A DNA stretch of 64,000 nucleotides from Schizochytrium sp. TIO01 (Eukaryota > Protista > Bigyra: Labyrinthulomycetes). Location: the NCBI GenBank assembly GCA_004764695.1, contig SMSO01000007.1, positions 310,001 through 374,000 of the forward strand, written 5' to 3'. Positions 1 through 64,000 of the stretch are shown piece by piece. Numbering within the stretch: position 1 is the first letter of the stretch; each line of letters begins with the position of its first letter. The notes under the pieces are model-generated. The model did not search any database, was not told where the DNA came from, and worked only from the letters and a program-made list of their open reading frames with translations. Position numbers and translations under genes: made by a program.

Positions 1-1150
1 CAGAGGGTATGACACTTTGTGCATCAAATAAATTTGCCCGCGACGAGCCAAAATGCCCTTGCGACATCGTCTTCTGCAGCTTCACAGCTCGTGTACGAGA
101 AGGCGTTGCTGTTAGGGAGTCAGAACCCGAAACACTTTGGCTGTTGTTGCTGTTGTTGCTGTTGTAGCCACTCTTGCTGGCGTGAGTTGACTGCTGTTGC
201 TGGGACGAGGACCCAGAGCCCATTTGATCTGATGCTGTCATGCGGACTGTTAAAGGGTCAAATAATTGTGCACGAGACTGCGAAAAATGTGAATTTGATA
301 GGCCTCTCTGTAAGACAACAGGAACTTTATTTTTACCACCTCGCGCAGATTTTTCTTCCGTTTGACTTCTTGAAGCTGTAGACGAAGTAGAAACAGCCGG
401 GGCGAGACCCATCTGCTCAGATGCTGACGCAAGAACCGAGCTAGAGTCAAACAAATTTGCACGAGATGCCCCAAAAGTGCTTTGTGAAAGAGCTCGATTC
501 AAAGCAACTGGAGGTCTTTTCTTTGAAGGGGCTGGTGTTGTTGATGATGCTTTTGAACCAGATTCATTTTTAATATGACCATGCTGCTCCGCAGCACTTG
601 GAATAATTGTAGATGAGTCAAATAGATTTGCTCGGGATGCTCCGAATTGCCCAGTGGACATTGTTCGCTTAAGAGCAACAGGATTAGAGGACATGTTTTT
701 GTTGTGAGATCTTGCTGAGCTGGCCCCTGATATGTTCGAGTCGTTGGAAGTCGTTGGTGTAAGCCCCCCACCGCCAAGCATTGAGTCAGCACCAGTGGAA
801 ACTAAACTTGAAGGGTCAAACAGGTTTGATCGTGATTGTCCAAAGCCTGAGTTACTCATACCACGTTGAAGGACCACGGGTCGAGGTGGAACAGGTTTTT
901 GCTTGGAGTTGGCCTTTGTAGAAGACACCTGAGAAGGCTCACTTCCATCCTCGGATTTGGCTTCTTCGTCAAGGTCTTCTTCTACGCAAGTCTGGCTCGA
1001 CTCGGCCACAATGTTATCTCCATTTGTGATTTCGCTAATAACACGAAGCTTGAACTTTGTTTTTGCCCATCGAGCTCTCCCAGGAGTAAACATGTTCTTT
1101 GCATCTTTTCTGATTCCTAAAGCTCCAACCTCTCCTGTTCTCTGTGACAT
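1..1150 (-). CDS. Low-complexity protein with at least 5 copies of a ~22-aa motif (PVxLxRxxSxxxFGxSRANLFD); 3' end runs off the window
   Basis: Manual minus-strand translation from ATG at 1150 (MSQRTGEVGALG...) stays open to base 2. It is missing from the ORF track because there is no stop in the window. An upstream exon (polyQ-coding tract 1321-1371) is possible. Confidence 0.8.
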   Translation of the reverse strand, partial: MSQRTGEVGALGIRKDAKNMFTPGRARWAKTKFKLRVISEITNGDNIVAESSQTCVEEDLDEEAKSEDGSEPSQVSSTKANSKQKPVPPRPVVLQRGMSNSGFGQSRSNLFDPSSLVSTGADSMLGGGGLTPTTSNDSNISGASSARSHNKNMSSNPVALKRTMSTGQFGASRANLFDSSTIIPSAAEQHGHIKNESGSKASSTTPAPSKKRPPVALNRALSQSTFGASRANLFDSSSVLASASEQMGLAPAVSTSSTASRSQTEEKSARGGKNKVPVVLQRGLSNSHFSQSRAQLFDPLTVRMTASDQMGSGSSSQQQQSTHASKSGYNSNNSNNSQSVSGSDSLTATPSRTRAVKLQKTMSQGHFGSSRANLFDAQSVIPS

Positions 1151-1320
1151 TGTTAAAGAAGCATACACGCCGAACGAGTGGTCTCAGCACGTGTGTCGCC
1201 TTGGTCAGCGTCTGTAAGCTGCTGCCTTTCCTCGAGTTCTAGATGACAAAACAATTGAAGTTGAGGTCTTAGGACTAAGCAATTGTCTCTCGAGCAAAAA
1301 CAGCAGCTACACACACAGAC

Positions 1321-1324
1321 GTTG

Positions 1325-1370
<46 letters not shown>

Positions 1371-1371
1371 A
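1321..1371. repeat. (GTT)n(GCT)n trinucleotide tract, CAG/CAA on the minus strand
   Basis: Direct reading. Confidence 0.95.
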
Positions 1372-3296
1372 CCACGCTGGCTGCTGCAGCAATGCCTTGC
1401 TTCTGCAGCAGCTCAGAGAGGCTCTGAAGTATACTATAATCTTCAGTGTACTTCTTCAATTTGTATTCCTGCTTCAGGAGCTACCTGCTATGGCGTATTA
1501 GAGATATTATACGTGATTATTCATAGATCCAAGCAACTCCTCTGTGTCAGCACTCGTCATATGTGTGTGCAGCTCATGAGTATATAGCACTCATACCTGT
1601 TCGGGCATTCTGATAAGCACGCACTCTTCGCAATACTGATGCAGGCGTAAAGTACACACTTTGTTGCTAATAGTGTTCTATTTTTGTAAGTGTTAAATCA
1701 ACAGATAGTTATTCGCATTCGTTGGTACTTTCCCCCTATTTATTTCTATTCAATATTCGTTTATTTATTGTATTTTTTTGTTTCCAAAACACAGGACAAA
1801 ACTTAATAATAGGGAAGCGTACACAAAGCTGAGCTAGTTGCTGTCTCTCTGAAAAGAAGCGGAGGACAATACTTCAAAACTTATAGTTTTGGGTCGAGAC
1901 GCTTGCTGGTACTCTCTTTTAGGGTGGAGCAAGGCCTAGCTAATTTCTAGAAACGATTCTTCACCACGAGGCTTACAACATGCCGCGCTGCCGTTTAATC
2001 TTAGCGCAGAGATGAAGTCATACACCTATTATAGGCTTAATCTAACAAAAATATCACACCAGCATTACGACTGCGATGGACAATGTATATGTGTAAACCT
2101 TTGAAAGACAACCTGCTGCCAAGCCTCTTTCTTAAGCTCATTCCTTTCCATCTCTACTACTTCTTTTCCCACACATAGTACCGGGGAAAGAAAACCTGAC
2201 ACGCAGTGAAATCGACCTTCTCCATCCACGACAGAAATTTCACTACCTCTTAAAAAAGAATCAAAACCCCCTCAACTATTTCATCCTAACCAACTATTTA
2301 CCCCAACAGCGCTCCATCAGCAATTCACCAATATTTGTCAGATGAGTTTACATTTTCATCAAACGCATTTCGCATCCCCCAACCCTGGAAAGGTGCCTCA
2401 AAGACCCATGACTTTCCACCTGCCTACTGTGCTCGTATCCTCCCTCCTCCGAGGGTTAGTCCTAAGAAAAGAGCAAGCTCAAAAGAGACCAACACCTGAC
2501 CACGGCCCCTGCCGCTCGAACGGATCCCGGTGTGTGTAACGGATTGCGCAACTTCGGCGCATATTGGCGCCGAATATTCCTGTGACCATCTCTCTGGGCC
2601 AGCATGGAAGCTGAAAGATGACCAAAGGGAAAGAAAGATTCCGAAAGCACTAAAAAGAAAGAATACTGAGACTAACTGAGGCCTAGCTTTTACAGGTAGT
2701 AGGTAGGTAAGTAAAATAAGTACCACGAGAGACTCGAATAGATCGCTATTTACTTTCAATTCAATCAAAGTAGATGGTATGATTGTTATTAATGAGTTTA
2801 GTGAGGAAAGTAAGATAAAGTAAAGAAAAGAAATCGGTGTATGAATGAGTCGGAGAAGGACAGTCAATCCTTGCGAGATTGGTTGACTCGAGCAGTCAAT
2901 CACTCATTGGTTGTACAACTGTCGGGACCGCCTCGAGACGTTCTGACGCTTGCAGATCGCGCCTGGACGCTTGCAGGAGCAGCTGTTGAACTCGCTGAGC
3001 CAGCTTGGATAAGTGGGCTGATCAGTATCCATCCAGTTATCCATCGATATCGTATCGCTTGGAAACAGGTCTCTTGAGGTTGAACTCTCGGAAATAAACC
3101 CGTTTCATCTCGGTGTGCATTCGGTCTGGCAAGACATCGAGGTTACACCAATTGTGACTGCTTTGGTCAGCTTCAAACGTGCATTCAAGTCGTTTTAAAT
3201 AGACATTGATATTGACTTTTGGGCACGGGCGATTCTGGGCTTGAACTGACGTGGAATTGGCGTGCGTAAGGTTAACATAAACTACCTCTAGGCCCA

Positions 3297-4580
3297 ATGT
3301 TTCTCTGGAAGCAGAAGATCTTGGGTGGTGGCGATAAGGAGCCTGAAGGCTTCAAAGAGAAGAAACGAGAATGTCTTGCCATGCGAGATGGCCTCAAGAA
3401 ATGTGAAAAGGCTGTACGAGCTTGGATGGAGGGTGCCGCCAAGATGAGCTCAGCTGCTCAAACTATGGCTGACCTTGCTGGGTCGTCAGATCAAGGTCTC
3501 ATGCGTCTCGGTACTCAGATTGCCAACGAGCTTGGTCCCGAGAAGTCTCTCAAGGTTTGCCAAGATGCGGTCAACTCTATCGAGCTCAAGATCAAGCTCG
3601 TGGACAAGCTCAAGAAGGAAAGCACCGACCTTGAGGAGAAGCGTCTTATCATGAACCGTCTGAAGCGCAAGCTTGACGATGCCAACAAAAAGGACGATGC
3701 CATGGCCAAGGATAAGGCCAAGGCCGAGCACGATGAGGCTGTGAACGTGCATGCACAGCTCTTTGCCGAGGTTGATGGAAGCTTCGACTTTTTACAGGAG
3801 GAGGACCAGCACATGGGCGGTGTGGGTCTGGCAAAGCCTGAGATGTCTGCCTTTAAACAAAGTACGGTTAATTTCTTTCGCGACTGCGCTGCAGTTTGCG
3901 AAGGTTTGGTACAAGAGATCAACATGGAGGACGTGGATCTGACTTCCGAGTGGACCCGTTTCAATGATCGCAAGGATGCCAAAGTCATGGCACTCCGTGA
4001 CTCTAAGATGGCCATGGTGGGCTCTTCGCGTGGCTTAAATAGTGCCGAGGATGACAATCAGTACGACTCTGGCTCTTCTCGACTCGACAGCAACGACTCT
4101 TATCACACGGCTGCTGGGTCTTCATACCCTCCTCCGCCGCCTGTGCCTAGCTCTGGAGGTGGAGCTCCACCACCTCCACCGCCTCCCCCCCCAGCTGGTT
4201 CCAGTTCTGGTTCCTATGGTCAACCACCACAGAGGCCGCCTAGCATGCTCTCAACTCGACCTCCTCCGCCTCCGCATCCATCTCAAACACAAGCCTCTCC
4301 TGCACCCCCTCCGCCTCCACCCCCGCCTTCGCAATCGTCGTATGCAAAGCCCAGTGGCCTTCAAGCCACAGCTCTCTATGCTTATTCTCCGCAGAATGTC
4401 GACGAATTGGCACTCCAAGTTGGCCAGGTCGTCACCATCACCAAACAGGAGGAAGATGGATGGTGGGAGGGTGTACTTCCCAATGGAAGACGCGGTGTTT
4501 TCCCCAGCAATTACGTTTCTTTGAACAGCGGAGGTGGTTATGATGACGATGATGACTCGGATCTTGATGGCAACGTTTGA
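3297..4580 (+). CDS. Helical (BAR-like) N-terminus, polyproline linker, C-terminal SH3; endocytosis/actin adaptor-like
   Basis: 427-aa ORF with SH3 motifs ALYAY..ELAL..EDGWWEG..GVFPSNYV, several PPPPP tracts and a charged helical first ~230 aa. BAR assignment is an inference. Confidence 0.9.
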   Translation: MFLWKQKILGGGDKEPEGFKEKKRECLAMRDGLKKCEKAVRAWMEGAAKMSSAAQTMADLAGSSDQGLMRLGTQIANELGPEKSLKVCQDAVNSIELKIKLVDKLKKESTDLEEKRLIMNRLKRKLDDANKKDDAMAKDKAKAEHDEAVNVHAQLFAEVDGSFDFLQEEDQHMGGVGLAKPEMSAFKQSTVNFFRDCAAVCEGLVQEINMEDVDLTSEWTRFNDRKDAKVMALRDSKMAMVGSSRGLNSAEDDNQYDSGSSRLDSNDSYHTAAGSSYPPPPPVPSSGGGAPPPPPPPPPAGSSSGSYGQPPQRPPSMLSTRPPPPPHPSQTQASPAPPPPPPPPSQSSYAKPSGLQATALYAYSPQNVDELALQVGQVVTITKQEEDGWWEGVLPNGRRGVFPSNYVSLNSGGGYDDDDDSDLDGNV

Positions 4581-5289
4581 GTTTATACCTGGTTCTCTGT
4601 AGAAGACAAACTGTCATTCTTGGGTGAGCAGGAACATATATCGTGTTTATACCTGGGACCTATCTGGGTAAGTTGCTAGAGCTGCGAAGAAACACAGTCC
4701 ACTGCTGTCGATGCCACTTGCTGCTTGTTTACTTGCCAGATCCATCGTTGTTGCATCTATCTCATCCTAGTCCTTTGGCAGACATGCTTCACTAGGAATT
4801 ACATTGCATGTATGCTTTCATTTATACAATTTCTATTTTTGTTGTAAACTTTTACAAAGGCTGTTGGCTAATGTTTATAGCCAATTGGAATTTGACACAA
4901 TGCATAGATAAATGATACTTGCAAGTTTAGTTTCTCTTCATTACAAGACAGTCATTCTGATAGGCTTTAGTACGACTAGTGGTACAATTTGCGAACATTG
5001 TCCTTGGGCATCGTTTAACAAATTAACAAAAGTATATTCTGTAATGTACCTCTGGACAAAGAAATGAGTTCTCTCTTCTCATTATAGGTGTATCCTATCG
5101 CCATCGTTTTATCATTACCAACGGAAGCATCCTATCAACGTAAAAAAAATTAATAGTGCCTGGGCCTTCTCTTGTCAAATTCGAGGAAAAATAGCTAGGG
5201 GCGGCTATTACTACTAGTACTGCAACCTTTAATTAACAATATATATCACAGAAGATCCAAATTTCCTGTTGGTAAAAGCCTTGCATCAC

Positions 5290-6153
5290 TTAATCTTCAA
5301 CCTGAATTGGAGGGCTTGGGCTCTCCTTGTTCGCGCGGAGTAGGAATACAGTTCGATTGAGGGTGTTTGTCTGGTACGGCAGGCTATCCTCAATCTGCCA
5401 TCCCTCAAGAAGCAGTGGGAGACGTTCTTTGCCATAAATGCGGTGGGCATTCCAAATGATAGTATCTTGACCGGTCGGAATACTCAAGAGAACGTATGAT
5501 GCCTTTTCTCTGAGGTGGTCCATAACAATCAAATCGGCGTCAGGACACAGTGGGTCCCCATATCTACCGAGCCCATCGTGCTGGAGCGCATCTACAACTA
5601 CAGCGAGTCTCACACGCTTGATTTCTTCTGGGAGACGATTTCCACGGAAAACTTGTACACGCGGATGCTCTATTCTGAGACGATTATATTCGATTGTAAA
5701 AATTTGCTTAGCTCCAAGCCGAAGTAAAAGACCTTCTAAAATAGGTTTTTGCGAGCCGAATACGGCAACTTTGGTCACTAGACGCGGGTGAGACCGAAGC
5801 ATTTCTGCAACAACAGGTTCATATTCTTCCGCACGCGCCCCAAACATTCCTACATCGGCTGCAGAATACGCATAATATGATCCTTGGCCCTCAAAAGAGT
5901 CATCTACAAAGGATTCTTCGTCATAAACAACTGGGATGCGTCCATCTCTTGAAAATGCATTAAACATGTGATCTGGAATTCGCTCTGGGGGCATTTCTCC
6001 CGGTGTTGGCTTCTCGCACTGGGTTTCCTTAAACAAGATCCTATCCAAGGCACCCCCCCTGACATCTACTTCGTCACACTCATTCAAGTCCGCATTTGTC
6101 GCTGCAAGAGTCACCGTGCCAATTAAAACCACACCAAGCTTTACAACCCTCAT
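5290..6153 (-). CDS. DUF268-family SAM-dependent methyltransferase-like protein with N-terminal signal/anchor
   Basis: Motifs VAVFGSQKP, TIEYN, HDGLGRYGDPLCPDAD, PTGQD..WNAHRIYG..RL match my recollection of DUF268. N-terminus is hydrophobic. Confidence 0.8.
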   Translation of the reverse strand: MRVVKLGVVLIGTVTLAATNADLNECDEVDVRGGALDRILFKETQCEKPTPGEMPPERIPDHMFNAFSRDGRIPVVYDEESFVDDSFEGQGSYYAYSAADVGMFGARAEEYEPVVAEMLRSHPRLVTKVAVFGSQKPILEGLLLRLGAKQIFTIEYNRLRIEHPRVQVFRGNRLPEEIKRVRLAVVVDALQHDGLGRYGDPLCPDADLIVMDHLREKASYVLLSIPTGQDTIIWNAHRIYGKERLPLLLEGWQIEDSLPYQTNTLNRTVFLLRANKESPSPPIQVED

Positions 6154-6396
6154 CTAACACGGCCTGCAATCTTCAGTCTCAGCTCATACGCAGCGACCTG
6201 TTTCTGATTTGCTTAGCTTATCTTAGCTTATCGATCTCATTTCTTTTTAAAACTTTATCCTCCTTCATGCACCAATCAATTCATATATATTCCTATGCCG
6301 CTCAACCCTCCAACTCAGTGTTGGGGCCATCAGCCCAACAGATCATCCGGACTTCCATGATACCCCTCTGGAATTCCCGATGTGTTGAGGATGAAT

Positions 6397-6499
6397 AGCG
6401 GGTTAGCTCAGAGGTAGAGTGTTGGGCCCATACTTCCGATTCTTCCGAGGGTCAGGAGGAGGCACCCAAAAGTCGGCGGATCGAAACCGCCACCCGCTA
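6397..6499 (+). tRNA. tRNA-iMet: Initiator tRNA-Met (CAT), 31-nt intron 6433-6463, type A (copy 1)
   Basis: Acceptor AGCGGGT/ACCCGCT (A1:U72), anticodon stem TTGGG/CCCAA, C33-CAT-A37, T-loop ATCGAAA (A54/A60). These are eukaryotic initiator hallmarks. 72 nt after intron removal. Confidence 0.95.
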
Positions 6500-6544
6500 C
6501 AATAACAACAACAGTTCGAGGATCCTCGAGCGCATTCCTTTTTT
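6500..6544 (+). terminator. Conserved tRNA 3' trailer: 14-nt spacer, GTTCGA hairpin, T6 Pol III terminator (same layout after all six tRNAs)
   Basis: caataacaacaaca-gttcgaggatcctcgagc-gcattcc-tttttt. Confidence 0.75.
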
Positions 6545-7393
6545 ACCCTGTCTTTTTTTTTTCCTTCCTTGTTTTTATTTATAAAGCAAAACACCTTTTT
6601 TTCCCTTCTCCTCTCTTAAAGTTCAAGTATGAGAACATTGGAATATCCTCTGAAGAGTAGTGCTTATCCCATATCAATGATGCATTGTAATTAATTGGGT
6701 CTTTGCCGAGAAGTGGAGGCTAGGTAAGAAAATGGCATGGCCAAGGAACCACCAACCTCGAAACGCTACAAGTCAAGCAAACCTTCAATACAAGCCAGCA
6801 AAGGGCTTCAGCCAGAAGTTTGGAGTCTCAGCAAGCGCCCGTTGGTTGCCCAGTCGCATGTACGCAAGTGACGACGTTGAACGTACCTATGGCTGACCCT
6901 ACCAGCATCCACGATAGGAGTGTCCTCCGCCAAGAAAGTGCTGCTTCACAAAGTCGAGCATCCCCCGGTATAGACTTGTTGTTTGGCGAGATGATAACTC
7001 TTCAAAACTTGGAGAATCCAAGGTTTTCGAATGCCCCAAATGCAAACCTAGTCGGTCGTGACATCTACGCCATCAGAGGCATCCTTTGCGCAACCTGTCC
7101 AAGGACATTCTTCAAAACAATGTGATTGAGTCATGAGTTGTAATTTTAACCCCAGATTGCATGGCACCGGAGGAAATGTAAGTTTTGCAAGTTGTACAGG
7201 GTTTCGTTTTTAGCCATTCCTGATAGATCGAGGCGAATCTGGGTAAGGTCACATTTTTTTCCTCTACAGAGAGTTAAAGGTCATATATTACCATACCTCT
7301 CTTACCATCATCATTCAATGATGAGAACATTTCGTTCATCATCGGTGACTCCTAAAGTCACCCTTGAAGATTGTCCGGTTCTTCCGGTGAGAT

Positions 7394-7496
7394 AGCGGGT
7401 TAGCTCAGAGGTAGAGTGTTGGGCCCATACTTCCGATTCCTCCGAGGGTCAGGAAGAGGCACCCAAAAGTCGGCGGATCGAAACCGCCACCCGCTA
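7394..7496 (+). tRNA. tRNA-iMet: Initiator tRNA-Met (CAT), 31-nt intron, type A (copy 2)
   Basis: Exons identical to copy 1; intron cttccgattcctccgagggtcaggaagaggc. Confidence 0.95.
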
Positions 7497-8156
7497 CAAC
7501 AACAACAACAGTTCGAGGTTCCTCGAGCGACTTCTTTTTTCCCCTTTCCTTTTTATTTATTAAAAAAAATAAAATTTCAATCCCAGACAGTCAAAACATG
7601 TTTTGTTATTTTCCACCCATGTTCAAGTTCTTGAAGGGCGATTCAGTTTTTTCTCAAACTTCAAAGAGAGAATGTTAATCCAAAGGCCGTGAAATGAAGT
7701 TTAATTCCTTCATTCTATGAATAATTTGAATTGGATTAGCTTTCTGCGTTTCGACTTTTAGAGAGAAGAATAGATAAACTATTATTAATTATTCTTAGTT
7801 AAAAAAGTAGAAAGAGAAAAAGCTAATTGAACTTACGTTCGGGTCAGTATGGTGATGTGTTTCTCCATGAAAAGAAAAACTGTCACTACCGCCAGCGGTA
7901 ATAACTTAAAATGTTATAAAAATTAAGTTTGGATGAGAAACCTCAAGCCAAAATAATAATTCACAAAAAGAATGTTTAGCTATGTGTATACATAGCTACA
8001 CTACCATAATGAGGCCATTTTAGAAATTTGTCGGAGACATTTTACAAAAGTGATTGCTGCGATTTGGCAACATCAGCTCATCAAAGATCAATTTTCTGAA
8101 GAGTTCGGCTGCTCCAACAGTAGCCCCTGAAGATTGTCCGGTTCTTCCGGTGAGAA

Positions 8157-8259
8157 AGCGGGTTAGCTCAGAGGTAGAGTGTTGGGCCCATACTTCCGAT
8201 TCCTCCGAGGGTCAGGAAGAGGCACCCAAAAGTCGGCGGATCGAAACCGCCACCCGCTA
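8157..8259 (+). tRNA. tRNA-iMet: Initiator tRNA-Met (CAT), 31-nt intron, type A (copy 3)
   Basis: Identical to copy 2. Confidence 0.95.
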
Positions 8260-8382
8260 CAATAATAGCAACAGTTCGAGGATCCTCGAGCGACTTCTTT
8301 TTTCCTCACTATGATTATTTCATTTTAGTTTTTGAGTTACTCAAAGTTTATATCGTTCAGGTTCCAATGCTGCATCATGGAA

Positions 8383-8484
8383 AGCGGGTTAGCTCAGAGG
8401 TAGAGTGTTGGGCCCATACTTCTGATTCTACTAGAATCATTAGGAGGCACCCAAAAGTCGGCGGATCGAAACCGCCACCCGCTA
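8383..8484 (+). tRNA. tRNA-iMet: Initiator tRNA-Met (CAT), 30-nt intron 8419-8448, type B (copy 4)
   Basis: Same exons; intron cttctgattctactagaatcattaggaggc. Confidence 0.95.
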
Positions 8485-9113
8485 CAATACCATCATCAGT
8501 TCGATTCCTTCGAACATTGCTTTTTTCTTTACTTTTTCCCTCTTTGAATTTATACACTTACTACTTATCAATAAATGATATAGATATGTAGGCCTTTATA
8601 AGTATATTTTTTTAAATGAGAGAAATATAATATTTTAAAGTAAAAATAAATAAAAGTATTGCTGTCACCTTTGGAAAGGAAACAAACACAAGTGGAATTT
8701 GTTTATGTTATTTGAGCAGAGCAATTTGCCATGATAAGCTTAGTTTTCTGATGCGCCATTCTGATAGGTTTGTGTTTCTTATTTTTCTAGCGGTACAAAA
8801 AATATCAAACACAATTATAATAGATAGGTAAACATAATTAAATAAACGATAAACCTTATATATTCTAATTTTTTATATCAACACGATCATCATTCCGAAT
8901 TCCTTCGGAACATCAAAGTGTTTAATTCATCCTTTAGTTATCTCACGTTGTCATAAGAAATTCCAATAGAAGGTTCCACTAGAATTGATAGGCTTTGAGG
9001 TAGTCAAATCTCTATCAGGCACACGAATAATTGTTTATGTATAATTGGCTTACAGAACTACTTACATTTACCCTTAATTTACTACTATTTTACAACTCTA
9101 TACTCAGGCTGCC

Positions 9114-9780
9114 ATGCCAATACATAAATTGCAAAAAATCGAACCAAACAAAGAGATTGAAGATTGCCCGGGGAGCAGTGCTGTCTATCCTGACAGGGGG
9201 TACTCCAATGTTGATTTTGATGCTGCCAAGGAGCTTAGTGTTGGTGCTGTGATGACGAAATTGTTTGCTTATACGACTTACATTGCGGCGAAGTGTTTTT
9301 TACATGGTGTCATGATCTTCATGATTCGAATCATTCTTGCTTGTTCTGCAGTAATTTTGCTCTGCTTTGTTTGACTATTCACTTCCTCAATTATGTTGCT
9401 CCTTCGGGTGTTTGCTCTGGTTTCGATTGGGGTTTTCTTTCTAGCCTTTCTATTCTGGTGACCAGATTACTTTGCTGTGCAGTTGGGCATGGCTCCTTGG
9501 CCACTTCCTAGCGGTCCGGCGAAGTATGATTCCGATGGTTCTACGATTTGTCAGGATGATGAATTGAAGAGAAGAATGTGCATACGAATGCTCTCATTTT
9601 GTAGCAATTCCAGTTCCTCAAATGATTCTCACCACTGCTCTATTGCTTGTACCTTGTGACAAGGCTTTTACTATGGCCAGGCTGCTTAAGATTTGACAGT
9701 GGATGCTTGTAGCCGTGCTCCTGTGAGTATGAGTAATTCTTGTACAGCTTTATTCGTTGCCAATGAAACAAACATAGAAA
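9114..9780 (+). pseudogene. Disabled membrane protein: hydrophobic helices followed by a Cys-rich region
   Basis: ORFs 9114..9374 and 9477..9659 share one frame, interrupted by TGA 9372, TGA 9459, TGA 9657 and TAA 9687. Homologous to the 21.3-22.6 kb pseudogene. Confidence 0.65.
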
Positions 9781-9913
9781 TCAGTAACTATACAATCTTT
9801 TATATTTGATTAAAGAATCATTGTCATCAACTTCCAGTAAAGCATACCGCTTCACAGGAATTGGGCGCGTCGCAAGATGCACCCACAGAAATGTCCGGTT
9901 CTTCCGGTGAGAT

Positions 9914-10016
9914 AGCGGGTTAGCTCAGAGGTAGAGTGTTGGGCCCATACTTCCGATTCCTCCGAGGGTCAGGAAGAGGCACCCAAAAGTCGGCGGATCG
10001 AAACCGCCACCCGCTA
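9914..10016 (+). tRNA. tRNA-iMet: Initiator tRNA-Met (CAT), 31-nt intron, type A (copy 5)
   Basis: Identical to copies 2 and 3. Confidence 0.95.
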
Positions 10017-10138
10017 CAATAATAGCAACAGTTCGAGGATCCTCGAGCGACTTCTTTTTTCCTCCCTCTGATTATCTCATATTAGTTTTTGAGTTACTCA
10101 AAGCTTATATGGTTCAGGTTCCATGCTGCATCATGGAA

Positions 10139-10240
10139 AGCGGGTTAGCTCAGAGGTAGAGTGTTGGGCCCATACTTCTGATTCTACTAGAATCACTAGG
10201 AGGCACCCAAAAGTCGGCGGATCGAAACCGCCACCCGCTA
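10139..10240 (+). tRNA. tRNA-iMet: Initiator tRNA-Met (CAT), 30-nt intron 10175-10204, type B (copy 6)
   Basis: Same exons; intron cttctgattctactagaatcactaggaggc. Confidence 0.95.
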
Positions 10241-10312
10241 CAATACCATCATCAGTTCGATTCCTTTGAACATTGCTTTTTTCTTTACTTTTTTTCCTCT
10301 TTGTTTTTGATA

Positions 10313-10972
10313 TTCGAGGTCGCTCGAACCTGAGCAGCCCCTGCGGCCCTCTCGTGCCGTTGATTACGAGCTCGCTCACGGGCGACGTCATGCAATTAAT
10401 TACTGAATTCCACTTGGTCTCAGCCAGGTATCTGTCATCATGATCTCCCGAAGAACTCCAGCTTGCATCATCTCGAAGTCGCAGTTGCTCGTGGACAATT
10501 GAGGCAGCGCAAGCGACCTGATCCCATTTGCCTTGAGATGTCTTGCGTTGTCTTGTCTTGACACCAAGATGGTCGTGGGTTTTGTATTCCAATGGGACAA
10601 ACCTGCATGTGCAGGTATCAGCCGCGATATACAGATATAGCTAGCAAACAACGTGCCGGAAGCAACGAGGATCTCCGGCTTGCGATCACAGTCTCGAAGA
10701 CCGTCAGCGAAATTGGACTCGTTCCACGAACTGGCAAGCCTTCTGAACTGGGGGAGCCCCTCGTGCTCGCTCCAGAAGAGTTATCGAAGTTGACGGTGAC
10801 AATGCTGAAGAACTGATACTTGCTTACTTACTTACTTATTTATTTGCTACTAAGGACGCACACACCTAATTATTCATCCATCATGATACCTCCGTTTTAG
10901 TTTCTACAGTATATATCGATATCAACGTCGACGCGAGGTCTATGATTGCGAATCTTGAAGTTCGAGATGAAT
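10313..10972 (+). repeat. Left arm of ~650-bp diverged inverted repeat (partner 23297-23926)
   Basis: Collinear reverse-complement blocks, e.g. gattacgagctcgctcacgggcgacgtcatgcaattaatta, ttgtcttgtcttgacaccaaga, ggactcgttccacgaactggcaag, cgtcgacgcgaggtcta, gcgaatcttgaagttcgaga. Confidence 0.9.
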
Positions 10973-11346
10973 CCAACATAAAGATCAGCACGGTTCAAGG
11001 AATGAACTCGTGCGTGGCGACCCACCACCTCGTGTCATGTCCTTCCACCTCCAGCGATCAGAACTCTGGGACTCCGCGCATTTAACCCGAAGTTGTTGTT
11101 TATAATCTCTTTACAACTAAACATAGCATAGCCAATGCTGTAAAACCAAGTGACCTCTAGGTTGGTACATCTTGCGTCGATTGGCATTGGACACGCCGCA
11201 GCATTCTACGAACGAGTTCTGTGCTAAATTCACATTCTCTCTTAACTGAAAATAGGTCACAAACCACACTTCAGGATATCTCAGCAAACGAACAAACAAA
11301 CAACGTCGCACACCAGGACAGCAGCCCGACTGAGAAGTCCAAACTG

Positions 11347-11754
11347 ATGGCCATCGGGTCCCTCGTGTATTACATCACAGAAGCCGGCTACCCCTGCAAC
11401 TCGCCAAACAACGCCAAGAACTGCCCGATTCTCCACTTCAACGCCCGCAACTCAAACGCCGAGGACAACTATCCCTACTACCGCACAGGGTTCTTTGGGA
11501 AGCTCTTCCACAACCAGGTTCTGGACAGGTTCGCCTTCCACCAAGGCAGCGAGGCAGAAGGAGAAGAGGACCTCGTGCTCATTCGCGTGCTGTCGGACGA
11601 TCTCTGTGACAGAAACGAGTGCATCGACGTGCGCATCAGTGTCACGACCTACTACCTCGCTGCAAACACCAGCGTAAACGACGAGTTCTACCTCACAGAC
11701 GACCTTTATTCAGCGGGCGTGCTCTGGAGGTGGACCTGGAACCTCAGCGAATAA
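11347..11754 (+). CDS. Hypothetical protein (135 aa from first ATG)
   Basis: Open frame with C/G-ending codon bias; no motif recognised. Confidence 0.55.
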   Translation: MAIGSLVYYITEAGYPCNSPNNAKNCPILHFNARNSNAEDNYPYYRTGFFGKLFHNQVLDRFAFHQGSEAEGEEDLVLIRVLSDDLCDRNECIDVRISVTTYYLAANTSVNDEFYLTDDLYSAGVLWRWTWNLSE

Positions 11755-11779
11755 CTCCCCTCCCTCCCTAAAAAGAGTG

Positions 11780-11812
<33 letters not shown>

Positions 11813-11855
11813 AAATAAGAGAACCATAAACTTGCAAACGTGCCCCTTCCTTTCA

Positions 11856-12808
11856 TTAGTCTTTCTTGACCTTATCCTGCTTCGCGCGAAACTTCCGCTG
11901 CTTCAGAGCACGCTCCAGTGTGCTGAGGCTCTCGTCACGACGCAGGCGATCGGCTTCACGAGTGCCTTTCCTTAGCACCTTGTACGCAATAGCATCAAGC
12001 CTTTCTAAGAGTTCTGCTTGGTCAGCATAGGCCTTGGCCTGAGCTGCCTTTGCATTCGCCAAATTGAGCTCAGACATGCACTTCTGATGCTCTAAATTGA
12101 CATCATTCTTGTCTGCGGCCCTGCGCTCCTTGCCACCGGCTCCGCTGCCAGCACTAGACTTGGAGGAAGGGTCCGCCAAAGGAAACCTGTCGCGGAAGTC
12201 CAAGAGCCCCTCTCCCTTCCAGACAATATCTTCCAGGCTCGAATTAAAGAAGTTCGAGTTCAGCTCAATTCGTTTTATAATCGCACTCTCGTCTAGAGGC
12301 ACATTGCCATCTTCCGAGAAGTACACATCTCTGCTCGTTGCAGCCTCCCGGACCAGCTGATCCTTCACCTGCCTGAATTCAGAATTAGAATTCAATTCAT
12401 TAATCACCGAGTTCATATCTCTCACTCCGCGCGGCTGCTTTTTCGGCTGCTCGAGGGCAGCGTCTGCATGAGCCGGGACAGTTTCTCCAGTGCCATTTCC
12501 AAGCCCTTATCGAAGTTGGCCGCTTGGTGCGTTCGAACCAAGTAGCGCACGCGCGCCACCGCCCAGATTAGGCCATTGCGTCTGGCATGGTACAGAAGGA
12601 AACCTCCCAAAATCAGTGCGGCGCAAATTGCAGCAACCACCGAACCCACTACGGCCTCGTCCAGATCAACATTAGCACTGACGCACTCAACAGCATCAGC
12701 AGAGCTGCTCGGATCTCTATTGGTCAGCGTCATGACCAGCGCTGCCACAAATCCAGCTAAAATTGCAGCTGCGCCGATACCCAGGATTACCTTCAGGTGA
12801 GTCTTCAT
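11856..12808 (-). pseudogene. Probable single gene (2 TM helices, then coiled coil) split by a frameshift near 12430-12510
   Basis: ORF 12422..12871 (ATG 12808, two hydrophobic helices) overlaps ORF 11856..12425, whose frame stays open back to ~12506. Could be two genes or an assembly indel. Confidence 0.5.
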
Positions 12809-12992
12809 CGTGTGCCAGTGCCCCTCTTCAAACAAAAAAACAACAATCAAGCAAGACGGAAAGAACGTCAAACAACAAGGAAAACGCTAACCAAGTCCTC
12901 CAGCTCAATCTACTCCATGCCCAGAGAAAAAAAATCATCTTGTCTAGCCAGCAGAGACAAAGAGGATCCACAATCTAACCGTGCCCCGAACC

Positions 12993-14206
<1,214 letters not shown>

Positions 14207-14274
14207 AAATTAAAAATAAAATAAAAATGAAAAGAAATTCTTTTAATTTTAAATTGCTTTAAAGTGATTGAAGA

Positions 14275-15600
14275 TCACGAATCTTGATTATGTAAGGTCC
14301 GCACAAACGCAGAGCCAAACTCCCGTTCATAAATATCATGCACAATGGCCGATCGGGCTCCAGCATGGGAGAGTTGATGTGCATCCATATGAAAATAGTA
14401 TACCATGATATGCTCCAAAAGCTCACGAGACGGCCAGTCGCAAGTCTCACCGACGTGGGCATCTAATGTTCTCAACTCATAATCGATAGGAGTCGCGTCT
14501 ATGATGTCGAGCTTCACTGTATCAACTTCAAGAGCAATCTGCATGGGGTGGAAGGCAAGCCTGATGCTCTCCCGGATATAGTTCACTCTAAACATATGCG
14601 CAGGTGTCCCCTCATTCGAATATTGCTTGTAGATTCCATAGTCATCCATGGGTGCCGACAGAATGACGCCTTCTAACCACTCAAGGTACTCCTTGTAGTT
14701 ACACATATTGGTCCAAAATATGTTCAACAGAGCCTCTGCGCTATCCCTAAACTGTTTCGCCTCATTCCTTTCGGCTGTGGCGCGTATAATGCAGCTCAAT
14801 TCCGTGAACACAGTGTGCTGGTCGTCGAGGGAGCGATAGTTACCCAAGAACATGAAAAGCGTCATGTCCCAGTCATTGATAAAGTCAACGAGTTCCAAAT
14901 GAATACTCTTGGCTGGCGTGATTTGTCGCAGAGCAAGGTTATTGACCTGATCCATATCCGTATCTGGGTCTTCCAGAAGATTTTGAAGTTCCTCAACCAC
15001 GCTTTCGATAATGCTAGCACATTCCCGCATCTGGGGCTGGATGATGTGCTCGTACAATTGCTGTCCAATGAAAGCAAACGAAGTCAGGTAGCTCTTGTGA
15101 ATCGTACGATAGCATATCCGGAATTCTCTGGAGATCCGTTCAGTAGTCCTGATTGGGGCTTCTTCGAAGCACCTCTGCAAGGAAAGAGCAGAGGACTGGG
15201 CGTCCCTCACCATGGCTGAATATTTGCGTGCTAATCCGAAGATGCTGGCGTGCAATTGCTGTAATTCTTGTATGGCACCATTTATAGTATGTGCCACTAA
15301 GTTTCGACGAAATCCAAGCGCGGACAATGATATTCCCCTAATGTTGTTCTCCCTGTGCAGGGGGCGACTCAGCTTGGCCGCGCCCTCGTCTGGCGAGTCA
15401 TGATCTTCGCGCCTGTTGGAGAGTCGGTGCGAGACACTCTGGCGGAGCCCACGGATTGAGAGGCGCTTCATTGCTTTTTCGTGCAAACGACAGAGTCTCC
15501 TCTTCTACAATTTGACGAGGGGAGGTGGCTTGCGAGGGCGTCTGAGCTGGGTATTTGCCTTTCTCTGGTTTTGATTTTGGCCTTTGGCCATGATTCTCAT
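14275..15600 (-). CDS. Hypothetical helical protein (~400 aa); upstream in-frame ATGs are separated by one TAG
   Basis: 403-codon open frame 14275..15486. ATG 15600/15591 are in frame but a TAG lies at 15507-15505. Confidence 0.55.
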
Positions 15601-15780
15601 CTGAGTAGGTCAGAAACGTAGGAGTTTACAAACAAACGAGCCCAAAAAATCTTACTGTTATGCAATGTGAACCCTTTCTTTTTTCTTTCTACCTTTCAAT
15701 AACAACAATCATACAAAGAATCGAGAAAACTAAAAAACAAGATAAAAAACTTTTCATTAAACAGGAAGGGCTAAACAGCC

Positions 15781-16500
15781 ATGGAGAGAGGGATGCAAGC
15801 ATTATCCGAGATTGAGAATGTAGTGACCTCTGATAAGTCGTACGATACAAGCTCAGTCGTGCTGCAAGTGGTTCTGGTAGTTTCGCTGCTCTGCGTGACA
15901 GGTTTTCTTATGTATTTCACTAAGCTCTGTCTGGCCGCAATCGAGCAGGATGGAAATGCCTCTGGTTCTGAGACTGGCGGCGACGATCGGCTGATTGGCC
16001 CTTTTATGATCTTGTCAGGCGTCTCTCTCACCCAAATCTCCTATACCCAGGAAGGAGCATGTTCATATATTGGGTGTGTTACTGGTTCCCCTAGAATATG
16101 CTACGATTGGTATGCATTTCTGGGGTACGTTTGGCTGCAGACTTGTTGCTTCTGGGGCTCCCTTAAACATCAAACTCAGGGCCGCGGCCTGTATAGGATA
16201 TATCGGTATAATGTTCACTGCGAGCTTGCAGGTGTGCACTGGATCTACTGCTACCAGAACCCGCGGAGGGGATCTTTTCTGGCTGTTGCTGCGCCTGACT
16301 TTACTTCCAACACTCATCTCATATTCTATGTTGACCACACAGAAGACAGCTTGAAGGAGGACCCCGTCTTGGAAGAGGCTACCTCCAAGGCGGCGCATTT
16401 GCGAAACTCGTAAACTTCTGTCGAGCAATTACAACGATTTCACGCGCCACGACTCGGTTCCGCTAGGTAGGGTACTTAGATTGAAGAAAAGTAGGTAAGA
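15781..16500 (+). pseudogene. Frameshifted multi-TM protein
   Basis: TM-like character moves from frame 15781 to frame 16070..16354 near 16040-16070. Confidence 0.4.
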
Positions 16501-17380
16501 TTTTCTTTTAATTTTCTTTCAATTTTCTCCCTGGAGGGAGAAGGTAGGTAAATTTTTTGCTGCGATGCGCTGCGCAGTGCCGCCCGATTTGAACCTCGCA
16601 ATGGCCAAATTCCTTGATGAAAGGCGCCCAAAAAGAAAAACTCTTTCCAATTTAAGACGTAGTACTATTCAAAGGTACTACATTACCACGGATCTTTCAT
16701 GGGCTATACAGTTGCATTGAGCTTTCACGTGCTTTATTTGGGCCTTTCTTCCTACTTGGACTACCGCGATGGTCTCTCCAGTCTGAGAGTTCTAGTCACT
16801 CCCCATTTCATGTGAAAGAATATCCAGTAGCGATTGTTCTTTCATGGATAATTGTGTCAACTTCCAATCCTGTTCCTGATAACTTCCAGTTTTGGTCATC
16901 AGAAAATCAAATATTCGACTATCAAGAACGAAGCCTCTCTTTTTGATTTACTATCATTGTGGAATAGAAAATTTCTTCAGAGCGTTAACTCTTCTTCTCA
17001 GGATTTCTATCGAGGAAGGATGACAAGTCAGATCAGCAGCAACGGCGGCGCCTGAGAGTAGAGGCACGGCAGCATAAAAGGGTGAACCTGATGACCCCTT
17101 TTTACTATTATAACAACCCTTCAGAGCAGCTTGCGCGATCCGCAGCGATGCTAGGAATTGACTGGTCGGTCCGTCGCCGCATAATTGCTCTTGTTTTAAT
17201 GTCCCTTTTTTTCATTGTGGTCGGTTTACTGCTCTCGCGGTATTCTTGATTTGTTTCCCCTTTTCAGCAACTTTATAAATATACAAAATTTTCAAAAGGA
17301 ATAAGATTTCAAATAAAAATGAATTTAAAAAAGAAAAATTGTAATTAACTTTTTAAGAAGAAAAGGAGGAAAGGAACCTT

Positions 17381-17764
17381 TCATTTAAGGAGGGAAGGAT
17401 CGAAGCCGATACGCCTATAGTCCTCGTCGCTTTTGATGTTAAGGAGGGAGGGATCGAAGCCGATACGCTTACAGTCCTCGTCGCTTTCGATGCCGTATGC
17501 CTGCCCGATTATCGACCACGTGCGTTCGAATTCAGGGTTATCAAATATGCTTTCCCGCCGTCTGAAGTCGTCCACGGTCGCTTGGGGGTCCCGCATAGCT
17601 GGAGGCACGTAACGAGTGTAGTCAGGGAACCTCTTTGCGGTCAACTCATTCAATTCCTTGAACGTCGCAGTAATTCTTTGGAGGGCCTCACACATCTCAG
17701 CATCATCATATTTCCTCTGAGCCTTCGGCACCGGCACCACCTTCCTTGTGGTCATGGGTTTCAT
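17381..17764 (-). CDS. Small orphan protein, variant 1 (127 aa, C-terminal 18-aa tandem repeat)
   Basis: Intact ATG-to-stop; shares VPKAQRKYDDAEM, MRDPQA and IF..PEF.R with 19492..19857. Confidence 0.6.
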   Translation of the reverse strand: MKPMTTRKVVPVPKAQRKYDDAEMCEALQRITATFKELNELTAKRFPDYTRYVPPAMRDPQATVDDFRRRESIFDNPEFERTWSIIGQAYGIESDEDCKRIGFDPSLLNIKSDEDYRRIGFDPSLLK

Positions 17765-18927
17765 CCTTCTTCTTTACCTGTACTTGCAAAGCTTCTTGAG
17801 GTTTCGGGTTTGGAGTTTGCACGTGCTGTATTTTCGGTGTCCTGAGTCTCGCTCCCTGCCAGGCTAGGGTTTTCCTTAGAAAGTGCTTACACCAGTAGAG
17901 TACTATCATAGTATTCGTTAGCAGCCCGCATCGTCCCTGATTTCGAGTATCAGTGAGCTGGAGGAGACAGATTCAGTTTGTTGGAGTGTGGTTTCTTCGT
18001 TTTACTGATCAGGATCGATTGCAGAAGGAACTGGACATTGCTGCGGTCTGAAAATGAATAGCTTCAATAAGATCACCGATTTCCACTTACCCAAGTCAGT
18101 TTTGATGTCTAGAACTTCATCAAGCGACCTTTGAAAATCCTCGAAACATGGCCCGGAAGAAATTTCCGTCGGATCATACGCAAGTATATGTCTTTGCACA
18201 AAATCCACAGTCAATGTGAATCTTGTAAAATCGGGAAAAGGACAAGCTTTGCGCCAGGAAGCAATTGATATTGCAAATGAGCAATTAGACGTAGTATTCC
18301 GAAAGTTATAGCCACTTCGTGCATTAGGACATCTACACTCCCGTTCAAGTATGAGCTATGTTCTTTCGAAGGAGCTACTTCTCTAGCTTGTTCAGGTTTC
18401 ATCCAGGTGTCCTTTTCTACATCAAGATGTGTCTCACAGCGTGGACAATAGATCGTATTTTTCATTGAAGAAAACCTCTTAGTAGGGTACCAAAGTCCGG
18501 CAGCTCTTTCTCAGCACCTACAGGCCATCTGGGCGCAACTTTCGAAATTACCCGTATCAAATCTTTTTCAAGCCTGTGGAGAGTTAGAAATATGCGAAAC
18601 CTCTTTAATGCATTCGACTATAATTTTTTCTTTCATAATCCGTAATGTCTAAAGTCTTTCCTCGCTTCGTTCATCTCCCTCATATTCGTGTTCGGGCTCC
18701 TCGTTAAGATCTCTTTCGATCCCAATTTGATCAAGGAAAGGTTCCAAAATAATTTGATTCTTCAGCATTTGGATTGATGGTTTCATTTCGAGAACGTTTT
18801 GAACCTGCGCCACGAGGTTTGGCTATTAATTATCTTGGTCTTGATGATCTCTTCTACAGTCTTCCTCACTTTGAAGATGTATGGGTTTGAAGCTTTTACC
18901 GTTCAACTCCTCCAATCCAACTCGCAT
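17761..18927 (-). pseudogene. Disabled orphan gene with a CPRC motif (copy 1)
   Basis: Coding-like fragments with several stops and frameshifts. The final TGA overlaps the ATG of 17381..17764. Confidence 0.5.
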
Positions 18928-19179
18928 GAGTGACTCGGCGTCTAGTTTACAAGCAATATATTAGAAGACTAGATAGCGAACTTTCAGGTCAGTGGAATGC
19001 GAGGCAGTTAAATCACAGTGACGTAAGAGGGAACAGAAAGCTTTTCTTAGACAGAGAATGAAATTCAAAAGAAAGAAGCTTAGACTTTCCAAGTCTCTCT
19101 TTTTGAATTACTATCATTGTGGAATAGAAAATTTCTTCAGAGCGTTAATTCTTCTTCTCAGGATTTCTGTCGGGGAAGG

Positions 19180-19419
19180 ATGACAAGTCAGATCAGCACG
19201 GCGAATGCAGCAACAACGACGCCTGAGAGTGGAGGCGCGGCAGCAAACAAGGGTGAACCCGATGACCCCTTTTACTATTACAACAACCCTTCAGAGCAGC
19301 TTGCACGGTCCGCGGCGATGTTAGGAATTGACTGGGCGGTCCGGCGCCGCATAATCGCTCTTGTTTTAATGTCCCTTTTTTTCATTGTGGTCGGTTTATT
19401 ACTCTCGCGTTATGCTTGA
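19180..19419 (+). CDS. Small tail-anchored-like protein (79 aa); the copy at 17020-17249 is frameshifted
   Basis: MTSQIS...RRRIIALVLMSLFFIVVGLLLSRYA with a C-terminal TM helix. May be the 3' remnant of a longer decayed gene starting ~16600. Confidence 0.45.
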   Translation: MTSQISTANAATTTPESGGAAANKGEPDDPFYYYNNPSEQLARSAAMLGIDWAVRRRIIALVLMSLFFIVVGLLLSRYA

Positions 19420-19491
19420 TTTGTTTTCCTTTTAAGTAGTAGCTTAAAAAATAAGAAATGAATCTAAAATTAAAAAAATGAAATTGACTTT

Positions 19492-19857
19492 TTAAGAGAA
19501 AGAGGAAAGGAACTCCTGTTTGTCCTCGGGGTAAACAGGGCGTGTAATGGTAAGGTCAAAATCGTCCGGGAGTTCGAAGAGGTGATACTTTTTATTGACT
19601 TCCTCCGTAATGCGCACGAACTCAGGGTCTTCAAAGATGCGTTCCCTGTTCTTCATGGCGTTCACGGCCGCTTGGGGGTCCCGCATAATCTCAGGCACGA
19701 CAAGGGGGCGGTTAAGAATTCTCTCCATCTCCCGATTCGATTCTTCGACCTCGTCCGCAATTCTCTTGAGGAGCGCAGCCATCTCCGCATCATCATACTT
19801 CCTCTGAGCCTTCGGCACCAGCTTCACCTCCTCCATGTCAATCTCAATGCGTCTCAT
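19492..19857 (-). CDS. Small orphan protein, variant 2 (121 aa)
   Basis: Intact paralog of 17381..17764. Confidence 0.6.
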   Translation of the reverse strand: MRRIEIDMEEVKLVPKAQRKYDDAEMAALLKRIADEVEESNREMERILNRPLVVPEIMRDPQAAVNAMKNRERIFEDPEFVRITEEVNKKYHLFELPDDFDLTITRPVYPEDKQEFLSSFS

Positions 19858-20987
19858 CCTTCTTCTTTACCTGTACTTGCAAAGCTTCTTGAGGTTTCGG
19901 GTTTGGAGTTTGCACGTGCTGTATTTTCGGGGCCCTGAGTCTCGCTCCCGGCCAAGCTAGGGTTTTCCTTAGAAAGTGCTTTCACCAGTAGAGTACTATC
20001 ATAGTATTCGTTAGCAGCCCGCATCGTCCCTGATTTCGAGTATCAGTGGGCTGGAGAAGACAGATTCAGTTCGTTGGAGTGTAGTTTCTTCGTTTTACTG
20101 ATCAGGATCGATTGCAGAAGGAACTGGACATTGCCGCGGTCTGAAAATGAATAGCTTCAATAAGATCACCGATTTCCACTTACCCAAGTCAGTTTTGATG
20201 TCTAGAACTTCATCAAGCGACCTTTGAAAATCCTCGAAACATGGCCCGGAAGAAATTTCCGTCGGATCATACGCAAGTATATGTCTTTGCACAAAATCCA
20301 CAGTCAATGTGAATCTTGTAAAACCAGGAAAAGGACAAGCTTTGCGCCAGGAAGCAATTGATCTTGTAATGAGCAATTAGACGTGGTATTCCGAAAGTTC
20401 TCCCGTTCAAGTATGAGCTATGTTCTTTCGAAGAAGCTACTTCTCTAGCTTGTTCAGGTTTCATCCAGGTGTCATTTTCTACATCAGGATGTGTCTCACA
20501 GCGTGGACAATAAATCGTATTTTTCATAAAAGGAAACCTTTTAGTAGGGTACCAAAGTCCGGTAGCTCTTTCTCAGCACCTACAGGCCATCTGGGCGCAA
20601 CTTTCGAAATTACCCGTATCAAATCTTTTTCAAGCCTGTGGAGAGTTAGAAATGTGCGAAACCTCTTTAATGCATTCGACTATAAATTTTCTTTCATAAT
20701 CCGTAATGTCAAAGTCTTTCCTCGCTTCGTTCATCTCCCTCATATTCGTGTTCAGGCTCCTCGTTACGATCTCTTTCGATCCCAATTTGATCAAGGAAAG
20801 GTTCCAAAATAATTTAATTCTTCAGCATTTGGATTGATGGTTCCATTTCGAGAACGTTTTGAACCTGCGCCACGAGGTTTGGCTATTAATTACCTTGGTC
20901 TTGATGATCTCTTCTACAGTCTTCCTCACTTTGAAGGTGTATGGGTTTGGAGCTTTTAACGTTCAACTCCTCCAATCCAACTCGCAT
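19854..20987 (-). pseudogene. Disabled orphan gene with a CPRC motif (copy 2)
   Basis: Near-identical to 17761-18927 with a ~33-bp deletion. Confidence 0.5.
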
Positions 20988-21279
20988 GAGTGACTCGGCG
21001 TCTAGTTTACAAGCAATATATTAGAAGACTAGATAGCGAACTTTCAGGTCAGTGGAATGCGAGGCAGTTAAATCACAGTGACGTAAGAGGGAACAGAAAG
21101 ATTTTCTTAGACAGAAAATGGAATCAAAAATTGGAAATGTAATTCAACTTTCTAAATTTATCCTCTAATCTACACCGAGACTTTGAGTGGTTGTGTTACC
21201 TAGAGGCAGAAGTAATTTTATAAGTACTTAATAATAAAATTACCCTTTTAAAAATAAAATTTGACTGGTACACATAGAA

Positions 21280-22632
21280 TGTGTCGTCTATGCAGAATCC
21301 ATACAATTTTTTTCCGGGTTTTGCTTGGCAAATAAATTACACAGGCAGCAGGCGACATCCTGCTTCTCCAAGGAAGACGATGCCTTGGCGAGCACCGATT
21401 CTTGCTCCAACTCACACCACTACGTACCTTGCGGGCTTTTCTCTGGTTGTGACGATGCAAATTTCCAGGCAGACCAGCAGGCCTTTTCCCTTGCCTCGAA
21501 TGCGTGTGACAGATCTCCGATGGGGGTGACCAATTTCTGCTTGGCGATGTCTGTGGCCAGTGCGATTTACAATGGGCCCTATCCTGGCTGCTCGGCGCGC
21601 GGGGGGAATGCCTCTCTTTGTCTAGGAGGGCCAAGACTGCTCCAATGTGAATACAAGCTTGCTCGTGCACGGCGGCTTTGGCAATGTGGTCGGCACAGAA
21701 GGTCAGATCACTGTCAACAGCTGCAGCGCCGAAGAACTTACAACGGGCAAGTGCATTGCGAATAAAGATGACTATGAAGCGGCGTACCCCGTGGAGTGTC
21801 TTTCCACGGCGCATCACTTGCGCAAAAAGATGTTGGCAAGTTACTTGCAGGGATGCATCGACGTGGACAGTGTCCAATCCTGCTTCTGTAGTTCTGGAGG
21901 AGAATGCCCTCCGGGATCCTGCGGACTATTTTTGACTGCGACCCGGATACCGAGCTCTGCAACGACACATCTGTGAGTGCGCCGGCGGGCAAGTGCGCCA
22001 ACTCCTTCGAAGACTGTGATGACCCTGACTATCTAGCCGATTTGCACCTTGCTCGGGTACAAATGCTAACGGAGTACGACAACTGGAAAGAAAGCAATGG
22101 TTGGAGCTCTCTCTACTTGACAATTGGCGTGTACATTAAAATCTTGGTCGTGCTGGCGGTCCTGGAGCTGAGATACCAACACGAGCAGCAGCCCTCTCTC
22201 CTGAAGCCTCTCACGGAGGCGCGGTCTCCATTTGGGATCTACCTGGTGGCGAATGTTCTGATTGGCGTGTTGATCGCAGCGGCAGGCCCCCCTTTCGGGA
22301 TCATGGGCATGGCTTATAGCATGTCGCCCTTGTACGGCGGCGACTCGACGCTCAGGGCCAATTACCCCTTCATCGAGGACTTTGGCACGACCAAGGGCAA
22401 GGCAACTGCCTGGTTTATGGTCTCGCTGATGGCTCTTGTTTTCTGGTTGATCTTATTCTTTCAGAACCGCAGCCTGCCTGCCTCGATGACCGCAGCCTGA
22501 CGCAAACAGTCTGCTCAGGAGCAGGATGCGCAGCGGAAAAGGGAGCTGCTCAGTCGTGCTCTAGCTCAGCTCAGGTCTCGAGGGAGTCCCAAGGCGCGGC
22601 AACTTCTCAAGCAAGAAGCAACTCAACAGTGA
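21280..22632 (+). pseudogene. Cys-rich extracellular region plus ~3 C-terminal TM helices, frameshifted
   Basis: Coding signal passes through ORFs 21325, 21647 and 21904. In-frame TGA at 22498 is followed by a coding-like tail to TGA 22632. Confidence 0.7.
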
Positions 22633-23296
22633 GTACACACCAATTGAGTTATTCCGCCTATTCTTTTAAATTAAATTAGTTCCATCTAAAAATAAACAAA
22701 AAACCACTGCAAGAAAGAAAGAAAGAAAGAAACAAAAATGTTTTTGGCCCATTTCCTTCCTCGTAGTAATTGCCTTTTGTTTCATTTCAAAGTTTCTAAA
22801 CCATTTCTTAAGGGTGGAGGTTCACTTCAATACCCCTCAATGGTTGTTCCCCGAACAGCGCGCTCTGCAAAGCTGCTAAAGGTGCAGACAGGAAGGTCTG
22901 TTATGTTAAACTGAAAAAGGAAGCCGCGTTTTGATGTTTCTTTCTTTTAAATGAAAAGGTTCTTGGTCTTAAAAATCTCTTCAGGGCGAACAGAAAACAG
23001 TGAACAGTAAAGGAAAAGGTCACATCTTAAAAGGCATTTACTTACTTGCAGCTTGAGCAGCACTTGGCGCCTGTTTGAGGAGTTTCTTCGACCTCGCGTT
23101 GTCAGTTCCAGTGGCGCGGCCAATCAGAATGAACAGCATAGCCATCCAGAATGGCCATTGCTGCACAATTGGAAAGAAGATGACGGTCACGTCAACAATC
23201 AATCAATCAATCAATCAATCACCTCTTTGATGGAGAAGCACGCAAAACTCTCGAAGAGGGAAAGCGCCATGACAGTGGAGACGCCGCAGGACATAA

Positions 23297-23926
23297 ATGC
23301 GTCTCGAACTTCAAGATTCGCATCGTAGACCTCGCGTCGACGGTGATATCGATGCACTGTAGAAACAAACCAAAACGGAGGTACCATGATGCCGGAATAA
23401 TTGGGTGTGTAAGCAAAGAACTCACGTACAAGTATCAGTTCTTCAGCATTGCCGCCGTCAACTTCGATCGCTCTTCTGGAGCGAGCACGAGGGGCTCCTC
23501 CAGTTCAGAAGACTTGCCAGTTCGTGGAACGAGTCCAATTGCGCTGACGGCCTTCGAGACCGTGATCGCAAAGGTTTGCCCATTGGGCGGGGTTCACAAA
23601 ACCCACGACCGTCTTGGTGTCAAGACAAGACAACGCAAGACAACGCAAGACAACGCAAGACATCTCAAGCAAGGCAAATGTGATCAGGTCGCTTGCGCCG
23701 CCTCAATCGTCCGCGAGCAAGTTCGAGAGCTGCGACTTGGAGAAAGATGACGCAAGATGGAGTTCTTCTGGAGATAGATCTCGATGAAAGATGCATGTGG
23801 GACCAGGTGGCAATAATATTAATTAATTGATTAATTAATTAATTGCATGACGTCGCCCGTGAGCGAGCTCGTAATCAGCGGCACGGGCTGGCTGCTCAGG
23901 TTCATGCTGCGAGCGACGACCTCGAA
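23297..23926 (-). repeat. Right arm of the inverted repeat (partner 10313-10972)
   Basis: Reverse complement of the left arm with indels; (AGACAACGCA)3 expansion. Confidence 0.9.
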
Positions 23927-24490
23927 GAAGTCGAGGCAGCGACAGCATCGTTGTCGCTCGAGGCACCAACTTCTGTAGGGTATGATCCGAGCAGTTTTCG
24001 CAGTTTTCTGTTCGAGAATCGCGTGGGAATTCCGTGGAATTGGCGATTCTGCTAGGAAGGCGGTAGGCACTGCTAGCACCGCGCAGGAGGAGGCTTGCGG
24101 GAACACCGCTCGAGCAGTCCAGCTATAGCTAGCGATGGGCACGCTCGCGCTTAGGGCTGGGGCCATGGGGCGCCACGGCAGAGCTCGAAGATTGGCCGGC
24201 GGGGCCAGTTTGGCGGCGTGGAAGAACCTCTGGCTGGAGTAGAGGCAGGAGAGCTTGTGGATGCATCTGTAGATCAAAGCACTTGGGAAATCAACACTAG
24301 GTACTGTGGCGATACAAAGAAGAACCCAACTCGCAGCAAAACCCGAACTCGCGGAGGCGATCGAAGCAGCGAAGAGAAAGGGAGAGCTAGGTTGCTTGCG
24401 TACATTGTCAAGGCTCTAAGCAGCTGTCTGAGACACGCCGTTGAATTGCAAACCAATTGATCGCTGGCAATATCTGCGCGAGAGAGGAAT

Positions 24491-25744
24491 ATGGCAACGC
24501 GAGAGATGACATCCTGGGAAGAGCATACCACACGTGCGCATGAAGCTCGCGAACTGTTCTTCTTTGATGAAGATGACAAAGATGTTGTGTATCTGAATGG
24601 CGCCTTCCTTGGCCCTACTCTTCGAGCTAGCGCAGAAGCTGCGATGAAGGGTATGCTGACACAGAGTAAACCTTGGAATGTAAGCTTTCCCAAAGACTTC
24701 AACGAGCCCGTGGAAAATCTCCGCGAGGTCTTTGGCGAGATCATCAATGCGCCTGCACGCAATATTGCCATTTTGCCCTCCGTGGCATATGCAGTGTCGA
24801 CTGTCGCAGTCCATGTGAGCAAGATTCTAGAACCTGGTGACAAAATCCTGGCGCTTGATGGCCAATACACCAGCAACATTTTGGGTTGGCAGCGCCTTTG
24901 TGAAGAGCGCGGGTCTGAAATGTTGATTGTCCCTGAGCCCGAGGATGGCGACTGGACCAGTGCTGTCATGAAGGCTCTTGAAGCGGACCAACCTCCCAAG
25001 CTAATTGTACTCCCGGCGGCTTGCCACTGGTGTGACGGATCTTTCATTGACACCGTTACTATCACCAATCGTGCGCGGGAGCTTCAAGCGCGCATCTTTC
25101 TTGATGGAACCCAATCTGTCGGTGTTGAGCCCGTTGATGTGGCTGCGCTCAAGCCTGATTATCTTGCTGTTGCAGCATACAAATGGCTCCTTTGTCCTTA
25201 CGGCACCGCCTTCATGTATGTTGCTGATGAACACTGTGATCAAGAGCCTCTCGAAATGCATGGATTCCAGCGTAAGCATGCTGGTATGCGCCCTGATGGT
25301 TCATATGACGTGCAATGGCTTTACAACGAGCGCGCTGGGGATTACAAGGATGGTGCAAGGCGCTACGATGCTGGCGAGCGCGCCAGCTGGGTGGTCATGG
25401 CCATGGCGCTTGAAGGTGCCAAGCAAGTGAGAGACTGGGTCAAGGAGGATGTTGTGGGTAACCACACTCGCCAGCTTCTCCAGTATCTGAGCGATGAAGC
25501 AACAAAACTTGGATTTATCTGCCCTTCTCCGAAGCTATGCAGCTCTCATATTATGGGTGTTCGTGTGCCTGATTCGACTCCAGAGGAGCTTTCCCGTCTT
25601 TTGGGACTCCTGAAAGAAGCGCGGGTGCTTGTGTCTCTCCGGGGTAACGCGATCCGCGTCTCGCCAAATTTGTGGTCCACTAAGGACGACATTGATGCTC
25701 TTCTCAAGGTTCTTGCCGTGTATATGGAGGAGAAAAAAGCATAA
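24491..25744 (+). CDS. Aminotransferase class V-fold PLP enzyme (kynureninase/cysteine desulfurase-like), paralog 1
   Basis: YLNGA, DGTQSVG, AAYKWLLCPYG (PLP lysine), RRYDAGE, IRVSP motifs; 417 aa, intronless. Confidence 0.93.
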   Translation: MATREMTSWEEHTTRAHEARELFFFDEDDKDVVYLNGAFLGPTLRASAEAAMKGMLTQSKPWNVSFPKDFNEPVENLREVFGEIINAPARNIAILPSVAYAVSTVAVHVSKILEPGDKILALDGQYTSNILGWQRLCEERGSEMLIVPEPEDGDWTSAVMKALEADQPPKLIVLPAACHWCDGSFIDTVTITNRARELQARIFLDGTQSVGVEPVDVAALKPDYLAVAAYKWLLCPYGTAFMYVADEHCDQEPLEMHGFQRKHAGMRPDGSYDVQWLYNERAGDYKDGARRYDAGERASWVVMAMALEGAKQVRDWVKEDVVGNHTRQLLQYLSDEATKLGFICPSPKLCSSHIMGVRVPDSTPEELSRLLGLLKEARVLVSLRGNAIRVSPNLWSTKDDIDALLKVLAVYMEEKKA

Positions 25745-27043
25745 TCATATCGTGTTCTTCATTATAAAGAAGCTTTGTTAAATGATCAACATATTTTCTA
25801 CTTGCACACCATCTTTAAAAACTTAATCCGATGAGCGGGCAAACTAACCTGCAACAATCTTAAAAAAACCTTGTTCTTAGCTCTAAGCAAATTGCGTGCA
25901 TCATAAAATAGTTAACAAATTACCCTAATGAATATTTAAAGCTTCTTGGATTGTGTTCCACACATTCTTTCTTGTTTAGAGTCTCCAACGAGTCTCCGAC
26001 ATCTTTCAACTTTTAAAATTTCATTTTCTAATTCCACTCTTCATAAAGTCTTGCCAGCACAGGGAAACGAGGTCCTCTCGCCTTCTTCCCGTGTAGCATT
26101 TATTTGAAGCCCTAAGTCATGATATTTTGAAGTATTAGGTTGAGGCATTTCACACCATCTCAGCGAAGCGAATTAGTACCCAGGTAGATAGCACCGATTG
26201 ATTTCTTTTTTCAAGCGAATCTCCCCCCGCAAAAAGGACAAGTTATTTTTATTTCTTTTAAATTATAAATTAAAAATTAGTAACAATAAAAGTAGACAAA
26301 ATTATCTTTCAACGTTTGTTTTATAAAGAGCTTTAGGGTATCTCTAGAGGCAGAGGTGCGTACCCACACCGGCAAGGAATGCCTTGTTCGCAGAACTAGC
26401 AAATCTAGAACTTTCGGGTAGACTTGGAAAGCGCATGCTGCTGGAGTGTTGCGCGCTCTGAGATCGACGAGATCGTGCTTCAACTGTTATTTAAGTAGAG
26501 GAACGTGCCATCCGAAGATATTGAATGGGTGCGAACGATACTGTTTCGGGAAGGCTCTCGAACTACCGATTGCTGGGATCACAAATATCCTTTGGTGAAC
26601 CCCTCCTGCAGACAAGCAAAAACAGCCTGGAAAAGAGACGCGCGGGAATGCAGGCTGGGTCGTGACTTTTTATAAGGCTGGTGATAAATAGTTCGTTCTG
26701 CACAGCACAAGAGTGAGTTGAGCGCTCATTGCGCTCGAACGAAAATCGCTTTCATGCCTCAGAGTGCACAGGAAGCTAGCTAGCTACCTGTCTTTGCAAT
26801 AAACAAGCTACACTTTTCGTGGCTTTCTTGCATGCAAAATCTTGTTACCAAGTGCAGCAAATACCAAACTTGAAAACCTAAATTCCTCCATCAAAAACTC
26901 AAGCGCTTTGCTTTCATTGCCTACTGAGTAGGGGCGAGCAAATTTGAACAATTCGGGAGCTAGTCACTTGGCTTCAGTACTTGACCTGCTCGTAGTACCT
27001 GTACCTTACTCTGAAAACATCTCGACATTGACAAGCCTTGAAA

Positions 27044-28291
27044 ATGATATCTTGGGACAAGCATACGGCAGACGCACAAAAGGCGCGTGAGCTATTCTTC
27101 TTCGACGAGGAAGGTGACGAAAATGTTGTCTATCTCAATGGCGCTTTCCTTGGACCAACGCTTCGAGCTAGCGCTAAGGCGGCACAAGATGGCATTTTAT
27201 CACAAGGGAAGCCATGGAAGACTTTGTCCCCTACGCATTTTGAAAAGCCTCTGGAGGATCTGCGTGAGGTGTTCGGAGACATTATTAATGCACCAGCGCA
27301 AAATATTACCATCGTCCTCTCAGTAGCCTATGCAGTCGCAACTGCAGCTCGGCACATTGGCCCGCGCCTTGAACCCGGGGACAAGGTTCTTGTCCTTGAC
27401 AGTCAATTCAAAAGCAATATTCTGGGCTGGCAGCGCCTCTGTGACGAACGCAACGCTGAGATAGAAATTATCCCTCAACCTGAAGATGGTGACTGGACCA
27501 ACGCAGTCATGAAGGCACTTGAAGCGGACCAGCCTCCTAAACTTCTTGCTCTTCCCGCGGCTTGTCACTGGTGCGATGGATCTTTCATAGACACTGTGCG
27601 TATCACTCAGCGTGCACATGAACTGCAATCGTTGATTTTTCTTGACGGTACCCAATCCGTCGGCGTCGAGCCCATTGACGTGGCAGTGCTCAAACCAGAC
27701 TACCTCGCAGTTGCAGCATACAAATGGCTCCTTTGTCCCTATGGCACTGCTTTCATGTATATCTCTGATGAGCATTGCAAGCACGAGCCTCTCGAAATGC
27801 ACGGGGGTCAACGCAAAAGTGGTGGCATGCGTCCTGATGGCTCATATGACGTGCAGTGGCTTTACAAGGAGCGTGCCGAGGACTACAAGGATGGTGCAAG
27901 GCGCTATGATGCTGGTGAGCGCTCCAACTGGGTATTGATGGCTATGGCACTTGAAGGTGCTAAACATGCTCGTGCTTGGGCAAAAGGAGATATTGTAGGC
28001 AGTCATACCCGCCAACTTCTCCGCTACCTGAGTGATGAAGCAACGAAATTGGGGTACGTCTGTCCTTCTCCTGAGCTGTGTAGCTCTCACATTATGGGCG
28101 TTCGTGTGCCTGGCTCGACACCAGAGGAACTTTCTAGTCTCGTAAGTCTCTTGAAAGAGGCAAATGTACTCGTATCTCTCCGCGGCGATGCTGTGCGTGT
28201 GTCACCAGGTGTATGGTCCACCAAGGCCGATATCGATGCTCTTCTCAATGTCCTCTCCAAATACTTGGAGGGAAAATCGCGTAAATGCTAG
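27044..28291 (+). CDS. Aminotransferase class V-fold PLP enzyme, paralog 2
   Basis: Same motifs and collinear with paralog 1; first ATG at 27044. Confidence 0.93.
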   Translation: MISWDKHTADAQKARELFFFDEEGDENVVYLNGAFLGPTLRASAKAAQDGILSQGKPWKTLSPTHFEKPLEDLREVFGDIINAPAQNITIVLSVAYAVATAARHIGPRLEPGDKVLVLDSQFKSNILGWQRLCDERNAEIEIIPQPEDGDWTNAVMKALEADQPPKLLALPAACHWCDGSFIDTVRITQRAHELQSLIFLDGTQSVGVEPIDVAVLKPDYLAVAAYKWLLCPYGTAFMYISDEHCKHEPLEMHGGQRKSGGMRPDGSYDVQWLYKERAEDYKDGARRYDAGERSNWVLMAMALEGAKHARAWAKGDIVGSHTRQLLRYLSDEATKLGYVCPSPELCSSHIMGVRVPGSTPEELSSLVSLLKEANVLVSLRGDAVRVSPGVWSTKADIDALLNVLSKYLEGKSRKC

Positions 28292-28929
28292 ATTGTGATT
28301 TTCTGTTTCCTTCTTTGCAAAGCATCATGGCATCGTGCTACGTCAGTACAAAGAGAATCAGAAATTCTTAAAAGAATAAATGAAAATACTTGTTAATCTT
28401 ACATTTTTTTGAACTCGATATTTGGTAGGGAATTCAACAATCAAGAAGTTAACTGCCCTCATACGACGAGTTTCATTTTCGAGTGAACTGAATTCCTCCA
28501 AGGATTCACCACACTGTGCTATTCTTTTTGTATCTGATCTGATTCGATATAAACAATCACACAAATAAACCTGAGATGTCCCCTGTTTAATCAAGCAAAG
28601 GCAAAAGCAGCGGCCTCCTCATCATCATACTACTTACTACAACATGCTGCAGATGATGCAATAATCAGCAAGGCACCTGCTCAATGTAACGGAATATTAC
28701 CACAGCCTCAAAGCACACTTTATTTATGTATATTCTTATTATTTGCATTTACAAATTTACAAGATCCTTGATTGATGATTAAGCTCGAAAAGCAACTGCA
28801 ACTGCTTTGGAAAATTTGGAACTCAACCAATAAGGAAAAGGGAAAAGGAGTCTGTACATTTGGCATTGGGAGTTTTTATGTAAAGTTTGAGATATTGCTA
28901 AAGTGATTTAATTGTTTACGACAAGGTGC

Positions 28930-31488
28930 CTAGCGCAACATGCGAAACATCATTCTTGAAAAGGACATGAACTGACGACGGTGCAATGGCTGAATCCAGC
29001 CGTCGTACTTGGGGCTAAAGCTAGCGCGGAGCACCGTCTGCCTGTTCAGAGGCTCAACATTTTTATATGCGCCTTGGTAAGGAAATGCACTGTGTGCGGT
29101 CTCACGGTGCTTGTCTTGTTGCTGAAATGTTTCACCATTGATCTTTGTGAAGATATCAGAATCGTTGATAGTATCGCGCTTCCTTTCAAGATCGGTCCAT
29201 TCGCCGCGAGAAACCTTTACCACATCCTTGACCTTGTCAATATCCATGTGGGGCAGTTGAGCAACCCACTGGTAACGAAAGCGCCTTCCATTCGGGTCAA
29301 GTTCAATGGAGTCAGGATCAGGAAACATCTCGACAACAGGGGAGTCAGGCTCTGTCATGAAAGGGCGCAAATTAGACGGCAATGCCGAGTTTGATTTGTA
29401 CGGAAGGACAGCCATGAGCTGTTCAATCGGTGTTGCTGGAGAGGAGGGTTCCCAAGTATCAAACTTGTTCTTTTCAATCATTTTCGGAATCACTTCCAGC
29501 AAGTCGCGTGCAAACGGTGCATAGTGATTACTGTATTGGTATGTCCAGCTTGGGAGGCGATCAAAGTAGTAGCGTGTCACAAACTGCATACCACGGATAT
29601 AGTCCTCTGCAACCTTGCTAATTAGCTCCCTACCTTCCTCGGTTCTAGGGTCTAACTGGAATTTTTCAGAGTAGTACATGTCCATGTTGTCGGAAGGATC
29701 ATCCGAGCCAAAGATACGGCGATCATTCTCACTGAATTGAGAAATATAATAGCAGTCGCGCTCAGCAACGCAAGAATCAACATCATCCTGGTACGCCAGT
29801 GTCGCAACCTTGCGAACGTGCTCTGCCCAGGTTTTGTCCTTGGCAAGGAGCTGGGCAGGTCTCACTGAACTATTGTGCCTGAAACGGACTTCTACATTGT
29901 TACTGTTCGATTTGCTATAAGCGGACATTTTCAGTGTTCGCGCGAGCTCCTTTACATGACGAATCTGCATGTCATTGAGGCCCTTAAAGATGATTTGAGG
30001 AGCCAGGTTGAGTTTCTTGACATAAGCAATAGAAGCACTGGCTGCACTTGGAGCAGATTGCGCAACGAGCGGTTTGATATTCATGATATCAACCCAAGGC
30101 TTGTTTTTCTCAGCGAGATCAACTGCCTGGAGTGCAAACTCGATAACACCCCCACGGAGCTTCATCAAAGTATGGTTCAAAGGAACTTCCTTGTCATGCA
30201 AGTTCACGCACTGATCTCCGTTTTTGCAAGTGCCTTTCGCGGCAAACTCGATGCATTGTTTCATGTTGCGCATAGGCTTCCACTTCTTACGTTTCTGATC
30301 AATGTAGTTCGTGACTGTGTCACGGCTAGAATCTTCGGACTCCTCGATTCGAATGAATTTGTCCAGATAGAGTGAAAAGTTCTCCAAATCGAGATGATAA
30401 TCCTTATTCACAATAAATTTGGGCTCGTTTTGGTCCTTAATGTTGCTGTCGAGATAGAGAGAGATAATTCGAGTCAGGGCACCGTCGCGAACATCCAAAG
30501 TTGGGAGGTGCGGCAGGAAATCGTTACCGGCCATAAAAAAGAGGACCAATATATCATCAATAGCGCGTTCCTTTTGTTCTTCATTGAGATCAAACCGGTT
30601 CAAGAACTTCATGTTGAGCACGTGACGAAAAATGTCTACATCAATGGCGGAGTAGGAGTCGGATGTCTTCTGCATTGGCCTTCTGATGAAGGCCGGGGGT
30701 GTGTGACGAGAGCGAGAGAAGTTTTTCGCCATTAGGTCCTCCAGACGACTCGTGTTGCGTAGAACAACAGTACGAGGCAAGTGCAGGCCAAGACTGAGCA
30801 TAGCAAGGTCAGCATCATCACCTACAATGCAGTGTTCGTTGACAGCGCGCTGTGTCGGAGTTTCCGAGCCGTCTGCAGCCTTTGCACTTTGATCCTCGTC
30901 CTTCTTTTGTGAGCGAATGAACTCGAGAATCTTGTGCTCACCCTCACCGGGGACCTGGGCATCTGCAACCACCACGTTTAGGCCCTTCCACAACTCGTTC
31001 TCTGCCAAACGCTTAGTGACTGCAATCTTCAGGTAGTTGCTCAACTTCATCATAAAGTCTGTGCCTGGTGTGATTACATTGGAGTCCCACTTATCGGGGC
31101 GAAAGACCTTATGTTCAGGTACAAAGTAGCCCGAGACCTTCTTCGCAGCACGCACTTCGTCCTCAATCTCCATGCGCTCTTCATACTCACGGACAGAACG
31201 GAGACGGCGCTCACGCTGCTGGGACATCTTGGCAGCCGGTGCAACGCCATCAATGCCAAGGTAGAGAAGCTTGCGGGGCTTGGTGAGCTCCACAAGGGCA
31301 TCAATCTCTTCAATAACGGCCGCAAACATCTCCTCCTCAGTGCGCTGCATATTGCCCGAATCAGAGTGGCAGCACGGGTGGATAATGCTATTCATGTCGA
31401 GGTAAACATTCTCACAATCACCGATCTGCTTTCGGAGCACATTTTCATCCAGTTTAAGCAGCCATCCGTAAAATGCGGGCACGCCCAT
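28930..31488 (-). CDS. XRN-family 5'-3' exoribonuclease with CCCH zinc finger
   Basis: MGVPAFYGWL, YLDMN, DGVAPAAKMSQQRERR, DSNVITPGT, PGEGEHKI, DADL, GNDFLPH, SW.Y..HYAPFA, EQLMAVLP. Confidence 0.95.
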   Translation of the reverse strand: MGVPAFYGWLLKLDENVLRKQIGDCENVYLDMNSIIHPCCHSDSGNMQRTEEEMFAAVIEEIDALVELTKPRKLLYLGIDGVAPAAKMSQQRERRLRSVREYEERMEIEDEVRAAKKVSGYFVPEHKVFRPDKWDSNVITPGTDFMMKLSNYLKIAVTKRLAENELWKGLNVVVADAQVPGEGEHKILEFIRSQKKDEDQSAKAADGSETPTQRAVNEHCIVGDDADLAMLSLGLHLPRTVVLRNTSRLEDLMAKNFSRSRHTPPAFIRRPMQKTSDSYSAIDVDIFRHVLNMKFLNRFDLNEEQKERAIDDILVLFFMAGNDFLPHLPTLDVRDGALTRIISLYLDSNIKDQNEPKFIVNKDYHLDLENFSLYLDKFIRIEESEDSSRDTVTNYIDQKRKKWKPMRNMKQCIEFAAKGTCKNGDQCVNLHDKEVPLNHTLMKLRGGVIEFALQAVDLAEKNKPWVDIMNIKPLVAQSAPSAASASIAYVKKLNLAPQIIFKGLNDMQIRHVKELARTLKMSAYSKSNSNNVEVRFRHNSSVRPAQLLAKDKTWAEHVRKVATLAYQDDVDSCVAERDCYYISQFSENDRRIFGSDDPSDNMDMYYSEKFQLDPRTEEGRELISKVAEDYIRGMQFVTRYYFDRLPSWTYQYSNHYAPFARDLLEVIPKMIEKNKFDTWEPSSPATPIEQLMAVLPYKSNSALPSNLRPFMTEPDSPVVEMFPDPDSIELDPNGRRFRYQWVAQLPHMDIDKVKDVVKVSRGEWTDLERKRDTINDSDIFTKINGETFQQQDKHRETAHSAFPYQGAYKNVEPLNRQTVLRASFSPKYDGWIQPLHRRQFMSFSRMMFRMLR

Positions 31489-32734
31489 CCTGATATATGC
31501 CTAATTCCCCTGCTTTTCAGAAAACTGAGGTTTCGCCTTTTCTGTATAGATATTCGAACACTTGAATGTCGATCGATAGTTAGTTGATTAATCCGAAGCC
31601 CCAGCCTCAAACAGAACTCTCCCGCAACAAACGCAGCAAACAATTGCCACGTTCGTACGAGAGCACCGAGACTTTGCGACGTTCCGGGTCGATCCACCTG
31701 AAGCAGAGTCCAACTTCACGCTGATTCGCTCGCTTCACCTTCAGAGATCCTGGTGGGTACTCAGCACACAGCTCAAACACCACCGAGTCGAAGCCCTCTT
31801 GCTGGCACCAGCAAGCTCTGATCTCTCGCCTCGAGCCACTCAAACGAACTCCACGCTGAGTTCGTTCTCGCATTGCTCGCACAAGGCAGGCAGGCACTCA
31901 CTCATTCGCCCATTTTCATTCATTCGCTTATTCTCATTCAGTCATTTCTTCATAATTAACCCAATTAATTTCTTCAGTCCCAATTAAAAAATACAGCAGT
32001 CTCGCCAGTCTCAGCCAGCCATTCTGTGCGCGCACCCCTCCATTCGCACACCCATATCCCCGCAAGGCGCACACCCATGTCCACACGCCCCCCCCTCAGT
32101 TCCTGGACCGTTCCGCACACACCTCACTGAGCCGGAAATTTCTTTTCTTTCACCTCTACTTTTCCCCAGCCTGCCTGCTGCCTCTACTATTAGGCAAAAG
32201 GTTAAGAGGGCTTAGCACCCGCGGGTGCCGTCATCTGATGATGATGGATTTCTTTGTTTTACAAACTAATAATCGTTTTAATTTTAGTATAAAATTAGAA
32301 AAATTAATCATAGTTTTCAGAATACATGATAAAATACAGAGTGATTGCCCTTCAAGTTGTTATAAATCTGTCGAGCAGCGCGAGCGAATGAGTGAACGGC
32401 CCTCAGCTCTGGGGATAGATCCTCTGTACGCGATAATGGAGACAGCTGGAGCTGGCCACCTAGTTATTTTGAAGCGATCAGTGATCGTGGTGACTTGAGG
32501 AGCGAATTAATTACACATAGGCACATGAACATTCATGATGACCTATAACTAAAAACAGGGCCTTCTACTGCTACTACTACTGCTACCTATTTCACTAATT
32601 GGTTAGCTAGTCTACTGAGGTGGTTACGAGCGCGTAACAGGCGGTCTAGGGGCCATATAGCGTTTACATTAGCTCTGTCGCATTCCATTCTGTTTAATTA
32701 AAAAAAGAAAAGAAGAGGAATCAAATATCATAAG

Positions 32735-32789
32735 TTTCGATTGATTTCGATTGATTTCGATTGATTTCGATTGATTTCGATTGATTTCG
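32735..32789. repeat. (TTTCGATTGA)5.5 decamer minisatellite
   Basis: Direct reading. Confidence 0.95.
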
Positions 32790-33008
32790 GTCGTTGATCA
32801 ATCTATACGAAGGAAACAGCGTCGATGAAGGTGAAATTGGACGCTGAAGGTGAGGAAAAGCTCGTGTAAATAGGCAGTGCTGAGATGTGAGGCAGGTATT
32901 GAGAGAAAGGTAGACGAGGGCCTCGCTCAACGAAGGGCTCGAGGAACTCCAAGATTGTCGGAAAAGAAAAGCTGAGAATCTCGCTATTGCGCTTAGTTAA
33001 CTTTGGGG

Positions 33009-33117
33009 TCTTTTTCTTTTTCTTTTTCTTTTTCTTTTTCTTTTCCTTTTCTTTCTTTCTTTCTTTCTTTCATTCGAGTTTTTTCTTCTTTTGGTCACTA
33101 TAATGGATATATATATG

Positions 33118-33150
<33 letters not shown>

Positions 33151-33157
33151 GTATATA
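33009..33157. repeat. (CTTTTT)n and (TA)n simple repeats
   Basis: Direct reading. Confidence 0.9.
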
Positions 33158-34122
33158 ATGAGATGAGGAAAAAGAAGCAGAGAAAGGGATGAAATGAGGA
33201 GTGAAATCGCGCAAGCATATGCAGAACTGGGGTGCAGCTGGCCTGCCTCCGCCACGATTGTGGACGGACTCAACGACGCGGTGGTAACCGAAGGCTCGAA
33301 GGTCCTCCCCCCCCCTGGAGACCGCCAAGGTCTGATCCCTGCAGCGAGCTGGAGAGAGAAAGTCAGTCTCGGGTTGCTGCGGTGGTTTACTGACGCATTC
33401 AGGTTCTTCGTTTTCTCATCTATATATATAAATATATATATATTTATATATACGTGTAGGTACTTAGGTATACCTGCTTATTGTAGAGAGCTGTTGTTGC
33501 TCTGTATTGAGGTTTAGAGGTTTGCGTCACTCGAGGTTGATTGGGCTGGGTGCATGCGCTGCATCGAGCACGCTCGCCGTCGTTGACGAGCTGCGGGTGC
33601 CTAGGGCTTACTGGAGTCTGGCAATTCAGGTCGCACAGAAGTTTTCATCGTCCCGTCGAATTCTTTCGAGGTAGGGCTCGATCTTTTGTGAAATTGTAAC
33701 CATTCTCGGTTCTTGGACTTCTTCGTATCACGGTCGCTCTTCGCTTTGCTTGATTTGAAGGACAACAGCATTGTAAGAAAAGGTCTCTGTACGTTCCGAA
33801 AAAGTGTGACTGAGTAGGCAGTATTGAGCTAAGTCATACAACAGTAGTTCGTGGGTATTGACGCACGATACGGCAAAGTTTACAAGATCTGACCCAGTCT
33901 TATAGCTCTAGCACTGTCAAAAGATACGCCACGACTCTAACGACCGCTCTGAACTCAGATCGAACAAGCTGATCAGGTTCCAGGCTCGATCTTTCCCTGG
34001 CACGTCAAAGTGAATCTGTGGATCCTGCTCGGAACGTGCTTATCACACTTAGGAAAGCATCGGTCTAACGCAGCAAAACTTATACTTGTAGACGATTCGC
34101 ACATCAAGCGACACGTCTGCAA

Positions 34123-34980
34123 ATGGTCCTAAAGGCAGGTCGTGGACGTCTAAGCCGCAACGGCGGCAAGGCCGACAGGTTCATGAAGTTCCACCTTGAC
34201 ACGGACTTCCACGGACCAAGCGATACCTGGATTGCTCGCCAGGGTGCTGTGTTTGCCCATGCGGGTGGAGCTGGGACAGGCGCCTCCAGACAAGCTGGAC
34301 CATCTGGTCAGGAGCCGCGCCTGCAGAAATCTGATAAGGCTAATTCTTCTGCAATGGTGTGGGCCTCGCTGGTCCGCGAGGCACAGGCAGCATCGGAAAA
34401 TGCAAAGCAAGGTATGATGGACTTGTCCAGGGTTTCTTTGGATGATCCGTGCCACTGGCCTGCTCTCAGTAGCAGTGCTCATTCTGTACTTAGCAGTGAT
34501 GACGACGAACCTAGCTTAGGTACTTCAACTTCTTCCATGGTCTTCGAGACCCAAATGGAAGGAGATCTTAAGGATAAGCACGAATGGATCTGCTTATCCA
34601 ACAAGCGCTATGTAGAGGCTCTTCAGGACGAGGATGAGCCTAATACGCTTGCAGCAGCTTGTCGCCATGTCTTGCACAGGTCGTCCGCGTCGATTTCTTC
34701 TGCAGCTTCGGTTGGTACCGCTAGCATTTGCAGCACTAATCTGACCTTTGATACGGCCTTTTACGAGGACGATGGCGCTATATTCTCTAGCAAGTCGTCT
34801 TCTTCAGCTGCCGCTGACCCCTACGCTGAAGGAAACGAATGGCTCGTTGTGGATCTTTGCACCGAATCTGGGGTTGAGACCTTCAGCAGTTCTTCCGAGG
34901 CTTCGCTTCTTGTTGAGGAAGAGGAAGTAGCTGAGGATGACATGCTTTCGGAGCCCAGTGAGCACATGCTTGCCTTGTAA
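34123..34980 (+). CDS. Hypothetical Ser/acidic-rich, probably disordered protein
   Basis: 285-aa ATG-initiated ORF with coding-like composition; no domain recognised. Confidence 0.7.
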   Translation: MVLKAGRGRLSRNGGKADRFMKFHLDTDFHGPSDTWIARQGAVFAHAGGAGTGASRQAGPSGQEPRLQKSDKANSSAMVWASLVREAQAASENAKQGMMDLSRVSLDDPCHWPALSSSAHSVLSSDDDEPSLGTSTSSMVFETQMEGDLKDKHEWICLSNKRYVEALQDEDEPNTLAAACRHVLHRSSASISSAASVGTASICSTNLTFDTAFYEDDGAIFSSKSSSSAAADPYAEGNEWLVVDLCTESGVETFSSSSEASLLVEEEEVAEDDMLSEPSEHMLAL

Positions 34981-36160
34981 AAAAAGAAAAGAAAAAGAAG
35001 AAAATGAAGAAGGGATCTCTGAGCTCTTCGTAGCTGTAGCTCTCCCTTTCGCTTGTATAGCACGGGTAATGGAAAATCAGGATGAAATGATTCTTCTTGA
35101 ACTTGCCGATATCTTATGCTTCAATGAACAAACTGATTAAAGAAAACAAAAAACAAGAGAAGGAGCAATCAGTCGCGTCGACCCTACATGGCGACGCCAT
35201 AAGAATTTGCAATTTCGCCCCACAAAAAACAAAAACATTTTTCTTGCTTCCACTTCCATACTTTCCAAAGGAAGCATTTTCCGTGAACAGTGTAAAAATC
35301 CTTCTGTCACGTTTTACTTATACATAATTCAAGTTTTATCGTCTCCAAAGCAGCATATAGCCTCTTGCGTTGCACATGTAAGTTTTGCGCGCGCCACTAG
35401 GCAATACAGCTGTCTGTTTTCGCATTTGTGACTTACTAATCGAGGTCATTGGTCTCCAACCTACACTGGTGACACTGTTCTACGTTTTGGTCACACGTAG
35501 CGCCAGTGTTACGCAAATCCTTTCAAGTCAAATTTGCCACTTTTCCCCTATATTTGTGCCTGCTACTATTTCCTTAAATGCTTGTAGCAACGCCCCTTTG
35601 AGCGTTTTTACGAATCTTGTTCTTTCTGAGTACCCTGCCTGGCGTATTACATTTGATATGTTTTGCAATTCCATATTGAATGCCGTTGTTAGATTTAATT
35701 AGATTTGCTGAGGTGCGCTGCCTCCAACTGCATATTACATGAGATCCACTTCCCTTCTTTCCTTAAAGGTTAACTTTGAAACTGGATAGTAACTCTAGGC
35801 ATGTATATATGTACTTTCTTTTGTTATTTTGCTACGCGTTTGTTTTATGATTTTCAGGAGCTAGAGAACCATTAGCACATCAATTGCATTCTATGTCCTA
35901 GTGATAAGTTGGATAAAATCAAGAGAATTGTGAATATGAAAAATTGCAAGCATTCCAGCAAGCTACAGCGGTGATTCAAGTTGCATAAATTTTCAAAGAA
36001 ATCTAGACAGTTTTTTTGGGGTTTTTAAACGTATCAAATGCAGTAGATTCTCATTCATTATTAGATAAAACAAAGGGTATTGTGAAAAGTCAGAAATCAG
36101 CGTTCATAAATCGCTGTAATTAAGTATGTACTTGGAAGTAGGAGTTCAAACTGGCCAGAA

Positions 36161-37459
36161 TCACAGCGACTTGAAGTCAATGTCCAACTCTGTCCAGTTT
36201 GTGCGGTCTTGCGCCAAGGGGGGCACGCGAGGGGGCGAAGCCGGGTCGGTTGGAGCAATGCTTGGGTTAGCATGTTCCCAGAACTCACAAGTTGCTTGCG
36301 TGTTGCGCACAGTGTCAAAGAGAGTTTCCGTACGCGCATCTGGAAAGGCCAAGCGAGCAGTATCACGGATAAGCTGCTGCTTGATACGTAGTTGATCCTT
36401 GGTGTAGCAAGTCATGTCTGGGAAACGGTTAATTTCCAAGAGATAAGGGCGAAGATCCGCATCAAGAAGCACGTCAAAACCTAAGATCATGAGGTGGCGT
36501 TCGTACGTGTAATTGATTGTCGGGCGCGAGGGGTCAGTCACACTGGTTTCGATGAAACGAAATGCGGCACGCAAAACGTCCCGAATGAGTTCGTCAATGT
36601 TTTCTTCTGCCTTTTCCAGCTGGTTCGCAGAGTAATCAGACCCCAAACGCTGCCACGCCTCAGTCAGGGTCATCGTCACAGGAAGTTTTTCCTCAGTCGA
36701 CGGTCCGTTTTCAGCTTCCTCAGCAGCTTCAGCAGCCTCCTGCAGAGCAAGCTTTTGCATGGCCTCCTGTAACTCCTCTTCGTCCATCAAAAGACTCGGG
36801 TACAGGGCTTGCTGAGTCTCGTCCATGTCACGCAGGGTCTCCATGAGGGAGTTTGCGTATTTCAAGAGCTCACGGTCACCATCAGCATTGTTCACAGACG
36901 TGTTCGTCAGGTGGGTCCGGCGGTCAACCGCGCTAGATTCATTCTCGTATTTGTTGCTGCAGCGGCGAGCAAAGCCTTCATGATAGCGAAATGCACGAGG
37001 CTCGCGCGAAGCACCTGCAACTGTAACCATCACATAGACACGCATGTCCCATTTATGGCCTTGCATTAGGCATGGGCGTGAAATGTACGGTTGGCCTACG
37101 CATCCACTCTGGCTGAGTTTGTAGCGGAGCTGCGGGGTGAGATCTTCGCGACGAGAGACAATGTGAACCCCGCGGCCTCGAGATGTATTATCAATTTTAA
37201 CCACGAACTTTTCCTTGCCACCTGCGGCTTCAACTTTCGCCCAAAACTTGTCCCATTCCTCCTTGGACGCTGCTTCGGTCATTTCTGAGGTCACTGGGTT
37301 CCACACGAAGGTCTCAGGAAGGTGTCTCGCCAGCATTGGGTCACTGCGTCCAAGCATGGCAAGGCCCGTTTTCGTGCCAATCCGCTTCGAAACTGCGCTC
37401 GGTAGACTGTAAATTTCAATGTGACGCAAGGTCTTCGAGTACACTGAAGGCATGTCCAT
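36161..37459 (-). CDS. Tubulin-tyrosine ligase-like (TTL/TTLL, ATP-grasp) protein
   Basis: LPETF, VVK..SRGRGV, QPYISRP..KWDMRVYV, HLTNTSVN, LGFDVLLD..PYLLEINRFP. Confidence 0.92.
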   Translation of the reverse strand: MDMPSVYSKTLRHIEIYSLPSAVSKRIGTKTGLAMLGRSDPMLARHLPETFVWNPVTSEMTEAASKEEWDKFWAKVEAAGGKEKFVVKIDNTSRGRGVHIVSRREDLTPQLRYKLSQSGCVGQPYISRPCLMQGHKWDMRVYVMVTVAGASREPRAFRYHEGFARRCSNKYENESSAVDRRTHLTNTSVNNADGDRELLKYANSLMETLRDMDETQQALYPSLLMDEEELQEAMQKLALQEAAEAAEEAENGPSTEEKLPVTMTLTEAWQRLGSDYSANQLEKAEENIDELIRDVLRAAFRFIETSVTDPSRPTINYTYERHLMILGFDVLLDADLRPYLLEINRFPDMTCYTKDQLRIKQQLIRDTARLAFPDARTETLFDTVRNTQATCEFWEHANPSIAPTDPASPPRVPPLAQDRTNWTELDIDFKSL

Positions 37460-39536
37460 TGTGTCAATTCGTTTGCACTTCGCCTAATGCCGTTCCTCCC
37501 GAGAGTCCTTTCTCAAGCTTTCCTAGCCTTCCTGCTCGTCCCCGCGGTCCTGGATGGATACAAATTGGTTTGTCCGCTGTCCGGTCTCGAGTTTCGACTT
37601 CTCCGCCAAAGGTCTGTTCTGGTTTACGCAATCTCTCAGTTGCACTACAGGTCTGCCGGTCAAGTCTCACGCAGCGAACCCAAAACACTTATGCCACCGC
37701 GGCAAGTTCTGGATTTGCTGCATAGGCTTCCTGCACTACAGCAAGTGCTCCTGCTTCTCAAAGAAGCCGCTCGCTTGCTACGTGTTCACATGCAAACGTT
37801 ATTAAGTAGTACCGCGTGCCCCCTCCGGCTTGTTATACCAAGCCAGTGCACTGCAGGAAATTCCCATAATTGCGTGGTCAGAGTTATGACGCGCAAACCT
37901 AACCTAACCTAACCCAGACCTGTCGAGCTAGCGGAAACCCTAGCAAGGGCTATGTTGGCGCTTTTCATAAAACTGTAAATTTGCAAATGAAGAAAAATGA
38001 GAAAGAGAAAATTGAAAGAGTGAATGAATGAACAGATGATTCAAAGTGCCGGGGATCGGGATCAGTCGATTGTGGCCGAGACATATTCACATGTTTATAA
38101 AATGTAGATAGGATTTTGTGGACAAGTCCGGCGTCGAGAGCTGGGGTTCGTGTCGTCGAGAAGCGTTGAAGAAGTGGTCGGCTTGCTGCTTGATGGGTAG
38201 ATTCGATAAAATGTACTGTGTTTGGGAGAACGCCGTAGCATGATGGCCCAATTCTTTGTTTTACTGCAGTGCATGGTGATTCTTGAAGTGCCGTTGGAGG
38301 GGTCATCATTCTGGTGTGACTCTGAATTGCTTGCGCCGTTGAGATAAACGAGCCGCAAAGGACAGTGAGTAGGAGGTGTCTGTCTAGAGAGGCATATGTC
38401 ATGCAATACTTGTATCCAGTGGAGTGCTCTGAGACTCCTGAGGTACATGTTTGTTTACATGGTCCATGACGCAATTCAGACGCAATTCAGACGAGTAGTT
38501 TTATAACCCAAGGGGCAATAATATCTGATGAAATTGATTCTTTTCAATAGGTGTAGGGAACGTTTTAGAGTTTGATGCTGCTTGGGCTTTCATTTGTTCC
38601 CCTTTTGATTATAATTAGAATATTTGGAATAGTATGAACCTATAAAACTGAAGCCTTTGATAGGAAGAATATAGATTTTAGGAATGTTTTGCCAAAGCTC
38701 ACACACAATATCAGGGGGGGGAAAGAATGCCCTCTCAATTTCTATTTTAGCAATCTTTCTGGCGATATTCATCAAGGTGAGAAAATAGATATTGCGAGAT
38801 GCTGCCCTTTTATGGAAACAGAATCATGTGTATTGTGTATTAATTAATGTACACATTAAATGCTTCGAAATCATTCAACCTTTAACTCTTTAAACCTTTG
38901 AACTGGCACAATAAGCAGCTAGTAATGTCTCTTTTTATTGCTTCCAAGAGATCTTGTGGCTTTCTGTAGGGCAAATGGAGGCACAAGCAAGAAAGGCAAG
39001 AACCCGCTTCCCAATATGATCAATTGAATGGAGCAAAACATCGCCACCACCTAATACTAGTCTTTTATTAAAAAATGTAGCAAGTAGCTCACTGTTGGAA
39101 AACTTTGTACTGCCTGATGTGATTGGAAATTCTTGTTATTCGTGGGAGAGAATACTTATTAAAAAATGAGAAACCAATAAAGTAAGAACACAATCATGAC
39201 AAAGAGGTTGCAGATTTTGAAAATTCTCCAAACAACAATTGATAACGCAATCCTCAGATGGTTGGTTCCTGAGCAATCAATACCTTGAAAACTCCTCATC
39301 ATTCACCCTGTAAACGTCTTTGCATTATTTGGAGTCTTCTGTCATTTCTGAGGAGACTTTGAAGGCAAGCATGCTTGCACAGTTTAGGAAAGCTAAAGTT
39401 GTGTTATTGAGTAAGAAACAAAATATCTTTGTATAAAGTGAAGTGAGTATTCAAGGTGTTGCTTTAAAGGGTTTGAGGGCCTGTGTTGTTTGTTTGTTTG
39501 TTTGTTTGTTGTTTGTCTGTCTATCTGCTAAGTAGG

Positions 39537-40925
39537 TTACTGCTTGCGCTTCTTTTGCGGTGGTTTAGTTTGCTTGCTCGAAGCGGGAGCAGCAGCCTTT
39601 TTTGAAGACTTCGCACGGCGAGGGGCCTTGACAACTTCCTCCTCCTCTTCCTCCTCTTCTTCTTCCTCTTCTTCGTCTTCATTTTCATCATCATCGAACA
39701 AGTCCAACTCGCCAACCACATCGTTTTCATCAGGGATGGGTCCAAGAGGACGTTTCTTGGGCACGCCGTACTCGTCAAGCTCGACCTTTGGCTCGTTACG
39801 GACAGCCGGTGCGCTTGTACTGAACAAGATACTCGTGAGTTGCTGGCGGGCATAGAGACGCACAATAGTTGCTCGTGTATCAACATTGCCTACAAGAAGG
39901 TGCCGATCAAGGCCACCGGCTACAATGAGTGGTAAACTAGAGTGCTTCTTGACTGAGCGGATAGACCCGTTGAGACCCTTGAATGCGCGCACAACGCGCT
40001 GTTGCCTCAAGTCAACACAGCGAATTCCACCAACAGCATCTCCCACTGCAACAGTGTAATCGTTAAGGGCTTCAATGCAGTTCAGGTGTCTAGACTCCGC
40101 TGAAATGTTCTTCTGGTACAACTCTGTGGCGGTCTTCATGTCAACATCCGCCACAGGGCGACGTTGGGCCCGGGTGTCATACAGGCGCACTTGGCCATAG
40201 CCTGTGCATGTTGCAATGCGTTCTGGAAGTCCTCCTCCTATAGCCTGCTTTTGACCTTTATCAGGGTTTTCCACACCACCCAAGAAGCACATATCTGTGA
40301 CCCACACCGGTACACGAAGCTCAATTTTATCCAGAGGCACATTCTTTGCCTGGAAGCACCGAGTCCACTTTTCCATATCCCACATTGAAAGAAGATTCTC
40401 CTTGCCACCCGTAGCTAACAAACCACTTGTAGAGCTCACGCGAGACTTCGAGAGCGGTCCGTTCACAGTGTGCTTCGCAAGAAGCTCAGTGCCAAAGACT
40501 TTGCTATCATCATTATGAGAAGGGTCGAAAGAAACCACTTGGACGTTTCCTTTCGCAGACGAAACTACGATACGGTCTCCAAGAATATCAAGTCCTGTCC
40601 AAGCATTGTCCACATCGATTTCGACAGCCTTACATGCCAAGGGTTCCGGCACCTCGAGCACAACGTGCTGCTTTTCGGCATTTTGCTCAATATGGTCAAC
40701 AGCAGGAATTCGCAGGAGACGAAGACCTGAGCTTCTTGAAAGCGAAACTACGCCGAGGTTTTCGTCATCGGGGCTTGCCCAAGCAAGGGCCTCGACACGG
40801 TCTTCGCGACTGGTTTGGCCGCACTTGGCAAGGGTCTTGCCGCTTGTAGGCTCCCAGAGCTTGACAAGACCAAGAGCATCTCCGGTCACTACGCGGAGAG
40901 AGTCGCCGACACTTGACTTCGACAT
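39537..40925 (-). CDS. WDR74: WD40 ribosome biogenesis protein WDR74/Nsa1
   Basis: ATGGKEN, FQAKNV..D...LRVPVW, VRLYDTRAQRRPV, GGLDR; acidic/basic tail; first ATG 40925. Confidence 0.9.
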   Translation of the reverse strand: MSKSSVGDSLRVVTGDALGLVKLWEPTSGKTLAKCGQTSREDRVEALAWASPDDENLGVVSLSRSSGLRLLRIPAVDHIEQNAEKQHVVLEVPEPLACKAVEIDVDNAWTGLDILGDRIVVSSAKGNVQVVSFDPSHNDDSKVFGTELLAKHTVNGPLSKSRVSSTSGLLATGGKENLLSMWDMEKWTRCFQAKNVPLDKIELRVPVWVTDMCFLGGVENPDKGQKQAIGGGLPERIATCTGYGQVRLYDTRAQRRPVADVDMKTATELYQKNISAESRHLNCIEALNDYTVAVGDAVGGIRCVDLRQQRVVRAFKGLNGSIRSVKKHSSLPLIVAGGLDRHLLVGNVDTRATIVRLYARQQLTSILFSTSAPAVRNEPKVELDEYGVPKKRPLGPIPDENDVVGELDLFDDDENEDEEEEEEEEEEEEEVVKAPRRAKSSKKAAAPASSKQTKPPQKKRKQ

Positions 40926-42455
40926 TGCGCTAGCGAAAAAGCCTAACGTGGAAACCTCACGCAAAAGCCTGCCTAAAAATCGCAGCCCGTTCGCACGGCC
41001 TCGCGAGTTTTGTTGCTGCTGCCTTGAGCGCTGCGACGCTTTCGTCCACCAATCAATAAGCGCTCTATATCAACCAATGGTCGGCGATGACTTGGTGCGA
41101 GCTACTTAGAATTATCCTTAGTACCCCATAGGATTCAATGTATAAATTGAAATGCAAGTGAGATGCAATCAATAACAAGGGTTATAGCAGCCTGAATATA
41201 CCTATAGAGAAAATAGAAAATAATTCTGCTAGTTCATCTTTCCAATATTTTCGGTAATTTATCATCTCGAGAGTGATAGCTAAGTGATGGTAAAACGTAT
41301 CGAAAGTTTTGGGAGATTAACTCTTAAGATTTGACTTTGTAAAAGGTCAAGAGAGAAAGTTAGAGGCACAGTAAGACTCTATAAGCATCAATTAACGTAT
41401 GAGAGAGATGCCCAAGTCATTTGGCTTGGCCAATGTTGTTACCCGAAGCAGTTACATTCAGAAAAGTGGAGCACACAGAGAAATGTAAAGTATGTCCTTC
41501 ACAACCTTGGCGCTAACCAAGAATGCTTATAGTCTCTCTGGTCTCGAGACTTGATAGCTTTTGATTGTTCATATGAGTTTGGGTATTAGTGTTTGCCCAA
41601 AGACTGAATACTTAGAGTTCCTGTATTATCGTACCTACTTTTATAGAGATGGAGACATCTTGCAAGTTCTATCTGGTAGATGTAGCAGTGTAAAGTTTAT
41701 TTATTCGTGAACATTTAGTCGAGACAATCTCGAATGCTCTTAAATCTTGAAGTAGGTAATGCAGCGCGATGAGAGAAGAGAGCGGCTAACACCCCTGGAG
41801 AATAGTTAAACTTGACAAGTGGAGTTGTCTCTTTCGAAAAAATAAAAGCCACAGACAAAAAAAAATGGCAAACTTGAGTTTTCTAATCCCTTTTCATATA
41901 ATTGGAAAGCTCCAGATGAAACAGAGCGGTGGCTAGGAAAAGGCAATGCTCCTTAAACTCTAAGTTTCGCACAAACCAGATCATTACATATTTTCAAAGC
42001 TTGTAGATGAAGGTTTTTTAAAAAACAGAACCGACTTCGAAGATATATGCCAAGCGTCTCAGTTAAACGCATCTCTAGAAATACAATCAGCAAGTTTGGG
42101 GACGGTCCCGAGCCACCTAATTGTCTCTGTAGAATATATTGGAGTGGAGATTTGACCCCTCATGGGCTGGCCTGCGCAACCAAATTTAATTTCAGGACAA
42201 AGTATTCAAATGCATCCTAGAGAAGCTCAGACGAACAGAAAAGGAAAATCGCGCAATACACGACACTTTATTTACTCTATCAAGATATGCATAGCAGAGT
42301 TCAGAAGCACATCTACTCAGCACTGACCTCCTTTTGCGAAGATGCTAAGCCCGAGCAGTCTTCAACTAGGTGCTATGCGTCCTGAGACAGCGTCTCTTTT
42401 GAAAGAGCTTGGAGTGAGTGGGAAAACGAATCTTTGTCGAATGAGCCCGCTACTG

Positions 42456-42579
42456 AAAACTTCACCAACGAGTTCAACATAACTATACGTCCAGAATACT
42501 CTGAGTTCCTAAAATATAAAACTTCACCAACGAGTTCAACATACCCATACGTCCAGAATGCTCTGAGATCCTAAATTAT
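42456..42579. repeat. Two-copy 62-bp tandem repeat
   Basis: aaaacttcaccaacgagttcaacata...cgtccagaat.ctctgag.tcctaaa, twice. Confidence 0.9.
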
Positions 42580-45319
42580 GCACCCATCTCCATTGCAATA
42601 GATACGTGCCAGCTTTTGCTTTTCCAAAGAGAACACTTGTCCAGAGCCTTCAAGCAAAAGCTTTACCATGCATGCGTATATTTCTTAAGCATTCACATAC
42701 CTTTACTGCCACCCAGGTCAGAGGTACCAACTTTCGGCGTGTCGATCTCGCTGGCTCAACCTTCTAGCTAGGGATCTCTTAGCTAACCTTGGCATCTTCA
42801 GATGACACCCCTTCCCGTAACGAGCGCAGCTGCAGATCCCTGCGCAACCCATTTTCGTTTCCTCATAGTCTTTACATGGGCACGGCACTCTTACCGCTGG
42901 GCTTAGACCGCCTACCATAATATGAGAACTGGTGGCAACGGCGCGACAGCTCGTATGGTCAGCTTGGAGCTTTTGTGACGAGCTGCAGGGACTTGGAACG
43001 AGACGGACTTCCAAGTCTGCACTGCCGAGGATCTCGAGTTTCACGAGCGAGCGCTTGGCTTCCTGCTGCTGTTGGCGTACCGGTCGATCATTGCTCGCTG
43101 CCTCGACTCCTCAGCCTCTTCCGCAACAACTTGCAGCCGCTGCCGCCTGCCTGGTCTTGCAAGCAAGCAAGCAAGCAAGCAAGCAACTCCAATGCATTTC
43201 CACATCTCGCGATCTCGCGATCTCGCGATAAGCAGCCGCGTTCAATATGGCGGCAGACCTGAGCTTGGAGCAGCAGCCTAAGGATCCGTTCTTTCTTCCT
43301 TCTGCGAATAACGCCGATCTTGTCGTCTCGTGCATACTCGTACAGCGAGGTCTCTCAAAGCTGCCTCGAAGACCTTGGCATCTGCAGATTCCTGCTCCAT
43401 TTAGCTAGCTATAGCTAGCTAGCTATCAAGCAATGACCTTCAGCGCGCTAGTACAGTGTTCTGCAAAAGCTAATCGGTGTCCCGCCTTTACCGTTCAGGA
43501 TGTCATCTCCAAGGTCGTCACTTCCCACCTCCAAGTAGTAATGTAAAGTGCCAGGCCAGGGTTCCATGCCCCTCAACTTCGAACTTCGCAGCGACGAGGT
43601 CTGCAAACACCAATTAATCCATCGATCAATCCATCGACCACTCCATCGATTAATCAATCCATCGACTGACCAATCAACGCCTCTGCCGGCAACTTTCTTC
43701 TTCTTGATAGCAGCAGGGTCCACGCGAAGTTTCGGACCCCGATTCGCACCAGCAAAGCGCTCCGCCCATCGGCCTTCAGGCGAACCCAGCATCGATCTTA
43801 GGACTGCCTGCAGTCTTTGCCCTTCTTCGCAAACATCGGCGCCTTCAAGTGCAAGCACGCAATCAGCACGCAAGTAATCAAGCAAGCGAGCTCCAAGCCG
43901 TGGCAGAGCTGCACCAGCAGCCTTCGTCCTGCCTTCGTCCTGGGCACCTTCGCCCACACGTCTCACTCCCTCCACCTCTGCGAGTCTGGCCTCCTCGAGG
44001 ACTCTACTCTTCTCTTCTCTTCACGTTCTCTCTCCACGCCCGAGCCGAACTGAGTGCGAGTGTTTGTTCGTATCTCTTGTTCTGCTTCTGCTTCTCCAAG
44101 GATCTCGTTGGCGGCGGCCAGCTAGCTAGCTTTGACTCGAGTCAGTCAATTCGCGTTTCACGGCAGGCAAGCGATCCGCTGTCCTTAGGTGCGACCTTTC
44201 GCGCCGAGTTCTGCTCCGCGGCCTTGCCTCCCTGGCCCTCCTCGCACGAGCCTCTGCGTGCCTTCAGCGCCGCGCAAGCGAGGCCCGGAGCCCCGCGGGT
44301 CCCTCTCGCACGCGTCGCCGCGAGTCCCTCGTTTCGGTCTTTCCGGCGCTGCTGCCGGAAAGAGCGCAGTAAGTAAGCAAGCACGCACGCACATCACAAA
44401 CACATAAACAAACACACACGCAGAGGCAGAGAGAGCGACGGGAGTCCGTCCAAGGATTCTGCGAGGCGCGCCTGGCTAGCTAGCTAGCTAGTTCCCTCGC
44501 GCTCGTGCAAGCGCGTGCTGCCGTCGCCGCATCTTACAACTCGCGAGACCCGCAGCCTTCCGCCCGGAAGCCCGCCCTTCTCAGGCCAGCTCTCGAGATC
44601 GTCTCGCCTCGCCTCGCCTCGCGTCGCCTCGCCCGTCCGAGGCGCCGGGCCTGGCACGGAGGAGCTCGAGGTCGAGGGCGTCGAGAGCTTTTCAGGTTTG
44701 GAGACTCGAACGAACTTTGGTTTGAGAGCGAAAGAAAGAAAGAAAGAAAAGAAAAGAAAAGAAAAGAAAAGAAAAAAGAAGGAAGCTGGCGATTGACCGG
44801 TAGGGCTCGTTTAGGGTATACGGTAGGCCTCTGGATTTGGTTTGGATTTCTTGAACGAAGGAAGAACTCGCCAGGAAGCGGAAGAAGGCCGGTACAGTAG
44901 GGTATAGGTTCTGCGAATAGGTTATAGAGAGGGTAAAGTAGGTTATAGGGCGCGGCGAAGTAGGTTATAGGGGGTATAGTCTACTTGGTGGCGGAAGAGA
45001 CGCGGAAAAAAAGAAAAAAAGAAAAAGAAGGGCGGCGTCGTCTTCCTTGGCGACGCAGTTCATGGCGCTGCAAACCTTCAACTCGGACACGTCGGCGTCG
45101 GCGAGTGCGAGTGCTTCAGAGCGCTGGACATCGGGAAGCGTGTGGAGCGGGTGCCGTCGGCTTGGGTTCGTTGCGTGTGGCGCCGAAGTCGCTCTCGGAA
45201 GCCCCGAGGAGTTGACCGAGCTCAAGGTCAAGGCGACAAGTACGGGCGAAAAGGCCTTTGGAGGCGAAAGGTTCAAGCGCTTCCTGTACGACAGCGTCGA
45301 ATATCCCCAAGAAAACAAA

Positions 45320-46264
45320 ATGTCTTCCGACGATGCTGATCAAATTCGCAATGACGCCCTGCGCTCGCATCATGCTGGAAATGTGATGCTCCTCGCGGTC
45401 GTCTTCGTGCTCTTTGGAGGCTTTGCTCTCGCTGAGATCTTTGCTGCCATTGCCAGTTCCAGTCTATCCCTTCTCGGTGATGCTGCCAGCATGGTCGTAG
45501 ATGCCAGCACCTATGGCCTCAACATGATCGCAGAACGCCGCAAGGGCCTCGGAATTTCTGAGATGACTCGCGTCAAGCTCGAGCTCTTCATCCCTCTCGC
45601 CAGTATGTTGGCGCTCTTTGCTACTAGCGTCTACGTCATGAACGAGGCTATGGACACTATCCGTAACCCTCCTGAACACGGCGAGACCGGCGACACTATT
45701 ATGCTCATCTTTGCCAGTGTTAACCTTGCCATTGACGTGGTCTCCGTCTTCTGCTTCGCTCGCGTGAACCGTCTCCTTGGCTACGCTGTTAAGGATGCTG
45801 TCGAAGGCATCACCGAGGATGAGTATGACGCGGAGTTTGGCCATGGCAACCAGAATTCTGCTCGTGTTGGTCATGGTGACGTTGACGACGGTGATGCTGG
45901 CCTTATCACCAATGGCGTTCCCGCTTCGGAGACGACCGCGACGCAAACCAACACCTTTGAGCAGCACTTGCTTCACACCCGGGACATTGAGGCTGATCTC
46001 CACAGCAAGTCCAACACGAACATGTGCAGTGCTTACACTCATGTCATTGCAGATACGCTCCGAAGCATTGCTGTCATGGCCGCAGCTATTCTCTCTCTTG
46101 CTGACGATGACGTGAACTCGAACATTGCTGATGCATGGGCTGCGATTGCTGTTTCAGTTATTATCTTTGGATCGCTTTACCCGCTCAGTAAGGGTTTGAT
46201 GCAGAAGTACCGCCAGCTTAGGTACCTCAGGCAGAAGCAGCAGATAGAGCAACAGCAACAGTAA
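45320..46264 (+). CDS. Cation diffusion facilitator (SLC30/ZnT-like) paralog 1
   Basis: SLSLLGDAASMVVD, NMCSAYTHVIADTLRS, AD..AA; 6 TM helices; likely start aaaaATG at 45320. Confidence 0.9.
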   Translation: MSSDDADQIRNDALRSHHAGNVMLLAVVFVLFGGFALAEIFAAIASSSLSLLGDAASMVVDASTYGLNMIAERRKGLGISEMTRVKLELFIPLASMLALFATSVYVMNEAMDTIRNPPEHGETGDTIMLIFASVNLAIDVVSVFCFARVNRLLGYAVKDAVEGITEDEYDAEFGHGNQNSARVGHGDVDDGDAGLITNGVPASETTATQTNTFEQHLLHTRDIEADLHSKSNTNMCSAYTHVIADTLRSIAVMAAAILSLADDDVNSNIADAWAAIAVSVIIFGSLYPLSKGLMQKYRQLRYLRQKQQIEQQQQ

Positions 46265-46421
46265 ATTATATCTTTTGTGAACTACGATGAAGTATTAAAA
46301 ATGGCAGCTGACGACTTTCCCGACTTCGTTTTCATCCCCCTGCTTTCAACCATTTCTTCCATACCTGCTTTCACAAAGACCATGATAGTAGAATATTATT
46401 AGTAGTGCAGTAGTACTTCTC

Positions 46422-46480
46422 TTCTTCTTCTTCTTCTTCTTCTTCTTCTTCTTCTTCTTCTTCTTCTTCTTCTTCTTCTT
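46422..46480. repeat. (CTT)n microsatellite
   Basis: Direct reading. Confidence 0.95.
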
Positions 46481-49400
46481 GGCTAGCTAAGACTTCAGTT
46501 TATGGAAATAGATGCCAATGCGCGAAGGTTGAGGCCTCTGATAAAATCATAGTTTTTCTAAAAATGAAGTATCATGAACACTTTAAAGCATCTGAACCTT
46601 GGTCGAAAGCAAGAACTGTTATTGTACATTAGAGGTGGACTTGCTTGAACGGGAGTAAACGAAGCGGTCGGAATTATTACTGTTTAATACTCATTTTTCT
46701 CCCGAGTGCTTTAAAAGAAACCTCGCATGGCAAAAATTAGGGGTAAAACCAGGTTTCATATTGAAATTGAGGAAGGGGGCATCTCTGAGATCATATCTGT
46801 ACTTGGCAGGTCCCTATAAAACGATACCTTAGCCTGTAGGTAGCCTAACAGAATAATATTAGTCTTTTTTAAAAACACTGCACAAGGTGGCAGAAAATAA
46901 TTTTACAGGTCATGAGTTGAGCGCCATCCTTATAAAGCTATTTTCGTTCACAATTAATTAGTAAGTGTTCTCCATGCTACAAGTTGGACCAGGCAGTGTT
47001 GTTATTCAGGAGTAGGTAGGTACCTACCTACTCCTCAGGAGACATGAAGTCACAGTTCTCCAAATTCTTGCAATTCAGTCCAACAAGGCAGACCTAAACA
47101 GAACAGAACATGCTACCCTCATGTACCTAGGTAGCACCAAGATAGGTAGGTAGCATTGGTAGTATACTTTCTTCCTGAGACGATGATGCAGGGTATAAAT
47201 GATTCTTCTGACCCGAGGTATTACCCGAGCCGAACGATTGGCAATCGCGGTCTGCGAGTCTGACTCCTGAGAGTGGCGGTGATGCTTCACGAGACACGAA
47301 ATCGTCAGTAGGTACCACCTTGGTAGCTACATCAACTCATCAACATCTCACCCCAGATGGCCAAGGTAACGCTATCGAGTAACCTACCAGCTCGAACTCA
47401 CTTTCCTAGGCGAGCGATCATTGCTCTGAAGTCCGTTTATATCGCAAGCTCTACTGCAACTGGCCAGAGCCACCAATTCTGCGGCTGGCTGGCTGGCTGG
47501 CTGGCTAGCTCGCTGGCTGGCTGGCTGGCTGCTGGTGGTTTTCACAGCATCATACACGCTCAGGCCGTCATCCTCAGCGCGCGACAACCCGATTTCGTAA
47601 GCTATTGGTTGTGCAAGTTGCCCAAGTTCCTCAATCTTGAGCTCAAGCATAACCCTTGGTGAGCCCGAACATCTGCACTGCAACCTGCACAACTCCAAGG
47701 GGCGGAAGACGGCGACGCCCTGGTGGGTTCTGTTACTTATGCGTCCTCATCATCGCCGCTGCAATTGTCCTTCTCCGCGTCGATGCTGAGCTTGACGCGG
47801 GTTTCCCTCGTTCACCAGCTTAAGGTATAGAAAAAATCAACCTCTGTGGAAAACGCCAATGTCCTCGCGGCCTGAAAACCAGGAGTCTGAGGCTACCCGA
47901 AGACAAGTTTGTTGCGCTGATCCGCACTCTTTCGTCAAAGCCCATCGTCGAGCTCAGCGCAGCCTTCGTCACCATGACGGTCCTGGTCTTCTCCACCTCA
48001 AAGCGTCGAGGCGCACGAGATTTGGTTCACGATCTGGCCTTCGTTTGTGAGCGAAGATAACTTGAAGGAGTCCACAACCGCAGTTGATCATAATCTAGTT
48101 GGCAAGCAGGCACGTGCCGAACATTTCTGCACGTGTCCATCATGATGGTCTCTGCCTTCGACTTCTTCGAGCTCCTGTGGAATCGCATCGCATAAATCTC
48201 GCCCAAGATCCTCGCATGCGTGGACCACACAAGCTGGCATCTCTAGAGCCTTGAAGCCAGGGCCTCACAGAGCTGCAGCGCAATGAGCCACGCCTTTGCT
48301 TGCTTGGCGTCAACGACGTCCACGTTCTCGTCCTTGAGCTCGAGTTCCTCCAAGTTCTCAGTTCCCGGATCCTCAGAAGATCATAAGTAGATCGATAAAT
48401 AGATAGGTCCTGCGAGCAATTCTTGGAACGCCCCACTGCTACCGTTTTGTCTATTTATCCCTACATCCTGCCGCCACCCTATCTATTTTGATGTCTCAGA
48501 AGGATTCAACCTCACGCTCCCGTTCAACTTGCAGGCCCAAGACGGACCGTTGCGAGGGCGAAGTTCTCAGCGTGTTGCCGGGCCCGAGGCTGGCCAAGAC
48601 CTCTTGGTTTGCGAGCTTGTCGTCCCGTCTTCGAGGCGAGCCCATGTTTTTTTGGGCGAGTTTATGACGTCAAGATCTCGCGAAATCCATTATTTTCCTC
48701 TTTTTCTTTTCTTTTTGATTTTGTTCACAATCATGTTTGTTTATTCTCATTCTTTCTTTCTCTATTTCTTTCTTTCAGTTGTGATACAAAATTTTCTTTG
48801 GAAAAAGCATTTCGGACAGACGTGTGTAAACACACAAAGCTCTGCTCGCAAACCCAAACTGCCGAAGCCGAGTTGCTCGAGATGATACAACAGGCAGGCG
48901 TGCAGGAGGCCTCCCGGGGCGCCTCCCGAGAGCGAGCGCGATCCCCACGACGGTTTCAAGCGCAGGGGCGCATGATTGATTGATTCCTTCGATTCCAAGT
49001 CCGATCTGAGTAAGAAATGATTACTCTTTATCATTTGAGGAAATCAATCAATCAATCATTCAATCATAAGTGAGTAAGAAAGAGTAGAAATAAGATGCCT
49101 CGCTGCTCCAAGTGACTGACAGCAATGCGTGTGCTTTGTAGCAACACGTGTTTCACGAACACGCTTTTCACACAAAACGCAGAGGCTGCTCTTGGCTAGC
49201 GCAGGGGACCGATCGAGAAAGATTTGGAGAGCGATGTCGCTCGTGGGTTGTTTCTGCGTTGTCTTACATTCTGAGCCAAAAAGAAGAATTATTTCGATTT
49301 CCTAATTCTTCTTCGTTTCTTTTTATATTGATTAATTATTTAGCGGTACTTATTCCTGTTTCCTCTTCGAAGTTCCTCTCCGACGATTCAATAAACAGCT

Positions 49401-49738
49401 CAGCTCTCTTTTAATGACATATAGAAAAATAAAGAAAGAGGTGCCGTCCTTTCGAAGAATTTGGGCGGAATAAGATCATCCAAGAACCGTCAATGGAACT
49501 TTCTGTAAATAAAACAAAACCAACTTGAAAGAACATAATACCAAATGAATGAATGAATGAATGAAGGAATGAATAAAACTGAGGCTCCTTCCTTCTAAAT
49601 TCGTACGTTCCCTCGAATAGAAGATACCTGCACAATCATGATCAGCGTCTCAGCGATCACGATGGTCCAAGTCCAGGTTGAGCTTGGGAGCGAGTGTCAG
49701 CTTATCGATTTACATTTGGGAATAAATGTGCTGCAGTT

Positions 49739-50290
49739 CCATGCAATGCAATGCAATGCAATGCAATGCAATGCAATGCAATGCAATGCAGCGCAACAAT
49801 CGACGAAAGAAAGCATCAGAGGGCATAAATCTTCGAGTCCGAGTCTAAGTGTGATGCAGATCTTCATCGCAAACATGTGCGCTGAAAACCAAGGACTGCC
49901 GGCGCGCTTCGGATCGTTTGCCGTCGAAGGGGTGGCACGAGCGGGTATCTTTGTGCACGGCCGCCGTGGTCGCCCTCCAAGAAAGAAGCTTTCCGGAGAG
50001 CGCCGCGGTCTGCGTCTCTAGCGAGGAGCGAGTCCTTCCCCCCTTCGCGAGGCAGCGATTCACCCGCCGCGGACCGGAGAAGATGGATGGGAGTGCGTGC
50101 GTGCGTGCGTGCATGCTTTCCTTTGAGGCAGGCAGACGAGATTGTGGAGCTTGGCCATGCTCGCTTGCATTGTTGCGTTGCATTGCTTTGCATTGCGTTG
50201 CATTGCTTTGCATTGCGTTGCATTGCATTGCATTGCATTGGGTTGGGTTGGGTTCGATTGCACAGGATTGCATTGCGTTGCGTTGCATTT
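49739..50290. repeat. Inverted pair of (AATGC)n / (GCATT)n pentamer arrays around ~370 bp
   Basis: Left 49739-49800; right 50165-50290. Confidence 0.85.
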
Positions 50291-50841
50291 GATCGCACAG
50301 AGCGAGCGCAGCGATCGTGATGGAACGTTGGAACTGACGACAGAGGCAGTGGCGGCGTCGGCAGGAAGAGACTGACTGACCTGGTTCTTGAGGGCTTTGA
50401 GAGAAATTGGTAGGTACTCAGGTACCTACAAGTCTCGAGGAAGAACTCGAAAGCTACCACTTCCGTTTCCCAAGGGCTTTTACTGCCCGCTACCTTAGCC
50501 GCTACAGCGAACTGGCGCAACTCGCACGATCCTAGCTAGCCAGAGGCCGCTTATCATCCATCGATGGGGATGGTGAGGTAGGTTTGCTGTGATTGAGTTC
50601 TCGCTCGCACTAAGGGCTTGACTAGAGAGAGGCTAACGTAAACCGTAGGACCCCTGGAATCCCCGTCCGCTCTTGGTGTCACAGGGAGATTTGGCCCGCT
50701 GGCGTGCAACAAAACCCAAACAAGCTCAAGCTGAGCTCTAGGTCAAGCGAGGCGAGGGCAAGACAACTTTTGCGAGGACGTAGAGAACGCTGGCATTGTT
50801 GGGGAGAGTGAAACTCAGAGAGAAATTTTACGCTTGGCGTC

Positions 50842-51717
50842 ATGTTGAACGAAGCGCCGCATGAGACCTCCACTTTTGACCGGACGGCGCCGGTGACAGA
50901 ACCCAGCATTAAAATTGAGGAGCCCGCAAGCAAAGATTATGGGCCAGCAAATGAGGACACAGACTTGGAAATTCAACATACCTCGTCTGTGGTCGTCCCG
51001 CCACTTGACCCAGAACGCTTCAAGGCACATATGTATCTTTTGACGCTGGTATGTGCGTGGTTTGGTCTCTTTGCTATCGCAGAAATCATTGCCGCAGAGG
51101 TCAGTAACAGTCTGTCTCTGCTTGGTGATGCTGCGTGCATGCTTGTAGACTCAGGCACCTACGGCATGAACATGGTTGCTGAAGCTTGCAAGCGTAAGGG
51201 TATCTCTGAGCGTAGACGCCTGATGCTAGAGCTTTTTATTCCTTTAGTTAGTATGTGCGCATTGATTGCCACAAGTTGTTATATCCTTCACGATGCCAGT
51301 ATCACTATCAGAGAAGGTGGCACCACTGGCGATGAATCTACAAACGCGAGTATGATGCTTATTTTCAGTTGTGTTGGACTTGGCATGGATGCCATCAGTG
51401 TTTTCTCATTTACCTATGTACAAGGGTTTCTTGGCTTCGAGACTGTTGACCATCCCGAAGGACGTCACATCAAGGTTGCTAGTAACACGAACATGTGCTC
51501 GGCATATTCTCATGTCTTGGCAGACACAGGACGCAGTATTGCTGCTATCGTGGCTGCCATCGTGGCTCTGAAGGTCGCTGGGGTCAATGCTGGCCTCGCC
51601 GACGCTTGGGCAGCGGTATCTATTACGATCATTATCTTCATTACGCTTATCCCTCTTGGCCGCGGTCTGATTGCAAAAACGCAGCAGCTTCGGCATCTTG
51701 AATCTGCAGACAAGTAA
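50842..51717 (+). CDS. Cation diffusion facilitator paralog 2
   Basis: SLSLLGDAACMLVD, NMCSAYSHVLADTGRS; 291 aa. Confidence 0.92.
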   Translation: MLNEAPHETSTFDRTAPVTEPSIKIEEPASKDYGPANEDTDLEIQHTSSVVVPPLDPERFKAHMYLLTLVCAWFGLFAIAEIIAAEVSNSLSLLGDAACMLVDSGTYGMNMVAEACKRKGISERRRLMLELFIPLVSMCALIATSCYILHDASITIREGGTTGDESTNASMMLIFSCVGLGMDAISVFSFTYVQGFLGFETVDHPEGRHIKVASNTNMCSAYSHVLADTGRSIAAIVAAIVALKVAGVNAGLADAWAAVSITIIIFITLIPLGRGLIAKTQQLRHLESADK

Positions 51718-54700
51718 GCAAGTATTGAAGCAGGCTTTCTTTACTCCTGGGAACCATTGAGTGCTTAGTCTAAATGACTCTGTCTGCCTGCATCGCAAGG
51801 TCTTTTGAAAGGCATACACGCCATTGACGATCCCTCCTTTAATGAGCACTTATTTATAATAAACTCAGCTACATACACGTGCAGGCATCTTCTGGTGCAG
51901 AACCATCAAGAGTGCACTCAATCTGCGCTTGTAAATTTCACATAGTATACTTATAGGGCATTTTTCCAAGTAGTACCAATGGTATGCAAGAATATATCAT
52001 TTAATAAAAACATCATACCCATTTGTCATCTTTCATATTATTCCGAACATGAGAGGATACAAGTTCTCTTTAAATGCACTCCAAGTGATATGGGGTACTG
52101 GTTTTCTAGTGAAGTCATCGGGCGAGCTTTAAAGAGGAGCCACCAAGGCCTAGCATATATATATACATATATTTGTAGAGCAACTAATTTAGGACTGCTC
52201 AGGATAGCAACGTCCGTGTCTCTTAAATGGTAGGGATCAAAGTTCAAGGGGGCGAGGACCTACCATCTCGAAATTATACTATCCGCAAAAATCTTTTGGC
52301 GAAATGGATTCCAACATCTGGACCACGACCTCATATCAACCAATATGAATAACTCGTCCTTAGCGACCCCTTCTGCCCATGGTACGGACTGGATAGCGTG
52401 TTTGTCTGTCTCAACAACCTCTTGTGATTTTCAATCATCACCCTTTTGTTTACGAAGGCTACATACAAGAGGAAGATGCAGACGTGCGACGAATCGTAAA
52501 ATACCGTAGAAGTAGGTAGCTTCATGGTATTTTTTCCCCCCAAGATTTCTCATAAGAGCTTCGCCCAAAACAGAGCTCCAAGTCCAGAACCCAGCAATGA
52601 CTCTTTTTGCGAAGAACTTATGCAGAGATCTTGTCGAACATGCGCATACGATAGCGTTCAGCAAACATGGTCTTATATTGACCGAGCCAGTACATTAGAT
52701 ATGAATACATTTCGTGGCTGTTGTAATCAAATCATCAACAGAATGATCTGAAAGAGGTTTTTGTAGTCGTGCGTTTCCAGGAGGCCGCTTTACAAAGTCA
52801 TGTTGCGGATTTCGAACCACACAGCGTTTCACTTATCTAGTGTCCATATGTTGGTCTTGCTCTCTACCACGAAAGTCCCTCATTGATTATGCGTTTTAGC
52901 GCTGCTCACTGTTATTACGTCAATCTCCAGTTCTAGAACTCTGACTATACTCATGTGTTATAAGAAAATGAAGCCTCCGCCATAGATGTAAACGGTGATA
53001 TTATCTCTGCGAAACACATAAGATTTACCCAGCCTTTCGATAAGTTCTACTGAGCCTAACGATGCATACCTTTGGCTGGCACAAGAGAGATAATGTTGGA
53101 AAAGGTAGATGACACTTTCATAGCAAATTTAATTAAAATCGTTACACGTGCTTTAGTCTGTGGGATAGAATTTTATTAGTGAATCTCGTACACTATATGG
53201 TTTCGTTAGAATGAGTCCAAAGGACATATCGAAAGAAGGGATCCCAAGTAATAACAAAATGCTAGTCCACTGCAAAATTCTTAAGATAAACATAGAAAGT
53301 GAGACGACCATACCTTCCTCGAACATCTTATCTCTGTCCCGGAGATGTGCAGTGAATGTGAAAAATGAAACTCTAATGCCGACAAAACTTCCAAGCAATC
53401 TAAACAAGTCCCTTCGATTATACAAATACTAGCTTTGCTATTTGGGTTGGCAAGGCAAATATTTTCATATGCCGTTACAAGGTTTGTGTTTTGTCGCAGC
53501 CTAACAAAGTAACGAAGCACATTGTTTGCCTCCAAAAAGTGTACAAATGTGGTATGCCCTTCTGAGGATGGGGAACTTTGCTAGATCTGCTCTGCTGATG
53601 ATTATACCAGAACTAGTGAAAATTCGGTTCCTAGAGACTGTACAACGATATACTTCTGTTCTACAGTGCTCCCGATGCTGGGATCACTAATCGCAAAATA
53701 TTCTTGACTAGACATTGCTAGAGTTCTGGGCATTTCAGTTGTAAGACCTCAAGAGTTTAGGACTTTCACAGGAATAAAAATTAGAATAAGACAACCAGAC
53801 TTGCGTGGTTGAGTAACCATTAATCATAAGTGTGCATGCATACTCGATAGAATCAATTATAGGCGAATCAAGGTTGAAGGCTAGAAACAGAACCTTGTCA
53901 AGTATGCCTATTTAGCACATCTTAAGTACGTGCTAGTCTCTTAATTACAACATCAATCAGTCTACCTTGGAATCCAAGTCCAAGAACGGCAGATCGTTAA
54001 CTCTTAAATTAAAGTCTATCAAGTCTTCTTAAAAAACTTAATCAAACCTCTTGTCTTCATCTTCATAGTTATCCTTTGGCTGACTAGATTCATTTTTCAG
54101 CAAGTACGTCTTCAAACACTTTCGCTGCTTCGTCGGACTTTTGATCTTGGCTCCTTTGTAAGCAAATGAGATTTATGCTTTCTAGGTCAACAATCAAACA
54201 AGAAGTGATTGCTCAAACGTTGTTTGTACTTTGTGCTCTTGCAAAAAGGCGACCAACATTTCAGAACTAAATCAGATAACCTTCAATTAAATAATAGCTC
54301 AATTTATTCATTGTAGATTTGTCAAAAGCATGGATCAAGCTACTACTACACATAGAATTGTTATGCCCGGGACTTACGCTATCAGTACTTTATCGATGTC
54401 GTCCCGAACAGCAACTTAGAGCTTACTACGCTTACTTTGCTTCTAACTATGAAGTATATTTTCTTTGTCAGTGTGGCTGTTTTGACAACTATTCTTATTG
54501 TTCGCCTCGACTTCTTTTATTTCAAAACATGGGCAATGAAGGCAACGCCGATAGAAAGAACAACGAGAGTAGAGCTTCCTTCATCAGAGTAGGAACAACC
54601 TTCTAAACCCAAGCCTGCGCCATCGAAAACTGCTAAAGCAAAGTCAATTCAAGTAGTGAAAAGAAATAGAAGCTTCTAGAAGTAGCTAAAGTAATAGTTT

Positions 54701-56638
54701 TCGTCAATTGCTGTCTTGATCCGTTGCATAGTTTGCTTTCTCGTGGCTGGTGTGCTTTTCTTCTTCTTACTGTTCCCTAGAAAAGCTGGGTGCAAGTTTT
54801 CATCTGAGGAGTAATGAGAGCTAGAATTTTTCTTAGTCTTGCTCTTCTTCTGAATTGTTATCGTCATCATCTTTATCATCGAAATCGCTTTTAAACATCA
54901 GATTCGTGTGAATCTTTTTTTTTTTTTTTTTAATCATTCATTTTGATTGCCAGAATTATAGTAATCTTCATCAGATCATACCCGTCGTTCGAAAAAGATA
55001 TTTCTTCATCGGAGTCAAAATTCCACTTTGTTTTGCTTCGAAATTCGTTTTGCTAATAGAGATAAGGAACATATGGTTTCCTGACCACCCAAAAGAGGAT
55101 TTGAACCTTTCCTCTCTCTGAAGTGAATATGGCATTATTGACGGGTGAACTCGTCAAATACTTCAAAGATTTGGACTGATACTAACGAATACTTCACATT
55201 CAATTTGGACGTTTCAGGGAAAATGAGACAATCTGTTTTGGTAGCAATTCCTTAACATTATGATAATATTAAAGAGTATAACATTATTTTGTTTTATGAC
55301 TGTTCATACTAGAAGTCATATCTTTGAGTGACCAGGAGTTCTTCAGGACGAAGTGAATCAAAAACTTCCACAAACAATTTCAACATTTAGGATTATGTCC
55401 ACATAGCGATACGCTTGGCGCTTACCCACGTTTCCAATCTCAGGTCTAGTTTTGCTAGTCATCTGACAGAATGTAAAGAACCTCACTTTTATAGAGGTCT
55501 GTTATGTACATTTGCATGTACGGTTAGTCTCCCTCCAAGAATGAGAAGCTAGATAAAATAAGAGAGGAGAATGTTTTGCTTGCTCATCTTAGTATGGGAA
55601 AAAGGATCAGACCGCAACCACCACTGTCCTTTGAACAAACAGCTTGCTTACTCTATCATTCGGATGACTTAGTCGTGCTGTTAGCAGGGCCAATGAATCT
55701 TATTCGTGCTTGTTTGCTTTTTGAAGCAAAGACAGATGCCTAGCCAATTAAAATTATTTGTCTTTTAAAGAGGCTATTGGTAATAGTCTTTCACTTGAGG
55801 TTTTGCCCTGCAGCCTCTAACTAACGAGAGTATTTCGTAAGAGTTGCGACCTTTTTGCGTACTAATTAGTCCTTAGAAACTACCAAGACTGGGTCGAATT
55901 GTCCCCTTCAGATACGAACTACTTTCTGATCGTTTTCGTCTGTGTCTAAGGAATCAATTATAGATCAAGTCCAAAATACTTCGCTATACACATGAGAAGC
56001 AAAACGTTTAGCGCGCTCATCGGGCTTTATTTTGAAAGTAGTTTAGGATTCAGCCGTTGATGTGTGAGAAACTTTTAGAAAAGAAATGAAAAAGAAAATC
56101 ATTCAGATTAATTAAAAAAGAAGAAGATAAAACAACTGCATTTAGCAATTTAAAATCTCGGGCCTTTGGATTAAATACGAAGCTTAATACATTCACGAGT
56201 GATTTAAACCTAAAGAAGTTGCTCACGAGATGAAAATTAATTCGAAGACTCTCGCCGAATATGTTTTCAAGTTAAAAAGAAATCAACAGTTAATTCGGAG
56301 AACTGGGACGCTGAATGCCTTGGTAGCGACCTTTGGCGAATTCGGTGGGCTGATTGCTGAGCTTATTCGAGTGGCAAAGGCAAGCATGCAGGACATTTTA
56401 CATATACTTTCATAGTAGGCGTATTCTAGTTGGTCATAAGTTACATGGTTTGACCTAGAGTTTGTTCTTATCCCTTAAAATTAAGTTATCCCTTGGAAAA
56501 GCAAACCGCAAATGCCGGCAAGCAAAACCCAATCAATCAACAAATCGCAATCTCGAAAGAGAACACTATTGCAGCTACATTCTCGAGGGAGGAGGTACAG
56601 GGGAGATTGAAGGAGAGTAACAAAGACAGGACTATAGA

Positions 56639-57505
56639 ATGATGCTGGACGAGGCTCCCCAAGAAGCAACAACCTTTGACCGAGCGGGGTCGTCAGGTTG
56701 CAAAGGCGAATCACCCCCCTGCGAGACTAACGATGTTGAGCAGGGTGGTCAAGATGTGAAAGATGGTCAAGAGGCTGAGATGATAGACGTGAAGGTGTAC
56801 AAGAACCACATGTATCTGCTGATTCTGGTCTTCATTTGGTTTGGCTTGTTTGCCATTGCAGAGATTGTGGCTTCATCGATTGCCAACAGTCTTTCTCTGA
56901 TGGGTGACGCAGCATGTATGATTGTCGATTCTGCAACCTATGGCATGAACATGGGTGCAGAAACTTGCAAGCGCAAGGGCGTATCCGAGAAGCGCCGTCT
57001 CAAGCTTGAGCTCTTTATTCCTCTGGTGAGTATGCTTGCGCTCATGGGTACGAGCTGCTATGTCCTGGATGATGCAACTCAAACGATCAGAGCCGGTGGA
57101 ACCTTTGGTACAAGCTCTACCAACGCTAACATCATGCTGATCTTTAGCTGTGTAGGTCTTGCGATGGACTTCATCAGTGTCTTCTCCTTCACATTTATAC
57201 AGGGGTTTATGGGCTTTGAACTGAAGGACAAACACGGGGATAACCAAGGAATTGAAGTTGCGAGCAACACTAACATGTGCTCCGCTTACTCACACGTTCT
57301 GGCGGATACAGGTCGCAGCATTGCAGCGATTGTCGCAGCAGTAGTTGCAATGACATGTCCTAACGTTAATGCAGGACTTTCAGATGCCTGGGGCTCTGTG
57401 GTTATCACCATCATCATCTTCTTATCTCTCATTCCGCTTGCTGTCGGACTTGTCCAAAAGGTGCAACAGCTTCATGCCCTCAACCAACGCGCGGACAACC
57501 GGTAA
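56639..57505 (+). CDS. Cation diffusion facilitator paralog 3
   Basis: SLSLMGDAACMIVD, NMCSAYSHVLADTGRS; 288 aa; closest to paralog 2. Confidence 0.92.
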   Translation: MMLDEAPQEATTFDRAGSSGCKGESPPCETNDVEQGGQDVKDGQEAEMIDVKVYKNHMYLLILVFIWFGLFAIAEIVASSIANSLSLMGDAACMIVDSATYGMNMGAETCKRKGVSEKRRLKLELFIPLVSMLALMGTSCYVLDDATQTIRAGGTFGTSSTNANIMLIFSCVGLAMDFISVFSFTFIQGFMGFELKDKHGDNQGIEVASNTNMCSAYSHVLADTGRSIAAIVAAVVAMTCPNVNAGLSDAWGSVVITIIIFLSLIPLAVGLVQKVQQLHALNQRADNR

Positions 57506-60500
57506 AGCAAGCGTAGAGTTTCACCTTGGCTGATGCGAATTCTGCTGTATACTTGGTAAATAAGCAGTTCTTTTCATTTGAGAGCAGCCAAGAATAAGTG
57601 TTCTCTGGAGAACATCTATTGGTGTGCACCTCTAATTGATTTTGCACAACACAATATCTTTCGAATAACCAGAAAAGACATCTTTCATATTATAATGAAA
57701 CACAGTATTTTAAAGGAATCTGACCAACATGTGGTGCAGGATTACCAGAGGCGGTGTTAGGCACGGCTCATGTCGACCAAATCGCGGTGCCTCTTGATCC
57801 CCTAGTTAACTAGAGTGAGTCAGAAGAGAACCAAGGTTCCCCTCGGGCCACTAATCTGTAGTCCTCTTTTAAATTTACTAAGCAAAACTAATGAGATAAT
57901 CAAACAAGTGGAAGAATTACAATTCACAGCCAAGTGAATAAGGAAGTGGGATGGTGGAGTGGCTTATTTTCGTCGGCCTCCTTAAGAAAAATTAATTTGC
58001 GCATACATTATAAAAAAAGTTCTCAACGCAGAGAATGGAGGCTAATTCAGGTCAAGATTGTCAGTTGAAGCAAGTTGGTGGCTAGGAATTTTACTCCTAT
58101 CGTGTATAGAAGCTAGCCAGTACGGCGCTCAAGATCGTATATCTATTTCTCCTTCATGCACTTATTCATTGAAAATAGAACTAAAAATTAGGGCTCGCTT
58201 CTTCATGGATATTATCAATAATTAAGAATCATGAAACGAGTAAGCCTGCCGAAATATCAACGAGAGAGGGGGTTGAGAGTCAATGCTTGATATATATACT
58301 TTATAGACTCTTTTCTCTGAATTTGCAACGATTTCGCAAGGAAGACGTTACTTGTTTATTTACCCTCTAAGAAGGCTTATAAGCTCTTCTTGTCTTTTCT
58401 TTTTCAGACAACCAACATACTTAACCTTTGTAGAGAATAGTTATCACTCATATTTTGAAGCTATTATTTTATTTGCTTGGGATACAGTAAAGCTAGACAT
58501 TGCACGGATGCCTTCTTAACCAGTTCCCACGCTGGTGCGGGTAAGTGTAAGAATGTGTATAGTAAAGAAAATGTCTTAGGTAGTTCTTTTTGTAGGCTTT
58601 TTAGGCACGACAACCATGAGAAGCCGGGATTCAAGCCAATGAATTGCAACGCTTGCAACTCCTTCCTGTCATTATTCATCTAGAGCGCCCTGTTGAGCGA
58701 TAATACATTAAGCCTTGCGTGAGATTTCCCCCAGAGGGACTTAGAATGAGATTGAGAACTTTTAAAACCAAACAACCAAAGTAATGTACTACCTAATAAG
58801 AACATTAATAGTTGACAGTCTTTGGGCGCAAAGTCAACAGTTGGAGTCTGATAACAGGGGAACTTCCATGATCGTGACCAGCTAGTCATTTTAAGCTGTT
58901 TGCAAAGCTTCCATTGGTCGCCAAATAACTGATTGACTGGTGTAAGAACCTGTGTCTCTCTTCCTAACTGACCTGCCACTCTGCATGCCTCCAATTGAAG
59001 CTTGCTCTGAAGTGGACTATCGAGTGCATAATTGAAGATATTTTATTAGAGACAAGTAGGTGGAGATTTGTTTATTTGTGGCTGCCATTCCTTTATTTAG
59101 AAACAGAATAAAATAGAACAAAACACCAAATGATCATACCATTTTGTGTAACTTGAATCTACATGCTTCTCTCATCTCTCATCTCACGAAAGAGCAAAGG
59201 GCCTACTTCAGCTGCCTTGTAGGAAGCTTCACATGAGGTCTCCAGCCTAACTTTATCTCTATCTCCGTCTTGCATGATAGGAATTCTCAAGATGCGCCGA
59301 AAACCATTTTTACCTTTCAATCCAAGCACATGAGTTGACTTTGCTCCACGTTTTTATAAAATTAAGTAGGGAATCATCGTCAATAAGAATCATTTTAGGT
59401 TGATTGGTTCATGATAATACTTTTTAAGTTGGCGATAGCTGCATGGTATCGCTATTCACCAAGGGCCTGTAACTCGACAGCGGTACCATATTGATCCATC
59501 CAACCACAGAGCAACGCTTGGGTCTTTCTCTTCTTGTGCTTATTTATTCATTTAACTATTACCATTATTCTTATTCTTGTCAGAGTATTTTTAAATGAAT
59601 AAAATAATAAAATAATAAAATAAATAATAATAGGATATTTTATTATATATATAGCTTTAGACTTGAAAAATAATGTTAGTTGAAAAATAATGTTAAAAAA
59701 TTCTGCAACGAGGAGCTTTCATTAAAAAGGTTTTTGTTTTATTTTATTTTAAATCAACTCTTAAAAAAGAAAAGAAAAGCAAAGAAAAGAGAGCAACTAG
59801 GCAAATAAAAGAAATAAAAGAAACTTGTAACTTGAAAACAAAAGAAAACAATTACAAGATAAGCAAGGAGAAAAGAGCTTGTCTAGTACTATACATGCAA
59901 ATGGATTGTGATACATAATCTACTTCATGTAAGTCTCAAGCAGAAACTTTTCACGCTCGTTTGCTCAGAGGCAGCTTCATCAATAAGAAAACGTGCTTAA
60001 ACTATCTCCTCTTCCAGCTGAGCAATGCCCGATTATCAAGAAAGGAGGTTTTGATTTTAGTTTTAAAAAAAGTGGTGTCAGTGAAAAAAAGGTAGGTAGG
60101 TAGGTAGGTACCTATTACCTATTACCTATACCTATACTAACCCGTCTACTTAATAAACCCACGAAGGGGAAAGATCGCAGAATAAGAAACGACGACCATG
60201 ACAAGTTGAGAAATCGCCGGTATAAATGACGAGAATCGCAGCCACCCTAAGCAACATTCCGAGAGGGTAAAGTGATGCCAGGTTTGGAGTGGGAAATATT
60301 GCGATCGCCCTTTGCAGCCAGCAAGCTTGAGGAAGGCGAGGTGTTTTTGCCATAGAGGCAGTAATGTTTTAGAAGGAACCACGGCGGTCCTTAAAAAGTT
60401 GACTCCATCTTGACAAGAACGAGTAAGCGACGTATAGTATTAATGATTGTCAGGAAAGACAACTTTGGTGTGCTCTCTTTTGAATGACAATTCTAAGACC

Positions 60501-63500
60501 AGGGAAACCTGCTTTGTGTACCCTGGTGATCCGGTCTACAAGGTTAGTGAGTATGCAGCGTCGCAACCTCACGCGACAGCGTAGCGTTTGGCAGCGTGGC
60601 GTTTGGCAGCGTGGAGAAGCTAACTATTTCGCCCTCGATTCTTCTGGCTTGCTTGAGGTCGCTTCGATCTATTTACTGGCTGCGAATTCGGTGCGGCAAT
60701 CTTCAAGTTAGCAAGTAACAACCATAATTCAGATGTCTAGCACCGTCTAACTGCCCGTCGCGAGTTTGACGAGCCTTGTAATTTGCCTGGCGTGCTGTTA
60801 AATTATGGATTATTCGCACGCCACTTCACGACGTGTTTGTGCCAGCACCCCGGCACTATGGCGAAATGGACGAGTGGATTTCTTGTGCATTATTCTGTGG
60901 ACTGCGACCCTTTCGCAGCGCAATGCGGTCTGCCAGCTTCAAATGATCTTCTTGTCACTTCAAGCGAACTTGGGTCACATGAATATTCTCTTCCTCTCTC
61001 TTTGTGCAAGGTTCCTCATGAATGGGTAGTATACACATAGTAAACTGACAGGGAAGGACTTGGCTTGTCAGGAGACATTTAGTGCAAGCAAAAGCCAAGC
61101 TATTGCGCACGGAATTCAGAAGACATTGGGATGTGGCAAGCGAAGCTCGCGTCGCTGAAAAGTGGCTCCATAAGCGTGCGAGCACACGCCCAAACGAGAC
61201 TTTGAGGGGGCAGGTGTGGCAGATTCTGCCTTGAGGCTTGTGCTCGCCAAACTTGCATCGAAATTCTGAGAATGTAAGGCATGACCATATCTTCAGTTTG
61301 GCTGTTACAGCGTATTATTAGCGCGCCAAGACAAAAAAAGCTCTAGTTCATCACCTCTTCTGATCGATGGGTGGTATCTGAAGATGATTTTGTCAAACTA
61401 GTTTCAGTTGTGGTGATTTCACGCCAAGGCTCATCAAACTGTTGACGACGGAGTTGTTTTGTTTTCCTCGAAGCCAGGTGAGTTTGCCAATACTTATCGA
61501 ATATCATCAGCGGTGAGCTGAGTGAACTACATTGACAAGTTGTATCTCTGATCCAATAGCCACTAATAGATGCCAGTGGCCTTTAGTGTGACTTAGTACC
61601 TAGTAGGTGAAAAAAATAAATAAATTCATTCCAAACTAAAACAGAATACTTTATTTTACTTAGGCCTATTCGCCTATTCTAGAGCGGAAAAAAAGTTTTT
61701 AAAGAAAAAATGAAGAGAAGAAATCATAAAGGAGGAACAAGTTGGAGAAAAAAAGAACGTTGAAAACAAACGAAAAAAGCAAAGCACCAAAAAACATAAA
61801 AATAAAGGCGGAAAAACTGATAGATATATACATATATACATATATATTCTATATTAATTTATTAAAAAATACACGCTACCAACTTTGTTAACTAGAACAC
61901 TAGAACATATCTGGGCTTACAAAAGCTCAGAAATACTCAGGCTGTCCAGCGCAACATGATCCTTGTATTTGTTTGAAGTTTACACAGCTGAAGTTCTGGC
62001 TGCATTTGGTGATGCACGTGTTCTATCAAGAAGTGCTGTGCACCTTGTCTCCTCACCTGCTCTGCAAGACAATCAACCAACGCAATGAGTTCTTCCCTGG
62101 TAGGGCAGGCCTCCTGCTTTGTAATTTCGCCCAAACATTTGATGCCATTCTTCTTCAGGCACTTCGTTTCCCAAAGTGAGTGTCCTCATCACCACTAAAA
62201 AGAGAGATTGATTACCTTCCGCCTCCGTTGCGACGCCGTGATGACGCCATGTTGGCCTTTTCACTCCGCCATTCCCGCATGAATCCCACGGCGGTTCTCA
62301 CTTTCCCTTATTCTCGCCTTCGCACCACAGAACTTCGGCCAAAGCCGGCTTATGCGAGTGCGTACGTACGTACGCTTACTCTCGCTCGCAGAGGCGATGG
62401 CCGTGATTGCAGTCATCGTCATCGTCATCGACTTCGTCTTCGCCGGAACTCGCTTCTTCGTATACGCATATTTATTTCTGCCTTCGGTTCTGTGCTCCTC
62501 TGGTGCACTTGCTTTTGGGGCTCCATCATCGTTTTTACCTCAGAAGTACGACTCCTCCCTCCCGAAACAAGTGGGATCTGCGTGAGAAAAGTGCGACGTT
62601 AGTGCGATCTAATCAATCGGCCGAGGGACTTTCTTCGAACTCGGGCCCGAGATGGATTCCAGGATGTGGACGGACAGCGTCCATGCGAGTGACAACGATC
62701 TAGCGATGCATTCAACCAATCAATCAATCAATTAATCAATCAGTCAATCAACAATTAAGCAAGCAAGCAAGCAAGCACGGGCTCACGGCAGCTTGGGCGA
62801 GTTTGTTTAGATGAAATTGCCATGCTTTGGTCGCTTTCGAGATTTTGTGGAATCACTGATCTGCACTGGGTCTGTAAGACCTTGGAGCGCCGGATGGTTG
62901 GCTGCTACTTGAACAAGCCATCAGCTTCCGCAAACGATTCGGCGGCGAGCACTCTTCTTCAGAAATGTGTAAATTAGTAAGGATGTAAGTAAGCAAACAT
63001 ACAATTTGATCGATGAGTAAGTAAATGAGATAGATGTGTCATCCGGATATACAGCTAGCTATTCTGAGCGATCAAATCGGCCAGGCACCCAGCTGCTATT
63101 TACTTATGAATTAGTTCTTCATGTACGTGCGTATGTCTGTATTTGTATTGACTTGTTTTATGTATCGAGCCAACTCAAGTTTCGTCGTCCATCTAACTAT
63201 GCAATTGATTATCCTCAGGGCACCAGGTTCCTCAGGAATGGAAGAACCTTGCGGCAGTATGTCTATCTATCCATCTACATTAGTCTGTAAAACCCAGCGA
63301 CACTCGAGCCATTAATCCTGTATTTTTCAGAGCTCATCCCGAGCGCGCGAGGCCACCGAATCCCAAACGGAGCACGCCAGAAACCTCAAACAAAGCAAGC
63401 AAAAGCGAGCGTCTCCAACTAATTCTTTTGATCTTCTTCTTCTTCTTCTTCTCCAAGTTGTCTCCATCGCCTGCGAACCGCCAGTCCTACCCTTTCCACT

Positions 63501-64000
63501 ATATAAAGCGCTAGTCGTGAAAGAGAGAAGAAGAAAAAAGAAGAAGAAGAAGAAGAAGAAGAAGTCGGCTTGGCCCTCCAAGCCTCTGAGCAGGAAGGAG
63601 GGCCGTTTCTTTGGAGGCGAGGGGTTCGAGGAAGCTCGTTCCTGTAGTCTCGAGGTGTTTTGGAATACGGTCAATACACCCTCTTCCCTGGCACAGCCAA
63701 GCTCCTAAATAAGGGCACGTCCAGGAGCCCGGCCCTCTTCGGCTTCGTTCGACCAATGGCCATCGATCGCAATAAAAACAAACATAATTATTAAAAATTA
63801 AAGGAAAAAAAAAAAATTGATACCGGCTAAAGTGAACCGGGTGGAAAGAGGGGCGCCTGTGGTGCGGATTCCCCCTCTGAACCCCGCTGTTGTGGCAGCT
63901 GTTGGCGAGCGTCCACGCGCCTGGAAGCTAATTCATCGCTCAAATAGCTTCTCCACAAGTACCAGGTCTCCCCGCAGCCACCTGGAGCACGTGCTCGAGC

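What the first reader, a model, noticed from the sequence alone, without database searches (positions are those of the whole stretch)
6397..10282. Six initiator tRNA-Met genes, each followed by a fixed-length spacer and a co-varying GTTCGA hairpin: candidate dicistronic tRNA-small RNA unit
Seen: after every discriminator A there is a C/A-rich spacer of exactly 14 nt whose sequence varies (caataacaacaaca, caacaacaacaaca, caataatagcaaca, caataccatcatca). A hairpin beginning GTTCGA follows, then T6 within 5-7 nt. Type A hairpin is GTTCGAG-ga/ttc-CTCGAGC (6514, 7511, 8274, 10031). Type B is GTTCGA-ttcct-TCGAAC (8499) or -TTGAAC (10255). Stem changes keep pairing (U.G to U-A, G-C to G.U) while sequence beyond the T-tract diverges between types. 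Known: Pol III tRNA trailers are usually short and unconserved, and RNase Z can release functional downstream RNAs, as in plant tRNA-snoRNA dicistrons. Inference: a selected ~40-nt trailer RNA is co-expressed with tRNAi. Alternatives are a termination-assisting hairpin, or an extra downstream B-box (type B reads GTTCGATTCC) offsetting the A54 B-box of initiator tRNA.
Basis: partly seen in the sequence, partly recalled or inferred. Interest (0 to 1): 0.8.

Follow-up and report, generated by a model that had tools for sequence, protein, structure and literature searches.

The report
Hairpin tail on initiator tRNA genes
In what is likely a thraustochytrid protist, six copies of the initiator tRNA gene share an unusually long, conserved tail predicted to fold into a small hairpin just before the stop signal, which likely helps end or trim the tRNA precursor rather than making a separate small RNA.

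Summary
Six intron-containing initiator tRNA-Met genes are each followed by a 14-nt A/C spacer, a GTTCGA hairpin and T6 5-7 nt later. The six copies are only two lineages (4 type A, 2 type B). 'Co-varying' is overstated: 0 of 7 pairs change on both sides, the 5' arm never changes, and both stem changes are one-sided wobbles. The trailer is still conserved between lineages (69-72%, like the intron) while the adjacent flanks are not, and a simple neutral model keeps the stem in only 0.7-3% of runs. Best reading (0.42): a cis-acting structured pre-tRNA trailer, with hairpin-to-T-tract spacing matching hairpin-assisted Pol III release in yeast. Rivals: passive remnant (0.28; nearby DNA is enriched in small hairpins, and a trailer-like copy lies alone at 8879-8914), extra B-box as in Dictyostelium (0.17; consensus fails in 4 of 6 copies), separate small RNA (0.12; no Rfam family, no C/D boxes, no usable expression data). 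No related genome was reachable, so cross-species conservation is untested.

The parts
6397..6499 (+). tRNAi-Met(CAT) gene A1, intron 6433-6463
6500..6544 (+). A1 trailer: spacer 6500-6513, hairpin 6514-6531, T6 6539-6544
7394..7496 (+). tRNAi-Met(CAT) gene A2, intron 7430-7460
7497..7540 (+). A2 trailer: spacer 7497-7510, hairpin 7511-7528, T6 7535-7540
8157..8259 (+). tRNAi-Met(CAT) gene A3, intron 8193-8223
8260..8303 (+). A3 trailer: spacer 8260-8273, hairpin 8274-8291, T6 8298-8303
8383..8484 (+). tRNAi-Met(CAT) gene B1, intron 8419-8448
8485..8526 (+). B1 trailer: spacer 8485-8498, hairpin 8499-8515 (5' arm fits the B-box consensus), T6 8521-8526
8879..8914 (+). solo type-B-like trailer: 14-nt spacer and perfect 7-bp hairpin 8893-8910, no tRNA remnant upstream, no T-tract, B-box core absent
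9914..10016 (+). tRNAi-Met(CAT) gene A4, intron 9950-9980; recent duplicate of A3
10017..10060 (+). A4 trailer: spacer 10017-10030, hairpin 10031-10048, T6 10055-10060; identical to A3
10139..10240 (+). tRNAi-Met(CAT) gene B2, intron 10175-10204; recent duplicate of B1
10241..10282 (+). B2 trailer: spacer 10241-10254, hairpin 10255-10271 with one G.U, T6 10277-10282

Best explanation
Each of the six initiator tRNA genes ends in a conserved 36-39 nt tail before its T6, and this tail likely works in cis on the precursor: its predicted hairpin would help RNA polymerase III let go at the T-tract, and its unpaired A/C linker would leave the RNase Z site open. Shown: the sequence, spacing and conservation. 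Predicted: the fold, and that the tail does not pair with the tRNA body. Inferred from yeast and general tRNA biology: Pol III reads to T6; the hairpin folds in the exit channel 5-7 nt upstream and stands in for the acceptor stem, which is too far away; RNase Z cuts after the discriminator and the tail leaves as a short-lived by-product. A role in shielding the precursor's 3' end from exonucleases is a further, untested possibility.
For: Between lineages A and B the trailer is 69-72% identical (p=0.001 against shuffles in 3 of 3 pairs), while the 35 nt upstream (34-44%) and 35 nt past T6 (50-53%) are not above shuffles (p 0.12-0.62); conservation stops at the transcript's edges. A neutral substitution model keeps the stem in all tips in 0.7-3.0% of runs. 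The spacer has no T-run and 0-1 G. In the predicted precursor the first 7 trailer bases are 96-100% unpaired in 5 of 5, and trailer-to-tRNA pairing is about 0 in 4 of 5 against 4.5-6.2 pairs for shuffled trailers. In yeast Pol III assays a hairpin enhanced release when 0 or 7 nt before the T-tract but not 18 nt, and 251 of 270 yeast tRNA genes have the terminator within 7 nt (bioRxiv 10.1101/2021.08.27.457903, passages); here the acceptor stem is 36-39 nt away and the hairpin 5-7 nt away.
Against: The same paper found no gain from a hairpin at T6, the length seen here. The model does not explain why the terminator is far away in the first place, nor why the 5' arm is invariant in sequence. Only two lineages and two stem changes, neither two-sided. 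The simulation used 16 hand-counted events, substitutions only, on a stem picked after the fact. DNA between the genes holds 9 perfect 6-bp hairpins against 2.8 expected (0 of 200 shuffles), so hairpins may arise here without selection. In A3 trailer-body pairing was no better than shuffled (51 of 100), and that test partly restates the hairpin. More distant upstream DNA (-36 to -70) scored above shuffles in 2 of 3 A-B pairs (p 0.007, 0.029). No expression or 3'-end data.
Confidence: 0.42

Rival explanations
1. Passive remnant. One ancestral gene happened to carry a hairpin, perhaps from a partial copy of its intron or a decayed neighbouring T-arm. Duplication and gene conversion spread it, and template switching keeps the arms complementary without selection.
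For: Two lineages only, one recent 97% block duplication. Trailer identity equals intron identity. 11% of random 38-mers of the window hold a 6-bp hairpin. The cluster's intergenic DNA is hairpin-rich, unlike 5 of 5 other stretches tested. A trailer-like copy with no tRNA and no T-tract has a longer, perfect stem. The type A intron and type B trailer share 11 of 12 nt (0 of 1000 shuffles, one of 4 comparisons). T-loop-like sequence 16-17 nt after a tRNAi occurs in 2 of 88 unrelated control genes.
Against: Conservation runs 36-39 nt past the 3' exon but ends within a few bases on the 5' side, which neither drift nor exon-anchored conversion predicts. The spacer, which template switching would not protect, is 71-79% identical between lineages. 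The intron may itself be constrained. The hairpin lacks T-arm geometry (sequence).
Confidence: 0.28
2. Extra B-box. GTTCGA is a second TFIIIC site 35 bp downstream of the initiator's A54-type internal B-box, and the 3' arm is kept only to mask the self-complementary motif in the RNA.
For: The 5' arm is invariant while the 3' arm varies. The distance is 35 bp in 6 of 6. Dictyostelium has external B boxes about 41 bp downstream of 66% of its tRNA genes, consensus GTTCRAnYC (PMC3159450, passages). Type B matches exactly.
Against: GTTCRANNC fails in 4 of 6 copies, the whole A lineage. An invariant hexamer arises in about 6% of neutral runs. 86 of 88 control tRNAi genes with the same internal box have no GTTCRA at +10 to +20. 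A DNA site would not need to lie before the terminator (inference). The solo copy keeps the hairpin and loses the core.
Confidence: 0.17
3. Dicistronic unit. RNase Z releases a stable RNA of about 40-45 nt, starting CAA and ending in U's, which acts in trans.
For: The anatomy would produce such a piece. Conservation covers exactly this piece. tRNA-snoRNA, tRNA-like-miRNA dicistrons and trailer-derived small RNAs are described (PMC3141230, passages). A freestanding copy exists.
Against: No Rfam family; no C or D box; the stem is far shorter than a pre-miRNA (own knowledge); loop and 3' segment differ between lineages, leaving little to pair with a target; the freestanding copy has no tRNA promoter upstream and no T-tract.
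Confidence: 0.12

Closest known systems
Hairpin-assisted RNA polymerase III termination (yeast; bioRxiv 10.1101/2021.08.27.457903)
   Same: Hairpin within 7 nt of a T-tract on the transcribed strand of a Pol III gene.
   Different: In yeast the acceptor stem normally supplies the structure and T6 needs no help; here a separate hairpin sits 14 nt past the tRNA, before a T6.
External B boxes of Dictyostelium tRNA genes (PMC3159450)
   Same: A GTTCRA motif at a fixed short distance 3' of a tRNA gene in a protist; type B matches GTTCRAnYC.
   Different: Type A lacks the last C; the motif is half of a hairpin and lies before the terminator; it is not known here whether other tRNA genes carry it.
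Plant tRNA-snoRNA and gammaherpesvirus tRNA-like-miRNA dicistrons; trailer-derived small RNAs (as cited in PMC3141230)
   Same: A tRNA gene followed by conserved sequence before a distal T-tract, releasable by RNase Z.
   Different: No C/D boxes, no long hairpin, no Rfam family, no evidence of a stable product.
Eukaryotic initiator tRNA-Met gene with canonical 37/38 intron
   Same: CAT anticodon, A1-T72, three G-C pairs closing the anticodon stem, A54 and A60, intron one base 3' of the anticodon.
   Different: Nothing in the exons; the unusual part is the trailer.

Membership tests
Eukaryotic initiator tRNA-Met gene | Cloverleaf with CAT anticodon | tested here: met
Eukaryotic initiator tRNA-Met gene | A1-U72, three G-C pairs in the anticodon stem, A54 and A60 (features recalled, not from a call) | tested here: met
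   cloverleaf printed; exons identical in 6 of 6
Eukaryotic initiator tRNA-Met gene | Intron, if present, at 37/38 (PMC4090602, passage) | tested here: met
Hairpin-assisted Pol III terminator | Hairpin within about 7 nt of the T-tract | tested here: met
   5-7 nt in 6 of 6; criterion
Hairpin-assisted Pol III terminator | T-tract of sub-optimal length (T4 or very long) that needs help | tested here: not met
   T6 in 6 of 6; T6 gained nothing in yeast; this organism's threshold is unknown
Hairpin-assisted Pol III terminator | Stem mutation increases read-through | not testable with these tools
   needs a transcription assay
External B box (Dictyostelium type) | Matches GTTCRAnYC | tested here: not met
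   2 of 6 copies match
External B box (Dictyostelium type) | Fixed position about 41 bp downstream | tested here: inconclusive
   35 bp from the internal box start in 6 of 6; the reference point in the paper's passage is not explicit
External B box (Dictyostelium type) | Present at most tRNA genes of the genome and bound by TFIIIC | not testable with these tools
   no genome held; no other credible tRNA gene in the window
Dicistronic tRNA-small RNA | Downstream RNA of a recognisable class (C/D boxes, pre-miRNA hairpin, Rfam family) | tested here: not met
   ANANNA matches in the A-rich spacer are trivial and there is only one hairpin
Dicistronic tRNA-small RNA | No terminator between the tRNA and the downstream element | tested here: met
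   first T4 or longer at +37 to +40 in 6 of 6
Dicistronic tRNA-small RNA | Stable released RNA | not testable with these tools
   24 of 24 listed runs are contigs
Dicistronic tRNA-small RNA | Conservation with two-sided covariation across species | tested here: inconclusive
   0 of 7 pairs within the window; no close relative found

The most novel reading that the evidence does not exclude
Thraustochytrid initiator tRNA genes are dicistronic: RNase Z frees a conserved hairpin RNA of about 40-45 nt, of a class not in Rfam, made in step with initiator tRNA, its invariant GUUCGA arm being the functional face.
Probability: 0.12. Interest if true: 0.72.

Novelty: new variant of a known kind. Interest (0 to 1): 0.36.

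Why it matters
If the hairpin acts in cis, this is a natural tRNA gene in which the structure next to the terminator is separate from the tRNA itself. That allows a clean test of the disputed role of RNA structure in Pol III termination, in a lineage for which my search found no Pol III paper. One set of four mutants separates RNA structure, DNA B-box and trans-acting RNA. If passive, it is an ordinary tRNA gene cluster.

Tried and rejected
No whole genome is held, so other tRNA genes of this organism could not be checked. The bacterial-mode tRNA tool found 0 genes because of the introns; 13 other low-threshold ARAGORN calls were not supported by Rfam and were dropped. Sequencing runs: no RNA holder listed; 24 of 24 are contigs. 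Four of the 24 were laid on 6000-8600 only: three RNA-guess runs cover parts of A3/B1 with contigs of depth 2-7 that cross the T6, and leave A1 and A2 almost bare; contigs show no ends, strand or level, so this is not used as evidence. Metagenome scan: 113 loci, 112 read, 120 matches, 116 with 45 nt or more of trailer, 99 distinct, 88 with a CAT anticodon. None has a 30-31 nt intron, so none is a close relative; they serve only as unrelated controls. T4 lies within 12 nt in 52 of 88; none within 70 nt in 20 of 88; 0 of the 10 with a first T4 at 25 nt or more has a hairpin before it. Viral scans: 0 hits; 8 hits, two at tRNA-like sequence, none with this hairpin. Prokaryote genomes: 82 hits, 0 initiator-like. 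The hairpin-plus-T pattern is in 0 of 202 loci. Rfam's Vault match (E 10) is noise. T-arm relic geometry rejected from the sequence. The similar hairpin at 10313-10329 comes from a dispersed repeat. Pfam on 7 intergenic frames: nothing at cut-off. Earlier findings: 5 look-ups, nothing.
Full report
Observation. Rfam finds six tRNA genes on the + strand, and nothing else, in the window. ARAGORN with introns calls all six Met(CAT) with a 31-nt (type A: 6397, 7394, 8157, 9914) or 30-nt (type B: 8383, 10139) intron after position 37. The exons are identical in 6 of 6 and carry the initiator marks A1-T72, three G-C pairs in the anticodon stem, A54 and A60 (marks recalled; seen). After each discriminator come 14 nt of A/C-rich sequence, a 6-7 bp hairpin starting GTTCGA, 5-7 nt, and T6. 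The first run of four or more T is 37-40 nt after the tRNA in 6 of 6.

Source. The only hit at E 1e-30 for the WD40 protein at 39540-40922 is a Hondaea fermentalgiana NSA1 at 52% identity, a thraustochytrid. The window is therefore likely from another thraustochytrid; this rests on one protein. No genome is held.

How independent are the copies? 8135-8546 and 9892-10303 are 97% identical, so A4 and B2 repeat A3 and B1. There are two lineages. On the trailer alignment 4 of 7 pairs never vary, 2 vary on one side (U.G/U-A, G-C/G.U), 1 is lost in type B and 0 change on both sides. 'Co-varying' is not shown.

Is the trailer constrained? Between A and B it is 69-72% identical and the intron 71-74% (p=0.001 against 1000 shuffles, 3 of 3 pairs), while the 35 nt upstream (34-44%) and the 35 nt after T6 (50-53%) are not above shuffles. 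A1 against A2/A3 shows the same shape: trailer 87%, flanks 51-59%. Against this, the -36 to -70 segment scored above shuffles in 2 of 3 A-B pairs. A neutral model with 16 hand-counted events kept the 6-bp stem in all tips in 0.7-3.0% of 100,000 runs and the 5' hexamer in about 6%; the stem was chosen after the fact and indels were treated as substitutions. The fixed 14-nt length is weak evidence: only a few indels separate the lineages at all. A 6-bp hairpin is common by itself: 11% of random 38-mers, and 15 of 231 T-tracts in the window, the trailers included, have one within 8 nt.

Two new observations cut both ways. First, 8879-8914 is a type-B-like trailer with a 14-nt CAA-starting spacer and a perfect 7-bp stem; its alignment score of 36 exceeds 300 of 300 regional and 60 of 60 window-wide shuffles. 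Relative to B1 it has one extra base in each arm, which pair, and has lost the GTTCGA core. No tRNA remnant lies upstream and no T-tract follows. If selected, it favours structure over B-box; if dead, it shows that stems are perfected here without selection. Second, the 3124 nt between the genes hold 9 perfect 6-bp hairpins against 2.8 expected (0 of 200 shuffles), while 5 of 5 other stretches show no excess. Template switching near tRNA genes is my inference for this, and it weakens the neutral simulation. The type A intron and type B trailer also share 11 of 12 nt, a possible origin of the trailer by partial intron duplication.

Mechanism. I favour a cis-acting structured trailer (0.42). In yeast Pol III assays a hairpin promoted release at 0 or 7 nt from a T-tract but not at 18 nt, the acceptor stem normally supplies that structure, and 251 of 270 genes end within 7 nt (bioRxiv 10.1101/2021.08.27.457903; abstract, outline and passages). 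Here the acceptor stem is out of range and the hairpin is in range. The linker is predicted to stay unpaired and the trailer not to invade the tRNA (A3 is the exception). RNase Z cleavage after the discriminator, La binding to the U tail and surveillance of hypomodified initiator tRNA are standard (PMC7954030, passages). The main weakness is that T6 needed no hairpin in that study, and the model does not say why the terminator is distant. Shown: anatomy and conservation. Predicted: folds. Inferred: everything about function.

Rivals. Passive remnant 0.28. Extra B-box 0.17: Dictyostelium has external B boxes about 41 bp downstream of 66% of tRNA genes (PMC3159450, passages; the GTTCRANNC core is restated in PMC5391098, passages), the 5' arm is invariant and 35 bp from the internal box, but 4 of 6 copies fail the consensus. 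Separate small RNA 0.12: precedents exist (PMC3141230, passages), but there is no Rfam match, no C or D box and no usable expression data.

Relatives. None was reached. The metagenome scan gave 88 distinct CAT genes, none with this intron; 2 of 88 have GTTCRA at +10 to +20, both followed by the ATCC of a T-loop, and 0 of 202 fetched loci hold the hairpin-plus-T pattern. So the trailer is not a general feature of such initiator genes, and its conservation among thraustochytrids is untested. One DNA run shows a contig with a third intron variant at 6433-6468 whose listed changes turn two T.G pairs of the intron hairpin into C-G where type B has T-A (table 3, 86 rows hidden; folds): tentative two-sided change in the intron, with that gene's trailer not visible.

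Novelty. Ten literature searches listed no paper whose title or abstract start describes this trailer; the library lacks most subscription papers, I read only passages of eight papers (also PMC5006619, PMC4090602 and 10.64898/2026.07.28.741200) and opened no supplements. The parts all have precedents. Verdict: a real, probably constrained pre-tRNA trailer; new variant of a known kind; interest 0.36.

Noticed in passing
window 8879-8914: Solo copy of the type B trailer with a longer perfect stem, no tRNA upstream and no T-tract.
   Followed up: partly
window 6200-9913, between the genes: About threefold excess of perfect 6-bp hairpins over shuffles, not seen in five other stretches.
   Followed up: partly
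window 6433-6463 and 8419-8448: The tRNA introns fold into hairpins; a third variant in one DNA run suggests T.G, T-A and C-G exchange at two pairs.
   Followed up: partly
window about 6670-6900: Dispersed repeat: many contigs of all four runs align here at 80-90% likeness, summed depth over 100 times the single-copy level in the DNA run. Not identified.
   Followed up: no
window 10326-10967 and 23302-23903 (opposite strands): Two diverged copies of a repeat; one begins about 45-85 nt after tRNA B2. No Pfam family in the frames tested.
   Followed up: partly
window 8436-8600: Run X9 (RNA by guess) shows summed contig depth 228 and 60 in the two bins over the B1 3' end, absent in X3 and X7; the piece is not listed, so it may be an unrelated contig.
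   Followed up: no
L051, L094, L008, L113: Unrelated initiator tRNA genes followed within 16-26 nt by T-loop-like or half-tRNA sequence.
   Followed up: no
window 24461-25744 and 27032-28291: Two similar genes in tandem; the first hits Pfam aminotransferase class V.
   Followed up: no
window 16931-21010: Tandem duplication of about 2.1 kb at 77-97% identity.
   Followed up: no
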